Source of the DNA: Candidatus Latescibacterota bacterium
GTDB taxonomy: Bacteria > Latescibacterota > UBA2968 > UBA8231
Direction of reading: 5' to 3'
Length of the DNA stretch: 64,000 nt
NCBI GenBank assembly: GCA_964291625.2
Contig: OZ220089.1
Location: 800,001-864,000 of the forward strand
Positions 1-64,000 of the stretch are shown one piece after another (within the stretch, counting starts at the first letter, position 1; the number at the start of each line of letters is the position of its first letter). Both the position numbers and the translations under genes were made by a program. Below the pieces are notes generated by a model. That model was not told the origin of the DNA, did not search any database, and saw only the letters and a list, made by a program, of their open reading frames with translations.

Positions 1-328
1 CCAGCTCGGCGTAGAGGCCGAGGGCGCCGCGGGTGACGTCGTGCATGATCTGGAAGTCGTAGTCGCCGAGGGCCTCGCGGTTGCGCTCGATGGTGGCGTA
101 CGTGGCCTCCTCCATGTCGTCGATGGACATCTCCAGGTCGATCTCGGCGTAGTCGATGGAGGCGTAGAGGCGGTCCAGATGCTCGCGCAGGCGGTAGGGC
201 TTCTGCCCGAAGGAGCGGGTCATCTCGAAGACCATGTCCCCGTACATCAGGGCCGAGTCGAAGATGGAGATGCGGGCCTCCTCCTCGGCGACGAACTCCC
301 CGTTGAAGTAGACCCGGCGGCTCGACAT
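1..328 (-). CDS. Aminotransferase class IV (branched-chain/D-amino acid aminotransferase family), 5' part; runs off window start
   Basis: Own translation from ATG at 328: MSSRRVYFNGEFVAEEEARISIFDSALMYGDMVFEMTRSFGQKPYRLREHLDRLY, matching the class IV N-terminal motifs (YGDxVFE, HLDRL). Absent from the ORF track because it is truncated. Confidence 0.9.
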   Translation of the reverse strand, partial: MSSRRVYFNGEFVAEEEARISIFDSALMYGDMVFEMTRSFGQKPYRLREHLDRLYASIDYAEIDLEMSIDDMEEATYATIERNREALGDYDFQIMHDVTRGALGLYAEL

Positions 329-388
329 CAGCGTTCTCCCTGTCGCGTGTGGATCTCCCGGCGGCGTGCGCCGCGGCTCGGACCCGCG

Positions 389-1381
389 TCAGCCGCGGAT
401 CCCCCTGAGCAGCGTCTCCTGCACGAGCAGCTCGTGCTCCCGGGGCCGGTCGGGCTCCTGGCCGCCGGCGATCGTCGCCAGGAAGGCTTCCAGCTCCCGG
501 TCGTAGGAGGTCTGGCGGTCGCAGCCCTCCAGCTCGACGATCTGCTCGCCCTTGCGGAAGCCGCCGCGGTCCTCGTCGAGGCAGAGACGCACCGCGTGGC
601 CCGGCTCGAAGGGCTCCAAAATGATGGCGCTGCCCCGGGTGCCGTAGACCTCGAAGCGGCGCGCCATGGGCGCCGTCTCCATGGCGGCGATGTCGACGAT
701 GGCCATGGCCCGGTCGAACTCGTAGACCCCGAGGGTGTTGTCGCTGAAGGCGGGGACCTGCCCCGTGTCGTTGCGCAGGAAGGCGGTGACCCGGGCGGGC
801 CGGCCCAGCATCCACACGACCAGGTCGAGCATGTGGCCGGCGAGATCGTAGTGGACACCGCCGGCGTGGGCCTCGGCGATGCGCTCGCGCGCCTCAGGGG
901 GGACGCTGGTCGACATGTGGGCGCGCACCGAGAAGACGTCGCCGAGGAACCCCGAGCGGGCCCACTCCGTCACCTGGGCGAAGATCGGGTTGTAGCGCAG
1001 CATGTAGCCCATCTGCACGTGCAGGCCCTGCTCGCGGGCGCTGTCGAGGACGCGCTCCCACTGCCCGTAGTCGTCCCCGGCGGGCTTGTCGTACCACACG
1101 TGCTTCCCCGCGGCGACGATCTGCTCGGTCTGGTCGAGGCTCTGGGAGTTGCGTCCCTCCGAGGCGACGGCGGCGATGCTGTCGTCGGCCAGCATCTCCT
1201 CGGCGGTTTCGTACCAGTGCAGACCTTCGTACACGGGATTGTCCGCGGCGCGGCGGCGCTCTTCGTCGTCGGGCTCGCAGATCCCGGCGACCTCGACGAC
1301 GGGGCTGCTCCTCATGGAGCGCATCTTGCCCGCCGCGTGGCCGTGGCCGGTGCCTGTCTGGGCCATGCGCACTCTGTTCAT
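389..1381 (-). CDS. Gfo/Idh/MocA family oxidoreductase
   Basis: Rossmann-type GTGHGH, GKHVWYDKP (EKP-like), GYMLRYNP, DLAGHMLD motifs. Confidence 0.9.
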   Translation of the reverse strand: MNRVRMAQTGTGHGHAAGKMRSMRSSPVVEVAGICEPDDEERRRAADNPVYEGLHWYETAEEMLADDSIAAVASEGRNSQSLDQTEQIVAAGKHVWYDKPAGDDYGQWERVLDSAREQGLHVQMGYMLRYNPIFAQVTEWARSGFLGDVFSVRAHMSTSVPPEARERIAEAHAGGVHYDLAGHMLDLVVWMLGRPARVTAFLRNDTGQVPAFSDNTLGVYEFDRAMAIVDIAAMETAPMARRFEVYGTRGSAIILEPFEPGHAVRLCLDEDRGGFRKGEQIVELEGCDRQTSYDRELEAFLATIAGGQEPDRPREHELLVQETLLRGIRG

Positions 1382-1459
1382 CGGCCAGCTCTCCTTGCGA
1401 TCCTGAAGCGGGCAAGAGTATCCCGGGGAGGGGGGTGGGGCAAGAATGGGCGACCGCCC

Positions 1460-2653
1460 TCAGGCCGATGCCGTCGCCGGCACCTCCCCGAGAGCAATGT
1501 CCCTGATCGGCAGGTGGACGACCGCGGCGGCGATCCCAAGGACAATCGCCCCGACCCAGACGGCATCGTAAGACCCCGTGGCGTCGTAGATGCGGCCCCC
1601 GAGCCAGACCCCCAGGAAGCCGCCGACCTGGTGGCTGAAGAAGACGATCCCGTAGAGAGAGGAGAGCCGAGCCGGTCCGAAGATCTGCGCCACCATGCCG
1701 CTGGTGAGGGGCACGGTGGCCAGCCACAGGAAGCCGATGGCGCAGGCGAAGACCAAGGCGGTGGCGGTGGTGACCGGCACCACCAGGAAGCCGCTGATGA
1801 TGAGGGCCCGGGCGAGGTAGAGGAAGCTGAGGAGGTACTTCTTCCGGTAGCGGTCGCCGAGGCGGCCGAAAAGCCACGATCCCCCCATGTTGAACAGCCC
1901 CACGAGAGCGAGGGCCGTGGCCGCGATCATCTCGGGGAGTCCGTGGTCGGCGAGGTAGGGCGGCAGGTGGGTGGCGATGAAGGCGACGTGGAAGCCGCAG
2001 ACGAAGAAGCCGGCGTTGAGCAGCAGGTAGCCCGAGTGCCGGCCCGCCCGCGACAGGTGGCGGGAGAAGCTGTCCTCGATGTCGGAGGCGTGGGGGGCCT
2101 GCGAGGCCCGCGGGAACCCGAGGGCGAAGGGGGCGATGGCCGCGACCACGGCGGCGCCGTAGAGCAGGGTCGCCTGCCAGGAGACGGTCTGGATGAGCCA
2201 CTGGATCAGCGGCACGACGGCGAAGGTGCCGAAGGAGCCGGCGGCGGTCACGAGGCCGAAGGACGAGGCCCTCTTCTCGGCGGGCACGACGCGGGCCACG
2301 GCGCCGAGGAGGACGACGTAGGAGGTGGCGCTGAGAGCGAGACCGACCAGGGCCCCGAGGGAGAGGTAGGTGAGCCAGGGGGTGCTGGCCACGGCGAGGA
2401 GGGCGAAGCCGGCCGCGTAGAGGAGGGCTCCCACGGCCACCACCCGGCGGGGGCCGATGCGGTCGGCGAGGATCCCGGCGACCGGCAGCCCGAAGAGGAT
2501 GTTCTGCAGGGCCATGGCGAGGCTGAAGGTCTCCCGGCCCGTGGACAGCGCTTCGGTCACCGGCTGCAGGAAGAGGCCGAAGGACTGCCTTGCACCCATG
2601 GAGACGGCGACGATGACCGCGCTCACCAGGATGACGAGGGTGGATCTGCTCAA
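1460..2653 (-). CDS. MFS transporter
   Basis: 397 aa, ~12 hydrophobic segments, motif A GILADRIGPR and GRLGDRYRKK. Confidence 0.92.
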   Translation of the reverse strand: MSRSTLVILVSAVIVAVSMGARQSFGLFLQPVTEALSTGRETFSLAMALQNILFGLPVAGILADRIGPRRVVAVGALLYAAGFALLAVASTPWLTYLSLGALVGLALSATSYVVLLGAVARVVPAEKRASSFGLVTAAGSFGTFAVVPLIQWLIQTVSWQATLLYGAAVVAAIAPFALGFPRASQAPHASDIEDSFSRHLSRAGRHSGYLLLNAGFFVCGFHVAFIATHLPPYLADHGLPEMIAATALALVGLFNMGGSWLFGRLGDRYRKKYLLSFLYLARALIISGFLVVPVTTATALVFACAIGFLWLATVPLTSGMVAQIFGPARLSSLYGIVFFSHQVGGFLGVWLGGRIYDATGSYDAVWVGAIVLGIAAAVVHLPIRDIALGEVPATASA

Positions 2654-2742
2654 GACGGGGCGTGGGGGCCGGCCGGAGCTCAGGCTCGGCGGCTCCGATG
2701 GGCAACGGGGGATCGGTGGCTGGCCGCGGTCAGGGGTTGGCT

Positions 2743-3321
2743 CTATCCGCCGCCAAGCCGGACGCCGAGGCCGAGGACGAGGGAGAAGACGTCAGCTTCG
2801 GCATCGAGCCATCGGCGATACTGCCCTTCCATTCGCAGAAGAAGAGCAGGCCGGATGCGCCATTGGTAACCCAAACCGAACCCGGCGCTGTAATCGGTCT
2901 CGGAATAGTCTTTGGTGACCCTGTCAGCCCAATCAACCCAACTCAGGGAGCCTTGCCCCAGCAGGTAGATGCCGGGCCTTGAGCTGCCTCCCGGAAAGAA
3001 GGCGGCCCGGCCTCCCAGCCAGAGTGCATTGAGCGTTGAGTCGAAACTCTCCCCAACATACTCAAAATCCGAGGAAGTCCTCCGAAAGGCGAACTCCGGA
3101 CCAATGGCCAGTTGCTCACCTGGAAGCCAGGATACGTAAAGTGAGGGCAGAGACGGGGCCGGCCCAGGAATCTCCCCCCCGGGAAACTGAATCAAAGTCC
3201 CGTCTCCCGTATCGTCCGTGCCACGGCTGGCCACCCCGAACAGCATCCCCACTTCCTGGGCCGTAGCCTGCGAGACCAGCATGAGAGCCACAAAGCAGGT
3301 CAGCAACGTACGAAGCTGCAT
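2743..3321 (-). CDS. Outer-membrane beta-barrel domain protein
   Basis: Signal peptide (ATA-Q), alternating amphipathic strands (GFGLGYQW, LRMEGQYR, LGLGVRL), GAGGAG RBS. Confidence 0.7.
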   Translation of the reverse strand: MQLRTLLTCFVALMLVSQATAQEVGMLFGVASRGTDDTGDGTLIQFPGGEIPGPAPSLPSLYVSWLPGEQLAIGPEFAFRRTSSDFEYVGESFDSTLNALWLGGRAAFFPGGSSRPGIYLLGQGSLSWVDWADRVTKDYSETDYSAGFGLGYQWRIRPALLLRMEGQYRRWLDAEADVFSLVLGLGVRLGGG

Positions 3322-3412
3322 GGTGCACCTCCTCGGCGCGCCCTGGGGGGCCGGCTGTCGGCTGACTTGCGGACGCGCGCGCCGGGGGCGGCGGATCCCG
3401 AGCGCAGGTGCC

Positions 3413-4273
3413 TCAGGCCGCTTCCAGCCGGTTCTCCGGCATGTTCTCCAGCCGCGTCAGCCAGTAGTGGGCGTCGAAGTTGTCGTCGCCGGTGAGGAAC
3501 CTCCACAGCTTGATGCGGTTGACGATCTCCAGGCGCCCGTCGGCGGCCTCGAACCAGGGCTCCTGCTGGTTGAGGATCGTGGCGACCCCCTGCTGGTGGC
3601 TCGACCCGCCGTAGATGATCTCCGGCCCTCCGCCCTCCTCCAGGTCGTCGGTGTTCCACAGCCGCAGCTGCCGCACCGCCGGGTTGAGGCGGATCTTGAA
3701 CATGTAGCGGACGCGGTCGGTCTGGTTCCGCCGGCCGCAGTGCCAGATGCCGTGGTGGACGACGGCCAGGGTGCCGGCCTTGCAGACCATGGGCAGCTGG
3801 CCGAGGAAGTTCTGGTAGCGGCCAACGTCGAGCTCGTTGACGCGGCGGAAGTGGCTTCCCGGCAGGAGCATGGTGCCGCCCATCTCCAGCGGGACGTCGT
3901 GGGGGAAGTACATGAGCTGGATGTCGAAGTGCATGCGCGTGTCGATGATCGAGTCGCCGTGCAGCCCCTGGGCGTGGCCCTCGTTGGGCTGGCGCACGTG
4001 GACGGCCTGGTGGTCGAAGAGCGGGTCCGGGCCGACAAGGCTCTGGACGATCCCGTGGATCTCCGGCATCCGGAGCATGCGCCCGATGGCGGACTCGGGA
4101 TAGCACTTCGACAGGGGCGTGCCCGCCGGCTGGCTGGCGATGCCGTCGCCGTCGATCTCGGCGATCACCGCCTGGTTGATCTCCTCGGGCACGATCTCGT
4201 CGAACCGCAGCACGCCGCGGGCGACGAACTCGGACATCTGTCTCGAGTCGAGCAGGTATTGCTTGTCCACCAT
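3413..4273 (-). CDS. Phytanoyl-CoA dioxygenase (PhyH) family Fe(II)/2OG dioxygenase
   Basis: F..RGVL N-terminus, HxD (LHGDS), GGTMLLPGSH, distal H (IWHCG). Confidence 0.88.
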   Translation of the reverse strand: MVDKQYLLDSRQMSEFVARGVLRFDEIVPEEINQAVIAEIDGDGIASQPAGTPLSKCYPESAIGRMLRMPEIHGIVQSLVGPDPLFDHQAVHVRQPNEGHAQGLHGDSIIDTRMHFDIQLMYFPHDVPLEMGGTMLLPGSHFRRVNELDVGRYQNFLGQLPMVCKAGTLAVVHHGIWHCGRRNQTDRVRYMFKIRLNPAVRQLRLWNTDDLEEGGGPEIIYGGSSHQQGVATILNQQEPWFEAADGRLEIVNRIKLWRFLTGDDNFDAHYWLTRLENMPENRLEAA

Positions 4274-4551
4274 CAGTCGATCTCCTCCAGCTTCTCGAAG
4301 ATGAACTCGTTCTTCTGAAACGAGGTTGTGTACTCGGTGCCCGGATAGGGCGGGTTCAGCTGCGGGAACTGGATCACCCGCCAGCCGTCGAGCAGGGCGT
4401 CGAGGCCGGTGGCGTACGGGGGCTCGGTGCTGTCGCCGGTCGTGTGGTGCTCCCGGCCGGTGCCGTCGTAGAAGGTCCAGCCCTTGACCGGGCTGTCGAG
4501 GGCGGAGTAGGACAGGTAGAGGATCATCACTTTCTGTCGGCGCTGCGGCAT
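4273..4551 (-). CDS. Small hypothetical protein (92 aa) coupled to PhyH
   Basis: Protein-like composition, GGAAGG RBS, TGATG overlap with the PhyH start. Confidence 0.75.
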   Translation of the reverse strand: MPQRRQKVMILYLSYSALDSPVKGWTFYDGTGREHHTTGDSTEPPYATGLDALLDGWRVIQFPQLNPPYPGTEYTTSFQKNEFIFEKLEEID

Positions 4552-4581
4552 CGTCGACCTTCCCCCGGCTGGTTCTTACGT

Positions 4582-4619
4582 AAAAAGGCCGCCGGGTCCC
4601 CCTCGGCCCGGCGGCCTTT
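4582..4619 (-). terminator. Rho-independent terminator downstream of the 106-aa membrane protein
   Basis: Inverted repeat AAAGGCCGCCGGG (4584-4596) / CCCGGCGGCCTTT (4607-4619), ending in a U5 run on the minus strand. Confidence 0.75.
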
Positions 4620-4680
4620 CGGTTGTCGTGAAAGGGCCGCTGCCACTACCCGCGACGGCCCCGCTCATCGGACCTGATCC

Positions 4681-5001
4681 CTACTTGACCCGGTTGATCG
4701 CCCTCTTGCAGAGGATGGTGACGGCGCCGCTGAACAGGGCGACGCTCACGCCGCCGAGAATGCCGTTCAGGGGATCGCCGACGGCGGGGATGTTGCTCAG
4801 CACGCCCGTGCCCGCCGCCCCTCCGACGGCGAGGGTGACAACCAGGTAGGCGGTGGCGTCCTCCGCATCGACCGCCATGGCCCCGTACACAAGGCCCAGG
4901 ATGACAAGGACAAGCGGCAGGTAGCCTCCGATCGCCCCGGCTGCCAGGCCCTCCACGATGGCCGCCAGTGTGATCAGGCCAATCAGGATTCGAGTTGCCA
5001 T
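4681..5001 (-). CDS. Small hydrophobic membrane protein (106 aa), unknown function
   Basis: Strong GGGAGG RBS, about four hydrophobic helices, own terminator. Confidence 0.8.
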   Translation of the reverse strand: MATRILIGLITLAAIVEGLAAGAIGGYLPLVLVILGLVYGAMAVDAEDATAYLVVTLAVGGAAGTGVLSNIPAVGDPLNGILGGVSVALFSGAVTILCKRAINRVK

Positions 5002-5262
5002 TTCTTCCTCCCTGAGAAATCGGCGTCACGCCCAGGGGCCACACCTCCCGTGACGATCACCGACGGCGGAGCCGCCGGACATGTACGCCCGTGGCAAAGA
5101 ATCGTCTCGAAGAATCGGCTTTTGGTTCCCTGGCACCGTCGTGTTTCTCGGACCTCGGCGCCGGACGAGGCCGGCGCCGGGAGGGAGAGACCGTCTGTCG
5201 GGGCAGCCAGTATGATGGCATTTCAGAGGCCGGACAGCAAGCTTTTTCGGTCCCCTTGCTGC

Positions 5263-6918
5263 TCAGCCGGGCACCTCCTCCAACGGGAAGCGGTAGCCTC
5301 TCACGTAGCAGTTGTGGCCGCGGTCCGGCTGCAGCCAGGCCAGGGACGGGAACCCCACGGCCATGCCGTTGCCGAAGTAGTCGACGACGAAGCACTCGCC
5401 GTCGGCGAAGGCCACGGGCACCGGCTTGCCCCAGTCGCCGGCGTCGACGCAGTGCTCCAGCTCCAGCAGACGGTCCTCCTGCCAGGCGTCGGGCAGGCCG
5501 TCCCGGTCGTGCCGCCAGCGGTAGCGGTGGTCGGGCAGCCAGCGGTTGCCGGTGATGTCGAGGCTCACCGAGCGCCACAGGCTGCGGCCGGCGTTGGAGG
5601 GCCGGACGTACCGGGGCAGCCGCACCCGCATCGGGTAGAGCTCGGGGCGCGGCAGCTCGCGGTGGTCGAACTTGCAGCCGAAGGCGTTGCATGGGGCGTG
5701 GCTCACCGGCGCCAGGTCGATGGCGGGAAAGACGAGGACCTGCCGGCCGTCCACGTGGACGCGGAGCACCCCCCGCTCCAGCTCCAGGCGGTAGCGGTGC
5801 CACTGGTCGCCGGCCACGGCCACGCGGCTGTGGCCGGGGATGTGCTCCAGGTCGATGTGATCGGGGTAGATGCGCAGCCAGCCGGCGCCCCTGAGGCCGA
5901 GGCTGCAGGCCTGTCCGGCGTTGGCCGGGCAGCGGACCTCGGCCTCGAGGACCACGTGGGCCGCCGCATCGTCGGCCGGCATCAGGTAGAACTGGGCGAA
6001 GGCGCCGGGGGCGTCGTCGGTCTGCAGCAGCAGGCCTTCGTCCGTGAGCTGCACCGGCGAAGCCCCGGCCGCCGGATAGCGGCACGACGACAACCGGTAC
6101 CCCGGCAGATCCCCGAGATCGCCGCGCCACACGAGGCTGTTGGCCCGGCCGCCGACGTTGCGGTAGGCCAGCAGGTGGGTCCCGTCGCCGAGGTCGAAGG
6201 CCGCCGGCCAGTGGCCGACGAAGGGGGTCGCATACGGCCGGCTCCAGGTGCGCCCGCCGTCGTCGGAGGCGGCGGCGAAGATGGGGAAGTTGGCGTAGTG
6301 GTTCTCGCGCATGAGGATGACAAGGCGGCCCCCCGCGGTCTCGGCCAGGCAGGCCTCTCCCAGCTGCAGGGGACAGTCCTCCGGCACCACGGGATCTCCG
6401 AAGGGCTCCCACGTCCGCCCGCGGTCGAGGGAGCGCAGCAGCCGGTTGAGGCCGGTGTAGACCAGCAGCTCGCCGCTGCGCCGCTCCAGGACGGCGCCGT
6501 CCTGGCGGAACCCCTGGCCGCGGGCCATGGGCCGCTCCGGCGACCAGCTCCCGCCTTCGTCGTCGCTGACGCGCAGGATGGGGGTGGTGGGACGGCGCTC
6601 CGGCCAGCCCTCGGAGAAGTAGTGCATGAGCACGCGGCCGCCGCGCAGGGCGGTCAGGTAGAGGCCGCCGGTGGCGACGAAGGGCCGGCCGCGGTCGAAG
6701 TCGCCCTCGGCCAGGGTTTCCGGCGCCGCCCAGGTGCGGCCGCGGTCGCCGCTGGTCATGGCCACGACCCGCTGCCAGCGCGAGGCGCCGTGGCCGTAGG
6801 CCTGCTTGACGCCCAGAACGAGGCGGCCGCCCGGCGTCAGGCAGAGGCCGGCGAAGCCCTGCCACAGGCCCGGGTCGCGGGCCACGAAGGCGGTCTGGTC
6901 GGAGGGGACGGTTCTCAA
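5263..6918 (-). CDS. BNR/Asp-box repeat sialidase-like protein with inserted lectin-like domain
   Basis: Four Asp boxes (SGDRGRTW, SDDEGGSW, SLDRGRTW, SDDGGRTW); start placed at TTG 6918 after GGGAG (ORF track extends to 7086). Confidence 0.8.
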   Translation of the reverse strand: MRTVPSDQTAFVARDPGLWQGFAGLCLTPGGRLVLGVKQAYGHGASRWQRVVAMTSGDRGRTWAAPETLAEGDFDRGRPFVATGGLYLTALRGGRVLMHYFSEGWPERRPTTPILRVSDDEGGSWSPERPMARGQGFRQDGAVLERRSGELLVYTGLNRLLRSLDRGRTWEPFGDPVVPEDCPLQLGEACLAETAGGRLVILMRENHYANFPIFAAASDDGGRTWSRPYATPFVGHWPAAFDLGDGTHLLAYRNVGGRANSLVWRGDLGDLPGYRLSSCRYPAAGASPVQLTDEGLLLQTDDAPGAFAQFYLMPADDAAAHVVLEAEVRCPANAGQACSLGLRGAGWLRIYPDHIDLEHIPGHSRVAVAGDQWHRYRLELERGVLRVHVDGRQVLVFPAIDLAPVSHAPCNAFGCKFDHRELPRPELYPMRVRLPRYVRPSNAGRSLWRSVSLDITGNRWLPDHRYRWRHDRDGLPDAWQEDRLLELEHCVDAGDWGKPVPVAFADGECFVVDYFGNGMAVGFPSLAWLQPDRGHNCYVRGYRFPLEEVPG

Positions 6919-7184
6919 GGGGTGCTCCCGGTTCGGAAGGAAGGTAGGCCGGGTGTCCCAGGGGGCTGTGGCGAAGCCAGACCCGGATTCCACGAGGAAG
7001 CCACTCTCCCGGGGGCGTGCCTCACCGCTCGAAACGCTCCTTCTCCGGCCGCAGCCCGGGCCAGGGAGGGGAACCCCCACGCGCATCCCGTTGCCGAAGT
7101 AGTGGGAGGAGTTCGCGGGCCCGGTGGACGCGGTCCGGCCCAGATGCGAAGCTTGATTCGGGCCCAGGGCCGAGGAGACCGCCG

Positions 7185-8756
7185 ATGACCGAATCCAGCC
7201 GTTACACCGCCGACCAGCCGGCCGGCCACGAGGTCCTGCACGCGGCGCGGGAACTGCGCTACCGCATGCTCGCCGACCCGCACAGGCCCGGGTACCACTT
7301 CGCCATCCCCGAGGACAACGGCCACCCCGGCGACCCGAACGGCGCCTTCTTCGCCAACGGCCGCTACCACCTGATGTACCTCTACAACCACGCCGATCTC
7401 GGCTTCGTCTGGGGGCACGTCTCCAGCGCCGACCTGCTGCACTGGCGCCACCACCCGTACGCCATCGGTCCAGGCGAGGGCGACGTGGGCTGCTTCAGCG
7501 GCGGCGCCTTCCTCGATGGCGACGGCCGCGCCGTCCTCTCCTACTGGGGGCTCTGGGAGGAGCGCGGCATCTGCCTCGCCTTCTCCGGCGACGAACACTA
7601 CGACACCTGGACCAAGAGCGCCGCCAACCCGGTGATCGCCTCCACCGGCCGCGGCTTCACCGAGACCGTGGACGGCCGCGGCCAGCCGCTGGTCTACGGC
7701 TCCTCCGACCCTTCGCAGATCTGGAGGAAGGACGGCCGGTACTACCTGCTCACCGGCAACCTGCAGGTTCTCGACAAGCTCGGCCGCGCCGAGGACTCCC
7801 CCCCGGAGCAGCAGGGGGACCGCCTCTACCTGTTCGTCTCCGACGACCTGGAGCGCTGGGACTACCTGCACCCCTTCTACGAGTCCCGCCGGGAGTGGAC
7901 GGACCGCAGCGAGGACAACATGTGCCCCAGCTTCCTGCCCCTGCCGTCGAGCGAGAGCGGCGGCGAGCCGAGCGGCCGGCACCTGCTGCTGTTCATCTCC
8001 CACAACAAGGGGTGCCAGTACTACGTCGGCACCTACGACACCGCCGGCGACCGCTTCATCCCGGAGCGCCACGGCCGCATGACCTGGTGCGACAACGCCT
8101 ACTTCGCCCCGGAAGCCCTCGTCGACGGGCAGGGCCGCCAGATCATGTGGGCCTGGATCTTCGACGACCGCCCCGAGGAGGTGTGGCGGCCCAGCGGCTG
8201 GAACGGCATGTACGGGCTGCCGCGCGCCCTGTGGCTCGGCGACGACGGCGGCCTGCGCATGGCCCCGGTGGAGGAGCTGTCCCTGCTGCGCCAGGGGCAC
8301 CGTTCGAAGGGCCCCTTCGCAGTAAGCGGCGGCCAGGAAGTCGAGCTCGAGCTGTTCGGCCGCGAGCTGATGGAGCTGGAGATCACCATCGATCCGGGGT
8401 CCGCCCGGCGCTGCGGCGTGCGCGTCTGCTGCTCGGAGGACGGCCGCGAGGAGACGGCCCTGCTCTACGACGCCGGGGCCGGCGAGTTGCAGTGCGACAC
8501 CACCCGCAGCAGCCTCGGCTTCGGCCGCAAGGTGGTCGAGGCCGGCCCCCTGGAGCTGCCGCCGGGGGAGCCCCTGCGCCTGCGGGTCTTCGTGGACCGC
8601 TCCATCGTCGAGGTCTACGCCAACGAGCGCCAGGCCCTGGCCCGGGCCGTGTACCCCACTCTCGGGGGCCGCGGGGTGCGGGTCTTCGCCGAGGGCGGCG
8701 AGGCCCGCGTGGCCAGCGCCCACGCCTGGGAGCTGATGCCCTCCAACCCATTGTAG
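7185..8756 (+). CDS. Glycoside hydrolase family 32 protein
   Basis: RPGYHF, GDPNG, YHLMY, WGHVSSADLLHW, FSG, C-terminal FVDRSIVEVY; start ATG 7185 after GAGGAG. Confidence 0.92.
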   Translation: MTESSRYTADQPAGHEVLHAARELRYRMLADPHRPGYHFAIPEDNGHPGDPNGAFFANGRYHLMYLYNHADLGFVWGHVSSADLLHWRHHPYAIGPGEGDVGCFSGGAFLDGDGRAVLSYWGLWEERGICLAFSGDEHYDTWTKSAANPVIASTGRGFTETVDGRGQPLVYGSSDPSQIWRKDGRYYLLTGNLQVLDKLGRAEDSPPEQQGDRLYLFVSDDLERWDYLHPFYESRREWTDRSEDNMCPSFLPLPSSESGGEPSGRHLLLFISHNKGCQYYVGTYDTAGDRFIPERHGRMTWCDNAYFAPEALVDGQGRQIMWAWIFDDRPEEVWRPSGWNGMYGLPRALWLGDDGGLRMAPVEELSLLRQGHRSKGPFAVSGGQEVELELFGRELMELEITIDPGSARRCGVRVCCSEDGREETALLYDAGAGELQCDTTRSSLGFGRKVVEAGPLELPPGEPLRLRVFVDRSIVEVYANERQALARAVYPTLGGRGVRVFAEGGEARVASAHAWELMPSNPL

Positions 8757-8796
8757 CAGCACTCATCCCTCAACCCTTTGCGAGGAGAACCACGCA

Positions 8797-9276
8797 ATGA
8801 GCTTTCGCAAAGCGGCCGCATGCGCGGCCGCCGTCTGCCTGTCCACCGTCGCCGTGCTCGAGTCGCAGCCGCCGGGTGGCGGGTTCCCGGGCGGCGGCAT
8901 GGTCCACACCATCACGAAGGCGGCCGGCGCCTCCCCCGACCAGGTCTTCGCCATGTTGGCCTTTGATGAGAAGTTCAACGTGACCGACGAGCAGTTGCCG
9001 GGGCTGCGCGAGGCCCTGCGGCCGCTGTACTTCGAGCAGCGCCAGTCGCTGGCGCAACTCATGCTCGGCGGCGGCGCCGGCAACCCCCAGGCCATGATCC
9101 AGGCCCTGGGCCAGCAGCAGAGCAAGATGCGCGACAAGGTCCTGGCCGCGGTCTCCGAGACCCTGAGCGCCGACCAGATGGCGACCCTGAAGGCGGCGTT
9201 GAAGCAGCCGCCGCTCCCGCCCGGGATGGGCCAGGGGAGTGCCGGACCGCGCGGGGAGCCCCCCCCGGGCTACTAG
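8797..9276 (+). CDS. Secreted helical protein (Spy/CpxP-like)
   Basis: GAGGAG RBS, signal peptide, VTDEQ and LSADQ motifs, Gly/Pro-rich ends. Confidence 0.6.
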   Translation: MSFRKAAACAAAVCLSTVAVLESQPPGGGFPGGGMVHTITKAAGASPDQVFAMLAFDEKFNVTDEQLPGLREALRPLYFEQRQSLAQLMLGGGAGNPQAMIQALGQQQSKMRDKVLAAVSETLSADQMATLKAALKQPPLPPGMGQGSAGPRGEPPPGY

Positions 9277-9442
9277 CCGCCGCGCCGTCGAAGACCCGGC
9301 GCCCAAGCTGCTCCAGGATGGGCCCGCGCAGGGGAACGGCGTCTGACCGATGGCCAGCGCCGGAGGGCCGCGGTCGGCGCCGGTCTCCTGCGGGCCCGTC
9401 CTGGGCCGGCGCCAACCGCGTACTCACCAGGGTCTTGCGGAC

Positions 9443-10357
9443 CTACCGCCAGTGCGGGGGCACGATGGGAGCGTCGAACCCGAGCTTCTCCGCGACCCAG
9501 GTCTCCTCGTACAGGCCGTCCTTGTAGCCGGAGCGCTGAGAGGCGTGGACCGTCGTCTCGCCGCGGATGCTGTCCGTGAACGGACGAATCGCTTCCGGCC
9601 CCAGCATCGAGCCTTCGGGCTCCGCCATGATGAGGGTGGTCGCCGCTACGCTGGGGGCGAAGGCCCGCAGGTCGAAGCAGGACAAGGTGGCCGCCACTGC
9701 ATCCCGCGCCGACGGAGTGCTTCTCAGGAAGTCGTTGTACTCTTCCAGAGGGTAGGCCCGGGCGCGTTCCGCGAGAGCGAGGGAATCGAGGAACAACGCG
9801 GGCGTGCACGCCAGGTGGGTGGCCATCGGCCGCAGGGCGAGCGTCTGCAGGGCCACATCGTTGCCGATGGCCGCTACCCGCGTCCTGTCGACGAACTCGA
9901 GGGAGTTGAGGAACTCCAGGCCCCGCACCGCGTCGGCGGCGATCCCCCGGAAAACGTAGGTCGCCGGCGATTCGATCCCCTCGGTGAGCAGTCCGGGGAA
10001 CATCGCCGCGAAGGGCTTGTCGGCGTTTCGCTGTCCCCTGCCGGCCAGGGAGAACGTCACGAACCGGCTGCGGATGGCGTTCGCCGATCCCTGGGGGATC
10101 ATCTGATGTACGCTCATGTACTTCGGCGGCCAGTAGAGCGCCGGAAACGGCCCGTCTCCCTTCGGCACGCCCAGGTATCCGTAGAGCCGGTACGGACCGA
10201 TGCTGGTGAGGCGGATACCGCTCATGGTGGCGAAATCGGTCTCCCGCAGCGGTATCGCCTCGACTTCAGGCTCCGCTGGCGTCGAGTCCAGTTCCGCGAG
10301 AACGCCTTCCCAGTACGCGTCGAACCCCTCCGGCCTCGGGAAGGTGGATTCAGGCAT
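9443..10357 (-). CDS. Acetylxylan esterase (CE7/AXE1) homolog lacking the canonical nucleophile motif
   Basis: PEGFDAYW N-terminus and YPLEEYNDF as in CE7; GxSQGG replaced by GNDVAL; start 10357 overlaps the upstream paralog's stop. Confidence 0.82.
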   Translation of the reverse strand: MPESTFPRPEGFDAYWEGVLAELDSTPAEPEVEAIPLRETDFATMSGIRLTSIGPYRLYGYLGVPKGDGPFPALYWPPKYMSVHQMIPQGSANAIRSRFVTFSLAGRGQRNADKPFAAMFPGLLTEGIESPATYVFRGIAADAVRGLEFLNSLEFVDRTRVAAIGNDVALQTLALRPMATHLACTPALFLDSLALAERARAYPLEEYNDFLRSTPSARDAVAATLSCFDLRAFAPSVAATTLIMAEPEGSMLGPEAIRPFTDSIRGETTVHASQRSGYKDGLYEETWVAEKLGFDAPIVPPHWR

Positions 10358-11267
10358 CCGGCGCCTCCAGGCCGAGATGACGGGCGAAGAAGTCGCCCTC
10401 GATCGCCCCGTGCTCGTGACCTCCCGCGTCGTGTCCGTGGCCATCGTAGACGTAGAGCCGCTTCTCCTCGCTCGCGATTTCGCGGAAGAGGGCGTGACCC
10501 GTCTCGGGGGGGCAGATGTTGTCCTGCAGCCCGATGTTGACGATGACGGGGCAGGTGATCCGGTCCGCGAAGTTGATGCAGTCGAAGTAGCTCAGCGTCC
10601 GCTCGACCTGCTGTCGGCTGTCCGGGTGAAGCCTGAGATAGTCGTTGATCTCCTGGTACGGGTAGGTGCCGGTGAGCTCGATCGAGTCCATGAACCCGGT
10701 CAGGTACGGCGCCCCGGCGGCCGCGGCCCTCACCTCGCCGCGCATGGCGGCGGTGCACAGGGTCAGCCCGCCTCCCTGGCTGCTCCCCCGGACCCCGATC
10801 CTGTCGGGGTCCACCTCGGGCCGGGAGAGCAGGAAGTCGACGCCGCGCCAGGTGTCGACGTAAAAGCCGCGGTATGAGTACACGTTGCGGTCCACGATCC
10901 CGTAGGTCAGAAGACCCGGGTATCCGGGATTGAACTGCCCGTTGGAGCGCAGCTTGCCCCGCGGCGCGACACACAGCGTGGCGTAGCCTGCTTGCGCCCA
11001 CCCTTTGGGAATGGCCGGATCGCCCAGGTACCCGGGGCCGATCAGGAGCGCCGGCAGCGGCCCTCGCCCTTCCCTCGGCAGGCAGTACCAGGCCGCGACT
11101 CTCACGTGGTCGATGCTGTCGTAGAAGATCTGGAAGACCTCGACTCCTTCATCCGACCGCAAGGGGTCCGGCTCGACCTCCGCGTTGAGCTCCACGAGGG
11201 CCGCCTGGTCCATCACGTCCGCCCAGAAGGCGTCGAAGTCGTCGGGCTTGCGCGTGCCGGCCATCAC
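10350..11267 (-). CDS. Acetylxylan esterase / cephalosporin-C deacetylase (CE7)
   Basis: PDDFDAFW, GSSQGGG nucleophile, GLQDNICPP (Asp), HGH (His), TLSYFD. Confidence 0.92.
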   Translation of the reverse strand: MMAGTRKPDDFDAFWADVMDQAALVELNAEVEPDPLRSDEGVEVFQIFYDSIDHVRVAAWYCLPREGRGPLPALLIGPGYLGDPAIPKGWAQAGYATLCVAPRGKLRSNGQFNPGYPGLLTYGIVDRNVYSYRGFYVDTWRGVDFLLSRPEVDPDRIGVRGSSQGGGLTLCTAAMRGEVRAAAAGAPYLTGFMDSIELTGTYPYQEINDYLRLHPDSRQQVERTLSYFDCINFADRITCPVIVNIGLQDNICPPETGHALFREIASEEKRLYVYDGHGHDAGGHEHGAIEGDFFARHLGLEAPDA

Positions 11268-11821
11268 ACCTTTCTCACAACATCTCCAACCCGTATCGCG
11301 CCCGGGCGGACGACCTTGGCGTTGACGCCGCGAAGCTGAAGCCGCTTGCCCTCCGGAGAGCTGATGAACTTCAGCGCCTCCAGCCCGAAGCGGGCCGCGT
11401 ACTTCCTGCAGCCCGTGTGGGGCGGCTCCGTGATCTCGATCAGGGCCTCGCCGAGGGACAGGCGGGTCCCTGGCGGAATGTTGTCCACGCTCAGGTCGAA
11501 GTCGACGTAGAGCTGGTCCCCCGCCAGGGGCCGGCGCCCTTCTTCCGGGGCCACTGCGGCCATGGCGCGGGCGTTCGTCAGGGTGAGCTGCAGCTCCGGG
11601 TTCGCAGAGCCATCCGGGGTCTGCGAGCTGCCGCGCTGTTTCCAGTTGTCCCCCACCAGTCCCTCCGCCGGATCGAGTTCCCCCGAGTCCAGGACTTCCC
11701 GCGTCTCCGTCTGCGGCCTCCGCACGATGAGTCTCAGCACACCGGCGGTCCTGGGCGACTGACGGATGTGGTCCAGCCCGGCCATGAGCTCTTCCAGGGG
11801 CACGTGTCTCTCTTCTTCCAA
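11264..11821 (-). CDS. MOSC domain protein
   Basis: GLVGDNW, LAGDQLYVD, PHTGCRKY, LRGVNAKV; start TTG 11821 after AAGGAGG. Confidence 0.88.
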   Translation of the reverse strand: MEEERHVPLEELMAGLDHIRQSPRTAGVLRLIVRRPQTETREVLDSGELDPAEGLVGDNWKQRGSSQTPDGSANPELQLTLTNARAMAAVAPEEGRRPLAGDQLYVDFDLSVDNIPPGTRLSLGEALIEITEPPHTGCRKYAARFGLEALKFISSPEGKRLQLRGVNAKVVRPGAIRVGDVVRKV

Positions 11822-11968
11822 GTCGACCTCCTTGTCTTTGGCGGCAGCGGATACCTTAGCCCGGGCGATCTGTCCCGACCAGGGTCGGAACGACTCCCAT
11901 GGAAGTGGCGCGCCGCCCATCGGCCATGCCGTACTGCCGGCAGCCTGGGTCCATGTGACGACTGGAGG

Positions 11969-13948
11969 CTACTTGATGTGCACCAGCGGCCGGCGGTGCA
12001 GTTGGGCGCCGACGCTCAGACTGGCCCAGTAGAGCCCCGAGGCCACTGGACGCCCCCGGTCGTTGCGGGCATCCCAGACCGCCAGATGGCGGCCTGCCCC
12101 CCGGCCGGCGGCCAGCCGGCGCACCAGCTGGCCATCGACCCCGTAGATCCGCAGGGCATACTCCGCCTCGACGGGCAGGCGAAAGGGGATTCTCGTGAAA
12201 CTGTTGAATGGATTGGGGTAGTTGCCCGACAGGGCCGCCCGGCCGGGGGTGCTCTGCTCCACCTCTTCCACGCCGGTGCGGACGACCGCGGGCAGGTACT
12301 CGGAGAGTGCGGCGCCGCTGATGATGTGGGCTTCCCCCGCGTTGTCGCGTTGGTTGCCGGGGCCGTCGCCGGCCATGCCGTTGGGGATGGCGTCGACGCG
12401 TCCGTCGCCGTCCATGTCGCCGCTGGCCCCCCAGTAGGCCGAGAAGTCGACCGGGTCGGGCGCCGCGATCCACACGACGGGCACGGCGGGATCGGCCAGG
12501 TCGATCTCCCGGGGCAGGTCGGGGCCGCCGGCCATCACCGCGAAACCGCCCGCCAGGCGGCGCTTCAGCGGCCCCTCGTCGCCGGGCACGCCGACGAAGA
12601 GGTCGTCGTAGCCGTCGCCGTGGATATCGCCGGCCGCCACGGCGTCGCCGGTGATCGCCTTGGGGCGAGCCCCGTAGATGACTGTCATGTCCTGCGTCGG
12701 CGCGGCCATGTCCAGCCGCTGTCCGCGCCGGCGGGGACCGCCGTACACCACGTACACCTCGCCGGCGTCGGGGCGCATGTTGCCCGGACCGTCGGCCCGG
12801 TAGGCGCCGATGAACAGGTCCTGGATACCATCGCCGTCGATGTCGGCCAGGACGATCTCCTCCCCCAGGCGGTCGGGCGAGTCGTCATCGCCGCCGTCGG
12901 CGCCGTAGACGATGGTCAGATCGGCGGGCGGATCCCCTGCCAGGTCGATGGCGGGCGGACGCCGGGGACCGCCGTAGACCACGTACATCTCGCCGGCGTT
13001 CTCCCGCTGGTTCCGCGGGCCGTCGCCGGCGCCGCCCCTGCGCCGGTAGGCGTTGCGCAGGGTACCGAAAGCGGCCGCGCCAATGGCGATGTCGTCGAAC
13101 CCGTCGCCGTCGAAGTCGCCGGCGGCCACCGTCGACCCGGCGTGGTCCAGGGCATCGATGCCGTAGATGATGGTCCTGGGGTGTTCCGAGGCCGCCAGAT
13201 CGATGGCCGAGTCCGCATCGAGAGGGCCGTAGAGGACGTACACCCGCCCCGTCTCGACCTCCCCCGTCATCCCCGAGGCCTGGTCGGCCCCCACCACCGC
13301 ATCCCGGTGGCCGTCGCCGTCGAAGTCGCCGGCGGTCATCCAGACGCCCAGGCGGCCGTTGCCCTCGGCGCCGGTGACGACGCTCAGCCCCTCGGGCCAG
13401 GGGCGTTGGGCCAGATCCAGCCGCCCGCCCGCGGCGCGCAACCGGGAGATGAGCTCGGCCGAGAACAGGTATAGCTTGCCGGCGTCGGGGCGTTCGGGGG
13501 CATCGGCGTAGAAGGCGCCCACGAGCAGATCGGCGCGACCGTCGCCCACGAGGTCCTCCACATGGGTCTTGATGCCGAAGAGGTCGCGGCGGGCCTCGCC
13601 GTACAACGTGACCACATCCCGGGGTCGGCGGCCAGGTCCAGGCCGTCCCCCGATAGCGGGGTGCTGAAGCAGACGGCCACTTCGCCGGAGTTGTGGCGGT
13701 CATTGGCGGGGCCATCGCCGGCCATGGCCGAGATCACCAGGGCATACGTCGCGCCCGTCGACGTCGAGATCACCCGCGGTGAAAGGGGATTCTCGTGAAC
13801 TCGTTGCATCGTTGATGTCGGGGTTGTACACCGTGAACTGCCCCGCCTGGGCGGTATCGGCCAGGTCCCAGACATGCACGATCTGGGAGGAGACCGGCAT
13901 GGCCAGGCAGCACCACAGGAGCGGCGACAGGAGGGCGCCGCGCTTCAC
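11969..13948 (-). CDS. Secreted FG-GAP (integrin-alpha-like) repeat protein with C-terminal FlgD-Ig/T9SS-type sorting domain; two apparent frameshifts (~13745, ~13620)
   Basis: Repeated GDFDGDG..D...GA...G.VYV.YG units and NYPNPFN C-terminal domain in ORF 11969-13615. Signal peptide MKRGALLSPLLWCCLAMPVSSQ from GTG 13948 and the first repeat lie in two other frames. Confidence 0.8.
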
Positions 13949-13961
13949 GGACCCACACACT

Positions 13962-14741
13962 TCATGTCGAAACCCGCTCAACGGCCTCGAAGAAGCCCGC
14001 GTTCGATGCGCTGAAGCCGTACTGCTGCTCCACTTCCCGGATGGCGATCTCCGTCGTGAACAACTCATCGAAGGTGTCGGGAAACTCCACCCCGGTCGTG
14101 GCGTCGCGGAGCAGTACGATGTTGTAGCCGTACCGCCCCATGGCGCGGATGCCGTAGTCCCTGCCCAGTACACACCAGTTGGTTGCGAAGCCGGCATAGA
14201 GCAGATGCACGATCCGCCGCTCCTCCAGCAGCTCGTGCAACTGCGGCCCCGTGGCGATGACGAACTCCTCGGGCTGCACATCGATGGCGGGAGAGACGGA
14301 GAGTTGCGGCGCCAGCTCGTCCCAGTGCACGCCGATACCCGGCGGCTGACTGCGAGGTCCGCGGTAGACGGCATGGTCGCCCTCCCGGTTCCGGAAAGCG
14401 GCGGGCGGCCACGTGGGCGCGGCGGACGGTTCGGGCGGCTTGTGCCGGCGGAGCTGCGGGAACTGCTCCGCCACCGGCGGCGAAGGGGCGTGTACGATGG
14501 TCAGGCCCACCCGCCGCGCCGCGTCCAGCACCGGCGCGATGCAGTCGGCCGTGATCCGTGCGGCCCGTTCCATCCAGCTCTCGATGAAGTGCACGTTCCA
14601 CAGATCGACGAGGACCAGCGCGGTCTCCTCGACCGGCAAGGGCATGTCGAGCTCGCGGCGGATGAAGGCGGTCTCGCGGCACGGCACATCGGCGGGTGTG
14701 CTGTCCTGGAAGTAGCGGACACGCAGGTTCAGGCGCTTCAT
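13962..14741 (-). CDS. Isochorismatase-family cysteine hydrolase
   Basis: TALVLVDLWN, GFATNWCV, IVLLRDATT; start ATG 14741. Confidence 0.85.
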   Translation of the reverse strand: MKRLNLRVRYFQDSTPADVPCRETAFIRRELDMPLPVEETALVLVDLWNVHFIESWMERAARITADCIAPVLDAARRVGLTIVHAPSPPVAEQFPQLRRHKPPEPSAAPTWPPAAFRNREGDHAVYRGPRSQPPGIGVHWDELAPQLSVSPAIDVQPEEFVIATGPQLHELLEERRIVHLLYAGFATNWCVLGRDYGIRAMGRYGYNIVLLRDATTGVEFPDTFDELFTTEIAIREVEQQYGFSASNAGFFEAVERVST

Positions 14742-14803
14742 GGCACCTGAACATAGGCAGATTGGTGAACCGCGGCCGGTACCCCCATCCCCGGGCCGCC
14801 GGG

Positions 14804-17800
14804 CTACTCCGCCCTCGATTCGTAGGCCGACAGCTGCTCCAGCATCGGCTCCCGCAGCTTCACCGGCGTCAGGTCGATGGCCTGCCGCTGGATGGCCGCG
14901 GCGGCCGGCCATTCCCCCTGCCGGGCCCTGGCCTGGGCGATCCCCAGCAGGGTCTGCACCAGCGTCCTGCGGGCCAGGGGCAGGCTCACCTGCCGGGCCT
15001 GGGCCTGCTCCAGCACCTGGCGCGCCTCGTCGACGCGCCCGGCCCGCGCCAGGGCGATGACCAGGTTGTTGAGGGCCCTGGCATCGTCGGGGATCAGCTC
15101 GACGGCGCGGCGGAAGTGGTCCAGCGCTTCGGCCAGGCGCCCCTGCTCCTCGAGCAGGACCCCTGTGTTGATGTGGGCCCTCGGAAAATCCGGCCGCAGG
15201 GCCAGCGCCCGGCGCAGCGAGCCCAGGGCCGCCGCCGACTCACCCCGGGCGTAGTGGGCCATCCCCTGGCCGTAGTGGGCCTCGGCCAGCTCCGCATCCT
15301 GCGCCAACGCCCGGCCATAGTGAGACATGGCCGCCTCGATCTCGTTCTGGCGCAACAGGACATTGGCCAGATTCGTGTACGTCTCGGCCTCCGATGCCAA
15401 CTCCAGCGAACGCTCGAAGGCCTCCTGCGCTTCGGTCAGGCGCCCGGCCTCCGCCAGGGCCAACCCCAGCTTCGACCACGCCCCCGGGTGCGCGGGGTCG
15501 ACGCGGACGGCCTGGCGATAGCGGTCGATCTCCTGCTTGAGAGGCTGCAGCGCTTCGAACTGGCGCAAGGCCTGGTTGGCCGCCTGCTCCTTGCCCAACC
15601 GCTGGTAGGTCCGCGCCAGGTCGAGGTAGGGCATCGGCTCCCGGGGCGCCAGTTCCCGCGCCCGGGCAAAGGCGGCGATCGCCGCCTCGCCGTCGCCGAG
15701 GTGGTTGCGGGCCAGGCCGAGGCGGTAGTGGGTCTCCCAGTCCCCTGGCGCCAGGGCCGCGGCCCTCGCCAGGGTCGCCGCGGCCCTGGCGGGCTGGTTG
15801 AGATGGAGATAGGCGACCCCCAGCAACCGGGCCACCTCGACGACCGCGGTGTCCTGAGCCGCAACGCGCTCCAGCACCTCCACCGCCTCCTCGTAGCGCC
15901 CCAGTCCCGAGTAGAGGGTCACGCCGGCGGCGTAGTGCAGCCGCACCGCGTCCGGATAGTGCCTCAGCGCTGGCCGCACCAGGGCCACGACCTCGCGATA
16001 GCGGCCCTCCTTGTAGAGCGCGGTGGCCCGCTCGTAGTACTCCTCCGCCGTCCAGTCCGGATGGAATGCAACCTCCTCGATGGAGTCCGCACGTGCGACC
16101 AGCGTCGCCGGTTCCACCACCGGCGGCGACACCTGGCGGCTGTAGTGGGCGATCTCCCCTCCTCGCCCTCGCGCAGGACGAGATAGCGCCGAAGGGGAGG
16201 ATCTTCCACGACCTGCACCTGCCCCGACGGCCAGCGGACCTCGATCCTGTCGACCTGCGCCCGCTCTCCCAGCCCGAAGAGCACCCGGCCGTCGTTGGCC
16301 GACAGATAGCCATAGCCGCGCTTGGCCTGCCGCACGAGCACCCGCCCCTCCGCCTCGAGGCGTACGCCGGCTCCTTCGGCGGACTCCCCCGGCGCGGCGA
16401 TGAGATCCAGACCCACCCAGTCGTTGCGGTTGCCGCCGTCGTTGCGCAGCAGCACCAGGCGGTCGTTGAGGTTGTTCACCGCCAGATCGAGGTCGCCGTC
16501 GTTGTCGTAGTCGCCGAAGGCGGTGCCCCGGCTGACCTGCTCGGCCTCCAGACCCGCCGGGTCGGCCAGGGCGAAGACGCCCTCCCGGTTCCAGTACAGC
16601 AGGTTGCGCTGGCGGTAGCTGAGCCCGAGGGGACGGGCTTCGAGTTGGGGGTAGAGGTGTCCGTTGGCGACGAACAGATCGAGCCAGCCGTCCAGGTCGA
16701 AGTCGGCCAGGGTTGTGCTCCATCCCAGGAAAGGCCGCACGGCGCCCCCGAGACCCGCCGCGTAGGTCGCATCGGCAAAGGAGGCGTTTCCCAGGTTCTC
16801 GTACAAGGTGTTGACATCGTCGGAGAAGTTGGTGACCAGGAGATCCAGGTCGCCGTCGTTGTCGTAGTCGCCGCTGTCGGTCCCCATGCCGGCCTGGGGG
16901 CGCCCATCCTCGCTGTAGGCCACACCGGCCAGGGCCCCTACTTCGCGCAGCCGCCAGTCGCCGTCGTTGCGATAGAGCAGGTTGGGGGTCGAGTCGTTGG
17001 CGACGTAGATGTCCGGGTCTCCATCCCCGTCGTAGTCGGTGAAGAGCACACCGAGGCCGAGGTGGGTGGGCTGGTCGATTCCCGTCGCCGCGCTCACATC
17101 GGCAAAGGTGCCGTTCCCCTCGTTGCGATAGAGCACGTCGGCCTGGCCGTCCAACCCGTGGGGGCCGCAGAACACGGGCAGGCCCTTCCAGCCGCTGCAT
17201 GGCTCACCGCCGGCGGGTGGGTTGTCCAGGTCGAAGACCAGGTAGTTGGCCACATAGAGATCGAGCCAGCCGTCGGAGTCGAGATCGCCGAAGGCGGCAC
17301 TGGTCCCCCAGCGGCGGTCCTCGGCGCCCGCCTCGATGGCCGTGAAGGTGCCGTCTCCCTCGTTGCGGTAGAGGACGTTCGGCCCCCAGTAGGTGAGGTA
17401 GAGGTCGAGGTCGCCGTCGTTGTCGGAGTCGGCCGCCGCGCAGCCCATCCCCCAACCCGTCCGCGCCAACCCGGCGGCCTCGGTGACATCTTCGAAGGCA
17501 CGTCCGCCGTCCGGGGCCGGAAGGTTGCGCCACAGGCGGTTGCCCGTCCCGGGCACGCCCTCGGTGCGGGTGCCGTTGACGGCGAACAGATCCAGCCAGC
17601 CATCGCCGTCGGCATCGAAGAAGGCCACCCCCGAGCCCATGGCCTCCAGGATGAAGCGCTGCTCAGGGCCGCCGGAGACGTGGACGAAGTCCAGCCCCGC
17701 CGCTTCGGTGACATCCGCAAAGCGCACGGTATGCCTCGGCGTCTCGGCCATGCGCTCCGCTGCCGGCTCGGGCGCACATCCCCACATCCCCAGGCTCAGC

Positions 17801-17883
17801 AGGGCGGCCACGGCCACAGCCTCCGCGGGGGCGCGTTGCAGGGCAGGGCCGCTTGCCGGACGCAGTTTCCCGGCACCGCTCAC
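14804..17883 (-). CDS. CRTAC1/ASPIC-UnbV FG-GAP lipoprotein fused to a C-terminal TPR array; apparent frameshift at ~16157
   Basis: Lipobox-like MWGC, FADVTEAAGL, repeated DYDNDGDLD, ASPIC motif GYLSAND..FGLG..IEVRWPSG. TPR repeats continue in the adjacent frame (ORF 14804-17200) after a C4 run at 16156-16159. Start uncertain. Confidence 0.8.
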
Positions 17884-17900
17884 GAGGAGGCGCCGCGGCT

Positions 17901-19394
17901 TCAGCTCTCGATTCTCTCGAACAGGGCCGCCACCTCCGCCTCCTTCTCCTCGCTGCGCCTCGAGAGATAGCCCTCGCCGAAGTAGATGGTCAGCGCCACC
18001 AGGAGCTCCACACCCGTGTAGATCTCGAACCTGTCGGTGAACTGGATCATGATGAAGTAGGTCGCCACACCGCCGATGAAGGACAGGATCGCGCCCCGGG
18101 CGGTGGGGCGCTTCCAGATCATCCCGAACATCAACGGAATGGCGATGGGCGACAGGAGACCCCCGAAGAGCTTCACCGTCAGGGAGAACACCTTGTTCAT
18201 CCCCGGACTCTGGGAGATCACGACGGCGGTCACCAGGACCGCCAGACCGAAGATGGCCGTTATCGCCATTCCCGCCCGGAACAAAGCCGTGTCGTCGATG
18301 TGGCGCTTGAAGTTGCGCTGGTAGAAGTCCTTGGTGAAGACCGCGGCCAGGGCGTTGATGTCGCTGTCGATCATCGACATGGTGGCGGCGAACATGGAGC
18401 ACACGAGCAGTCCGATCAGCCCCGGCGCCAGGGCCGAGAGGATCTTCTCCGTCACCAGGACATAGGTCTGATCCAGATCGAAGCCGGCCACCGGCAGCAT
18501 GGTGACGGGGTCGAAGTGCTCGGGCAGCAGCAACGGCGCCGCCCAGGCGGGGACGAAGATGACGATCGGATAGAACAGATAGAGGACCGCCGACAGGAGG
18601 GCCGCCTTCTGGGCATTCCTCGGCTTCTCCACCGACACGAATCGCTGGGCCAGTCCCCAGGTGCCCCCGTTGTAGCTGAGGATGATCACCACCACGTACA
18701 CCAGCCAGAAGCTCACGCTGATGCCGCCTTCGGCGTTGAAGAAACCGGCGCGCTCCGGGGGCAGGCTGTCCCACATCGTGCTCCAACCGCCCACCATGTC
18801 CAGGGCGATGAAGAGCACCACCAGACTCATGACAAGCTGTACCACGAACTGCACCAGGTCCGTGAGTACCGTCGCCCACAGCCCGCCTACGAAGACGTAG
18901 GCGATGGTGATCAGGCCGGATACGACGATGATCGGCACCACCTCCCAGCCGGTGACCACGTGGACGACGATCGAGATCGCGAAGAGCTTGATGCCGAGGT
19001 CGAGGAACTTGAGGAGGATGCCGGAGACCGCGATCAGGCCCCTCACGGAGTTGCCGTAGCGCGCTTCGAGGTATTCCACCGGCGTGAGGACTTTCAGTCT
19101 CGACCATCTCGGCGCCCAAATGAGGCAGCCGATCATCAGCGCCACGAACACGCCGAGGGAGAACAGGGTCCACATGCTGAACCCCGTGACCGCCGCGCGG
19201 CCGGCAAAACCGACGAAGACGACCGCGCTGTACCCCGAGACGTGGTGGGAGATGGCCGCCATCCACCAGGGCAGCCCGTGGCCCGCCACGAAGTACTGTT
19301 CCACATTGCCCGACTTCCGCTTGGCCAGGATCCCGATCCAGGCCATCAAGGCGGCGTACACGGCGATCACCACATAGTCGATCTGTGTGAGCAT
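17901..19394 (-). CDS. Sodium:solute symporter family protein
   Basis: YFVAG..LPWW, TPVEYLEARY, GGLWATVLTDLVQ, AATMSMIDS.INA. Confidence 0.93.
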   Translation of the reverse strand: MLTQIDYVVIAVYAALMAWIGILAKRKSGNVEQYFVAGHGLPWWMAAISHHVSGYSAVVFVGFAGRAAVTGFSMWTLFSLGVFVALMIGCLIWAPRWSRLKVLTPVEYLEARYGNSVRGLIAVSGILLKFLDLGIKLFAISIVVHVVTGWEVVPIIVVSGLITIAYVFVGGLWATVLTDLVQFVVQLVMSLVVLFIALDMVGGWSTMWDSLPPERAGFFNAEGGISVSFWLVYVVVIILSYNGGTWGLAQRFVSVEKPRNAQKAALLSAVLYLFYPIVIFVPAWAAPLLLPEHFDPVTMLPVAGFDLDQTYVLVTEKILSALAPGLIGLLVCSMFAATMSMIDSDINALAAVFTKDFYQRNFKRHIDDTALFRAGMAITAIFGLAVLVTAVVISQSPGMNKVFSLTVKLFGGLLSPIAIPLMFGMIWKRPTARGAILSFIGGVATYFIMIQFTDRFEIYTGVELLVALTIYFGEGYLSRRSEEKEAEVAALFERIES

Positions 19395-19565
19395 GGGCCT
19401 TTCCTGTTTGGAGCCGGACCTTGGGGGGAACTTCGGCAGGGGAGGGATAAGAGGGTTTCTGCCGGATACCCTGTCAAGGTGCCAGGGCGGATCCGGTTCT
19501 GAAGCCTGAGCCTGCTGGCCGCCGCCGCCCGGGCCGGCAGGCCGCCGGCCCCTGACGGCGTTCCC

Positions 19566-21263
19566 CTACCGCTGGCGCACCCGCTTGCGCACCTGCGCCA
19601 GGTAATACCGGGCCTGCGCGTGATCCGGATCGGCCTCGAGGGCCTGGCGAAAAGCCCGCGCCGCCTGGTTCAGCTGGCCCTGGCGCATGCGGACCACGCC
19701 CACCCCGTTCCAGGCGCCGGCACTCTCCGGGTCCAGGGCCAGGATCTGCTCGAACGCCCGCAGGGCCTCTGGCCACGAACCCCGCTGCAGGTGGACCCCG
19801 CCCAGGTTGTACCAAGCCTTGAGATAGGCCGGTTCGAGAGCCACCGCCTGCCCGAAGGAACGGCGAGCCTCGTCCCAGGCCTCCCGTCGGACCTGCACGA
19901 GCCCCAGGTTGTGCCAGGCCATCGCGTACTCGGGATAGATCTCCAGGGCGGAGCGGTTGCAGGCCTCGGCACTGTCGAGACGGCCGGCCTCGGCGTGCAT
20001 CCGTCCCATCCCCAGGTGCGCACGGGCGCTGCGGGGGGCGGATTGGATCTGGGCGCGGTAGAAGCTCTCGCCGTCGGCCCAGGTGGCGTTGCGCGCCACC
20101 GTCAGAACCGCATAGGTGCACAGCAATACCAGACCTCCTGCCCAGACTCCCCGACCCCGGCGCTGTGCCAGCCGCCAGAGGCCCCAGCCCAGCAGCACGC
20201 AGAACGCCGCGGATGGGGCGTAGATCAGCCGTTCCCCCATGATCGTCGGCACCAGCACCAGGAAGTTGCTCGTCGGCGCCGCCAGGATCGCATAGCTGCC
20301 CACGACGAATGCGACCATCGGCGACCGCTGCCGCAGGCGCCAGGCCGCCGCGGCGGCGATGAGCACCGCCGCCAGGAAACCGGCCGCTCCCCCGTCCAGC
20401 GGACCACTCACCAGCGGGATCTGCGCATGGGAGTAGTCCGAGGAGAGCCCCAGGGGCCAGACCAGCAGGCGCAGGTAGGCGAACTGCACGCTGGCAGCCG
20501 TCAGCAATCGCTCCGGAAGGGCGGCGTCCACCAGGGGATTGTCCAGCGCATTGATCTGGCTGTCGGTGGGCCCGAGGACCGCCTGGCGAAAAGCCAGCCA
20601 GCCCACCAGGACCAGGACGTAGCCGCCGTAGACCCGCCAGCGAGCCTTGAGGGACCGGGCGGTGCAGAAGTCCAGCCACAGGGCGGCGAGGAGCCAGGCG
20701 GCGGCCGACTCCTTGCTCAGCAGGGAGAGGCCGTAGAGCGCCCCGGCTCCGATCCACTTGCCGCGGCGGTGCAGGAGCAGGAAGGTCGCACCCAGCATCA
20801 TGGCGAGGGGCTCGGCTCGACCGGTGATGAAGGCCACCGCTTCGGTGTGGACCGGATGCGCGGCAAAGAGCAGGGCGGCGGCGAGAGAGGCGGGGAGGGC
20901 CAGGCCCAGCCGCAGCGCCAGGAGCAAGAGGGCACAACTGGCCCCGGCGTGGAACGCGGCATTGACCACATGGAACCCGGCGGCGTGCGCGCCGGGCAGC
21001 CCCAGGGACTCGTTGGCCCGGTAGTTGAGCGCCAGGGTCCAGACCGTGAGAGGACGGTAGTGGTGGGAGTGGAGGATCTCGCCCCAATAGCGGCCGGCCA
21101 GGATCCGGTCCAGCCGCCACGGGTCGTGCATCAGCTCGTTGGCGGGGATCAGCTTGCGGTCGTCGTAGACCAGCTCGTTGCCCAGCGAGTTGGCGTACAC
21201 CCCGCAGGCGACGAGGGCCACCAGGGCCAGGGCCGCCCACCGGCTGCGGCCGGCGTCACCCAC
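19566..21263 (-). CDS. TMTC-like (DUF1736) membrane protein with C-terminal TPRs
   Basis: YANSL....YDD, YRPL, HPVHTEAV..I.GR, ERLIY.PS, RNATW followed by TPRs; start approximate. Confidence 0.85.
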   Translation of the reverse strand: MGDAGRSRWAALALVALVACGVYANSLGNELVYDDRKLIPANELMHDPWRLDRILAGRYWGEILHSHHYRPLTVWTLALNYRANESLGLPGAHAAGFHVVNAAFHAGASCALLLLALRLGLALPASLAAALLFAAHPVHTEAVAFITGRAEPLAMMLGATFLLLHRRGKWIGAGALYGLSLLSKESAAAWLLAALWLDFCTARSLKARWRVYGGYVLVLVGWLAFRQAVLGPTDSQINALDNPLVDAALPERLLTAASVQFAYLRLLVWPLGLSSDYSHAQIPLVSGPLDGGAAGFLAAVLIAAAAAWRLRQRSPMVAFVVGSYAILAAPTSNFLVLVPTIMGERLIYAPSAAFCVLLGWGLWRLAQRRGRGVWAGGLVLLCTYAVLTVARNATWADGESFYRAQIQSAPRSARAHLGMGRMHAEAGRLDSAEACNRSALEIYPEYAMAWHNLGLVQVRREAWDEARRSFGQAVALEPAYLKAWYNLGGVHLQRGSWPEALRAFEQILALDPESAGAWNGVGVVRMRQGQLNQAARAFRQALEADPDHAQARYYLAQVRKRVRQR

Positions 21264-21274
21264 CCTGATATGTC

Positions 21275-21871
21275 CTAGTCGACAAGACTCTCCTTGACGG
21301 AGTCGAACCACTCCGCAAAGGGTTCCTGCAATCCGGGATCCTCGGTCAAGGGACTCCACCTGAGGACGAACTTGTGGTGATCAGAGAGAGCTTCCCACTC
21401 GAGTTCACCACTTGCTGCGCAGCTCAAGTGATAGTGCTTGCGCTCAACAATGGTGGTCAGAGCATTCTCCGGTATCCAGCCGGTTACCTGAAACGAGATC
21501 CTCTCCGAACCAAGCCGCTCTCTTTCCACATAGTCGATCTGCACGAAGCCGCTCTCAGCCCCTTGAGTATCGACACGAACTCCTCTCGGAATCGTGACCC
21601 AGTGGAAGCTGGCACTGTCCGGTCGAGAGTATACCAGGGAAGTCTTCTGGACGACGGCCGTGCCGGGAGGCAGCTGCTCCCGTTCGGACAAGAGCTCTGC
21701 CACGACATCCAGGTCGGCGAGACCCGTCTCCTCGCGGGCCTCCCGGAGTGCCGCGGCGGCAAAGGACTCTCCCTCTTCGACCGTACCGGCCGGGATCTGA
21801 TTCCCGGCGTATGGGTGCTTCAACAGGAGCGTTATGAAGCAGATGACCTTTCCCAGCGCCATGGCAGACAT
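21275..21871 (-). CDS. NUDIX hydrolase domain protein
   Basis: Nudix box GTVEEGES..AAALREAREETGL; visibly lower GC than neighbours. Confidence 0.85.
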   Translation of the reverse strand: MSAMALGKVICFITLLLKHPYAGNQIPAGTVEEGESFAAAALREAREETGLADLDVVAELLSEREQLPPGTAVVQKTSLVYSRPDSASFHWVTIPRGVRVDTQGAESGFVQIDYVERERLGSERISFQVTGWIPENALTTIVERKHYHLSCAASGELEWEALSDHHKFVLRWSPLTEDPGLQEPFAEWFDSVKESLVD

Positions 21872-22092
21872 CGTGGATACACCCCCTTGGGTATTCTCTC
21901 AGGCTTCGCCCGATCCGGCCCGAAGCTACAAGCTGACTTGAACGGTCACAAGCATCGAACCACCCCATGCGGGGGCCGTTGAACCCCCCGGGAACCCTTG
22001 CACCTGAGGGTTCCAGGGTTGACATTGGCGGAGGCCGGACGGTTGGGCGAGGACCGGATACGCCACATCCGGTCCCACAACTGGAGGATGGA

Positions 22093-23112
22093 CTGATCAC
22101 AGAGCCGAAACGGCGGATAGCGATTGCGGGGGCCGGGAATATGGCGCGGACGCGGGGCCAGGCGTTTCTGGACACCGGCCGTGCCGAGATCTGCGGTGTC
22201 GCCGCCCGCCGCGCAGAGCGCGCCGAGAGCTGCGCGGCCGAGTTGGGGTGCCACGTCTTCCACGACGACTATCGCCGTCTGGGAGAGACCGGTCCGGACG
22301 CGGTCCTCGTCGAGGTTCCCCATCGCGTGCAGGATGAGGTCTCCCTCTGGGCGCTGGATGCCGGCTTCGATCTCCTCGTGGGCGGATGTCTGGCTTCGAG
22401 TGTGGCGATTGGGCGCCGCATCATCGAAGGGGCCACCCGGAACCGCGGCATCGTGGAGGCCGGCTTCCAGCGCCGTTACGACCCGGCCTGGGAGGAGATC
22501 CGGCGTCTCGTGACGGGCGGCCATCTGGGAGAGCCGGTGATGGCCGTCACCATGGCCCTCTGGAACCCGGACCCGGACGAGTGGTACTACGATCAGGAGG
22601 CGAGCGGCGGGATGCCCTTGACCCACATGAGCTACTGCTATCTCAATGCGGTCCGTTGGATCCTCGGCCGGCCGACCACCGTCTCCGCCCTGGCCAACCG
22701 CGTGCGGAATACGACTCCCGGCCACGTCGCGGAGGAGACCTGCGGCGCCCTCATCGGGTTCGAGAGCGGGGCCTTCGCCTCAGCCACGGCGAGCTACATC
22801 GGGCCGGAGGGCATGACCGACCCGCAGCCGCGATTCATCTGCGCCGAGGGTGGGACCCTGCCCAATGCCGACAGCCCGCCGGGCAAGGAGACCATCACCG
22901 TCTTTCGCGGGGGCCGTTCCGAGGTTCGCGCCTTTGAGAGCGAGCCGTCCCCCTTTGTCCGGCAGGCAGCCGCATTTCTGGATGCCCTGGAGAGCCGCCG
23001 CGAGGCCCGCAATCCGCCGGAAGATGCCCTGCTGGACGTGAAGATCGCCGAAGCCGTCTCGGTCTCGGCCCGGGAGCACAGGACGGTCTGTCTGACGGAA
23101 GCAACCGCCTAA
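22093..23112 (+). CDS. Gfo/Idh/MocA family oxidoreductase
   Basis: IAIAGAGNMA Rossmann motif, GFQRRYDP, SGG; start uncertain (GGAGG at 22083 precedes in-frame CTG 22093). Confidence 0.85.
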   Translation: MITEPKRRIAIAGAGNMARTRGQAFLDTGRAEICGVAARRAERAESCAAELGCHVFHDDYRRLGETGPDAVLVEVPHRVQDEVSLWALDAGFDLLVGGCLASSVAIGRRIIEGATRNRGIVEAGFQRRYDPAWEEIRRLVTGGHLGEPVMAVTMALWNPDPDEWYYDQEASGGMPLTHMSYCYLNAVRWILGRPTTVSALANRVRNTTPGHVAEETCGALIGFESGAFASATASYIGPEGMTDPQPRFICAEGGTLPNADSPPGKETITVFRGGRSEVRAFESEPSPFVRQAAAFLDALESRREARNPPEDALLDVKIAEAVSVSAREHRTVCLTEATA

Positions 23113-24056
23113 AGGGCCGCCCACTTCCGATACTCCTCCAATGCGTCTTCACGGCTCACGAAGGGCTTGAAGACCGCGCGGGCACGGAAGCTGTACTCCG
23201 TCAACGGTCGACAGTCCCTGATGAGGATGGAGAAGTCCCACGCCGGATTGTTCAGGCCTCCCCCTCCTGGCGCGACGGCGAACCGAAGGGTCTCGGTGCT
23301 CTTGAACATCATCTGGAGCATCATGTTTCGCCAGCGTCCGTAGAAGAACGGATGGATGTATCGGGCAGGCCGGATGTTGTGGAACAACCGGCCCCGTGGA
23401 TCCGGTTCGCCTTCGACCAGGGCATCCGCTTCACTCGCGAAGACCGGCCCGTGCGCCGGTTGCTCCGCCAACGATTCGACCCACTCTTCCGGGCCGCTGC
23501 TGTCCCTGCGGCCGAGGAAACAGGTGTTCTTGTCCTCGGGCTCGTGGATGTAGCTCGCCCAGAACAGCCCCAGCCAGTCCCCCTCGAAGGAGCCGGGATG
23601 AGCGACGCACCTGGTTTCCAGATCGATGTAGTGGGGTGGAACAAGGGTGAAGGTCGTGCTGACCTCGATGCGGCGGGGTTCGGGGATGGAGGTCGTCAAT
23701 TGGACCGAGTTGTCGTCAAGCCGGGTGAGTCGGCCCGGGGTTGGCGGGGTCCCGAGCTTGCCCCCCAGCCAACGGGGAATCATCGAGCGGCCGGTCCGGT
23801 CGTAGATGAACTCGAAGTTGAGGCTGCTGCCCCACGAGGACCGGAAGATGCTCTCCCGGGGGCCTCGCCGGCTGTAGAGCTGACGCACACCGTTGTAACC
23901 GTTGGCCCTTTCGAAGGGAAAGGCGACGTCGTCGAAGCGGCCCTCCTTGTTCGCGCGGGAGAGCTCATCGACCCGTGCTTGCGGAAAACCTCCTCCGTCG
24001 TCGTTGTCCACCACTTCGACGAAGATGTCGCCGTCGATGAGAAACTGACTACCCAT
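23109..24056 (-). CDS. Hypothetical protein, possibly galactose-mutarotase-like beta-sandwich
   Basis: GAGGAGGA RBS, beta-rich 315-aa ORF (GYNG, LNFEFIYD, GLFWASYI, NPAWDF); fold is inference. Confidence 0.7.
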   Translation of the reverse strand: MGSQFLIDGDIFVEVVDNDDGGGFPQARVDELSRANKEGRFDDVAFPFERANGYNGVRQLYSRRGPRESIFRSSWGSSLNFEFIYDRTGRSMIPRWLGGKLGTPPTPGRLTRLDDNSVQLTTSIPEPRRIEVSTTFTLVPPHYIDLETRCVAHPGSFEGDWLGLFWASYIHEPEDKNTCFLGRRDSSGPEEWVESLAEQPAHGPVFASEADALVEGEPDPRGRLFHNIRPARYIHPFFYGRWRNMMLQMMFKSTETLRFAVAPGGGGLNNPAWDFSILIRDCRPLTEYSFRARAVFKPFVSREDALEEYRKWAAL

Positions 24057-24122
24057 GGCAGGATTCCTCCTCAGACCGCGTCGCCGCGCCAGCCGACTCC
24101 CCGTCTCGCGCCAGTCCTTGCA

Positions 24123-25220
24123 TCACTCCTCCCTTGCGATGCGTCTCACCAGCGACCGCATGTCGAGCCGGCCGTCCCGGTTGGTCTGCACGGCGATCGT
24201 CATCCCCGAAGCTGCGTAGTGGGTCACGTGGGTGCGGTATCCCGGCCACAGGCCGCCGTGGCCGAAGGTCTCCCCGCCTTCGTACACGAAGAGTCCGAAG
24301 CCGTAGTGCCGGCCGGGCGAGGCCGGGTCGCGCCAGCCGCCGACCAGCATCCGGGAAAAGCTCTCCGGCTTCACGATGCGGCCCTCGGTCAGGGCCCCGT
24401 AGAACTCGACGAGCATGGTCGGATTCGTGGTGAGCCCGCCGCCGGTCCACTCGGAGGACGGATCGATCTTCATGGTGCCGTCGTCCCTCAGGTTGCGGGC
24501 GCCGTGCATGTAGCCTGGGGTGATGTTCGGCAGCACCGACCGGTCCTGGAGCCCGATCTGGTGCAGGCCCTGGGGCTCGAGGATGCGCTCCCGGAGCAGG
24601 TCGTAACAGGCGCGGCCCGTGGCCGCCTCGATCAGACGTCCGAGGACGAGGTAGCCCGAATCCGAGTACGAGAACCCCTCCCCCGCCGGGAACAGGGGTT
24701 TGCGGCCGGCGAAGGCGATCAGTTCCTCCGGCTCGAAGCGGATCGTGCCGTGACGGATCGCGCGATAGATGGACTTCAGCCGGTAGCGGAACGACCGCGG
24801 GTAGTCGCCGATACCCGCGGAGTGCGACAGGAGGTGGCGGACCCGGATGTCCTGCGCGTTGGGCACCCGCTCGTACCAGGACGCGTCGCCCAGCCACCTC
24901 GACGCCGGATCGTCGAGGGAGAGCACGCCGTCCTCCACCAGCAGCATCGCCAGGGTCGCGAAGAAGGTCTTGCCCGTGCTGCCGCCGGGCATGCCCACCG
25001 TGTCGTCGAGGGCGATCTCCTCTTCCACGTCGGCGAGGCCCACGGAGGCGCGCACCATGCGGCCGTCCGGGAAGCGCACGGCGGCGCGCAGCCCGGGCAT
25101 CTCCATCTCGGCGCGCGCCTCCTCGAGCAGCGCCGCGAGCGCAGCCTGGTCCAGGGCGACAGCCGGGGGGCAAGCGGCGAGCAGGACAACCGACAGGCGA
25201 TGGCACAGGGCCCTGGACAT
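24123..25220 (-). CDS. Serine hydrolase, beta-lactamase/class C family
   Basis: Signal peptide, SxxK (STGK), LLSHSAG, FSYSDSGY, HGG. Confidence 0.92.
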   Translation of the reverse strand: MSRALCHRLSVVLLAACPPAVALDQAALAALLEEARAEMEMPGLRAAVRFPDGRMVRASVGLADVEEEIALDDTVGMPGGSTGKTFFATLAMLLVEDGVLSLDDPASRWLGDASWYERVPNAQDIRVRHLLSHSAGIGDYPRSFRYRLKSIYRAIRHGTIRFEPEELIAFAGRKPLFPAGEGFSYSDSGYLVLGRLIEAATGRACYDLLRERILEPQGLHQIGLQDRSVLPNITPGYMHGARNLRDDGTMKIDPSSEWTGGGLTTNPTMLVEFYGALTEGRIVKPESFSRMLVGGWRDPASPGRHYGFGLFVYEGGETFGHGGLWPGYRTHVTHYAASGMTIAVQTNRDGRLDMRSLVRRIAREE

Positions 25221-25225
25221 TGCGG

Positions 25226-25882
25226 CTATCGCTTGTAGTAGTGCCTGATCTTCGGGTCTCGGAACCGGACGACGGAGTTGTTGTTCCCCCAGACCGCCAG
25301 GCCAACGGCACCGCGCGGCGCCTCCGGCAGCGTCAACCGGTTGACCAGAACGCCGTCGACGTAGCTCGTCACCGAGTGATCCCGGACCTTGAGCACAATG
25401 TCGTACTCCCGGCCGGGGTCCATGACGAAATCGACGACATCGAGCTTGGCGTCCTCGCCAGTCTCCTCGTTCCGGCGGCCGATGACCATCGTCTTCCAGC
25501 CGGCCAGGTAGGTCAGGGAGTGCGACGAGGCGCCGTCGCCCGAGATTCCGAAGACCAGCTGCGGACCGATGAACCCCTTCTCGATGGTGGCCTGTACCTT
25601 GAGTTCATAGGCGGCCCACGTCCCATCTCCCTGGACGAGCCGCCCGCGGTTGGCCTGTCCCGTGTCGGCGATGATGGCGTCACCTTCGCGGCGCCATACG
25701 GAAGGGGAGAACGGAGCCTCGCTGGCATGCCACCCGGCGAGGCCCTGACCCGCCATCATCGACTCCCATGGCTTGCCGATGTCGGCCCGGCCGTAATCGT
25801 TCTCGAAAGAGGGGGTTTCGCCAGCGGCACTCATGGCGGCAAGCAGTCCGATGTAGATTGCATGGGGAATGGCGCGCCTCAC
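25226..25882 (-). CDS. DUF1080 (3-keto-disaccharide hydrolase-like) domain protein
   Basis: Signal peptide, LAGW, VDGVLV, GAVGL..W, VRFRDPKIR terminal strand. Confidence 0.75.
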   Translation of the reverse strand: MRRAIPHAIYIGLLAAMSAAGETPSFENDYGRADIGKPWESMMAGQGLAGWHASEAPFSPSVWRREGDAIIADTGQANRGRLVQGDGTWAAYELKVQATIEKGFIGPQLVFGISGDGASSHSLTYLAGWKTMVIGRRNEETGEDAKLDVVDFVMDPGREYDIVLKVRDHSVTSYVDGVLVNRLTLPEAPRGAVGLAVWGNNNSVVRFRDPKIRHYYKR

Positions 25883-25965
25883 TTGTCTGGTGACCGTCAG
25901 GGCCGGCAGGGCATGGGAAACAGACGGCTTTGGGTTGATTCGCTGTCAAGGCGCCGGGAGATGAC

Positions 25966-28005
25966 ATGAACGGACGGAGCCGGCCGGTATCGAAGCCGGA
26001 ATTCGAGGTGAGACTGGACCGCCGGATGCGCATGCCGATGAGCGACGGGGTCGAGCTGGCGGCCGTGGTCGCCCGGCCCGACGCGCCCGGGGAGTTCCCG
26101 GCGATCATCGCCTACAACCCCTACCGCCGGTTGCCCGGTATCGAAGCCGGCGTCTCCGAGAGCGGCTACGACCACCGCCGCCACGGACCCGCCTGGTTCG
26201 CCCGCCGCGGCTACGCCGTCGTCTCCTTCGACGCCCGCGGCACCGGGAACTCGGGGGGATCGACCGCCGACATCTACTCGGAGCGGGAACGGCGGGACGG
26301 GTACGAGGCGGTGGAGTGGGTCGCGGCCCAGCCCTGGTGCAGCGGCGCCGTGGGCATGTGGGGCATGTCCTTCGGCGGCGTCGTGCAGTGGCAGGTGGCG
26401 GCCCAGAGGCCGCCCCATCTCAGGACCCTGGTGATGGGCTCCTCGAACACCGACGTCTACCTCGACTGGACCCACCCCGGCGGCTCGATCCGCCCCTACA
26501 TGTTCGACAGCTACTCGCCGTTGATGACGGCCTACAACTTCGCTCCCCCCGACGTGGAGATCGCCGGGCCCCTGTGGGAGGAGCTGTGGCGGGAGCGCCT
26601 GGAGAGCAACGTCCCCTGGGGCCTCGGGTACATCACCCATCCGCTGCAGGGACCCTACTGGAGGGAGCGTTCCCTGGAGCCGGACTACGGCCGCATCGAG
26701 GTGCCGGTGCTGTTCTGGTGCGGCTGGTCCGATCCCTACCCCAGCCCGATCCTGCGCGCCTTCTCCAGGCTCGACGTCCCGAAGAAGATCCTGCTCGGGC
26801 CGTGGGGCCACTACTGGCCCGAAGAGGCCCTGCCCGGTCCCCGGATCGACTTCCGCCACGAGATGCTGAAGTGGTACGACCGCTGGCTGAAGGGGGGGGA
26901 GACCGGCGTGATGGATGAGCCCGCGGTCTCCCTCTTCGTGCGCAAGTACAAGGAGCCGGCGGCGCACATGCACCTCGAGGACGCCGGGTTCTGGAGATCG
27001 GAGAAGGAGTGGCCCCCGGCGCGAAACCGGGATACGCCCTTCTACTTGCAGCCCGGGGGAGAGCTCGGCCGCGAGGCTCCGGACCGCGGGGATTCCGCGA
27101 GGGAGTTCACCTACAACCCCGCTGTCGGCATCACCGCCGGCATCTACTGGGGCGGCGGGATCATGCCCTGGGCCATGCCGGTCGACCAGCGGCTCGACGA
27201 GGCCCTGTCATTGACCTGGACCACCCCGCCGCTGGAGGGGGATCTGGAGGTCACCGGCAATCCGGTGGCCGTGCTCCACGTCAGCTCCAGCGCGCAGACC
27301 GCCTACTTCCACGTGAAGCTGACCGACGTCGCCCCGGACGGCACCTCGAAGTGGCTGACCGACGGCGGCCTGCTCGGGACCCACCGCCGTTCCCACTCGA
27401 GTCCCGAGCCGATGGAGCCGGCAAAAGTCTACGAGCTGCCCATCGAGATGAAGTACGTCTCCTACCTCTTCGAGAAGGGCCACCGCATCCGCCTGAGCGT
27501 GGCCGGAGCCGACTTCCAGAACGCCTGGCCCACCCCGCTGGCGGCGGTCAACAGCGTTCACTGCGGCCGGGACCGCCCGTCCAGGGTCGTGCTGCCGGTG
27601 ACGCCGGCGCCAGGCCGGTCACTGCCGGAGCCTGCCTTCGAGCCCTCGCCGCGGACCCCGGCGGCGATGGAGGACCTGCCCCCCAGCCGGCACGAGATCA
27701 CCCACGATCACGTGGCCGGCACGGTGACCGCCGAACTGGCGAGGGACAGCACCGGGAGCGCGGTGGCCGGGCGGGCGTGGTCGAGGTACACCGTGTCGCC
27801 GAAGAACCCGGCCGAGACGGTGCTGAAAGCCGGGTACGTGTACGAGCCGCCCCATCCGCAGAAGAGGATCGTCGTCGAGGCGAAGGAGGTCCTGCGAAGC
27901 GACGCGGAGTCCTACCACTTCTCGGCGGAGGTGGAGATAACCGTCGACGGAAAGCGCTACTTCGACAAGAGCTGGAGCGTCACCGTGCCCAGGGAGCTGG
28001 GGTGA
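25966..28005 (+). CDS. CocE/NonD family hydrolase
   Basis: MPMSDGVEL, PY, GYAVV..DARGTGNSGG, GMWGMSFGG, GPWGH, PepX_C-type C-terminus. Confidence 0.93.
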   Translation: MNGRSRPVSKPEFEVRLDRRMRMPMSDGVELAAVVARPDAPGEFPAIIAYNPYRRLPGIEAGVSESGYDHRRHGPAWFARRGYAVVSFDARGTGNSGGSTADIYSERERRDGYEAVEWVAAQPWCSGAVGMWGMSFGGVVQWQVAAQRPPHLRTLVMGSSNTDVYLDWTHPGGSIRPYMFDSYSPLMTAYNFAPPDVEIAGPLWEELWRERLESNVPWGLGYITHPLQGPYWRERSLEPDYGRIEVPVLFWCGWSDPYPSPILRAFSRLDVPKKILLGPWGHYWPEEALPGPRIDFRHEMLKWYDRWLKGGETGVMDEPAVSLFVRKYKEPAAHMHLEDAGFWRSEKEWPPARNRDTPFYLQPGGELGREAPDRGDSAREFTYNPAVGITAGIYWGGGIMPWAMPVDQRLDEALSLTWTTPPLEGDLEVTGNPVAVLHVSSSAQTAYFHVKLTDVAPDGTSKWLTDGGLLGTHRRSHSSPEPMEPAKVYELPIEMKYVSYLFEKGHRIRLSVAGADFQNAWPTPLAAVNSVHCGRDRPSRVVLPVTPAPGRSLPEPAFEPSPRTPAAMEDLPPSRHEITHDHVAGTVTAELARDSTGSAVAGRAWSRYTVSPKNPAETVLKAGYVYEPPHPQKRIVVEAKEVLRSDAESYHFSAEVEITVDGKRYFDKSWSVTVPRELG

Positions 28006-28015
28006 GCAATCGCAC

Positions 28016-29155
28016 TCAGTAAAGGCCGGGGACGATCCGGTACTTCACCCGGGCCTGGTACTCGGCCCACTTCTCGGGGCCGTACTTCTCCGCGCAGTGC
28101 CTGTCGTCATCCCGCTGCCGGTAGGTGAACATGGAGACGACGAAGACGAGGTAGGTCCAGGCCCAGAGATTCGTGAAGTAGCCGAAGACCAGGGCGATCG
28201 ACAGGGCCAGGAACCCCTCGCCCATGTAGTTGAAGTGCCGGGCCACACCCCAGAGACCGCTGCACAGGATCCTGCGGTCTCCGGCCTCGATGTACGTCGG
28301 CTCGATGAGCCCGAGGAACTTGCGGTCGGGCCATCGCTTGAAGGTGTACTTCTGCAGGTTGGCGCCGCGCGAGATCCCCCACCCGAACAGAAACAGCGCC
28401 GCCGCCCCGATGAGCCACACCTTCGACCATACCGGCGAGAATCCGGGGTCGGGATACGCGGCCATGCCCCACAAGGGAAGGATGAACATCCAGCCGTAGA
28501 CCACGAGGCCGCCCCACCACAACTTGAAGCCCAAGCTCTCGTGGATCAGATCGTAGGTATAGAGCTGGACGCGCTCGAAGATGAAGTAGTCCAGCACGTA
28601 GAACGTGAAGAACGCCGCGTACAGGAAGACGCCCGGATTGGAGTTCTCGCCGAAGAGCTGGTAGTGGTACACGGCTCCGGACAGGGCGTTGAGGGACAAC
28701 ATCGTCCCGCCGACGACATAGAAGTACATCTTCACATCGAAGCGCTCGTTGAAGAGCTGCAGCTCCTGGGCCCGCCCGAACCACAGGGCCAGGAGCGGGT
28801 TCTTCACCCTGCCCTGGGGCTGGCTGAAGACCGAGATGATCGTGAAGATCGTGGTGAAGACCGTTCCGCCCGCCACCGCATAGATCGAGGACCGGTAGAA
28901 CCAGTCGCGCGGCATCCCGGTGAGCTCGAGGGCCCACACGATCAGGGCGACGGCAAAGACCAGAAGACCATTAAGCCGATAGGAGCGGGGTTCGCCGGTC
29001 TCCGGGTTGATGACATAGCCGGGGACCCGCCTTCCCGGCAGTATGAGCTGGGCCAGGAAGAACGCGGCGAAGATCACCAGCGGGGTGAAGAAACCCGCGA
29101 CCGCTTCCGTCGGCGAGAGCTCGAAGAGGTGGCCGATGCCGAGCCATTCAATCAT
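28016..29155 (-). CDS. ERG4/ERG24-family sterol reductase-like membrane protein
   Basis: YRLNG, YDLIHESLGF, RGANLQKYTFK, LCSGLWGVARHFNYMGE, DDRHCAEKYG..W..Y...V.YRIVP signature. Confidence 0.88.
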   Translation of the reverse strand: MIEWLGIGHLFELSPTEAVAGFFTPLVIFAAFFLAQLILPGRRVPGYVINPETGEPRSYRLNGLLVFAVALIVWALELTGMPRDWFYRSSIYAVAGGTVFTTIFTIISVFSQPQGRVKNPLLALWFGRAQELQLFNERFDVKMYFYVVGGTMLSLNALSGAVYHYQLFGENSNPGVFLYAAFFTFYVLDYFIFERVQLYTYDLIHESLGFKLWWGGLVVYGWMFILPLWGMAAYPDPGFSPVWSKVWLIGAAALFLFGWGISRGANLQKYTFKRWPDRKFLGLIEPTYIEAGDRRILCSGLWGVARHFNYMGEGFLALSIALVFGYFTNLWAWTYLVFVVSMFTYRQRDDDRHCAEKYGPEKWAEYQARVKYRIVPGLY

Positions 29156-29265
29156 GGTGGAGTATCCATCTTCGATGGGCTCCAGCAGCGGACTTACGGC
29201 CTCCGAGCGTTGCCGGGAAGTCGGTCACGCCGGGGCCTGCAGTCCAGCCATCGAACCCGGTTGTC

Positions 29266-29784
29266 TCAGCGCGCTTTCCAATTGGTGTGGAAGTCCAGCT
29301 CCTGAATCAGGTCGAATGTGGTTATGCACCGAACATCGAAATCGCGACTCACGTCAGGCAGCTTTCGGTTACCCCGGGTTCGGCTCGGCTTGGAATGTTC
29401 GGTAGTTACCACACACCTCCCTTGTATGTCCACGAGAGCATAGGCGACCAGGAACGGGTCCCTTCCGATTTTCTCGATTTCCTCATCGCTCAGGTCACTC
29501 GCATATCCCTCTTCGGTGATCTGAGCAACCAAATCCACAGAAGCCTCTTCATCCAGGACGATCAAATCTTCGTTAGTCCTTAACCACTCGACCAACGGAT
29601 CCGGCCGATCATCTGGCGGCAAGGGATAGATGACCTCTTCAAAGAACTCTTGAGGAATCTTGATCCGGCCGCGGGTGCCCATCTCCAACAACCATCCCCA
29701 GAACTCAGGAATCCTTTCCACAGGGTAGTAATCCCGATTGGCATCAATGAGCACATTGGCGTCCAAGAGGTAGAGCATGGGCAT
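29266..29784 (-). CDS. DUF4411 family PIN-domain protein (putative toxin)
   Basis: YLLDANVLIDA...YYP....FW, DPFLVAYA, VVTTE, KLPDV. Confidence 0.85.
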   Translation of the reverse strand: MPMLYLLDANVLIDANRDYYPVERIPEFWGWLLEMGTRGRIKIPQEFFEEVIYPLPPDDRPDPLVEWLRTNEDLIVLDEEASVDLVAQITEEGYASDLSDEEIEKIGRDPFLVAYALVDIQGRCVVTTEHSKPSRTRGNRKLPDVSRDFDVRCITTFDLIQELDFHTNWKAR

Positions 29785-29787
29785 GCC

Positions 29788-30981
29788 CTACCGTGCACGA
29801 CCTGCGTCCAGCAGTGATTGTACCTGCCGGGGTTTGAGGCCCAGCATTTGCGCCGCCTTGGCAGTTGACAGAGCATCAGCCGCCATCATACGCTCCGCCA
29901 GCCCGATCATCCGATTGCCCAGGCGATGACGACGCACCCTGTAGTAGCTTGGCCCACTTTCCTGCTCACGTGCCTGCGCGCGGCGCCTTTCCCGCTCCCC
30001 ATGCCATGCTTGTCGGAATATGCCAGCCAACTGGTTGTAAGTCCTCTGAGAGATCAGATCACACCGATATACCTTGTAGGCAACCATAGCGCTGCTCACC
30101 TTGATCTGGGTCGCAAGCGCCGTGATTCGTTCTGAGATCTGGCGGACATCGCCGTGGCTATCGAGGACGAGCCCTTCCAGTTCTCGCTCAGGTAGCAGGA
30201 ACTCCCCGGCAACATCATTGCAGAACCGCTCTACCTCGTTTTCCACACTACTACCGCTGATCCCGGTATGACCGAGAAGGAGGTGCACGGTCTCATGCAA
30301 CAGGGTGAACGACCAGGCAGGTTGTGCATCCTGGTCGTTGACGACAATGAAAGGAGCCACTTCGTCCGCGATGGAGAATCCTCGAAAGACCGCCGTATCC
30401 AACGCCGTCCTGTAGTTGCCCAAATCCCCCTTGAGCAGGACAAATATCCCCGCATCCTCCGCCTTGCCGCGCAACAGGCCAAACGCGAGCGACGCGCTCG
30501 ACTGGGCGCGATAGTCGGTCGTATCAAGGCCCAGTAGCACCTGCAATGATTCCAAGACTGGCGCGCGGCCATCTTCCATCTGGTGAGAGCCAACGAAAGG
30601 CAACGTCTCCGCTTCATCTTCATCCTCCAGCATGGCGCGAACCATGCTCTGACGTGCCCTGATCTCCCTGATCAACGCATCCAACCGCGCCTCATCAGAG
30701 CTTCGATCGCTTCCTGTCAGCGTCCGGAAGTCCACCCCGCGCTTACCCATCTGCGGCGGTTTGGAGAGGTAGAACGTCAGCAACGGACGGCGGTACTGTC
30801 CGGCCATCTTTACCAACTGGGGGCGGGTGGGCTCCTTTCTGCCCTGCTCAATCCGGGCAAGCTTCTCTGCCGCGGTAGACCTGGGACTATCCTGGAAGCC
30901 CAGTTGCCTGGCCGCCTCCCCCTGAGTAAGGCCGGCGGTCTCCCGGGCCCAGATCATGATGGCAGGATTCACCTTGGGCAT
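29788..30981 (-). CDS. XRE-HTH + ImmA/IrrE (M78) metallopeptidase
   Basis: WARETAGLT HTH, DFR linker, FTLLHETVH (HExxH), ERFCNDVAGEFLLP. Confidence 0.9.
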   Translation of the reverse strand: MPKVNPAIMIWARETAGLTQGEAARQLGFQDSPRSTAAEKLARIEQGRKEPTRPQLVKMAGQYRRPLLTFYLSKPPQMGKRGVDFRTLTGSDRSSDEARLDALIREIRARQSMVRAMLEDEDEAETLPFVGSHQMEDGRAPVLESLQVLLGLDTTDYRAQSSASLAFGLLRGKAEDAGIFVLLKGDLGNYRTALDTAVFRGFSIADEVAPFIVVNDQDAQPAWSFTLLHETVHLLLGHTGISGSSVENEVERFCNDVAGEFLLPERELEGLVLDSHGDVRQISERITALATQIKVSSAMVAYKVYRCDLISQRTYNQLAGIFRQAWHGERERRRAQAREQESGPSYYRVRRHRLGNRMIGLAERMMAADALSTAKAAQMLGLKPRQVQSLLDAGRAR

Positions 30982-31116
30982 CTCTACAGTCCTTGCTCTA
31001 TTCGACGGGCGTCGTCGGTTGCCCTCACGCTGCCTCCCCCAGTTCCAAGAAGCTATGCTACGTCGCGCACCGGTGCACCGCCCCTTTCAGCCGCCAATAG
31101 CGAATGGCGGCCCCCC

Positions 31117-32094
31117 TCAGTCCAGCACCCGGTCCTGCCCCGCCGAGGCCGCGTCCAGCCGCCCCCGCTCCTCCGGGGTGATCGACCAGCCCACGGCGCC
31201 GGCGTTCTCCTCCATGTGGGCCGCCGTGTCGCCGCCGGTGATGGCGGCCGTCACCTCGGGATGGGAGAGGACCCAGTTGATCGCCGTCTGGGCCAGGGTG
31301 CGGCCGTGGGCGTCGGCGATCTCCCGCAGGATCGTCAGCGTCCGGCGCGCGGCCTCGTTGAGGTGCTTCTCCAGGTTTCCGGCGCGGCCGCTGGCGTAGA
31401 GGGTGCCTTCCGGCGGCGGCTGCCCCGGGGTGTACACGCCCGAGAGCAGACCCACCCCGAGGGGGCTGTAGGTCATGACCCCGAAGCCCTGGTCGCGCTG
31501 CGCTGGCCACATCTCGCGCTCCAGGTCGCGGTTGAGGAGGTTGTAGGGGTTCTGGATGCAGAGCAGGGGATCGAGGCCGAGGCGGTCCTGGGTCCACAGC
31601 GCCTTGAGCACCTGCCAGGTCTGGAAGTTGGAGACGCCCATGTAACGGGTCTTGCCGGCGCGCACGACATCGTCGATGGCGCGTAGCGTCTCCTCGAGGG
31701 GCGTCCGGTCGTCATAGACGTGCAGGATGTAGATGTCGATGTGGTCGGTCTCGAGGCGGGCGAGGGTGCGGTCGATCTCGCGCAGGATGTGGTAGCGCGA
31801 CAGGCCGGCGTCGTTCGGTCCGTCGCCGATGCGGCTGGCCACCTTGGAGGTGACCACGAGGTCGTCGCGGTGACGCTTGAGGACCCGCGCCAGGACCTGC
31901 TCCGACGTGCCGCGGGTCTCGTACACGTCGCCGAAACCGTAGACGTTGGCGCAGTCGATGAAGTTGATCCCCAGCTCGACGGCGCGCTCGATGGCGCGCT
32001 CGGCCTCGCCGGCGTCCTCCTGCCCGCGCAGGCCCAGGCCGTAGGCCAGGCGCGACACCTTCAGGCCGGAGCGGCCGAACTCGACGTATTCCAT
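31117..32094 (-). CDS. Aldo/keto reductase (copy 1)
   Basis: GRSGLKVSRL, IDCANVYG, GLSRYHI, GKTRYMGVSN, YSPL..G. Confidence 0.93.
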   Translation of the reverse strand: MEYVEFGRSGLKVSRLAYGLGLRGQEDAGEAERAIERAVELGINFIDCANVYGFGDVYETRGTSEQVLARVLKRHRDDLVVTSKVASRIGDGPNDAGLSRYHILREIDRTLARLETDHIDIYILHVYDDRTPLEETLRAIDDVVRAGKTRYMGVSNFQTWQVLKALWTQDRLGLDPLLCIQNPYNLLNRDLEREMWPAQRDQGFGVMTYSPLGVGLLSGVYTPGQPPPEGTLYASGRAGNLEKHLNEAARRTLTILREIADAHGRTLAQTAINWVLSHPEVTAAITGGDTAAHMEENAGAVGWSITPEERGRLDAASAGQDRVLD

Positions 32095-32116
32095 GCTCTT
32101 CTCCTTGGGCTGTCGT

Positions 32117-33106
32117 TCATGTGACGGTCGATCCAGGACGCCGGCCGACCGAGGCCTCGTCGAGACGGGCCCGATCCTCCGGGGTGATCGACCAGCCGGC
32201 GGCGCCGGCGTTCTCCTCCACGTGGGCCACCGTGTCGCCGCCGGTGACGGCGGCCGTCACCTCGGGGTGGGAGAGGACCCAGTTGATCGCCGTCTGCGCC
32301 ACGGTGCGGCCGTGGGCGGCGGCGACCTCCCGCAGGATCGTCAGGGTCCGGCGCGCCGCCTCTTCGAGGTCCTTCCCCTTCTCCAGGTCTCCGGCGCGGC
32401 CCCTGGCGTACAGGATCTCCGTCGGCGGCGGATGGTCCGGGGTGTACGCACCGGAAAGCAGACCCACCGCCAGGGGGCTGTGGGTCATGACCCCGAAGCC
32501 CTGATCCCGCTGCGCCGGCCACATCTCGCGCTCCAGCTGGCGGTCGAGGAGATGGTAGCGGTTCTGGATGCAGAGCAGGGGATCGAGCCCGTGCCGGTCC
32601 TGGGTCCACAGCGCCTTGAGCACCTGCCAGGCCTGGAAGTTGGAAACGCCCATGTAGCGGGTCTTGCCGGCGCGCACGACGTCGTCGATGGCGCGCAGCG
32701 TCTCCTCGAGGGGCGTCCGGTCGTCGTGGGCGTGGAGGATGTAGATGTCGATGTGGTCGGTCTCGAGGCGGGTTAGCGTGCGGTCGATCTCGCGCAGGAT
32801 GTGATAGCGCGACAGGCCGCCGTCGTTCGGCCCCTCGCCGATGGGGCCGGCCACCTTGGAGGTGACCACAAGGTCGTCGCGGTGCCGCTTGAGGACCCGG
32901 GCCAGGACCTGCTCGGAGGTGCCTCGGATCTTCTCCTCGTCCCCGAGGCCGTAGACGTTGGCGCAGTCGATGAAGTTGATGCCCAACTCGACGGCGCGCT
33001 CGATGGCGCGCTCGGCCTCGCCGGCGTCCTCCTGCCCGCGAAAACCCAGGCCGCAGGCCAGGCGCGACACCTTCAGGCCGGAACGGCCGAGCTCGACGTA
33101 CTCCAT
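32117..33106 (-). CDS. Aldo/keto reductase (copy 2, tandem paralog)
   Basis: Same motifs; start ATG 33106 (MEYVELGRSG). Confidence 0.93.
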   Translation of the reverse strand: MEYVELGRSGLKVSRLACGLGFRGQEDAGEAERAIERAVELGINFIDCANVYGLGDEEKIRGTSEQVLARVLKRHRDDLVVTSKVAGPIGEGPNDGGLSRYHILREIDRTLTRLETDHIDIYILHAHDDRTPLEETLRAIDDVVRAGKTRYMGVSNFQAWQVLKALWTQDRHGLDPLLCIQNRYHLLDRQLEREMWPAQRDQGFGVMTHSPLAVGLLSGAYTPDHPPPTEILYARGRAGDLEKGKDLEEAARRTLTILREVAAAHGRTVAQTAINWVLSHPEVTAAVTGGDTVAHVEENAGAAGWSITPEDRARLDEASVGRRPGSTVT

Positions 33107-33125
33107 GCCTCTCCCGGGACCGCTC

Positions 33126-34214
33126 CTACCGGCCCCAGTCGGGCGGGAAGGGCCGGTAGGCGGGATGGGGATAGCTTCTCTGCGGGAGGGCTCTCGAGCG
33201 AGGGCCCTCGTCTCCGGCGATCGGCTTCGCCAGGGCGGAATCGACCCACTCGATGAAGTCCCAGGCCTCGTCGGCCCGGATGCCGAAGCCGATGTTGCCC
33301 GACGGTACCCGCCTCGGTTCGCCGGTCCGCTGGTCGATGACCAGGGCCTCGGTGCCGGCGTTGTTGACCGCCACGATCCACCCCTCGTGGTCGAAGATGG
33401 GACTGCCGCTCGTGCCGCCCGACAGGTCGAGATTGTGCTGAAGGATGCGGCTGTCTTCCGGGGTGGCTGGCTCGGCCTCCGGGCGATAGGGCCGCAGGGC
33501 GCTGATCGTCCCGTCCTTGAAGGTGGCCAGGGGCACCGTGGTGTTGAGGGGGGCGATCTCGCCGGGGAAACCCATGGTGGCCACGGGCTGACCGACGCGC
33601 AGCTCCCGGGCATGCTCGCGCGGCAGGAAGGACGGCGCCGTCGCGAAGTCGGCATCGACGATGAGGATGCCGATGTCGGGAGATTGCGTCGAGCCGTCGT
33701 AGGCGGGGTGTTCCAGGTACTGATACAGGACATGTGTGTCCCCCCCGCCGATGGCCGTGCCCGACTTGACGGCAAAGGGCCGCGGGCCGTGGTCCCTCAA
33801 CTCGGCGAGAACGTCGATCAGTCCCTGCACCACGTGGGCATTGGTCCAGATGGCGTCGGCATAGTGGGCGCTGAACCCGGTGCCGATGAGGAAGTTCGTG
33901 TCGAAAACCTCGAAGCCGATGGCATAGATCGCCTGGTCCAGTCCGGACTCCTCGATCACGTCCGCCCAGTTCAGGAATCCACCCGGCTCTCCCGCAGCTC
34001 CGGGCGGTCCCTGGGGACCCTGCTCGCCCTGCGGACCCTGGTCACCTGTCTCCCCTTGAGGACCCTCCTGCCCTTGCTCGCCCCGCTCGCCCTGCGGACC
34101 CGCCGGACCCTGGGGACCGGCCTCGCCCGTATCTCCCTGGGGGCCCACGGGCCCCTGCTTTCCCTCGCAGGCGGCGAGAAGGGCCACCAGACTCCAGATG
34201 AAGAGCCGACTCAT
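33126..34214 (-). CDS. Lipoprotein with collagen-like repeat and trypsin-like serine protease domain
   Basis: LAAC lipobox, 20 Gly-X-Y triplets, catalytic triad TNAHV / PDIG / GTSGSP; start ATG 34214. Confidence 0.88.
33984..34163 (-). repeat. Collagen-like (Gly-X-Y)20 coding repeat
   Basis: [18 protein letters not shown]...GPPGAAGEP, uninterrupted. Confidence 0.9.
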
Positions 34215-34322
34215 ACGGCTACTGGTAGTCGGCGGCGGTGGCGGGGTCAACTCCCGATGCTATTGGACCGGCTCGCGGGCCTCCGATAGATTGGGCGGAC
34301 CCCCGGCTCCAGAGGATCCGCC

Positions 34323-34973
34323 ATGGAACAACGCGCGAACGAGCACCCGGCCGCCGGCCTCGCCGGCCGGATGATCCGCACCTTCATGGCGCCCGGCGAG
34401 ACCTTCACTTCGATCCGGGAGCGGTCTGCCTGGCTGGACTGGTTCGCCCCGACCCTGATCGTCTGCGCCGCGGACGCGGCGGGCCTCGCAGCCCGCGTGC
34501 CGACCCAGAGCATGGATGCCTGGTTCGACATGGCGCCGGCGTTCCTGATGTCGGCTGCCAACCCCTTCCTGAGGCTCTTCATCGCCGGGGCGGCCCTGCT
34601 CCTGGTGGCCAACTACATCCTCGGCGGCGGGGCGACCTATGGCCGGATGCTGGCCGTGGCCGCCTATGCCTCCTTGGTGACCGTGGCCGATCGGATCGTG
34701 ACCGGGATCCTCTTCCTGGCGACGGATGCCCGGATCGACATCGGGCCGGGTCTCTTGCTCCCCGACGAGGTGCTCGACACCCTCGCTGGCCTTTTGCTGG
34801 CCGGAGTGGACGTCTTCGACCTCTGGCAGGTCCTGCTCACGGCCATCGGCACCGGCGTCATGGCCGGCTGCTCCACGCGCAGGGCCCTGGTTCCCGTGCT
34901 GATCCTGTGGGCAGTCTGGAGTATCCTGCTGGTGGCCGCCATTTCAGCGCTCCACGCTTCGATGGGACGGTGA
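34323..34973 (+). CDS. Yip1 domain membrane protein (copy 1)
   Basis: P.ETF.SIRER N-terminus, GG.ATY...LAV.AYA, DVFDLW. Confidence 0.8.
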   Translation: MEQRANEHPAAGLAGRMIRTFMAPGETFTSIRERSAWLDWFAPTLIVCAADAAGLAARVPTQSMDAWFDMAPAFLMSAANPFLRLFIAGAALLLVANYILGGGATYGRMLAVAAYASLVTVADRIVTGILFLATDARIDIGPGLLLPDEVLDTLAGLLLAGVDVFDLWQVLLTAIGTGVMAGCSTRRALVPVLILWAVWSILLVAAISALHASMGR

Positions 34974-35021
34974 GGGCAGAGCCGCTCGCCAGGCCTGCCG
35001 CCTTTCGAGAAAGAGGACCCA

Positions 35022-35738
35022 ATGGAATCACGCATGTACGAGGATACAGGCGCCGGCATCGCCGGCCGGATGATCCGCACCCTCACTTCCCCGGGCCGGA
35101 CTTTCGCCTCGGTCCGGGATCAGTCGACCTTGCGGGACTGGCTGATCCCGACTCTCGTCGTGGTGGTGGCGGGTATGGTGACCGGGATCCTGACCCTGCC
35201 CGCGACCATGGAGGCCGGCTCGGAGATGATGCAGGAGCAGTACGAAGGAATGACCGCCGAGGAGCGGGCGATGGCGGAGCAGATGCAGGAGGCGGCGCCG
35301 GCGGTAACCCTCGTGGCGGTGCCCGTCTTCTCCTTCCTGTGGCTGTTCATCGTCGGGGGAGTCATGCTGCTGGTGGCCAACCCCATCCTCGGCGGCGAGG
35401 CCAACTACGGCCAGATGCTGGCGGTGACCGCCTATGCTTCGCTGGTGAAAGTGATCCAGACGATCGTGACCGTGCCCTTCATGGTGAAGACGGGGACCGT
35501 CCTGGTCATCGCTCCGGGCCTGCTCATGTCCGAGGAGATGCTCGCCACCTTCGCGGGACGGGTGCTGTCCGGCCTGGACCTCTTCACGCTCTGGCAGGTC
35601 CTGCTCATGGCCGTCGGCACCGGCGTCATGGCCGGCTGCTCCACGCGCAAGGCCCTGGTCCCGCTGCTGATCCTGTGGGCGGTGATGATCGTGGTCCAAG
35701 CCGGCCTCGGCAGCCTGGGGGACGCCATGCAGCAGTGA
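35022..35738 (+). CDS. Yip1 domain membrane protein (copy 2)
   Basis: Paralog of the preceding gene; AGAGGA RBS. Confidence 0.85.
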   Translation: MESRMYEDTGAGIAGRMIRTLTSPGRTFASVRDQSTLRDWLIPTLVVVVAGMVTGILTLPATMEAGSEMMQEQYEGMTAEERAMAEQMQEAAPAVTLVAVPVFSFLWLFIVGGVMLLVANPILGGEANYGQMLAVTAYASLVKVIQTIVTVPFMVKTGTVLVIAPGLLMSEEMLATFAGRVLSGLDLFTLWQVLLMAVGTGVMAGCSTRKALVPLLILWAVMIVVQAGLGSLGDAMQQ

Positions 35739-35844
35739 CGGAGGTCCTGGCCGCGAGGGTGAAGGTCCGAAACTCTCGCGCCCGGGGCCTTTCGGCCGGA
35801 GGCTCGCTGGCCTCGGCGGATCACAGCAGTAGCGGGCCCGACCT

Positions 35845-36705
35845 TCATTCCCTTGCAGCACCTGGGATGTTGTAGGATCGGCGCAGTGACTCAAGGTCCT
35901 GCTTCAATTCAGGGCGCATCTCCATCGTGTATATCCGCCCAATATCACCCCTGTTCTGAAACTCGATGAGCTTCTCAAGGTCGCTCGAACGCTGGTGCCA
36001 TGACATGCCATCAGTGACGAGCAGAAACTGAGTGTCTCGTCTCTTCTGTTCAACGATGCGACTGACATCCCCTAGAATGTCGGTCTGCTTGCTGCCAGTC
36101 GCGCCGTAGGCTTTCACCTCGATAAGGATGTTTGCATCCCTGCGCGAAGGGATCGCGAAGTCCGCTTTCTCGGTACTGCTGCCCGAAGCTCCAACGAATC
36201 TGCACCGCTTGTCATAGTTTCCCTCTCCGAATACCTCCAAGACCGTGCTTTCCGTGAAGTCTTCGAGGAACCGCCCGCGTGCCTGGCCCTTGGTTGCGCT
36301 GCCTCTTCCAGACTTCAGTCTCTCGACCAAGATGTCGCGCCAGGTAACCGGAGAGTTGGCCAGAGCCTCAAGGCTTTCGAACAGGCCCAGCTCTCGGAGG
36401 GCCGCCAATAGCCGATTCGGGTCACGACGATATCGGGTAATCCCAGTGCCACCGCCGCCAAGCTGATCACGGAGGGTTGCCTCGAATTCGTCCTTGGACA
36501 GGTCCAGAACGAGTCTGACAGCAGTCCTGCCCGCATCGAAGTCCTGGTCCAGGACTGCCTGGATGTGTTCTTCCTTGAAAGGACCTCCTTCAGGGAAATG
36601 CGAAAGACTGGCGATCACCGCCCGGGCGTGACCGTCCTCCCAAGACGCGTCCAGGCGCCTCAGTTTCCCAAGAATCTCCTCCAGCGACTGTCGTTGGCGT
36701 TCCAA
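35845..36705 (-). CDS. Type II restriction endonuclease, DpnII-like PD-(D/E)xK family
   Basis: ADFAIP...IEVKAYGATGSKQ..., FLLVTDG..W; lower GC; directly downstream of a methylase. Confidence 0.75.
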   Translation of the reverse strand: MERQRQSLEEILGKLRRLDASWEDGHARAVIASLSHFPEGGPFKEEHIQAVLDQDFDAGRTAVRLVLDLSKDEFEATLRDQLGGGGTGITRYRRDPNRLLAALRELGLFESLEALANSPVTWRDILVERLKSGRGSATKGQARGRFLEDFTESTVLEVFGEGNYDKRCRFVGASGSSTEKADFAIPSRRDANILIEVKAYGATGSKQTDILGDVSRIVEQKRRDTQFLLVTDGMSWHQRSSDLEKLIEFQNRGDIGRIYTMEMRPELKQDLESLRRSYNIPGAARE

Positions 36706-36711
36706 GCGGCT

Positions 36712-37893
36712 CTATGTCCCTACGATGAGATACTCGGTGACCCTGTTTCGCCTGGCCCGACTGTGCGTACCGAAGTGGTAGCGATGAGATCGCTCAAACA
36801 CCTCGACTTCCTTCTTGTATCGTCTCATCTGTCCCACCAGCGCATCGAGCTCCGGATAGCCGTTTGAAGAGTATGAGAGCACCAGGATGGAGTCAGCGAA
36901 TCGCCGGAACATCTCGGAGAATGCTCCAGCGCTCGTGCGTCGATACGAGAATGGAGTATATGGCTTCCTGGTCTTCCTTACTTTGCTGTCCGGGAGAATC
37001 TCCATGCCGTTCCAGTAGCAGGAGAGCCCCTCGAGAAAGTGATAGCGCTTCATGTAGCAGTTGTCGTCGGCACGAGGGACGTACGGTGGATCCATGTACA
37101 CCAAGTCATAGCTATAGGGGGAGATGTCGAATACATCACTGTGATGAGATTTGTTTACACGCCTGTTCGAAAAGACGGCTTCGTTATAGACTTGAACCTG
37201 CTCGATGAAGTGCTCACGGATTGACAGTTGGAGATCCCGTCGACCGTCCTTGTAGCGCTCTGGATCACCCGCGACCGTGAACACGCCACGAGGCTGCCTC
37301 TTCACGCAGGATCGCACCAGTGCCGAGATCGCCAAGGCCTTCTTTCCGGAACTCTTCACGCCCTGGAGATTCCACAAGACACGGTCGAGGAATCGAAGAT
37401 CATCAGGTGCATAGAAGATCCCCGAGAAAGTCTTCTCTATGAATTTGCGATGCCTGGGGTCATAGGAGAGAAGGAACTCGACATCCTCCCCGTCGAGATG
37501 CTCATTCGAATTCTCGACTATCCCTCGAGAAACGGTCGCGCTGAAATTCAGGAAATCATTGGAGGTCGTTTGCTTTCCCATCGCCTTCATCAGGTAGGAA
37601 ACGCAACCAGAACCAGAGAAGGCATCCAGTGCCGTATCGAAGTCCAGATTCGACAGGTTGCCATGGATCCATGACAGAAGGCGGTACTTGCTGCCCATGA
37701 AGCGGAGCTGTGGGAATTGCCGAACCTGCTCCGGTATGGACCCCGGGCTGCGGAGGGAGAAGTCGGCCGCGTCCTGGACGATGGGTTCTAGTGTCGACAC
37801 TTGGCGTGTTCGGTAGCGGCTTGGTCTTGGGATGGAAGCTTGAGGAATCATGCCCGGCAGGGCCTGACCCGTCTGAGACAAGATATCGGCCAT
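36712..37893 (-). CDS. DNA adenine methyltransferase (D12/alpha class)
   Basis: RFMGSK, DAFSGSG (motif I), ND, DLVYMDPPY (motif IV); start ATG 37893 after GGAGAG (alternative TTG 37908). Confidence 0.92.
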   Translation of the reverse strand: MADILSQTGQALPGMIPQASIPRPSRYRTRQVSTLEPIVQDAADFSLRSPGSIPEQVRQFPQLRFMGSKYRLLSWIHGNLSNLDFDTALDAFSGSGCVSYLMKAMGKQTTSNDFLNFSATVSRGIVENSNEHLDGEDVEFLLSYDPRHRKFIEKTFSGIFYAPDDLRFLDRVLWNLQGVKSSGKKALAISALVRSCVKRQPRGVFTVAGDPERYKDGRRDLQLSIREHFIEQVQVYNEAVFSNRRVNKSHHSDVFDISPYSYDLVYMDPPYVPRADDNCYMKRYHFLEGLSCYWNGMEILPDSKVRKTRKPYTPFSYRRTSAGAFSEMFRRFADSILVLSYSSNGYPELDALVGQMRRYKKEVEVFERSHRYHFGTHSRARRNRVTEYLIVGT

Positions 37894-37953
37894 TGGTGCT
37901 CTCTCCAATCTTCCAGCCTTGAGAATCCGGAGGGGGCAGCGGATACCTGCTCA

Positions 37954-37983
37954 ATAGTGCAGTGGTTTGTGTCACCCTGTCAA
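37954..37983 (-). promoter_or_regulatory. Candidate sigma70 promoter for the R-M operon
   Basis: TTGACA-18 nt-CACTAT on the minus strand. Confidence 0.4.
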
Positions 37984-38067
37984 GGAACTGGCAGGTCCGT
38001 GCCTGTTCCCGGAAGAGAGGTCGCCCGAACCCGGATCTCCCTCTGACTGCCCCAGCCCGGCCCGGGA

Positions 38068-39297
38068 TCACAGCCCCAGGGCGGTGTCGATTTCGGCCTG
38101 GTAGTCGTAGACCTCGGCGCTCTCCACCTCGCTCATGCTGACGGCGCGGCCGAGGACGCTCGACTCGAAGATCGCGTAGACGGCCGCGACGTCCTTCATC
38201 CCTTCGGTGCCGTCCACCTCCACCGGCCGCCCGTGGAGGATCGCCTCTCCCAACTCGAAGTACTCCAGGGCCAGCAGCTTCCAGTCGACGTCGGCGGTGG
38301 CCACTCCCTCGGGGAAGAAGTGGGCGGCCAGGGGCTCGAGCTCGAAGTCCTCGGCCTCGGCGACCAGCTGCTCGTGGCCCTTCTCCTCCATGCCCTCGAC
38401 CTGCAGGACGGCCCGGCCGCCGCGGCTGCCGAAGCTCCTGAGCGCGCCCCCCTCACCGAGGATGCCCTGGCCGCCGCACCCTCCGTGCCCACCGAGGCCG
38501 ACGACCCAGCTGACCATGGCGCCGCCGGCCATGCGCAGGGTCGCCAGGGAGCTGTCCTCGGCCGTGGCCCGCACCTCCTCCTCCATCGCCGTGTGCCGGC
38601 GCTGGTAGAACTCGTAGGGGCTGTCGAGGCGGGCCGGCCGCCTGCGCACCGGCATGGCCAGGCTGACCTGTCCGTGGACTGCCTCGATGTCGCCCAGCTG
38701 GTAGCGGATCAGGTCGGTGTAGTGGACGGCCAGGTCCAGCAGCAGGCCGCCCCGCTCCTTGTCGTGCCGCCACGGCGTGATGAAGATGTCGCGGCCCGGC
38801 GACAGGGCGTGGTAGAAGGCCATGTACGGGCGGCCGATGGCGCCGCGGTCGAGCAGGTGGCGCACAAGGCGCGCCGAGGGATCGCGCCGGAAGTTCTCGG
38901 CCACCGAGAGGATGCGGTTGTTGCGCCGGGCCGCGTCGATGATGCGGTGGCAGCCCCGGACGGTGATGGCCAGGGGTTTCTCCACCATCACGTGCAGCCC
39001 CAGGTCCAGGGCCTGGCAGGCGACGGTGTGGTGGTAGCCGGGGTCGACGACGATGTCGACGGCGTGCAGGTCGGGCACCTCCCGGGCCATCCGCTCCAGG
39101 TCGGTGAAGACCTGCGGGCGCGAGCCGAGGAGCTTCTCCGCCTCGGCGGCGGCGAGCTCCGCGTTCTCCGGGCGGATGTCGCAGACCGCGGCCAGCTCGA
39201 CGTTGGCGAAGGGGGTCCTGGCCAGCTCGGCGAGTCCGTAGAGGTGGCGGGTGCCCATGCCGCCGCAGCCGACGAGGGCGATTCGAATCCGGTCCAT
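38068..39297 (-). CDS. Gfo/Idh/MocA family oxidoreductase
   Basis: IALVGCGGMG, HVMVEKPLA, AENFRRDP, GGLLLDLAVHYTD; start ATG 39297. Confidence 0.92.
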   Translation of the reverse strand: MDRIRIALVGCGGMGTRHLYGLAELARTPFANVELAAVCDIRPENAELAAAEAEKLLGSRPQVFTDLERMAREVPDLHAVDIVVDPGYHHTVACQALDLGLHVMVEKPLAITVRGCHRIIDAARRNNRILSVAENFRRDPSARLVRHLLDRGAIGRPYMAFYHALSPGRDIFITPWRHDKERGGLLLDLAVHYTDLIRYQLGDIEAVHGQVSLAMPVRRRPARLDSPYEFYQRRHTAMEEEVRATAEDSSLATLRMAGGAMVSWVVGLGGHGGCGGQGILGEGGALRSFGSRGGRAVLQVEGMEEKGHEQLVAEAEDFELEPLAAHFFPEGVATADVDWKLLALEYFELGEAILHGRPVEVDGTEGMKDVAAVYAIFESSVLGRAVSMSEVESAEVYDYQAEIDTALGL

Positions 39298-39462
39298 GGG
39301 ATCTCCGGGAGTGCTTCGGGGCGCTGCGCGGGAACCTCGCGGGGCGTGCATGAAAGGACTCCAGCCCCCCGCCCGGCAAGCGCCCGGCGGCAACGGGATT
39401 GCCTACCTTCCGGGCGGCACCGCATCTCCCGCCGGAGGATTCCCACCGATGGAGGCACGCCC

Positions 39463-40276
39463 ATGACGGACCCGGCCGCCCGACCCCCGCGAACCCACCG
39501 AGGCGCCGTTCCCCCCGCCCTTGCCGCGGCGATGCTCCTGGCTTCCGCGGTCTCGGCCCAGGACCTGAGCTTCCATGCCGGCATCGAGATCCCGGCCGAA
39601 CACCTCGGGGCCACTCTCGAGAAGAGCGTGGACAACACCGACCCCGCCACCCTGGTGCCCGAGCCGCGGCGCGGCAAGGTCCTTCGGGACGAGGACTCCG
39701 GCGCGGTCACGGCCTCCGGGTTCGGACTGGTCGGCGGCTGCCGCCTGGCCCTGGGGTCGGGAGGCGCCTACGTGGGAGCCGAGGTCGATGTCGCATTCCT
39801 CGGCGGCGCCGTGGACAGCCGGCTCGAAGGGGTCGGGGAGTCTTCCGGACGCAACCAGCTCGGGGAGAGCTGGCCGGACCCCTGGTCCCTCGAGCCGGGC
39901 CGAAGCTACGGATTGACGCTCGAGCTCGGCGGCCCCCGCGGACTCTATGCCCTCGGAGGCGTCCGCCGCCTGGAGGCGCGCTACGAGACCCGCTTCCACG
40001 GCTGCATGGACCCCGGTTCCCTGCTCGCCGGAGGCGGATACCCCCGACTTCGTCTCCGGGACCGACGGCCGCGACCTGGACCTGGAGGGCTGGACAGCCG
40101 GCCTCGGCTGGGAGAAGGGACTGCAGGAGCGGATCTCCATGAGGCTGGAGACGCGCTACACCCGGTACGGAGACCAGGAGTGGACGACGTTGTTCGAGGA
40201 GGTGGGGGTCACCGTGCCGGCCGTCCTGGGGGCCGGCGCCATCGGCCTGTCCGGGAGCCTGGCCTGGCGGTTCTGA
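39463..40276 (+). CDS. Outer-membrane beta-barrel protein; apparent frameshift at ~40012
   Basis: GGAGG RBS and signal peptide (AVSA-Q) in one frame; barrel end GWTAGLGWE..RLETRY..SLAWRF in the next frame after a C4 run. Confidence 0.7.
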
Positions 40277-40349
40277 AGCAGCTCGTCGGCGAGCGGGTCC
40301 GCTGCTCCCGCGGCCGGACCCGGGTGAGGTCTCCGGCCGCGGGAGGCCG

Positions 40350-41171
40350 TCACTCGACCTCGGGGCCCGCCTCCCCGCCGGGGCCGGAAGCCTGACGGCG
40401 CTCCTGCTCGGCCCGGTTGATCTGGTCGACGATGTCCGCGTGGCCCGCCACCAGGGGGCCCGACCGCGGGCGCGTCACGGGCTCCCCGTCGAAGGTGGTC
40501 ACCCGACCCCCCGCCTCGCGCACGATCAGCATGGCGGCGGCCATGTCCCAGGGCTCGAGGCGGTGATGGAAGAACCCGCCCAGCCCTCCGGCCGCCACGT
40601 GGCACAGGGCCAGCGCCGCCGAGCCCGCCAGCCGCAGGGCCGCCACCCGCGGGCGCAGCGCCGCCGCCAGCTCCATGCTGTCGCGGGCGGCCTCCTCGTC
40701 GTGGGCCAGATCGAAGGCCAGCAGCGCTGACGACAGTGCGGGGTCGCCGCCTGCGGCGATGGAGCTGCCGTTGCAGGCGGCGCCTTCGCCGGCCGCCGCG
40801 GTGAACAGCTCCTCCCGCAGCGGATCGCAGACCACGCCCACCGCCACCTCCCCTCGCACCACGAGGGCCAGGCTCACGGAGATGTAGGGGAAACCGTGGA
40901 CCAGGTTCAGGGTGCCGTCCACGGGGTCGACGATCCACGTCGGCTCGTCACCCAGCGGAGCGTTGACCGTCTCCTCGGTGAGGAAGCGGTGGTCCGGAAA
41001 GGCGGCGCCGACGCGGGCGCGGATGAGGTCGTTCGCCTGCAAGTCGAGGCCGGTGACGAAGTCCGCCCGGCCCTTGGTCTCCACCACGACGGCTTGGTGC
41101 AGGTTGTCCCGCAGGAGGGTCCCCGCCTCCCGCGCCGCGGCCTCGGCGATCGCCCGGGGGGATCCTCCCAT
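40350..41171 (-). CDS. Inositol monophosphatase family protein
   Basis: DFVT..D, EE, WIVDPVDGT.N, GSAAL, WDMAA. Confidence 0.92.
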   Translation of the reverse strand: MGGSPRAIAEAAAREAGTLLRDNLHQAVVVETKGRADFVTGLDLQANDLIRARVGAAFPDHRFLTEETVNAPLGDEPTWIVDPVDGTLNLVHGFPYISVSLALVVRGEVAVGVVCDPLREELFTAAAGEGAACNGSSIAAGGDPALSSALLAFDLAHDEEAARDSMELAAALRPRVAALRLAGSAALALCHVAAGGLGGFFHHRLEPWDMAAAMLIVREAGGRVTTFDGEPVTRPRSGPLVAGHADIVDQINRAEQERRQASGPGGEAGPEVE

Positions 41172-41181
41172 CAGCCGGCGC

Positions 41182-41841
41182 TCAGGGGCCGCCGAAGGAG
41201 AATGAGAAGGCCGTGCCGAAATGGAAGTAGTAGTTGCCGTACGAGTCGGTGAACAGTCCGATCTCCGGGAAGACCGCCGGTCCCTCCACCTCGTCGGGGG
41301 TCATGACCAGTCCCAGGTTGATCCCCGTGAGATACTCCTCCGGGGTGTCGAGGAGGACGATGGTCTTGAACCCCAGGTTGAGCTCGGTCTCCGTCCGTCC
41401 GAGGGGAATCGTGGCGATGAGAGAGGGGTGAACCTGGTAGGACTCGGCGACCTCGATGTCGGGGTCGCCTGGGAAGAGACCGCTGAAGAACAAGCCGACG
41501 GGCAGGAGGAAGGCCAGTCGATCCTCCACGAGGGAGATCTTGGGGTCGAGGGAGACGAACTGGTACCCGTCCTCGAGATTGATCCGGCTGATCCGGCCCC
41601 CGATCTCGAATCTCTCCAGCCCGTGGCGGAACTGGACGTCCACCACCGAGAACCCGTCCTCGTAGTCCCAGTCTTCTCCGCTGATGAAGGCCTGCCGGCT
41701 GATGCCGGCGGTGATCGATGTCTGCCCCGGGTCCAACCGTTGCGCCGTCTGGTGCATGGCGAAGGTATAGCAGCCCGCAAGTGAGAGGGAGAGGACCACG
41801 GCCGTGAGGAGCTGCACCGAGGCTCGCGAGTTCCGCATCAC
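41182..41841 (-). CDS. Hypothetical lipoprotein with beta-barrel-like C-terminus
   Basis: LAGC lipobox, QTA..L..G, terminal FGTAFSF; ATGA overlap with the upstream gene. Confidence 0.7.
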   Translation of the reverse strand: MMRNSRASVQLLTAVVLSLSLAGCYTFAMHQTAQRLDPGQTSITAGISRQAFISGEDWDYEDGFSVVDVQFRHGLERFEIGGRISRINLEDGYQFVSLDPKISLVEDRLAFLLPVGLFFSGLFPGDPDIEVAESYQVHPSLIATIPLGRTETELNLGFKTIVLLDTPEEYLTGINLGLVMTPDEVEGPAVFPEIGLFTDSYGNYYFHFGTAFSFSFGGP

Positions 41842-42917
41842 CAGGACATCCTCAGGCCGAAGGAGTGGACGAATCTCGTGGACTCGACGAGCCAGCTCTC
41901 GGGCACCCTGATCAGCGCGTAGTCGAGACCGACCTGCCCCGGAAGGCGCCCGCGGTCCGGTGAGAGAGCGATGCCCAGGCCGAGGCGGTTGTACAGCCGG
42001 TGGCGGTCCTGGTATTCGTTGATCCAGCCCGTCCGCAGGGAGAGCCAGCGATAGAGGGTCAGCTCGAGGCCGATCCCGCCGAAGTCGGCATCTCTCACGA
42101 TATCGTCACTTTCGAAGCCGCCGCCGGCGGGTGGATTGAGGAACCGCCGGTACTCGGCGGTCATGACGAATCCCAACGGCGGAGAGATCTCCGTGGAGGG
42201 CCGGTCGATGGCGTAGCGGATTCCCGTGCGGAGATACAGGGGCAGGGAGATCCGGGATTCGGAGGTGCGGCCGTCAGAAGTGGTTGTATACACATGTCCA
42301 GAGGAGTGATTCTGCAGGGCCATTCCGATGGTGAGGCCGCCAAGGGGGCCGTCCGCGAAGTCACCGGCGTGGTAGAGCCCACCCAGATCGAAGGACGCAA
42401 CGTAGCTCGACTCCTGCTCGAAGCCCGAGTCGATCTGAGTAAAGAGGTTGAAGAAGCGGTTGAAGAGCTTGAGGGTTCCCCCGACCGCCATGGGCCCGCG
42501 GGATATGCCATAGGCCAGGGAGAAGGTCTGGCCGTAGAACCGGGCAGCCTCGGACGTGCCCTGCTCCATCCTGTTGAAGGCAAGGGCCACTCCGCCCAGA
42601 GGAGCGGGTGAAGCCACTCCGAGGCTCCACGAGTAGAGGTCCTCGATCTCCCAATCGTCATCGGCCCAATCGAAAGACCTGTAGTTGTAGAAGAGGTCCG
42701 TCCCCGACAGGAAGGCCAGGTTGGCGGGGTTGGAGGAGAGCGCCGCCGCCGGATTGCCCGCGTCGGCGACGGAGGACTCGCCCATGGCCACGCTTCGAGG
42801 GTCCGTTACTGTGTCGAAGGAGTGGTGGTTCGGGAGATACACCTCCTGCGCATGGCACATCGAACCCGCGAAGGACAGGATGGCCAGGCCGGCCGCCGCT
42901 CGTCCCGCGGGGCTCAT
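41838..42917 (-). CDS. PorV/PorQ-like outer-membrane barrel protein
   Basis: Signal peptide, RSVAMGE....NPANLA, DLGGLY, LSLRTG, LDYA, HSFGL; start ATG 42917 overlaps the OppA stop. Confidence 0.75.
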   Translation of the reverse strand: MSPAGRAAAGLAILSFAGSMCHAQEVYLPNHHSFDTVTDPRSVAMGESSVADAGNPAAALSSNPANLAFLSGTDLFYNYRSFDWADDDWEIEDLYSWSLGVASPAPLGGVALAFNRMEQGTSEAARFYGQTFSLAYGISRGPMAVGGTLKLFNRFFNLFTQIDSGFEQESSYVASFDLGGLYHAGDFADGPLGGLTIGMALQNHSSGHVYTTTSDGRTSESRISLPLYLRTGIRYAIDRPSTEISPPLGFVMTAEYRRFLNPPAGGGFESDDIVRDADFGGIGLELTLYRWLSLRTGWINEYQDRHRLYNRLGLGIALSPDRGRLPGQVGLDYALIRVPESWLVESTRFVHSFGLRMSW

Positions 42918-44908
42918 GCCCCCGGCCCGCCCACCGGCTCCAGGCGGATGAAGGTCTTGAGCAGTTCCCACTGCCAGGAGTGGGGGAAGCCGTAGGGGTC
43001 CTGCCAGCTCGGCCAGCCGCTCCAGCGGGTGGTGTTGCAGGGGTAGCGGATGATCAGCTGGGCCAGGAAGATGTCGGGCATCTCCCGCACCCAGATCTCC
43101 ATCGCCTCGGTGAACAGCTCCAGCAGCTCCGGGTCCCCCACCTGCAGGGGCGCGGTGCGCTCGACGATGCGGTCGAACTCCTCGTTGCGCCACCGCGAGA
43201 TCGTCGACCACAGGGGCGCCGGCTGCCCCGTGGGCCGGTAGTACTGGGAGGTGTAGTAGGAGAGCATCAGGTAGGGGTCCATGCCGCGCACGCCGCTGGG
43301 CCCCTTGCAGCCGAGGGAGGCCGTCTGCTCCCCGGTCTGCACCAGCGAGGTCAGGCCCGGCGAGGTGTCGAAGTTGGCGTCGAAGCCGGCGTCGCGCAGC
43401 TGCTGGGTCAGGGGCGGACCGTAGGACCGCAGCCACTGGGGCACGTACATGGCGATCTCGATCCGCTCCCCTGCCGCGTCGATCCAGAACCCCTCCTCGT
43501 CCTTGGCGTAGCCCTTCCCCTCCATGATGCGGACCACCTCCTCCGGGTGGGGGCGGCTGTCGTACCCGTGGCGGGCGAGGATCTCCTGCAGGGCCTCGTC
43601 GAAGGGGGCGAACCACTCGTAGGGGGTGAAGGGGTGGAGGGCGACGACGCCGGCGCCCGACTCGGCCAGCTGCACGACCTTGTCGCGGTCGATGGCCATG
43701 CTGATCGCCCGGCGGATCTCGGGGTCGTCGTAGGGCGGCTCGGAGCAGTTCATGTTGAGGTCGATGGGGCACCAGTCGAGGTAGCCGTAGGGCGGCTCCC
43801 TGCCGCTGAAGGTCACCACCCGCGGGTTGCGCTCCAGCACGCTCTCGAGGGTGAGGACCTGCATGATCGGCGCCATGTCGAGCTGGTCCGTCAGCAGCAG
43901 TTGGGCGGACTGGCTCTCCTCCTGCTGCGGCACGTAGATGATGCGCTCGATCCTCGGCAGGCGCTTGAACCCCTCCCGGGCCGCCCACCAGTCCCGGCGC
44001 AGGTCGTAGATCTTCTGGTAGGGCGAGGCGTAGACGAGGCGGTAGGGCCCGGTGCCCAGGGGCAGGCCGCCGTCGATGTCGTGGAAGGTGAACTCCAGGG
44101 GGTCCTCGTGGCGCCAGACGTGCTCGGGCAGGACCAGGATGCCGTGGTTGCTGCTCAGGGTGGTGGCCCAGAAGGCCGGGCCCGGCTTGTTGAGAAGGAG
44201 CCGCACCGTGTGGTCGTCGACGACCTCGGCGGCCTCGAAGAAGTCGGGCAGGTCGGCCAGGTGCACCATGGCCGCGGCGTTGTCGCGCAGCATCTCGAAG
44301 GTGAACGCCACGTCGCGCGCCGTGAACGGTTTCCCGTCGGCCCACTCGACGCCGTTGCGGAGCCGCACGGTGAGCACGGTGCGGGTGTCGTCGTACTCCC
44401 AGCTCTCGGCCAGCCAGTTCTCGTGCTCCCCGGTGAGCACGTTGTACATGATCAGCGGCTCGAAGACGGTGGGCAGGGTGCCCATGTGGTAGCCCTGGTC
44501 CGAGCCCGGGATGTAGGGGTTCTGGTTGTTGAACAGGGCGTACTGGTTGGGGCCGCCGTTCATCAGGATCATGGTGCGGTCCCGGGGGACCTCGGGCAGC
44601 ACGATCCCCTGCCCGCAGCCGGCCAGGACCGCCCACGCCGCCAGCAACAGTCCGCCGCAGGCCACCGCTGCCGGAGCCCGGCGCCGTGGCCGCCCGGCCC
44701 GGGGCCCGCGCCCGGCACATTCACGGAGGCTCGCTTTGCCGCAACTCCCCGGCGTCAGCGCATGGAGGCCCGGCCGCCCGGACCGATGCTTCCCGGCGCC
44801 GCCGCGGAGGCTCGACCTGCGGCAGCTCCCCGGCGCCGGCGCCCGGAGGCCTGGCCGTCCGGTGCGCTCGCTCCCGCCGGCGTCCCGGTGGATCCCCGCG
44901 CCCATCAC
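42914..44908 (-). CDS. ABC transporter substrate-binding lipoprotein (family 5, OppA/DppA-like)
   Basis: LAGC lipobox, LAESWE, LRNGVEWADGKPFTARDVAFT, GTGPY, RRAISMAIDR; true start may lie downstream of 44908. Confidence 0.9.
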   Translation of the reverse strand: MMGAGIHRDAGGSERTGRPGLRAPAPGSCRRSSLRGGAGKHRSGRPGLHALTPGSCGKASLRECAGRGPRAGRPRRRAPAAVACGGLLLAAWAVLAGCGQGIVLPEVPRDRTMILMNGGPNQYALFNNQNPYIPGSDQGYHMGTLPTVFEPLIMYNVLTGEHENWLAESWEYDDTRTVLTVRLRNGVEWADGKPFTARDVAFTFEMLRDNAAAMVHLADLPDFFEAAEVVDDHTVRLLLNKPGPAFWATTLSSNHGILVLPEHVWRHEDPLEFTFHDIDGGLPLGTGPYRLVYASPYQKIYDLRRDWWAAREGFKRLPRIERIIYVPQQEESQSAQLLLTDQLDMAPIMQVLTLESVLERNPRVVTFSGREPPYGYLDWCPIDLNMNCSEPPYDDPEIRRAISMAIDRDKVVQLAESGAGVVALHPFTPYEWFAPFDEALQEILARHGYDSRPHPEEVVRIMEGKGYAKDEEGFWIDAAGERIEIAMYVPQWLRSYGPPLTQQLRDAGFDANFDTSPGLTSLVQTGEQTASLGCKGPSGVRGMDPYLMLSYYTSQYYRPTGQPAPLWSTISRWRNEEFDRIVERTAPLQVGDPELLELFTEAMEIWVREMPDIFLAQLIIRYPCNTTRWSGWPSWQDPYGFPHSWQWELLKTFIRLEPVGGPGA
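44680..44866. repeat. Degenerate 81-bp tandem repeat (~2.3 copies)
   Basis: Units starting at 44711 and 44792 share cggaggctcg, ctccccggcg and ggaggcc.ggccg; translated as R(T/S)GRPGL(R/H)A..PGSC...SLR..AG. Confidence 0.7.
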
Positions 44909-45960
44909 CCGCCTCCGTGGGAGAGGGCGGCCACCTGCTCCTCCGAGAGCAGGTCGGCCTCCTCGTGGAGGAAGCAGGCCGCGGCGCGGCCCTCGTCGGT
45001 GCGCACCAGGGGCGGCGTCTGCTGCCGGCAGCGGTCCATGACGTGGGGGCAGCGCCCGGCGAAGGCGCAGCCGCCCCCGGGTGCGTGGGGGGCGCCGTTC
45101 TCTTCCCCTGCATCGGCGGCATCGGTCTCCGCGCCGTCGGCGCCCTCCTCCCCGCCCCAGCGGCGTCTCGTGTCCGGCAGGGGGATCGATCCCACGAGGA
45201 GCTGCGTGTAGGGGTGCTTCGGCGCCTTGATGACCTGCTCGACGCCGCCCACCTCGACCACCTCCCCCTGGTACATGATCAGGATGGTGCGGCTCAACTG
45301 GTAGGCCGTGGTCAGGTCGTGGGTGATGTAGACGAGGCTGATGCCGCGCTCCCGGTGGATGCGGAAGAGGGTCTCGAGGATGGTGGCGCGCAGGGAGGCG
45401 TCGACCATGGAGACGGGCTCGTCGGCGACGATCACCTTGGGGTCGAGGAGCAGGGCCCGGGCCACCATGATGCGCTGGCGCTGGCCGCCGCTGAGCTGGT
45501 GGGGGTAGCGGCCCAGGGTCTCCTCCGGGCGCAGGCCGACCGCCTGCAGGCCCTCCTCGATGCGCTGCCGCCGCTCGCCCCGCGACAGCTCCGGGAAGAA
45601 CCGGGCCAGCGGGGTCGCCAGGGAGTGGTCGACGCGGTAGAAAGGGTTGAAGACCTCGAAGGGGTCCTGGAAGACGGCCTGCACCTGGCGCCGGAAGGTC
45701 TTGCGCGTGCGCGCGTCCAGGTCGCCCAGCTCCGTGCCCCGGTAGCGGACCGAGCCCCCCGTGGGCGGCAGGATGCCCAGGAGCAGCCGCGCCAGGGTGG
45801 TCTTGCCGCTGCCGCTCTCGCCGGCGATGGCCACGACCGCCGGCTCCTCCTCGGGGATCACCAGGGATGCGCCGGCCACGGCCACGGTCCGCCGGCGGTC
45901 GAAGAGCCCGCCGCCGAAGGTCCGGCTCGCCTGCCTCGCCTCGAGCAGGGGCGCGCTCAC
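44905..45960 (-). CDS. Oligopeptide/sugar ABC transporter ATP-binding protein (OppF-like)
   Basis: GESGSGKTT, LSGGQRQR, ADEPVSM, HPYT; GTG start overlapping the OppD stop. Confidence 0.92.
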   Translation of the reverse strand: MSAPLLEARQASRTFGGGLFDRRRTVAVAGASLVIPEEEPAVVAIAGESGSGKTTLARLLLGILPPTGGSVRYRGTELGDLDARTRKTFRRQVQAVFQDPFEVFNPFYRVDHSLATPLARFFPELSRGERRQRIEEGLQAVGLRPEETLGRYPHQLSGGQRQRIMVARALLLDPKVIVADEPVSMVDASLRATILETLFRIHRERGISLVYITHDLTTAYQLSRTILIMYQGEVVEVGGVEQVIKAPKHPYTQLLVGSIPLPDTRRRWGGEEGADGAETDAADAGEENGAPHAPGGGCAFAGRCPHVMDRCRQQTPPLVRTDEGRAAACFLHEEADLLSEEQVAALSHGGG

Positions 45961-46958
45961 GGGGCCTCCCCGTGCAGGTGGCAGGCCGCCAGCCGCTCGC
46001 CCGCCCCGTCGCCGGCGGCGGTCACCGCCTCCAGGGGCGGGACGCTGGCGGAGCAGCGCTCCATCACCTCGGGACAGCGCGGGTGGAAGGGGCACCCCGG
46101 CGGCGGCTCCAGCAGCGACGGCGGCAGGCCGGGGATGCCGCGGAACTCGCCCCGGCGGTCCAGGGAGGGCAGGCTGTCCACCAGCAGGCGCGTGTACGGA
46201 TGGAGGGGCTCCTCGAGCAGGCCCCGCACCGGGCCGACCTCGGCCAGCCGGCCGGCGTACATGACCCCGATGCGGTCGACGCACTGGGCCATGAGCCCCA
46301 TGTCGTGGCCCACCAGGATCACGGCGGCGTCGAGCTCCTTCTGCACCCGGAAGAGGGTGTCCATGACCCGCTTCTGCACGACCACGTCGAGGGCGCTGGT
46401 GGGCTCGTCGGCGATGATCACCCGGGGGCGCAGGGCCACGGCGATGGCCATGCCCACGCGCTGCTTCATGCCGCCGCTCAGCTCGTGGGGGTACATGCGC
46501 GCAACGGCCGGGTCCAGCTCGACCAGGGCCAGCAGCTCCCGCACCCGCTCCCGCAGGGCGTCGCGGTCGGTCGGTTCCTCGTGGGCCTCGATCGTGTCGG
46601 CGATCTGGGCGCCGACGCGCATCACCGGGTTGAGGGAGTTCATCACCCCCTGGGGGATCAGGGATATCCGCGAGAACCGGACCCTTCGCATCTCCTCGTC
46701 CGACAGGGCCAGCAGCTCCAGCTCGTCGAGGTGGACCCGCCCTGCCTCGATGCGTCCGGGGGGCCGGATCAGGCGCATGAGGGCCATGGCCGTCGTCGAC
46801 TTCCCCGAGCCCGACTCCCCCACCAGCCCCAGCCGCTCGCCCGACCGCAGTTCGAAGCCGACGCCCTCCACGGCGCGCACCGGTCCGCCGCCGGTGTGGT
46901 AGTGGACGCGCAGGTCCTCCACCCGCAGCACCACGCGGCCCCCGGAAGCGGCGCTCAC
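45957..46958 (-). CDS. ABC transporter ATP-binding protein (OppD-like)
   Basis: GESGSGKST, LSGGMKQR, ADEPTSALD, GCPFHPRC; GTG start 46958. Confidence 0.92.
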   Translation of the reverse strand: MSAASGGRVVLRVEDLRVHYHTGGGPVRAVEGVGFELRSGERLGLVGESGSGKSTTAMALMRLIRPPGRIEAGRVHLDELELLALSDEEMRRVRFSRISLIPQGVMNSLNPVMRVGAQIADTIEAHEEPTDRDALRERVRELLALVELDPAVARMYPHELSGGMKQRVGMAIAVALRPRVIIADEPTSALDVVVQKRVMDTLFRVQKELDAAVILVGHDMGLMAQCVDRIGVMYAGRLAEVGPVRGLLEEPLHPYTRLLVDSLPSLDRRGEFRGIPGLPPSLLEPPPGCPFHPRCPEVMERCSASVPPLEAVTAAGDGAGERLAACHLHGEAP

Positions 46959-47809
46959 GAGGCCCGCCACATGCGGGGATTGGCGATGCGGTCCAGCCCC
47001 ATGGAGACGAGGAAGAGGCCGATGAAGATGAGCACGATCATCACCATGGGCGGCGCCCACCACCACCACATGCCCCGCAGCAGGGAGGTGTAGTAGAGGG
47101 CCCAGTAGATGGTCATGCCGAGGGTGGGGTCGTTCTGGGGGCCCAGGCCGAGGGCCTCCAGGCCGATGGAGGCCAGCACCGCCGCGGCCACGGCGCTGAC
47201 GAAGCTGGCCGCCAGGTAGGGCAGCAGGTTCGGCAGCAGCTCCCGGGCGATGATCTCCAGGTCCCCCATGCCCGACAGCCGCGCCACCTGCACGTAGGCG
47301 CGCTCGCGCATGGACAGCACCTGGGCGCGGATCGTGCGCGTCGGCACCATCCACGCCAGGGAGGCGACCACCAGGGCCATCATGTCCACGGTGACCGCGG
47401 TGCGCAGGGAGGTGGCCAGGACCACCAGGAAGAGCAGGCCGGGCACGGTGAGCAGCACGTCGGCGGCGCCCCGGATCAGGGTGTCCGGCAGGCCGCGGAA
47501 GTAGCCGGCCACGAAGCCGAGGAGGATGCCGATGCCGAGCCCCACGGCGCCGGCGAGGAAGCCCACCCGCAGGGTGAGAGGCGTGCCCGCCACCATCACC
47601 GCCATCAGGTCCCGCCCCGCCGCGTCGGTGCCGAGGGGGTGCTCCAGCGACGGCGCCAGGTTGGCCGGCGCCGAGCCGACGCGGGCCTGGTCGGTGTCGA
47701 CGAAGAGGGACCCCACGGGGCCGAAGGCCAGGACCAAAAAGACGATGGCCAAACCCGCCGCCAGCTGGGGGTGGCGGTGAGCCGCCGCGGCGATCCGGGA
47801 GAGCCTCAT
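46955..47809 (-). CDS. ABC transporter permease (OppC-like)
   Basis: HPLGTDAAGRD, EAA-like YVQVARLSG, LLPN; start ATG 47809. Confidence 0.92.
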   Translation of the reverse strand: MRLSRIAAAAHRHPQLAAGLAIVFLVLAFGPVGSLFVDTDQARVGSAPANLAPSLEHPLGTDAAGRDLMAVMVAGTPLTLRVGFLAGAVGLGIGILLGFVAGYFRGLPDTLIRGAADVLLTVPGLLFLVVLATSLRTAVTVDMMALVVASLAWMVPTRTIRAQVLSMRERAYVQVARLSGMGDLEIIARELLPNLLPYLAASFVSAVAAAVLASIGLEALGLGPQNDPTLGMTIYWALYYTSLLRGMWWWWAPPMVMIVLIFIGLFLVSMGLDRIANPRMWRAS

Positions 47810-48807
47810 CGGCGGTAGGCGATGCGCGGGTCGAGGAGCGGGTAGACCAGGTCGAGGATCAGGGTGACGGTGGCGATGGCGAGGATGACCATGACCACCA
47901 CCCCGTAGATGACGAAGTAGTCGAAGGTCTGCACGGCGCGGTAGAGGACCGTGCCGACGCCGGGATAGGCGAAGACGACCTCCACCAGCACCGCCCCGGA
48001 GACGACGTAGCCCATGGCCAGGGCCAGGGCCGTGGTCTGGGGCAGCAGGGCGTTGCGCAGGGCGTAGCGGAAGAAGATGTCGCGGCTCTTCAGGCCCCGG
48101 GCCTCGGCGTAGTTGACGTAGTCCTCGCCCTGGACGGTGACCATCATGCCGCGCATGGACAGGGCCCAGAACCCCACCGACGAGAGGACGATCGACAGGG
48201 CCGGCACGATGGAGTGGTAGACCACGTCGAGGGCGTAGGACAGGCTGGGTCCGGGCAGGGTCCCGAGGGTGAATCCGCCGCCGAGGGGGAAGGCCCGCAG
48301 GGTGAAGCCCAGCACGAAGACGAGGACCAGGCCGAGGAGGTAGTAGGGGATCGCCGACAGGGCCAGGAAGGGGGCGGCGAAGTAGTGCAGGGCCCCGGGC
48401 GAGCGCGGCCAGGCCAGCAGGGCCCCGAGGACGGTGCCGAGGGCGAAGGCGATGAGGGTGGCCGTGGTCAGCAGGCCGAGGGTCCACGGCAGGGCCCGCA
48501 GGATGATGTCGGAGGCGCGGCTCGGGAAGTTGGCGATGGAGACCCCGAAGTCGAGGCGGGCCACGTCCCCGAGATAGCGCACGTACTGCTTCCACAGGGG
48601 CTGGTCCAGGCCGAAGCGGGCCTCGTAGGTGGCGACCACCGCCTCCATGTCGGTCTTGCCCGCGCCCCCGAAGGAGACGGCCTGCAGCAGGCGCTCCCGG
48701 ATCGGGTTCACCGGGGCCATGCGGGGCATCATGAAGTTGATCGTGGCCCCGGCCCAGATGACCAGCAGGAAGACGCCGAAGCGGCGGAGGACGTAGTTGA
48801 GGCTCAA
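47806..48807 (-). CDS. ABC transporter permease (OppB-like)
   Basis: FGLDQPLWKQY, DFGVS, EDYVNYAEARGL, ALRNALLP. Confidence 0.92.
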   Translation of the reverse strand: MSLNYVLRRFGVFLLVIWAGATINFMMPRMAPVNPIRERLLQAVSFGGAGKTDMEAVVATYEARFGLDQPLWKQYVRYLGDVARLDFGVSIANFPSRASDIILRALPWTLGLLTTATLIAFALGTVLGALLAWPRSPGALHYFAAPFLALSAIPYYLLGLVLVFVLGFTLRAFPLGGGFTLGTLPGPSLSYALDVVYHSIVPALSIVLSSVGFWALSMRGMMVTVQGEDYVNYAEARGLKSRDIFFRYALRNALLPQTTALALAMGYVVSGAVLVEVVFAYPGVGTVLYRAVQTFDYFVIYGVVVMVILAIATVTLILDLVYPLLDPRIAYRR

Positions 48808-49033
48808 ATCGGGGCGATGCCGTGGGCTTCAGGGTGAACGGAAGCGTTGGAAGAAAGCGGATCGGGCGTCGGGGAGAAAGAGGCGGATCGTCCCGGCGGT
48901 GGTGACCGCCTCCGGCAGGGCACCTCCCGTCGGACCGCTGCCTCGCAGCGTACCACCCAAACGCCGCCGGCCAGCGCAAGGTGGCGGGATCCGGCGATCA
49001 CCGGCACCCCCGGGCCAACCTCCCGGGAATCTC

Positions 49034-50055
49034 TCAGCCCCGGGGTTCGAACTGGTCGGCCAGGTGCTCCGCCCAGGCGCGGTTGGCGTCGGCGGTACGC
49101 CCGGCGATATGGGGAGTGTGCACGACGTTGTGCCGGCCGATGAGGGGGTCGTCCGGCGGCAGCGGCTCGATGTCGAAGACGTCGGCGGCGAGGCTCAGCT
49201 CGTCGGCCAGCACCCGGCGCCGCAGCGCGGCCATGTCGCAGACCTCCGCCCGGGTGACCAGGACGACCAGGCAGCCTCCCGGCAGGGCGCCGATGTGGTC
49301 GGCGCTCACCAGCCCCCGGGTCGAGTCGGTGAGAGGGACCATCGGCGCGAAGACCTCGGCATCCTCCACCAAGCGCGCCAGGTGGTGCTCCCGGCGCGAG
49401 CCGGCCCGATGGAAGGCGGGTTCGGCCGCAAACGGGTCCCAGGCTGCCACATCGGCCCCCAGGGCCCGCGCGAAGGCGGCGTAGCGGCTGCCGACGTTGC
49501 CGGCGCCGACCACCCTGACCCGCTTGCCGGCGAGGGTGCCGTTGGCGAAGGCGGGGTCGTCGCTGAACTGCACCCCCCGCTGCCCCGGGGCCCCGATGCC
49601 TCCGGGGGACGCCAGTCCCAGTCGGGAGCGGCCGTGGCGATCCCGGTGTGCAGCTGCGGAATGCGGCGCAGCGCGCACAGGGTGAGGGCCAGCCCGCACT
49701 CGGCGACCGACTGTCCCCAGAATCCCTCGGACCGGTGTCTGTAGAGGACCACCCCCCTGGCGGCCAGCGCCGCCTCGCCGTCCGGTCCCAACCAGTGGGA
49801 CGCCCCCTGGAAGGTCGCCTCCCTCAGCGACGGAAACGCCTCCAGGCAATCGAGGGTGACGCGGACCCCGAGGCAGGCGAGCCTGCGCACCGAGGCGGCC
49901 TGTCCGCCGGCCACCTCTCCCAGCCGGCGGTCGTCCCCGTGGGCCAGGCGCCGGAATCCCACCTCCCCCTGGCGCTGCCAGAGGGCGTGGAAGTGGTCGG
50001 CCGCCCATGGCCAGCTGCCGTCGAAGGCGCTGTGCACGGCGATGAAGCTGTCCAT
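49034..50055 (-). CDS. D-isomer-specific 2-hydroxyacid dehydrogenase family protein; apparent frameshift at ~49606
   Basis: N-part (QSVAE..LAL..ALRRIP) in ORF 49306-50055; GAGNVG, PLT..TRG, ADVF..EPL, TPHIAG in ORF 49034-; junction at a G5 run. Confidence 0.82.
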
Positions 50056-51447
50056 CTATTCGAACAACAGGTATCCGAACCGGTCCGGCCGTTCGGCGTA
50101 GCCGTAGGTGGGCACCCACTGGGCGTACTCGGAGGCGTTGCCGGTGCGCACCCGGCAGATGTTGAAGCCCCACACGTCGCCGGGAGCGAAGGCCGCCCCC
50201 TTGAGACCGGCCGCCGGCAGGGCCACCTCGGCCACCCAGAAGGTGTCGGCCACGAAGGTGGCGATCTCGACTCGGGTGCTCCACGAGCGTCCCTCCCCGT
50301 AGGCGCCGTCGGCGTCGTCGGCGACCGTGCCCAGGCTGTTGATGATGAACTGGAAGAACGACCGCGAGTCGTGGTTCGTGTCGAGGAAGATCTCGATGCA
50401 GTCGTCCTTGTAGATCTCCCGGGAGTCCCGCCGGGTGGCGTCGGCCACCAGGCCGGCCGTGTCCTCCTCGTAGCCCTTCACGGCGAAGTAGAGGGTCTGG
50501 CGGTGGTAGCCGAGCCGGGCCTCGGCCCGTCCCCTGGCCGGATGGGCGGAGAGACGGTGGATGCACTGGTAGAAGTCCTCGATCGGCTCGACCCCGCCCC
50601 AGGCCGGGTCGTCGAGCCGGCCGTCGATCACCGGCGGACTCGGCAGGGGACGGGCCGCGGCCACCATGCCGAGTGACGCGAGGTGCTCCAGGCCCCGCCG
50701 CCGCTCGCCGCTCTCGTAGTAGAGGCGGCCCAGCTTCTGGCCGATGTTCAGGCTCCCCGGGACCAGGTCCAGCGCCTCCCGCAGCAGGCTCTCGGCCCCC
50801 GCCGCGTCGGCTGCCAGGTAGAGCTTGTGGGCCTCGACCGCCATGTGGTCGGCCACGACCTCCAGCCACTCCCGGCGCTCGCGGTCCAGGGAGTCGGGCC
50901 GGTCCACGGCGCCCATCCGCACCAGCCGGCGGGTCAGGCTGTCCACCTGGGCGGCGGTGAAGAGCGACAGATCGATGCGGTTGTCGTCGAGACACATCAG
51001 CTCCAGGGCCTGCAGGATCTCGCCCTGCATGGCGGGCCCGGTCTCGACGGAGAGACGCTGCAGCAGGGGGTCGACCGACTCCGGCCGCCGCAGGTTGCCC
51101 AGGGCCCGGGCGGCGGCGGTACGAACGCCCGGCCCGGGGTCGGCCACGGCCCGCAGCAGGGTGGGGAGGATGGCCGGGTGCTCCTCGCGCAGGTGCAGCC
51201 GGTAGAGGGCCTCAACAAAGTCGATGCGCGCCCGCACCGGAAGGCTCCGGTCGTCGAGGGCGCGCACCAGTGGCTCCACGGCCCGGGCCTTGGCCATGTT
51301 CAGCTCCAGGCGCGCCTCCTCCACGCCCTCGCCCCCCTCGACGATGCGGGCGATGCCGCGCTCCACGGGGTCGCCGCAGGCGCCCGTCAGCAGCGCGAGA
51401 GAGGGGATCAGCAGGCGCTGGAGCCCGCGCCGGCCGCCGTTCCTCAC
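50056..51447 (-). CDS. Lipoprotein with HEAT repeats and C-terminal CBM9-like sugar-binding domain
   Basis: TGAC lipobox, VRTAAARALG HEAT, P.IDGRLDDPAW, DDCIEIFLD, WGFNICR; GTG start overlapping the PhyH stop. Confidence 0.78.
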   Translation of the reverse strand: MRNGGRRGLQRLLIPSLALLTGACGDPVERGIARIVEGGEGVEEARLELNMAKARAVEPLVRALDDRSLPVRARIDFVEALYRLHLREEHPAILPTLLRAVADPGPGVRTAAARALGNLRRPESVDPLLQRLSVETGPAMQGEILQALELMCLDDNRIDLSLFTAAQVDSLTRRLVRMGAVDRPDSLDRERREWLEVVADHMAVEAHKLYLAADAAGAESLLREALDLVPGSLNIGQKLGRLYYESGERRRGLEHLASLGMVAAARPLPSPPVIDGRLDDPAWGGVEPIEDFYQCIHRLSAHPARGRAEARLGYHRQTLYFAVKGYEEDTAGLVADATRRDSREIYKDDCIEIFLDTNHDSRSFFQFIINSLGTVADDADGAYGEGRSWSTRVEIATFVADTFWVAEVALPAAGLKGAAFAPGDVWGFNICRVRTGNASEYAQWVPTYGYAERPDRFGYLLFE

Positions 51448-52340
51448 GCCGGGTGGCCGGGCAGGAAGGTCTCCGGCCACTTGGGCTCGTAGTCGCTCTC
51501 GAAGAGCCAGTCGAAGCCGTCGGGAACGATGTGGGCGCGCTCCGGGCGGAGCCGCTCGGCGAGGGCCGGGAACAGGGCCATCAGGGAGTCCCGCTGTCCC
51601 TTCGGCAGGCCGCAGGGGACGCCCTCGGCGACCCACGGGGAGAGCATCGCCTTGCGCGGCACCCGGTCCTCGTTCTGCCAGGCCGAGTGCAGGCCGCTGC
51701 TGCACAGCACCAGGACCTGGCCGCGGCGGGCCACGCAGGGCACGGGCTCGCGCTCGATCCAGGGCACGCCTTCCGGGTCCGGCAGATGCTCGGGGAAGGC
51801 CGGGGCCTGCGGCGGCACGGGCGGGGGCCGCAGACCGTGCACGCGGGGCAGCATCGCCTTGTGCTCGTCCGTGAGCACCCGGTCCCAGTACTCCATGATC
51901 GGCCGGTGACTGCCGGGCAGGACACGCATGGCGCCGCGGTGGGCGGGAACCTCGTTCAGCCAGAACCACAGCTCCACGCGGGTCCGGCGGGGCGTGGCCG
52001 TGAAGTCCGACCAGGTGGCCTGCACGTCGGTGTGGCACCCCCGCGCCCACTGCTCGCGGGGATCGTCCCAGGGCGGCGGCGCCGGGGCGCGCGCATGGGG
52101 CCCCATGCTCCACCAGAAGTGCACGGCCCGGGCGCGCAGCACCCTCGCCGCCACCTCCTCGAAGAACGGGTGCTGCAGGGCGTCGACGTAGTCCGGCTCC
52201 TCGTACGGCGCCGCGCCGGCCGCCCTCAGCCGGTCCCAGGCCGCCTCTACCCGGTCCAGCTCCCGGTCGCTGAGGGGGCCGTCGATGGTGACGGCGCCCC
52301 GCTCCTCGTACTCCAACAGTTGTGCGTCGGTGATCGACAT
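51444..52340 (-). CDS. Phytanoyl-CoA dioxygenase (PhyH) family protein
   Basis: YEERG, HTD, GAMRVLPGSH, LHSAW. Confidence 0.85.
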   Translation of the reverse strand: MSITDAQLLEYEERGAVTIDGPLSDRELDRVEAAWDRLRAAGAAPYEEPDYVDALQHPFFEEVAARVLRARAVHFWWSMGPHARAPAPPPWDDPREQWARGCHTDVQATWSDFTATPRRTRVELWFWLNEVPAHRGAMRVLPGSHRPIMEYWDRVLTDEHKAMLPRVHGLRPPPVPPQAPAFPEHLPDPEGVPWIEREPVPCVARRGQVLVLCSSGLHSAWQNEDRVPRKAMLSPWVAEGVPCGLPKGQRDSLMALFPALAERLRPERAHIVPDGFDWLFESDYEPKWPETFLPGHPA

Positions 52341-52492
52341 GCGGCTTCCTCCCTACCGCGGAACATGGGAGAACCGCCGGGGCTCGCGCAACCGGGAGCC
52401 TTCGGTCGGGGCCTGGACCCGGGCAGCCCCGGCTCGACGGGAGGCCGCTCGGCGGATCTGGCCGGGCTGCGGTCTCCGTGCCGGGCGCGTGC

Positions 52493-53320
52493 TCAGCGGT
52501 CGGGCCACTCGTAGGCGTCCCTGGCGTTCTTCCAGAAGAACCTCTCGGCGGTCTCGGCGCCCCTCCCGCCGAAGTACTCGCGCACGATGCCGAAGCCGGT
52601 GGCGTAGGGCGCCGCCCGCTCGCACACCGGCCAGTTGCTCCCGTAGAGCAGGCGCTCCCCGCCGAAGGCGTTCCACATCGCGTCGAGGACAGGCCGGTAG
52701 TAGCCGACGTCGCCGGGGGCGGGTTGCTCGGCGCTCTTCTCCGTCAGGGCCGACACCTTCATGTAGACGTTGGCGTGGGCGCCTGCCGCCTCGATGAAGC
52801 CGGTCCACTCCGGGTCGGGTGGCCCGCCGTCGATAGCCGCGTTGGCGACATGCTCGATCACCAGGGTGAGATCCGGCAGCTCCCGGGCCAGGCGCAGGAA
52901 GCCGGCGCGCGCCTCGGCGTCGGCCGGCACGCAGTCGAGGACGAGGTCGTGATCGGCCAGCAGCTTCATCTCGTCGAGGAAGCCGCCGTCGAAGTCGCCC
53001 CAGGCGCGGATGCCCCGGAAGACCGGATGGGCGGCGAAGCGCTCCACCTGCTCCGCGAACCTCGGGGTGCCGCTCTCGAGCCGGCCCACGTAGCCGACGA
53101 TGACGGGGTTGCCGTCGGCCATGTCGAGGATCCACTGGTTGTCCTCCACCGTGCAGGCCGCCTCGACCACCACCGTCCCGGTCACCCCGCACGGGGACGC
53201 CTCGGCCAGGAAGTGCTCGGGCAGGACGGTGCGGTACAGCAGTTCCTCCTCCGGCGACGGCCAGGGCACGCCCTCAGGCCGGGTGGGATCGTAGAAGTGG
53301 GTGTGGGTGTCGATGATCAT
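52493..53320 (-). CDS. Amidohydrolase family protein (sugar lactonase-like)
   Basis: IIDTHTHF, VVVEA, RGIR, VYMKVS, LLYGSNWPV; start ATG 53320. Confidence 0.9.
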   Translation of the reverse strand: MIIDTHTHFYDPTRPEGVPWPSPEEELLYRTVLPEHFLAEASPCGVTGTVVVEAACTVEDNQWILDMADGNPVIVGYVGRLESGTPRFAEQVERFAAHPVFRGIRAWGDFDGGFLDEMKLLADHDLVLDCVPADAEARAGFLRLARELPDLTLVIEHVANAAIDGGPPDPEWTGFIEAAGAHANVYMKVSALTEKSAEQPAPGDVGYYRPVLDAMWNAFGGERLLYGSNWPVCERAAPYATGFGIVREYFGGRGAETAERFFWKNARDAYEWPDR

Positions 53321-55089
53321 CCGAGTCCTCCGGCGGGGCGGATTGTGACGTAGTAGGAGCCGATGGTCCGTTCGCCGCGGTCGTGGAAAGCCGCCGAGAG
53401 CCGATCGGTACCGGCTGCGAGGGATACCTCGAAGACCGCCGCCGTGTCGCCGGGAGAGGTCTCCTGGTGGTAGCTCCTTCCGCCCACCGTCAGGGCCGCC
53501 CGGCCGATGGCCAGCGCCACTCCGCCGCTGTAGTGCGGGGCGTGCCGCTCCTGGATGGCGTCGCGGCGCCACTCGACATCGTCGCCCTCGATCCCGGCGT
53601 CCAGGGCATGGCCGGCGTCCTCCGGCCAGCGGCGCAGCTCGATGCGGTAGAGGCCGGCGCGGCGCACGTCGATCGCCCAGTAGCCGCTGGCGACGTGGCC
53701 CTCCCGCACCTGGCGCTGGTTCCAGGCGCCGTTGCACGCCTCGTTGCGCAGGTCGTGGGTGGTGAGCCGCACCGGTTCGGCGTCGCCCCCGACCACCATC
53801 GGCACGTCGCGGTCGAACTGCCCGGAGACCCGCTCCCACCACTGCTCGTAGCCGGCGCGCAGCTCGTCCACCACGCCGGGATGGTCCGCGGCGATGTCGC
53901 GGCGCTGGCCGGGGTCCTCGCCGAGGTGGTACAGCTCCACGCCGTGCACCAGGCGCCAGGGGCCGCGCATCACCGCGCTCAGGCGCCACTTCGCGGGATG
54001 GGCGATGCGCTGCGTGTCCGCCACCAGAACCCGCTCGCCCCAGGTGCCGTCGTCGTCGCCGCGCATCAGCGGCGCCAGGCTGCGGCCATGGAAGGAGCGC
54101 TCCTCCGGCGGCGTCACCCCGCACAGGTCCAGAATCGTCGGCATGAAGTCCACGTAGCTGCCGAGTTGCTCCACGTCGCGGCCGCCGCCGGCGCCGCCGT
54201 CAGGGTAGCGCAGGAAGAAGGGCACGCGGTGCCCGCCTTCGTAGGGCGACCCCTTCTGGCCGCGCATGCCGGCGTTGAAGCTCCCCGGCCCCTCCCGCGG
54301 GAACCCCCGCGCGTCCAGCTCCACGCCGCTGGCGGTGCCGTTGTCGGTCATGAAGACGACGATGGTGTTGCCGGCGAGCCCGAGCTCGTCCAGCCGCCGC
54401 AGCAGCACGCCGAAGTTCTCGTCGATGTTGGTGATCATGCCGTAGAAGCGGGCCCGGTCCTCGTGGGGGGTGGAGTCGGCGTAGGTGGCCGCCCAGCGGG
54501 GCTCGACGTTCAGGGGGCCGTGGGGCGCGTTGGTGGCGATGTGGCAGTAGAACGGCTCATTCCGGTGCGCCTCGATGAAGCGCAGGCCCTCGCGGAAGAA
54601 CACGTCGGTGCAGTAGCCGTCGAACTCTCGCGGTTCGCCGTTGACGTAGTAGGTGTCGTCGAAGTAGTCGTTGCCCCAGGGGTCGCCGATGTTGCCGATG
54701 CCGCCGCCGTTGTGGTAGACGGCGCGCTCGAAGCCGCGCTCGTGGGGGCGGAGGGGCTGGCTGTCGCCCAGGTGCCACTTGCCGAACTGGCCGGTGCGGT
54801 AGCCCGCCTCTCTCAGGGCGTCGGCCAGGGTCCACTCGTCCTCGCGCAGCAGCGAGCGTCCGCCGATGGTGTGCCACACGCCGGCGCTGTTGCAGAAGTG
54901 TCCGGTGAGCAGGCCGGCGCGGGTGGGAGCACAGGTGGTACCGACGTGGAAGTCGGTGAAGCGCACGGCGGCGCCGTGGAAGCGGTCCAGGTTGGGGGTG
55001 CGGATGGCGTCGTTGCCGTGGCACCCCAGGTCGCCGTAGCCCTGATCGTCGGTCAGGACGAATACGAGATTCGGTCTGCCTCCGGCCAT
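53317..55089 (-). CDS. Arylsulfatase (formylglycine-dependent)
   Basis: PNLVFVLTDDQG, CAPTRAGLLTG (CxPxR), GKWHLG, TDNG, EGGHRVP; start ATG 55089. Confidence 0.95.
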   Translation of the reverse strand: MAGGRPNLVFVLTDDQGYGDLGCHGNDAIRTPNLDRFHGAAVRFTDFHVGTTCAPTRAGLLTGHFCNSAGVWHTIGGRSLLREDEWTLADALREAGYRTGQFGKWHLGDSQPLRPHERGFERAVYHNGGGIGNIGDPWGNDYFDDTYYVNGEPREFDGYCTDVFFREGLRFIEAHRNEPFYCHIATNAPHGPLNVEPRWAATYADSTPHEDRARFYGMITNIDENFGVLLRRLDELGLAGNTIVVFMTDNGTASGVELDARGFPREGPGSFNAGMRGQKGSPYEGGHRVPFFLRYPDGGAGGGRDVEQLGSYVDFMPTILDLCGVTPPEERSFHGRSLAPLMRGDDDGTWGERVLVADTQRIAHPAKWRLSAVMRGPWRLVHGVELYHLGEDPGQRRDIAADHPGVVDELRAGYEQWWERVSGQFDRDVPMVVGGDAEPVRLTTHDLRNEACNGAWNQRQVREGHVASGYWAIDVRRAGLYRIELRRWPEDAGHALDAGIEGDDVEWRRDAIQERHAPHYSGGVALAIGRAALTVGGRSYHQETSPGDTAAVFEVSLAAGTDRLSAAFHDRGERTIGSYYVTIRPAGGLG

Positions 55090-55169
55090 GGGCCTCAAGA
55101 TAGAGGAAAAGCCGCCTGAAGGTGACTCCAGACGGCTTTCCCGTGACGCTCCACGGCCGAAGGCTCCCG

Positions 55170-56809
55170 CTACTTCAAGTAGAGCAGCCGCCGCGTCTCC
55201 ACCCCGCCGGGGTAGCTCAGGCGGGTGATGTAGACCCCGGACGACAGCGAGGCCCCCTGCTCGTCGCGGGCATCCCACTGCACCCGATAGGAGCCGGCGT
55301 GCTGGAACCGGTCTACCAGGGTGCGCACCGGCTGGCCCAGCACATTGTAGATCACCATCTCCACCGGCCCGGAGCTGGACAGGTGGTAGGCGATCTGCGT
55401 GGAGCTGTTGAACGGGTTGGGCCCGCCAGGAGCCAGACCGCTGGCCTGGGCCACGGCCTTGGCGGACGCCATGGCTTCGGAGCGTACCAGCCTCGCACCG
55501 CCGCCCAGGGTCAGTCTCAGCACGTGGCGGCGGTTGCGGTTGAGGGGTATGCTGCGCCACTGGCCGACGACCTCACCGCCGGCGTTGCGGGCGCGGACCT
55601 GGTAGAAACCGCTCACCGACCTCGAGCTGGTGATGGACAGGGACACCTGGCCGTCAGCGTCGGTGAAGGCGTTCCAGGCGAAATTGGCGGGGCGGCCTGA
55701 GGTGGCGCGGGAGAACTCGACGACCAAACCCTCGACGGCGTCGCCCTGGACGGTTGCCAGCACTTCCGTACGGGAAACGGGCCTCAGGTCAGAGCCTGCG
55801 TCGCCGGTATAGAACCCGGCACCGAGGACATACTCCTGACCCTGGAACGTGAACATCTCCGCATAGCCCACCTTGGGCGAGCCGAGGTCTTCGTCTCCTG
55901 TCACCGCGGGATCGTCGAAGTAATACTCGACGTAACCGCCGCCGGCCCTGGCCACTTTGATGAGTTCCTGGGCGACCTTGACTCCGTGGATATCCTCCCA
56001 CAGGGTCGCATCCCTGAGCTCTCGCGCCCGGTCGGCACCGTGGAAGATGACATGGCCCTCGGTGGTGAAGAGAAAGAAGTAGATGGAACCGTGCCTCCAG
56101 GGTCCTCCTTCTTCCCTGAAGATTTCGAAGTGGGGCAGGAGCTCATCGAGCTCGAATTGTTCCAGGGCCTTGTTGTAACTCTCCACCGAGCCGTGTACGA
56201 ATGCCCTGAGGGTTTCCCGATCCACCACGTCGGAGGCCGTGACCTCGGGGGGGGTAAAGATCGACGGATCGAAGGTTGCCGGAACGGCATTCGAGGGATC
56301 CTGGTAATAGCCGCCGATCAGGACCACCGTGGTAGCCGTTGTCCCGGAGGTATAGCTGGTGGCGTAGGCGGTCTTGGCGGTCTCTTCGTCCCCCTCCTGC
56401 TCCGGATCGTCCCAGTAGTACTCGACGAGACCTCCGCCCATTTCGGCTGCGGCCAGGAGATCCTGCACGACCTTGTTGCCGCGGGCGTCCTCTGCTTCGT
56501 AGAGGCTCTTGCCGTTCACGGTCGGGTCATCGGCATGAATGATCACCGTCCCGTTCGGCAACATGAGGATGAGGTACGTGTTCCCGTGCTTCCAGTCGCC
56601 CTCGGTGCTGATGGTGGCCACATAGGACGGAAAATCGTTGGGATCGGTAAACGTCGCCGACCATGCTTTTGCGCCCTCCACGAAGGCTTCCAGCGTTTCC
56701 CCGTCCACCACGTCGCTGGCCGTTACCTCGGGGGTTGAGATGCCGCGGGGCCGGTGGCGACGAAGAAGCCTGCCAACCCCACGATGAGTGCCGCGGTCAG
56801 ATGCTTCAC
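55170..56809 (-). CDS. Secreted protein with two Cache-like domains and FlgD-Ig/T9SS-type C-terminal domain; apparent frameshift at ~56732
   Basis: AAGGAG RBS + GTG 56809 signal peptide MKHLTAALIVGLAGFFVATGPAASQ; two units PEVTASDVVD...W.HG..Y...H...D..G.KV...GGG.VEYY.DDP; PNPFN C-terminal domain. Confidence 0.8.
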
Positions 56810-56953
56810 GATGAGCTCCTTTCCATGGGTGACGTCTCTCCACAAGGATGTGTCAAAATATAATACAATCCGGGCCCGCCTCGAATGACGCGATCGCCTG
56901 ACTCTGCCGCACCTTGCCCATCCTGCTACGGACCGACCGCTGATGGCGCGCGC

Positions 56954-58537
56954 TCACGGCTGACCCTGGCTGACCACGAACTGTGACAGCAGGTCGAGGT
57001 TGCGGTTGAAGGTCCGGCAGGAGATGATCCGGGCGGGGATCGGCCTGTGGCGGTCTTCGGGGTTTCTCAGGCGGCCCTCCTCCAGCCAGCGGCCCTCTTC
57101 GTCGATGGCCTCGATGACGGCCTCGATCCGTTCCGCGGCGACCGGCCGCACCCGGGCGCGCTCGGCCAGGACGGCCTGGCGGCCCTCCTCGAGAATACGC
57201 CGGTAGAGGCTCTCGATGCGATCCGCGCGGTTTCCCACCTTGAAGGCATAGTGCGCCGGCAGGTCCGCATCGCTGTAGGTGAGCGCGTATTCCCGGGTGA
57301 AGTAGAGGGGCCGGTTGGTCTTCAACTCGTAGAACCGGGCCAGGCGGCCATCGGGCAGCCGCGAGGCCCTGACCCACGCCAGGGCCCGGGGGACCGGCTC
57401 GAGGAAGCGCGGCTCCCCGAAGGCGAGGTACAGCTCCAGCAGGATCCGCATGACGCCGAAACTCTCGCCTCCGGTGATGGCGGGCGGCTCGAAGCGGCGC
57501 GCCCAGGCCGGCTCCATGTCCAGGTTGTACTGCTGGGCCCAGGCCGGCTGGGGATCGGGCATCTGGGCCAGGATGATGAAGTCGCCGCCCCTCTCGGCGG
57601 CGCGGCGCCAGCGGTCGTCGCCGTAGATGTCGTGGGCCTCGATCATGGTGGCGATGACGTCGGGAATGGTGTTGTCGTTGAAGGTGTAGTACGCGAGATA
57701 GCGCTCCCTGGGATACTCCCGTGACCAGCTCTCCGGATAGCGAGCCTTGCGGACGGGGAACTCGCCGGGGTCGGCCGGCTTGTCGTAGCGCTGGGGCCAG
57801 GCGCCGTTGGGGTACTGGGCCTCGAGGAGGGACTCCAACCCGTAGAGGACGGCGCGGTGCAGCTCCCTGTCGGCGAAGTCGAGGTGCTTGTCGACCCGCA
57901 TGAGCAGCCGCAGGGCGCTCTGCGTGTTGTCGTCGTCCAGGGTCGAGCGGTTGCGGCGGTCTCCCGTGGCGCGGTCGCCCTGCTCGACATCGCGCCGGTA
58001 GTGCCAGTTCCGGCTCTTCTCCGGGTCGAAGTCGATCCGGTAGTCCCAGCCGCCCGAAGCCAGCTGCCCCCACGCCAGGGCGCGCGCCGCCTCCACCGCG
58101 CCGTCGAGGAAGAGGGTGTCGCCGGTGGCCTCCCAGGCGCGGAGGAAGGCCATGCCGACCGCTGGCGTGCCCGGGGGCTGCACCCAGATGGTGGTCGGCG
58201 ACGCGATCCCCTCCCCTTCTCGCCGGGAGAGATCGCTCTCGTAGAGCCAGAGATAGCCGCCGTTGGTCGCCACCTGGCCGCGGAAGTAGCTCGCCGCCTT
58301 GACCATGGTCTCCACCGCTGCCCGCTGCAGGGCCTCGTCCCCGTGGAGGGGCACGCTGCACAGCAACGGCAGGAGCAGGGCAGGGAGCAGTTGGATTCTG
58401 CGGTCTCTGCGGCTGTCCGGGGAGACCGCGGAAAGGGGCCTGGCGGCGGTCGAGGGTCTGGAGACGCGCCACGCTCCACCTGCCGCGGAGGGCGGCCTGC
58501 GCTGGTTGGTGTCGGCCGAAGGCCTGGTGACTTGCAC
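56954..58537 (-). CDS. Pectate lyase (PL10 / pectic acid lyase-like)
   Basis: TLDDDNTQ, AQYPNGAWPQ, TFND, WAQQY, ARRFEP, ARFYE; start uncertain. Confidence 0.82.
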   Translation of the reverse strand: MQVTRPSADTNQRRPPSAAGGAWRVSRPSTAARPLSAVSPDSRRDRRIQLLPALLLPLLCSVPLHGDEALQRAAVETMVKAASYFRGQVATNGGYLWLYESDLSRREGEGIASPTTIWVQPPGTPAVGMAFLRAWEATGDTLFLDGAVEAARALAWGQLASGGWDYRIDFDPEKSRNWHYRRDVEQGDRATGDRRNRSTLDDDNTQSALRLLMRVDKHLDFADRELHRAVLYGLESLLEAQYPNGAWPQRYDKPADPGEFPVRKARYPESWSREYPRERYLAYYTFNDNTIPDVIATMIEAHDIYGDDRWRRAAERGGDFIILAQMPDPQPAWAQQYNLDMEPAWARRFEPPAITGGESFGVMRILLELYLAFGEPRFLEPVPRALAWVRASRLPDGRLARFYELKTNRPLYFTREYALTYSDADLPAHYAFKVGNRADRIESLYRRILEEGRQAVLAERARVRPVAAERIEAVIEAIDEEGRWLEEGRLRNPEDRHRPIPARIISCRTFNRNLDLLSQFVVSQGQP

Positions 58538-58588
58538 GGTCAGCCCGCTGCACCCCCCGGTCGACGGGCGGCTCCCGGCGGCTCGGAG

Positions 58589-59302
58589 CTACCCCCGGGG
58601 CATGGCCCCCAGGGCGCCGGCGAACTCGGCGCTCGTCGAGGTGTAGCCCACGACGTGCTCGAAGTTGCGCAGCATCACCTTGCGCAGCCAGCCGCCCTCC
58701 TCGAGGGACTCGTCGACGGTGTCGGGATACTCCGCCGAGGAGGTGCAGTCGCGCAGCATGACGACGCGGTAGTTGTGCTCCACGGCGCCGGCGCAGGTGA
58801 AGTAGAGGCAGGAGCGCTGCGAGAACCCCACGGCCACCAGGCTCTCGATGCCGTGGCAGCGCAGGTGGTAGTCGACGTGGGTCTCGTGGAAGCCCGACCA
58901 CTCGCGCTTGGGGAAGTCGGGCTCGTGGGGCAGGGGCCGGATGGAGGGCGAGTAGTCCGGCCTCACCGGCTCCCGCGGCGGGGCCCCCCGGGTGCCGGCC
59001 TCCGCATCTCCCCAGCGGGTGCCGTGGATCTCGCGCTTGATGCTGCCGGGCTCGTCGCACAGGGAGAAGTCGTTGTGGATGTAGATCACGTGCATGCCCG
59101 CCGCCCTCGCCGCCGCCAGGGCCGGTGCGATCCCCTCCTCCACGTACGGGTTCCCGGCACCGCAGTCGCTGTCGACGATCATGAAGGCGGTGCGCTCCAG
59201 CTCCAGGTCGAGGGTGCCGTGGACGAGGCCGTCCCCCTGCGCCTCGCCCCGGTAGTAGCCGGCGCCGCGGTACCAGCGGACCGGCAGGGCCAGGGCGGTC
59301 AC
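58589..59302 (-). CDS. Isochorismatase-family cysteine hydrolase
   Basis: TAFMIVD, K..WSGF, GF....C, VMLRDCT; GTG start 59302. Confidence 0.85.
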   Translation of the reverse strand: MTALALPVRWYRGAGYYRGEAQGDGLVHGTLDLELERTAFMIVDSDCGAGNPYVEEGIAPALAAARAAGMHVIYIHNDFSLCDEPGSIKREIHGTRWGDAEAGTRGAPPREPVRPDYSPSIRPLPHEPDFPKREWSGFHETHVDYHLRCHGIESLVAVGFSQRSCLYFTCAGAVEHNYRVVMLRDCTSSAEYPDTVDESLEEGGWLRKVMLRNFEHVVGYTSTSAEFAGALGAMPRG

Positions 59303-60627
59303 CGGAAGACCTCCTTGGGCGGCGAGTTCGGCGGCCAGTAGCCCTCCGGGTCCTCGTCCCACTCGCGGCCGCACATGCGCGAGATCACCTTCCACTCCGC
59401 CGCCGTCAGGTGGCCGTGGTTGTGGAACAGGAAGCGCCGCAGGCCCGCCCCCTCCGAGGCCTCGAGGATTCGCTTGAGGTCCCCCGCCGTCATCGGGTCG
59501 CCGCGGTGGGGCATGCGCCCCGTGTCCACCCAGGGCAGGACCTTCTCGGGCCGGCTTGCCGCGGCCAGGGCGCGGCGCGTCTCCTCGGCCACGGTCTCGT
59601 CGAAGAAGGCCTGGGGGAAGCCGTGGTCCATGTCGGCCGTGGACTCCACCTCCGGCAGGTCGGTGCCGAACCAGGCGCGGACCACCGCGAAGCAGTCGGC
59701 CTCCGTCAGCCCCGGGTTCAGCTCCTTCACCTTCTCCACCCAGCGGGTGATCGTCCCGTAGAGGCCGTCGAAGCCGCGCTGCCAGAAGTAGTGCTTCACC
59801 AGCATCAGGTCGAGGATCTCGTCCCAGGCGGCGTAGTCGATGCCGGTGATGCCGGTGAACATGGCCGTGCGCAGGCCGTTGCCGAGGAGCAGCTCGCGCG
59901 GCAGCCGGTCGAGCTCGGCGCGGAAGGCCCGGCCCTCGGCCAGGCTCGCCTCGCGGCGCCAGCGCAGCCAGTAGAGGCCGTCCTCGCGCAGGTCGAAGAG
60001 GTTCACGGCCGACAGCATGCCGTGGTGGCCGTAGTAGCGTACCCGCCGGGGGGTGAGCCGCGAGAACGCCTCCATCAGCTGCCGGCGGCCATTCTCCAGG
60101 TGGTCCGCGTCGTGGCCGGTGACCTCCGCCCGGCGGCGGTCGGCGGCGGTGAGCTCGCGGAAGACGGCGCCGTACTCGTAGGGCAGCTCCGCCCAGCCGT
60201 CCATGACCCCGCCGTCGGCCTGGGGGAAGGCCGAGAACACGTCCTCCCACACGGCGGCGTGGGACAGGGCGCCGAGGGGATCGTGCCCGGGCGGCGCCGA
60301 GACGCGGTGGGTGCTCTGGCCGGGGCAGAACACGAGGACCGGCCAGCCCCGGCCCTTGGCGTCGTCGAGCATGGCGTGGAGCTGCTTCTCCCGGACCGCG
60401 TCGGGCTCCGCCGAAGCCGGGGCCAGCTCCAGGCCGCGGCGGCGGAAGGGCTCCGGGTCGGGGCGGAAGGCCGGCACCGTGAACCCGCCCTTGCCGTCGG
60501 CGAAGACCAGCCGCCCGAAGACGAGGCCGCGGATGCCGCCCGCGTCCCAGGCGTCGAGAATGCGCTCGTAGTCGTCGAGGACGTTCTCCAGCGGCTGTCC
60601 GATGCGGATCCAGGGTACCAACGCCAT
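59299..60627 (-). CDS. Hypothetical protein (possible TIM-barrel enzyme)
   Basis: 442-aa protein-like ORF with GGAG RBS, coupled to neighbours; no motif recognised. Confidence 0.75.
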   Translation of the reverse strand: MALVPWIRIGQPLENVLDDYERILDAWDAGGIRGLVFGRLVFADGKGGFTVPAFRPDPEPFRRRGLELAPASAEPDAVREKQLHAMLDDAKGRGWPVLVFCPGQSTHRVSAPPGHDPLGALSHAAVWEDVFSAFPQADGGVMDGWAELPYEYGAVFRELTAADRRRAEVTGHDADHLENGRRQLMEAFSRLTPRRVRYYGHHGMLSAVNLFDLREDGLYWLRWRREASLAEGRAFRAELDRLPRELLLGNGLRTAMFTGITGIDYAAWDEILDLMLVKHYFWQRGFDGLYGTITRWVEKVKELNPGLTEADCFAVVRAWFGTDLPEVESTADMDHGFPQAFFDETVAEETRRALAAASRPEKVLPWVDTGRMPHRGDPMTAGDLKRILEASEGAGLRRFLFHNHGHLTAAEWKVISRMCGREWDEDPEGYWPPNSPPKEVFR

Positions 60628-60630
60628 GAT

Positions 60631-61353
60631 CTATCTCCCTCCGCGGGCGGTGCTGTCCGCGGCGCCGGCGGTCGAGTCCGCCATGGCCCCGTACTGCTCC
60701 AGCAGCAGCAGTCTCTCCTGCTCCTGCCGGCGTTTCCACCTCGCCTGCTCCAGGCGCCCCAGCTCCAGCCGCTGGGAGGCGGTGAGCAGCTCCTCGAAGC
60801 CGGTCCGGTAGCGCTCCTGGAACACCTCGTAGTCGTCAAGGGACGGTGGGCGCCCTGCCTTCTTGAGGGCGGCCACCTCCTCGCGCAGCTCCGTCAGCAG
60901 CTGCAGCCACTGCCGCCGCTGCTCCGGCGACAGGTAGAGGACGTCCGCCAGCCCCATGGGCTCCACGTGCTGTCCGGGATCGAGCCGCCGCTCGCGCTGG
61001 TAGCGGCGGGCGCGGTCGATGAGGGCCAGCTGGTCCTTGGTGAGCACCCGGTCCCGCCCCGCCCGGTAGGCGTCGATGGCCTGGCGGTAGCGCACCCGCC
61101 CCCCCCGGGGCGAGATGCGGCCCTCCTCGATCTGGAGGCGCAGCAGGTCGAGCTCCTCCTGCAGGCGCCGTCTCGGATCCCTCAGAGCCTGCCGCTGGGC
61201 GTCGCCGAGGTCGAGGGCCAGCATCAGGCGGCGGTGGAAGTCCTCCCGGAGGCTGTCGCCGGGGGCCGGAGAGGGCGGCTGTCCCGAGGCGGGACCGGCG
61301 GCGAGGAGGGAGAGCATGAGCAGGCCGGCGAGGGGCCCCGTGGGTGAGCGCAT
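60631..61353 (-). CDS. Secreted helical protein with Spy/CpxP-like LTxxQ motifs
   Basis: Signal peptide, LGDAQ/LTKDQ/LSPEQ/LTASQ repeats; start ATG 61353. Confidence 0.65.
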   Translation of the reverse strand: MRSPTGPLAGLLMLSLLAAGPASGQPPSPAPGDSLREDFHRRLMLALDLGDAQRQALRDPRRRLQEELDLLRLQIEEGRISPRGGRVRYRQAIDAYRAGRDRVLTKDQLALIDRARRYQRERRLDPGQHVEPMGLADVLYLSPEQRRQWLQLLTELREEVAALKKAGRPPSLDDYEVFQERYRTGFEELLTASQRLELGRLEQARWKRRQEQERLLLLEQYGAMADSTAGAADSTARGGR

Positions 61354-62221
61354 CAAACCTCGATCGCCTGGTCCAGGGCCCGCATGTACCCGACGGTCCA
61401 CGCCAGCCCCGCCGCCGAGTCGCCGGCGATGGACGGGTAGTGCTCGGGGTAGACCTGGCCCTTGTAGCCGATCTGCTTGAGGGCCCGGAAGCAGCCCGCC
61501 ATGTCGACCTCGCCGGTGCCGAAGGCGACCTCCAGGTAGCCGAGCCGCTCGAAGCGCTCGCGCAGCTCCGCCGGCACCGGTCCGGCCGGGCGGGTCTCCA
61601 CGTCGCGGGCGTGGAACATGAAGATGCGGTCCCCGTAGTCGAGGATGTTGGCCACCAGGTCGTCGCCGGCCATCTGCGACTTGCCCTGGCAGAAGGTGAC
61701 GCCGCTGTTGGCGCTGGGGGCCTCGTCGAAAAGCCGTGTCATCGACTCGTAGTTCCACAACAGGCGGTCGGGAACGTGATAGTGATGGGTGGAGATCTTC
61801 ACTCCCGCGGCCTCGGCGCGCTCGGCCAGGCCGCGGTAGTACTCGACCAGCCCCTGCCACAGGGCGGCGCGCTCGCCATCGTCGGAGAGGGGGTCGACGT
61901 GAGGTAGAAGTGCACATAGGGCACGCCCGCGGTCCCCATCGACTCCAGCAGCCGGCCGATGGACTCCAGCTCGCGCCCGCGAGTCCCGGCGTCGGCGAAG
62001 GCCTGCTGGGGCACCCGGGGCGGCGTCAGGGCCGCCAGGGTCACGCCCTCCGCGGCGTACTCTCCGGCCAGGCGGGCCAGGTCTGCCGCGGCCGGCGAGC
62101 CCTCGCCGCCGCACGCGTCGGAGACTCTCAGCACGATGTGGCGCACCGCCGTGTCGCGGCAGAAGGCCCGGTTGCGCTCGTGGTCCCCTCCGAAGGGGGC
62201 GAAAACACCTATGTCCAGCAT
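61353..62221 (-). CDS. Mannonate dehydratase-like / xylose-isomerase-like TIM barrel protein; apparent frameshift at ~61900
   Basis: AEAAGVKI..H, GVTFCQG, IFMFHARDV, GEVDM...LKQIGYKG..YPEH; N-terminus MLDIGVF from ATG 62221 in another frame. Confidence 0.75.
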
Positions 62222-62291
62222 GTGGTCCCTCTCTCTCCCGGGGCGGCATCGAAGGATAGTCACGGCGGAGGGGCGCCGCTGAAGGCCGGCC

Positions 62292-62325
62292 AAAAAAAAA
62301 CCGGCGCGCCGCTGCGACGCGCCGG
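62292..62325 (-). terminator. Rho-independent terminator
   Basis: Stem CCGGCGCG (62301-62308) / CGCGCCGG (62318-62325) followed by U9 on the minus strand. Confidence 0.85.
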
Positions 62326-62401
62326 GATACCACTTGGGCGCCGGCGAACCGCCGGCGCCGCGCCAGGTGGGCGACCACCTGGACCTACAGAAACCGTCAG
62401 G

Positions 62402-62440
62402 TCAGGTGGTCGCACCTCCTGCGGGTATACAACTGCTCAC
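62402..62440 (-). CDS. Putative 12-aa peptide MSSCIPAGGATT
   Basis: GTG AGC AGT TGT ATA CCC GCA GGA GGT GCG ACC ACC TGA preceded by GAAAGGAGGTGGTCC. Confidence 0.4.
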   Translation of the reverse strand: MSSCIPAGGATT

Positions 62441-62647
62441 GGACCACCTCCTTTCGTATCGGCTGCGAGAGCCCTGTACACCGGCACCGGATTTGCCGGG
62501 GTGCCGCCGCAAGAGTGGGCCCGCGCGCTCATCCCTGGCCCTGCAGCGTTCGCCCGAAGGGCGGGATCAGGGGCCAGTTGGCATTCTGCCCGGGGCCGGC
62601 GTCCTTCGCCGGCCCTGCGTGCGCGGTGTTTGTGGCCGCGCCTCGCT

Positions 62648-62677
62648 AATCTACCTCGCCGCCCGAAACGAAGTCAA
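62648..62677 (-). promoter_or_regulatory. Candidate sigma70 promoter
   Basis: TTGACT-18 nt-TAGATT on the minus strand, conspicuous in a high-GC background. Confidence 0.6.
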
Positions 62678-62696
62678 GAAGTTGTACACTTGAATC

Positions 62697-64000
62697 ATGA
62701 ATCAGAGCGCCCACACCGAGGTCGCCATCGTCGGCGGCGGTCTCTGGGGCCTGGCGGCGGCCCACTTCCTGCGCCGGCTGGCTCCGGAGAGCGAGGTCTC
62801 GGTCTTCGAGGCGGCCCCGCGGCCGGGCGGCGCCGTGCGCACCCTTCGCCGCGACGGGTTCCTCTTCGACGCCGGCCCCTCCAGCCTCCTCGACAACTCC
62901 CCGGATCTGCGCCGGCTGCTGGCCGACAGCGGCCTGGCCGGACACGTGATCGAGGCGCGGGAGGCCGCCGCCCGGAACCGCTTCATCCTCCGCGCCGGCG
63001 GCCTGCGGCGGGTCCCGGCGAGCCCCCCGGCGCTGCTGCGGTCGGACCTGCTGTCGGCCGCGGCCAAGCTGCGCGTGGCCCGCGAGCCCCTGGTGCGGCG
63101 GGCACCGGCCGACGCCGAGGAGAGCCTGGAGGAGTTCGTCCGGCGCCGCCTCGGCCGGGAGTTCGTCGACTACGGCGCCGATCCCTTCGTGGCCGGCACC
63201 TTCGCGGGATCTCCCTCGGAGCTGTGCGTGCGCTCCGCCTTCCCGGGCCTGTGGCGTCTGGAGCAGGAGCACGGCAGCCTGATCCGCGGCGCCGCCGGCC
63301 GGTCCCGGAGGCGCGGAGAGCCCGCCGGCGCCGGACCCGGCGGCGGCATCGCCAGCTTCAGCGGCGGCATGCAGACCCTGGTGGAGGGGCTGGCCGCGCC
63401 CCTCGGAGAGCGGCTGCGCACCCGCGCCCGGCTGACCTCCGTGAGCCGCGGGCCCGGCGGCTTCCGCCTCGCCTTCGAGGGGCCCGGGGCCCCCGCCCGG
63501 GTCACCGCCCGCGCCGTCCTGCTGACCCTGCCGGCCCACGCCTACCGGGAGCTGCGCCTCGACACGGACGTGCCCGAGGGCCTGGCCGGGATCCCCTATC
63601 CCCCGGTGACGGCGGTGTTCTTCGGGTACACGCGGCATCCCCTGGACCCGCCGCCGGAGGGCCTCGGCTTCCTGGTGCCGCGCGTCGAGGGGCGCCGCAT
63701 CCTGGGCACGTTCTGGAACTCCTCGGCCTTCGTGGGACGGGCGCCGGAGGGCGGCGCCGCCTTCACCACCTTCGTCGGCGGCCGCCGCCAGCCGCAGATC
63801 GCCGCCTGGGACGACGGCCGCCTCGCCGAGACCGTCCGCGGCGAGCTGCGCGAGCTGATGGGGGTGGAGCCGGCGCCGGACGTGGTCCTCATCCACCGGT
63901 GGAAGCGGGCGATCCCCCAGTACGTCGTCGGCCACCGCGCCCTCATGGCCGGGATCGACCGCCTGGAGGCCGGCTGCCCGGGCCTGTTCGTGGGCGGCAA
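62697..64000 (+). CDS. hemG: Protoporphyrinogen/coproporphyrinogen oxidase (HemG/HemY-type FAD enzyme), 3' truncated by window end
   Basis: Own translation: MNQSAHTEVAIVGGGLWGLAAA...FEA..RPGG..T...DGFLFDAGP...GFLVP...ILG..WNS...RWKRAIPQYVVGH. Confidence 0.9.
   Translation, partial: MNQSAHTEVAIVGGGLWGLAAAHFLRRLAPESEVSVFEAAPRPGGAVRTLRRDGFLFDAGPSSLLDNSPDLRRLLADSGLAGHVIEAREAAARNRFILRAGGLRRVPASPPALLRSDLLSAAAKLRVAREPLVRRAPADAEESLEEFVRRRLGREFVDYGADPFVAGTFAGSPSELCVRSAFPGLWRLEQEHGSLIRGAAGRSRRRGEPAGAGPGGGIASFSGGMQTLVEGLAAPLGERLRTRARLTSVSRGPGGFRLAFEGPGAPARVTARAVLLTLPAHAYRELRLDTDVPEGLAGIPYPPVTAVFFGYTRHPLDPPPEGLGFLVPRVEGRRILGTFWNSSAFVGRAPEGGAAFTTFVGGRRQPQIAAWDDGRLAETVRGELRELMGVEPAPDVVLIHRWKRAIPQYVVGHRALMAGIDRLEAGCPGLFVGG

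Follow-up and report, generated by a model that had tools for sequence, protein, structure and literature searches.

A conserved small RNA gene of Candidatus Latescibacterota with an extended Shine-Dalgarno sequence and a frame-conserved micro-ORF: a possible ribosome-operated switch and probable distant relative of CC2171 and Ms_IGR-5

CC2171 (RF01867), found in Caulobacter and other Alphaproteobacteria, and Ms_IGR-5 (RF02471), found in Actinobacteria, are orphan sRNA families. CC2171 was reportedly first described by Landt and co-workers in 2008, and Ms_IGR-5 is said to go back to Li and co-workers in 2013. Expression of the CC2171 sRNA has been detected by Northern blot in Methylorubrum (Figure 2A of 10.1101/2022.01.24.477521), and the available part of that report says that its authors identified no condition with an effect on it. 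Several other bacterial RNAs, as described in the accessible parts of the reports cited here, join unusual ribosome-binding sites or short ORFs to regulation. In Sinorhizobium meliloti, the attenuator-derived sRNA rnTrpL and its 14-aa leader peptide, peTrpL, are both active in trans, and the fate of the RNA is decided by translation of its ORF (10.1101/606483, PMC7968998, PMC7298713). In Flavobacteriales, an extended Shine-Dalgarno (SD) sequence autoregulates rpsU by reading ribosomes with free 16S tails (PMC9976891, PMC13000453, PMC7797042). In the icaR mRNA of Staphylococcus aureus, initiation is blocked when an anti-SD-like motif further downstream base-pairs with the transcript's own SD region (PMC3868564), and in Bacillus subtilis hbs, ribosomes that initiate at a strong SD protect the RNA from a 5' exonuclease (PMC5737220).

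The locus studied here lies in a stretch of 64,000 nt from a Candidatus Latescibacterota genome, which is called the window throughout. An earlier note on this DNA had proposed an unannotated, structured, stand-alone transcription unit on the minus strand, and the proposal was borne out by a promoter and terminator of its own and by varying neighbours. The results support a putative unit of ~350 nt in the source genus, with the features collected in Table 1. The promoter named in that note is present where it had been placed, and it is the sole sigma-70-like site in the region 61800-63200, where shuffles expect 0.0; a TTGAC-N19-22-TAnAWT element is present in 15/16 distinct relatives. Transcription would start near 62641. 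The U9 terminator was also found as claimed, and it is the one terminator in the same region, compared with 0.4 expected from shuffles. The locus therefore resembles a dual-function sRNA in being an independent unit, with the promoter kept, the terminator covarying and the context variable. Its conserved core of ~165 nt holds the ribosome-binding site, a frame of 9-13 codons, the SD-like segments A, A' and C, the 16S-tail copies B and D, and the terminator. As a description alone, we state with high confidence that this is a conserved and autonomous RNA gene whose extended SD is selected and whose micro-ORF keeps its frame.

Table 1. Features of the RNA locus, in window coordinates
Feature	Position	Strand	Sequence or remark
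Promoter	62677-62648	minus	-35 TTGACT 62677-62672; 18-nt spacer; -10 TAGATT 62653-62648
Structured 5' domain	62641-62456	minus	MFE fold; RNAalifold on 12 relatives
Variable 5' hairpin of 5' domain	62641-62620	minus	MFE fold
P1 hairpin	62615-62592	minus	MFE fold and RNAalifold consensus
CUGGCCC/GGGCCAG helix	62577-62571 with 62541-62535	minus	Encloses UUCG hairpin 62563-62551 (CGCCC-UUCG-GGCG)
CGGCAC/GUGCCG helix	62506-62501 with 62487-62482	minus	MFE fold and RNAalifold consensus
Extended SD, segment A	62455-62441	minus	GAAAGGAGGUGGUCC; complementary to last 15 nt of own 16S, one G-U
Micro-ORF	62440-62402	minus	MSSCIPAGGATT*; GTG start 62440-62438; 12 codons; TGA stop 62404-62402
Internal SD-like segment A'	62420-62413	minus	AGGAGGUG (AGGAGGTG); 8 nt upstream of stop
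Segment B	62413-62403	minus	GCGACCACCUG; 16S-tail mimic; 5' arm of conserved hairpin; overlaps codons 10-12 and stop
Segment C	62381-62371	minus	CAGGUGGUCGC; SD-like; 3' arm of conserved hairpin
Segment D	62370-62363	minus	CCACCUGG; anti-SD-like; could pair with A, A' or C
Variable hairpin	62359-62337	minus	GGCGCCGGC-GGUUC-GCCGGCGCC
Intrinsic terminator	62325-62292	minus	Stem 62325-62301 (11 bp), then T9/U9 62300-62292

The predicted fold has a z-score of -4.82, and 0/100 shuffles fold equally well. All four stems drawn in the earlier note upstream of the SD (62621-62641, 62593-62615, 62535-62577 and 62482-62506) are in the minimum free energy (MFE) fold, and its hairpins at 62382-62363 and 62359-62337 are present. 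The RNAalifold consensus of 12 relatives holds 41 pairs, 16 of them with compensatory changes; every stem of the 5' domain recurs in it except 62641-62620, which is located upstream of that alignment. The ~190-nt structured 5' half listed in the note is real, yet it differs in other genera and is missing in the copies of sister family f2, and it is a lineage-specific add-on. In a check of conserved structure, 98.3% of the whole structure was paired, compared with 36-48% when the partners were slid. The covariation check that had been proposed for this locus found compensatory changes in 6/11 pairs of the helix between segments B and C, in 9/9 pairs of the variable hairpin where that hairpin is present (it is missing in L006-L009) and in 8/8 counted pairs of the terminator stem across the family, the alignment behind the paired share and these counts (66 distinct sequences) having been fitted to the model's structure, which favours that structure. 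In a set of 15 sequences, the B:C count was 2/11.

Plain blastn reached 14/24 genomes of the family and 0/16 outside it, and covariance models were therefore needed. Model R1, which represents the 3' half of the RNA, matched 69/76 family genomes, 12/12 high-quality genomes and 17/18 genera, mostly with one match each. A broader model, R2, which reaches three sister families, matched 57/63 genomes of f1, 16/19 of f4, 2/2 of f3 and 14/30 of f2; the matches in f2 were weak (23-29 bits), and 12 of them were 163-164 nt long. Among ten other families sampled in the phylum, R2 gave one weak match in 1/36 genomes (family f8). The RNA gene is conserved, mostly single-copy and autonomous. Another extended-SD site in the source genome, C1:3486262, was considered as a paralogue and rejected, being unlike the paralogues seen in other genomes. 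Public records label the lineage either Ca. Latescibacterota or Gemmatimonadetes. It occurs mostly in sequencing runs of sponge, coral and marine metagenomes, in shares that give nothing firm on habitat.

An Rfam scan of the whole window at gathering thresholds gave 0 matches, and an E-value scan of 62150-62800 gave weak matches only, the best being STnc390 on the opposite strand (24.9 bits, compared with a cut-off of 50). The window RNA scores 15.5 bits against CC2171 (E 0.62) and 15 bits against Ms_IGR-5 (E 0.44), below the gathering scores of 75 and 45 bits, respectively. Its relatives match RF01867 end to end (1-159 of 159) with 31-37 bits and E values of 2e-5 to 1.4e-3, the best scoring 37.4, 32.8 and 31.3 bits, and the f2 copy L118 matches RF02471 with 38.3 bits (E 2.6e-6), below the 45-bit gathering score. 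The novelty that the earlier note had left to an Rfam comparison thus holds in that no family is matched at its gathering score; it does not hold in full, as relatives have significant, full-length matches below threshold to RF01867 and RF02471. The CC2171 consensus obtained from cmscan begins GAAAGGAGGUGAUCCAGUG, and its motif GAAAGGAGGUGAUCCA followed by GUG corresponds to GAAAGGAGGUGGUCC-GUG in the window, with one A-to-G difference. Among 80 listed metagenome loci with the 5' motif of the CC2171 consensus, 74 have an ORF of 12-31 codons at NTG; when 20 of these loci were scanned against Rfam, 3 matched RF01867 and 1 matched RF02471 above threshold. Reciprocal matches to R2 (19-29 bits) were found at 30/80 of the loci, which had been pre-selected for the shared 5' motif. 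The listed loci also include a group with a 14-codon MSYTKRCHLAGIAR ORF and a group with an 18-codon MSRVILE... ORF. On these sequence comparisons, the RNA is probably best classed as a new and distant relative of two orphan sRNA families, CC2171 and Ms_IGR-5, whose members likewise carry the extended SD and a short ORF.

Other known classes were considered as well. The absence of tmRNA, RNase P RNA and SRP RNA from the locus, asserted in the earlier note, agrees with the Rfam scan and with ARAGORN, which found no tRNA or tmRNA in the window; no model of the three matched there, and the source genome carries all of them elsewhere (tmRNA at C1:991921-992287, RNase P RNA with 299.8 bits and SRP RNA with 75.6 bits). 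The 6S RNA model RF00013 found nothing anywhere in the genome, with a search that succeeds in only 5/14 known genomes used as controls, and the fold of the window RNA is a series of hairpins with an SD-led ORF rather than one extended helix interrupted by a central bubble. Motif resemblance had suggested hammerhead, T-box, cobalamin and CsrB-like elements; these were dropped, as they gave no Rfam matches even at E values up to 10. Neither the GGA of the P1 loop nor the CUGAUGAG-like string is conserved among relatives.

The extended SD is the most distinctive part of the locus. The earlier note had proposed a site that could pair with the 16S tail over up to 14 positions, and AAAGGAGGTGGTCC is located at 62454-62441 on the minus strand. 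The 3' end of the genome's own 16S gene reads ...GGCTGGATCACCTCCTTTCTAAGG, and pairing with this tail spans 15 positions with one G-U, one more than claimed, with a computed duplex energy of -27.4 kcal/mol. Only 6 sites in the 5.9-Mb genome carry AAAGGAGGTG, among them the RNA locus and the antisense strand at the end of the 16S gene. Segment A is invariant in the family alignments, and its core, GAAAGGAGG, is near-invariant and retained in nearly all copies across four families, while 16S tails read GGATCACCTCCTTTCTA in 5/5 genomes checked (families f1, f2 and f4). The GAAAGG part of the SD is not explicable by pairing with segments B or D, whereas it fits the terminal CCUUUC of the 16S rRNA. 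SD usage in the source genome peaks at -11, and a 4-mer SD precedes 34% of candidate starts, compared with 16% in a control window.

An SD of this kind might mark a decoy for the 16S tail, which would titrate free or immature 30S subunits or offer new ones a test template, with the micro-ORF allowing run-off. The 15-nt complementarity reaches the 16S 3' terminus and is 17 nt long in the CC2171 consensus, far beyond the needs of initiation, in a genome where only about a third of candidate starts bear even a 4-mer SD and 0.1% have AAGGAGGT. The SD motif is the most conserved part of the RNA across families and phyla, and the gene is near-universal in the manner of a housekeeping RNA. We nevertheless regard the decoy as unlikely: there is no sign of an abundance high enough for titration or of a link between the RNA and genes for ribosome assembly, some ordinary genes with strong expression carry long SDs too (for example at C1:2607300 in the source genome), and the copies of family f4 retain only the 9-nt GAAAGGAGG of the extended SD.

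The 12-codon GTG ORF that had been claimed to adjoin the SD is confirmed. An ORF of 9-13 codons is open in 77/78 distinct cores, compared with 16% of shuffled spacers; its length is 9 codons in 5 cores, 10 in 3, 11 in 10, 12 in 54 and 13 in 5, and since the frame is kept over this range, all indels are in frame. The start codon among relatives is GTG, TTG or ATG, and the stop is TGA, TAA or TAG at the same site, always within the 5' arm of the covarying B:C hairpin. The earlier note had made function depend on conservation of the SD and the ORF in relatives; with an essentially invariant SD core and an ORF in nearly every distinct copy, the results support the view that both are under selection.

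These observations might also be expected of an mRNA for a very highly translated micropeptide, whose 12 residues would be the functional product, with the RNA structure doing no more than adjusting how much of it is made. All cores but one preserve the frame, start and stop, the SD is maximal, and the peptide mostly begins Met-Ser-Ser, with the serine surviving codon-family switches from AGT to TCA. Dual-function RNAs and tiny trans-acting leader peptides, such as the 14-aa peTrpL, provide a precedent in the accessible parts of their reports (10.1101/606483; PMC7298713). However, the peptides differ widely between genera and families (MSSCIPAGGATT, MSSNCTAGRLIT, MESTGRSIT, MKHTTIRRWTA and MSEMTSGGGCR) and vary in length, and their C-terminal half is dictated by nucleotide motifs: in L012-L014, GGAGG is displaced by one base and the residues become LRRS instead of AGGA. 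Furthermore, 6/11 sense codons after the start are rare in the source genome, and no conserved partner or modification genes were found near the relatives' loci. A micropeptide as the product is, in our view, improbable. The frame and the position of the stop are conserved while the peptide is not. Beyond Ser-Ser, no repeated codon and no regulatory codon run was found in the relatives' micro-ORF peptides.

The second SD reported inside the ORF by the earlier note is present as segment A', and in 77/78 cores the stop is preceded at 5-14 nt by a GGAGG-like motif. With its compensatory changes, the B:C hairpin over the stop codon is real. Among the pairings of these segments, B:C alone has such support; A:B, A:D and C:D have no compensatory support in the alignments, because the segments hardly vary, and the pairings of segment D with A, A' and C are compatible with the alignments. 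The computed energies of A:B and A:D are -17.3 and -10.6 kcal/mol, respectively. Two alternative folds, S1 and S2, are nearly iso-energetic (-28.0 and -27.3 kcal/mol), and the MFE fold of the 3' half places the SD in a loop, where it would be exposed. A helix that joins mid-ORF codons (~3-5) to the pre-terminator region, and that closes the CC2171 structure, was sought in 72 sequences and had no support overall: the mean run was 4.8 nt, compared with 4.6 nt in shuffled controls. Some members do have long complementary runs, of 8 nt in L075 and 7-8 nt in L057, L060 and L093.

The anti-SD-like segments B and D (GACCACCU and CCACCUGG) could instead act in trans, if the RNA were a base-pairing sRNA that binds the ribosome-binding sites of target mRNAs and its SD and ORF masked the seeds or protected the RNA. 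The gene is stand-alone, with promoter and terminator, and has two conserved, pyrimidine-rich mimics of the 16S tail; pairing of an anti-SD-like motif with an SD is documented for the UCCCCUG motif of the icaR 3'-UTR, in the part of that report available (PMC3868564). We give this possibility little weight, in that segment B lies in a covarying helix and changes together with C, unlike usual exposed seeds, and the conserved frame of the ORF would be left unexplained.

The gene neighbourhood bears on a role in cis. Neighbour genes vary among relatives (HemY-like, TIM-barrel, permease, Zn-ADH and GH95), and the gene downstream of the RNA in the window is TIM-barrel/UxuA-like. The RNA could be a ribosome-dependent attenuator, or leader, of this gene: its anatomy, with an SD, a short ORF that ends in a hairpin arm, alternative pairings and a terminator, is that of an attenuator, and a co-directional gene lies about 40-100 nt downstream in genera g14 and g16 and in the source genus. 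A leader is nevertheless very improbable, because the genes downstream are of unrelated kinds in different genera (TIM barrel, permease, amidohydrolase, Zn-ADH and GH95) and convergent in at least five lineages (L018, L022, L026/L046, L050 and L054), so that there is no conserved operon. The codon run of a regulatory leader peptide is absent, inspection revealed no stretch able to pair with the terminator's 5' arm, and the terminator is strong and conserved.

In one study, two metatranscriptome runs yielded contigs over 62416-62629 (depth 89.6) and 62423-62629 (depth 24.8). These assembled contigs, from which ends, strand and level are not readable, hint that the RNA is expressed. The contig of a third run, 62493-62884, spans the promoter and may stem from carried-over DNA or from a transcript that is antisense or lies upstream. 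The parts left uncovered in the four metatranscriptome runs, among them the 3' part of the RNA and the genes on either side, are no evidence either way.

We propose that the RNA carries a translated micro-ORF, that its SD-like and anti-SD-like segments form a ribosome-operated switch, and that it is a distant relative of CC2171 and Ms_IGR-5; we assign this reading a probability of roughly 45%. In the resting fold, a long hairpin of [A'+B] with [C+D], or B:C together with A:D, would hold the RNA shut. Segment A would be bound by a 30S subunit whose 16S tail is free, with the single-stranded GAAAGG as a toehold, and by the computed energies the 16S duplex would outcompete A:B and A:D. The ribosome would then translate the micro-ORF and would have to unzip B:C to reach the stop, where its anti-SD could pair again with the internal SD-like segment A'. 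Segments C and D, once released, would refold. The act of translation would matter rather than the peptide, and the output might be the stability of the RNA itself, an exposed pairing segment or the titration of 30S subunits. Among the three options offered by the earlier note, a ribosome-binding RNA appears to fit best; a micropeptide mRNA is weakened by the variable peptide, and an attenuated leader is disfavoured by the varying and convergent downstream genes.

A wider generalization is also conceivable, though we consider it doubtful. The window RNA, CC2171, Ms_IGR-5 and several unnamed metagenome groups might form one multi-phylum class of RNAs that read the ribosome's tail and sense the 30S pool. 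In such a class, a complement of 13-17 nt to the extreme 16S 3' end would let the free tail of a mature 30S subunit pry open a self-masked RNA, translation of a throw-away micro-ORF by that subunit would flip the fold, and the cell would thereby measure or adjust its pool of idle or newly made 30S subunits.

The proposed switch offers a concrete, testable reading for a class-wide orphan RNA of an uncultured lineage, and it ties two long-standing orphan sRNAs of Rfam to a shared signature consisting of a near-perfect 16S-tail complement, a short ORF with a conserved frame and, further inside the RNA, a copy of the tail. This signature was not found in the literature searched, where a motif search gave only mentions of 16S primers; the same literature held nothing relevant on sRNAs of Latescibacteria and no description of a free 30S tail as the input of any sRNA. 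Caulobacter and Mycobacterium smegmatis are tractable and have ribosome-profiling data, so that the hypothesis can be tested there and then carried back to the lineage. If these RNAs do read free 30S tails, post-transcriptional control in bacteria would turn out to have an input of a new kind; should they be micropeptide mRNAs and nothing more, two "non-coding" Rfam families would need re-labelling.

Compared with the systems introduced at the outset, as far as the accessible parts of their reports describe them, the window RNA resembles rnTrpL in being a small terminated RNA with an SD and an ORF of ~12-14 codons that overlaps alternative hairpins. In contrast, rnTrpL lies upstream of trpE(G) and has regulatory Trp codons, whereas the window RNA has neither a conserved downstream operon nor a codon run. 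The rpsU system of Flavobacteriales, a lineage of the same superphylum, likewise has an exceptional, extended SD, but there the SD drives a gene for a ribosomal protein in organisms that make no other use of SDs, and here it drives a micro-ORF in a genome that uses them. Autoregulation of rpsU itself in the Flavobacterium manner was considered and rejected for the source genome, where this gene has an ordinary GAGGAG SD 12 nt from its ATG. The icaR and hbs transcripts offer parallels for the anti-SD-like segments and the strong SD of the window RNA, respectively, but unlike it they are ordinary protein-coding mRNAs. A STAB-SD is not known to have an associated start codon; in the window RNA, by contrast, start and frame are conserved.

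The two orphan families are closer. CC2171 differs from the window RNA in several respects: the scores of the RNA and its relatives are far below the 75-bit gathering score, the closing helix of the CC2171 model has no clear support across the family as a whole, the 190-nt 5' domain has no counterpart, and the internal tail mimic is GA(C/U)CACCU in the family and CUGGAUC in CC2171. The three metagenome loci above the CC2171 cut-off have ORFs of 22-25 codons starting MSH, and the ORF of the window family is shorter, at 9-13 codons. Nevertheless, the CC2171 consensus opens with the same anti-16S-tail SD followed by GUG, and both RNAs end in a 3' terminator and have a core of ~160 nt. Ms_IGR-5 belongs to another phylum, its hairpin sequences are not alignable by eye with those of the window RNA, and scores remain below 45 bits. 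Its consensus, however, starts with ACACAaGGAAGGAgGugGuCc and has an internal GAGGUG ahead of a long hairpin, and in its metagenome member L171 (53.5 bits) GAGGUGAU stands 7 nt before the UAG of a 15-codon ORF, the same layout of an internal SD followed by a stop that is seen in the window RNA.

The small RNA gene in the window (the window RNA) represents a real, strongly conserved and previously unnamed RNA family, which falls within a loosely known kind, the CC2171- and Ms_IGR-5-type orphan sRNAs. Its promoter, listed stems, Shine-Dalgarno (SD) site, GTG ORF with internal SD-like motif, two 3' hairpins and terminator all lie where the earlier note had placed them. Folding of the 361-nt stretch gave -200.7 kcal/mol (z = -4.82), and 0 of 100 shuffles folded equally well.

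Features of the window RNA and its conserved core. Compensatory pairs were counted in 66 distinct sequences, in an alignment fitted to the tested structure itself.
Feature	Position	Strand	Sequence or form	Remark
Promoter	62677-62648	minus	TTGACT-N18-TAGATT	single sigma-70-like site in 61800-63200 (0.0 expected from shuffles)
SD site (A)	62454-62441	minus	AAAGGAGGTGGTCC	
Micro-ORF, GTG start	62440-62402	minus	MSSCIPAGGATT, then stop	
Internal SD-like motif (A')	62420-62413	minus	AGGAGGTG	GGAGG-type, within the micro-ORF
Segment B			GCGACCACCUG; UUGAUCACCUG in other genera	16S-tail mimic
Segment C			CAGGUGGUCGC	partner of B
Segment D			CCACCUGG	second 16S-tail mimic
Terminator	62325-62301 (stem)	minus	11-bp stem, then nine T's	sole terminator-like site (0.4 expected)
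B:C helix				compensatory pairs 6/11
Variable hairpin				compensatory pairs 9/9
Terminator helix				compensatory pairs 8/8
A:D helix				compensatory pairs 0/6

No Rfam family matched at its gathering threshold anywhere in the 64-kb window, and ARAGORN found no tRNA or tmRNA there, in agreement with the earlier reading, which saw no tmRNA, RNase P or SRP features. These classical RNAs were rejected on that basis and because the tmRNA, RNase P RNA and SRP RNA of the genome are all encoded elsewhere. 6S RNA is improbable, its architecture being unlike that of the window RNA; the 6S model had no match anywhere in the genome, but its control is weak, with detection in only 5 of 14 known genomes.

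Of 24 other genomes of its own family, 14 gave a blastn match to the region, as against none of 16 sister-family genomes. An exact-pattern scan with one genome per species returned 15 records, all MAGs, titled as Ca. Latescibacterota (9), Gemmatimonadetes or Gemmatimonadaceae (5) or "bacterium" (1). A covariance model of the 3' half, R1, matched 69 of 76 family genomes (12/12 of those of high quality), nearly always once per genome, and covered 17 of 18 genera. A second model, R2, made from 70 matches and applied to 151 sampled genomes of the phylum, matched 57/63 in family f1, 16/19 in f4, 2/2 in f3, 14/30 in the sister family f2, 1/5 in f8 and 0/31 in nine other families; the f8 match was weak, as were those in f2 (23-29 bits), 12 of which were 163-164 nt long. 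The promoter is retained in 15 of 16 distinct close relatives. For the 5' domain (~190 nt), RNAalifold on the genus and its nearest relatives gave 41 consensus pairs, 16 with compensatory changes; other genera have different sequence in its place, and f2 copies lack it, their SD lying within about 10 nt downstream of the promoter. The universal part is the 3' half (~165 nt), which comprises A, the micro-ORF with A', B, C, D, the variable hairpin and the terminator.

The window RNA is flanked by a divergent HemY-like oxidase gene and a TIM-barrel gene. Elsewhere the flanks include a permease, an amidohydrolase, a Zn-dependent dehydrogenase and a GH95 gene; they differ between genera, with convergent genes in L018, L022, L026/L046, L050 and L054, and this variation rules out a conserved cis target. 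A cis attenuator is the least likely of the rival explanations.

The TIM-barrel/UxuA-like gene downstream of the RNA (61353-62222, minus strand) is split over two frames, with a break near 61889-61901; in the alignment with the intact relative L024, frame -2 covers its residues 1-99 and frame -1 its residues 96-277. Either a frameshift (pseudogene) or an assembly error close to a C run accounts for the split. Second copies occur in genomes G017, G043, G054, G021 and G013 (L124, L125, L126, L131 and L132, respectively), laid out as GAAAGGAG(G), a ~10-codon ORF, a hairpin over the stop and a terminator. These paralogues lie just 3' of a gene for a product with the ending ...IRKLCRRRGI..., which is reminiscent of sigma-70-family C-termini. 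In f3 and f4, L064, L065 and L127-L130 carry GTGCATCC, about 13 nt and TATAAT-like boxes upstream in place of TTGAC. This 8-mer, found again 3' of the terminator in L129, may be a lineage-specific -35 element; the genome of the window has 141 occurrences of it, none of them paired with a -10 box of this kind at 10-16 nt.

The earlier note had suggested that the SD could pair with 16S rRNA over up to 14 positions with one G-U. With GGATCACCTCCTTTCTAAGG as the end of the 16S gene in this genome, GAAAGGAGGUGGUCC (62455-62441) can form a duplex with the final 15 nt of 16S that includes one G-U, at a computed energy of -27.4 kcal/mol. The 5.9-Mb genome holds six sites with AAAGGAGGTG, one being the window RNA and another lying antisense to the end of the 16S gene. 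Nearly every copy has GAAAGGAGG, those of f2, f3, f4 and several paralogues included, and the 16S tail is GGATCACCTCCTTTCTA in 5/5 genomes checked (f1, f2, f4). Since B and D are unable to pair with the GAAAGG part, the invariance of this part most plausibly reflects pairing with the CCUUUC that terminates 16S. One main rival explanation is that the RNA would be a decoy for the 30S subunit or the 16S tail. Elsewhere in the same genome, beyond the window, another GGAAAGGAGGTGAT site (G000:C1:3486262, plus strand) is followed by a 9-codon GTG ORF containing CUCACCUCUCC and, 3' of it, a terminator-like hairpin; neither R1 nor R2 matches this site.

In 77 of 78 distinct 165-nt cores, an NTG 6-11 nt past GGAGG opens a frame of 9-13 codons, whose stop lies 5-14 nt past the internal SD-like motif (9 codons in 5 cores, 10 in 3, 11 in 10, 12 in 54 and 13 in 5). 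Shuffled spacers yielded a comparable frame in only 16% of trials, a figure that is not a probability, the 78 cores being related sequences. Differences between the several independent length classes are nevertheless always of whole codons; starts may be GTG, TTG or ATG and stops TGA, TAA or TAG, and serine is retained via AGT-to-TCA switches. The peptides diverge, as in MSSCIPAGGATT, MSSNCTAGRLIT, MESTGRSIT, MKHTTIRRWTA and MSEMTSGGGCR, and a one-base shift of the GGAGG motif alters the amino acids. The ORF is conserved in its frame rather than in its peptide sequence. A functional micropeptide is another main rival explanation. Past the start codon, 6 of 11 sense codons are rare in this genome, each with a share of <10% among its synonyms (AUA, 1.5%), a rarity overstated by a codon table built on ORFs pre-filtered for high GC3.

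A structure combining A:D, B:C, the variable hairpin and the terminator was 98.3% paired in the 66 sequences, as compared to 36-48% with slid partners. An independent MAFFT alignment of 15 sequences gave 2 compensatory pairs in B:C and none in A:B, C:D or A:D. Two core folds were nearly iso-energetic (-28.0 versus -27.3 kcal/mol), and the predicted minimum-energy fold is a long hairpin of A' and B with C and D, with the SD in a loop. The stop codon and last codons firmly lie in the 5' arm of a genuine helix, and a translating ribosome has to unwind this helix. A further main rival is a trans-acting sRNA whose tail-like segments would mimic the anti-SD. The earlier note had asked for homologues and for conservation of SD, ORF and hairpins in relatives; R1 matched homologues, and the SD, the ORF frame and the B:C helix are conserved.

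Expression evidence is thin. Four metatranscriptome runs were compared with 61900-63000 as assembled contigs, from which ends, strand and level are not derivable and in which DNA carry-over is possible. Two runs of one study gave contigs over 62416-62629 and 62423-62629 (depths 89.6 and 24.8). In a third run, X9, a contig at 62493-62884 (depth 7.2) extends from the 5' domain across the promoter into the divergent HemY-like gene; it is either DNA in the library or an antisense transcript, the long 5' UTR of that gene.

The novelty proposed earlier held in part: no Rfam family is reached at its gathering score, but relatives have sub-threshold matches to two orphan families, RF01867 (CC2171) and RF02471 (Ms_IGR-5). 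The window RNA itself scores 15.5 and 15 bits, respectively, and is not a member by their own criterion. Three more distant family members match RF01867 over its full length, at 37.4, 32.8 and 31.3 bits (cut-off 75) with E-values between 1.9e-5 and 1.4e-3, and an f2 copy matches RF02471 (38.3 bits; E 2.6e-6; cut-off 45). The CC2171 model consensus starts GAAAGGAGGUGAUCCAGUG, and a metagenome scan for this 5' motif returned at least 120 stretches. Among the matches listed, which comprise 80 loci, the NTG opens an ORF of 12-31 codons in 74, contig ends truncate 2 and 4 have long ORFs. Rfam, run on 20 listed loci, identified three RF01867 members (81.6-88.8 bits) and one RF02471 member (53.5 bits), with no sRNA family match in the rest. 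For the SD region, 35 of 76 distinct listed loci have a perfectly complementary segment of ≥7 nt farther downstream, with UCACCUC in 17 and CUGGAUC in 14; the mean longest complement is 5.97 nt versus 4.71 nt in shuffles. R2 matched 30 of the 80 listed loci at 19-29 bits, these loci having been chosen for a motif in common.

Also among the matches listed, a tight group of L148, L165, L175, L176 and about 17 further loci shares the extended SD and has UCACCUC within an ORF of 14 codons (MSYTKRCHLAGIAR and variants); two scanned loci of this group adjoin a divergent tRNA gene and match no Rfam sRNA family. Another listed group has an 18-codon ORF, MSR(V/K)ILE....

The window RNA shares the defining 5' signature and layout of CC2171 and Ms_IGR-5, and is most likely a remote relative. 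The single relevant CC2171 paper in the literature searched validates expression in Methylorubrum by Northern blot, and reports having identified no condition that affects the sRNA. No description of the signature of extended SD, micro-ORF and tail mimic was found in that literature; it is this signature that unites these RNAs. We propose that an exceptionally strong, possibly toehold-like SD:16S pairing would start translation of the micro-ORF, and that the act of translation would remodel the SD-like and anti-SD-like helices, the peptide being incidental. Reported analogies to this mechanism are icaR, in which a downstream anti-SD motif masks the SD (PMC3868564), ribosome protection by strong SDs (PMC5737220), rpsU of Flavobacteriales, whose extended SD reads free 16S tails (PMC9976891), and the attenuator-derived pair rnTrpL/peTrpL (PMC7968998).
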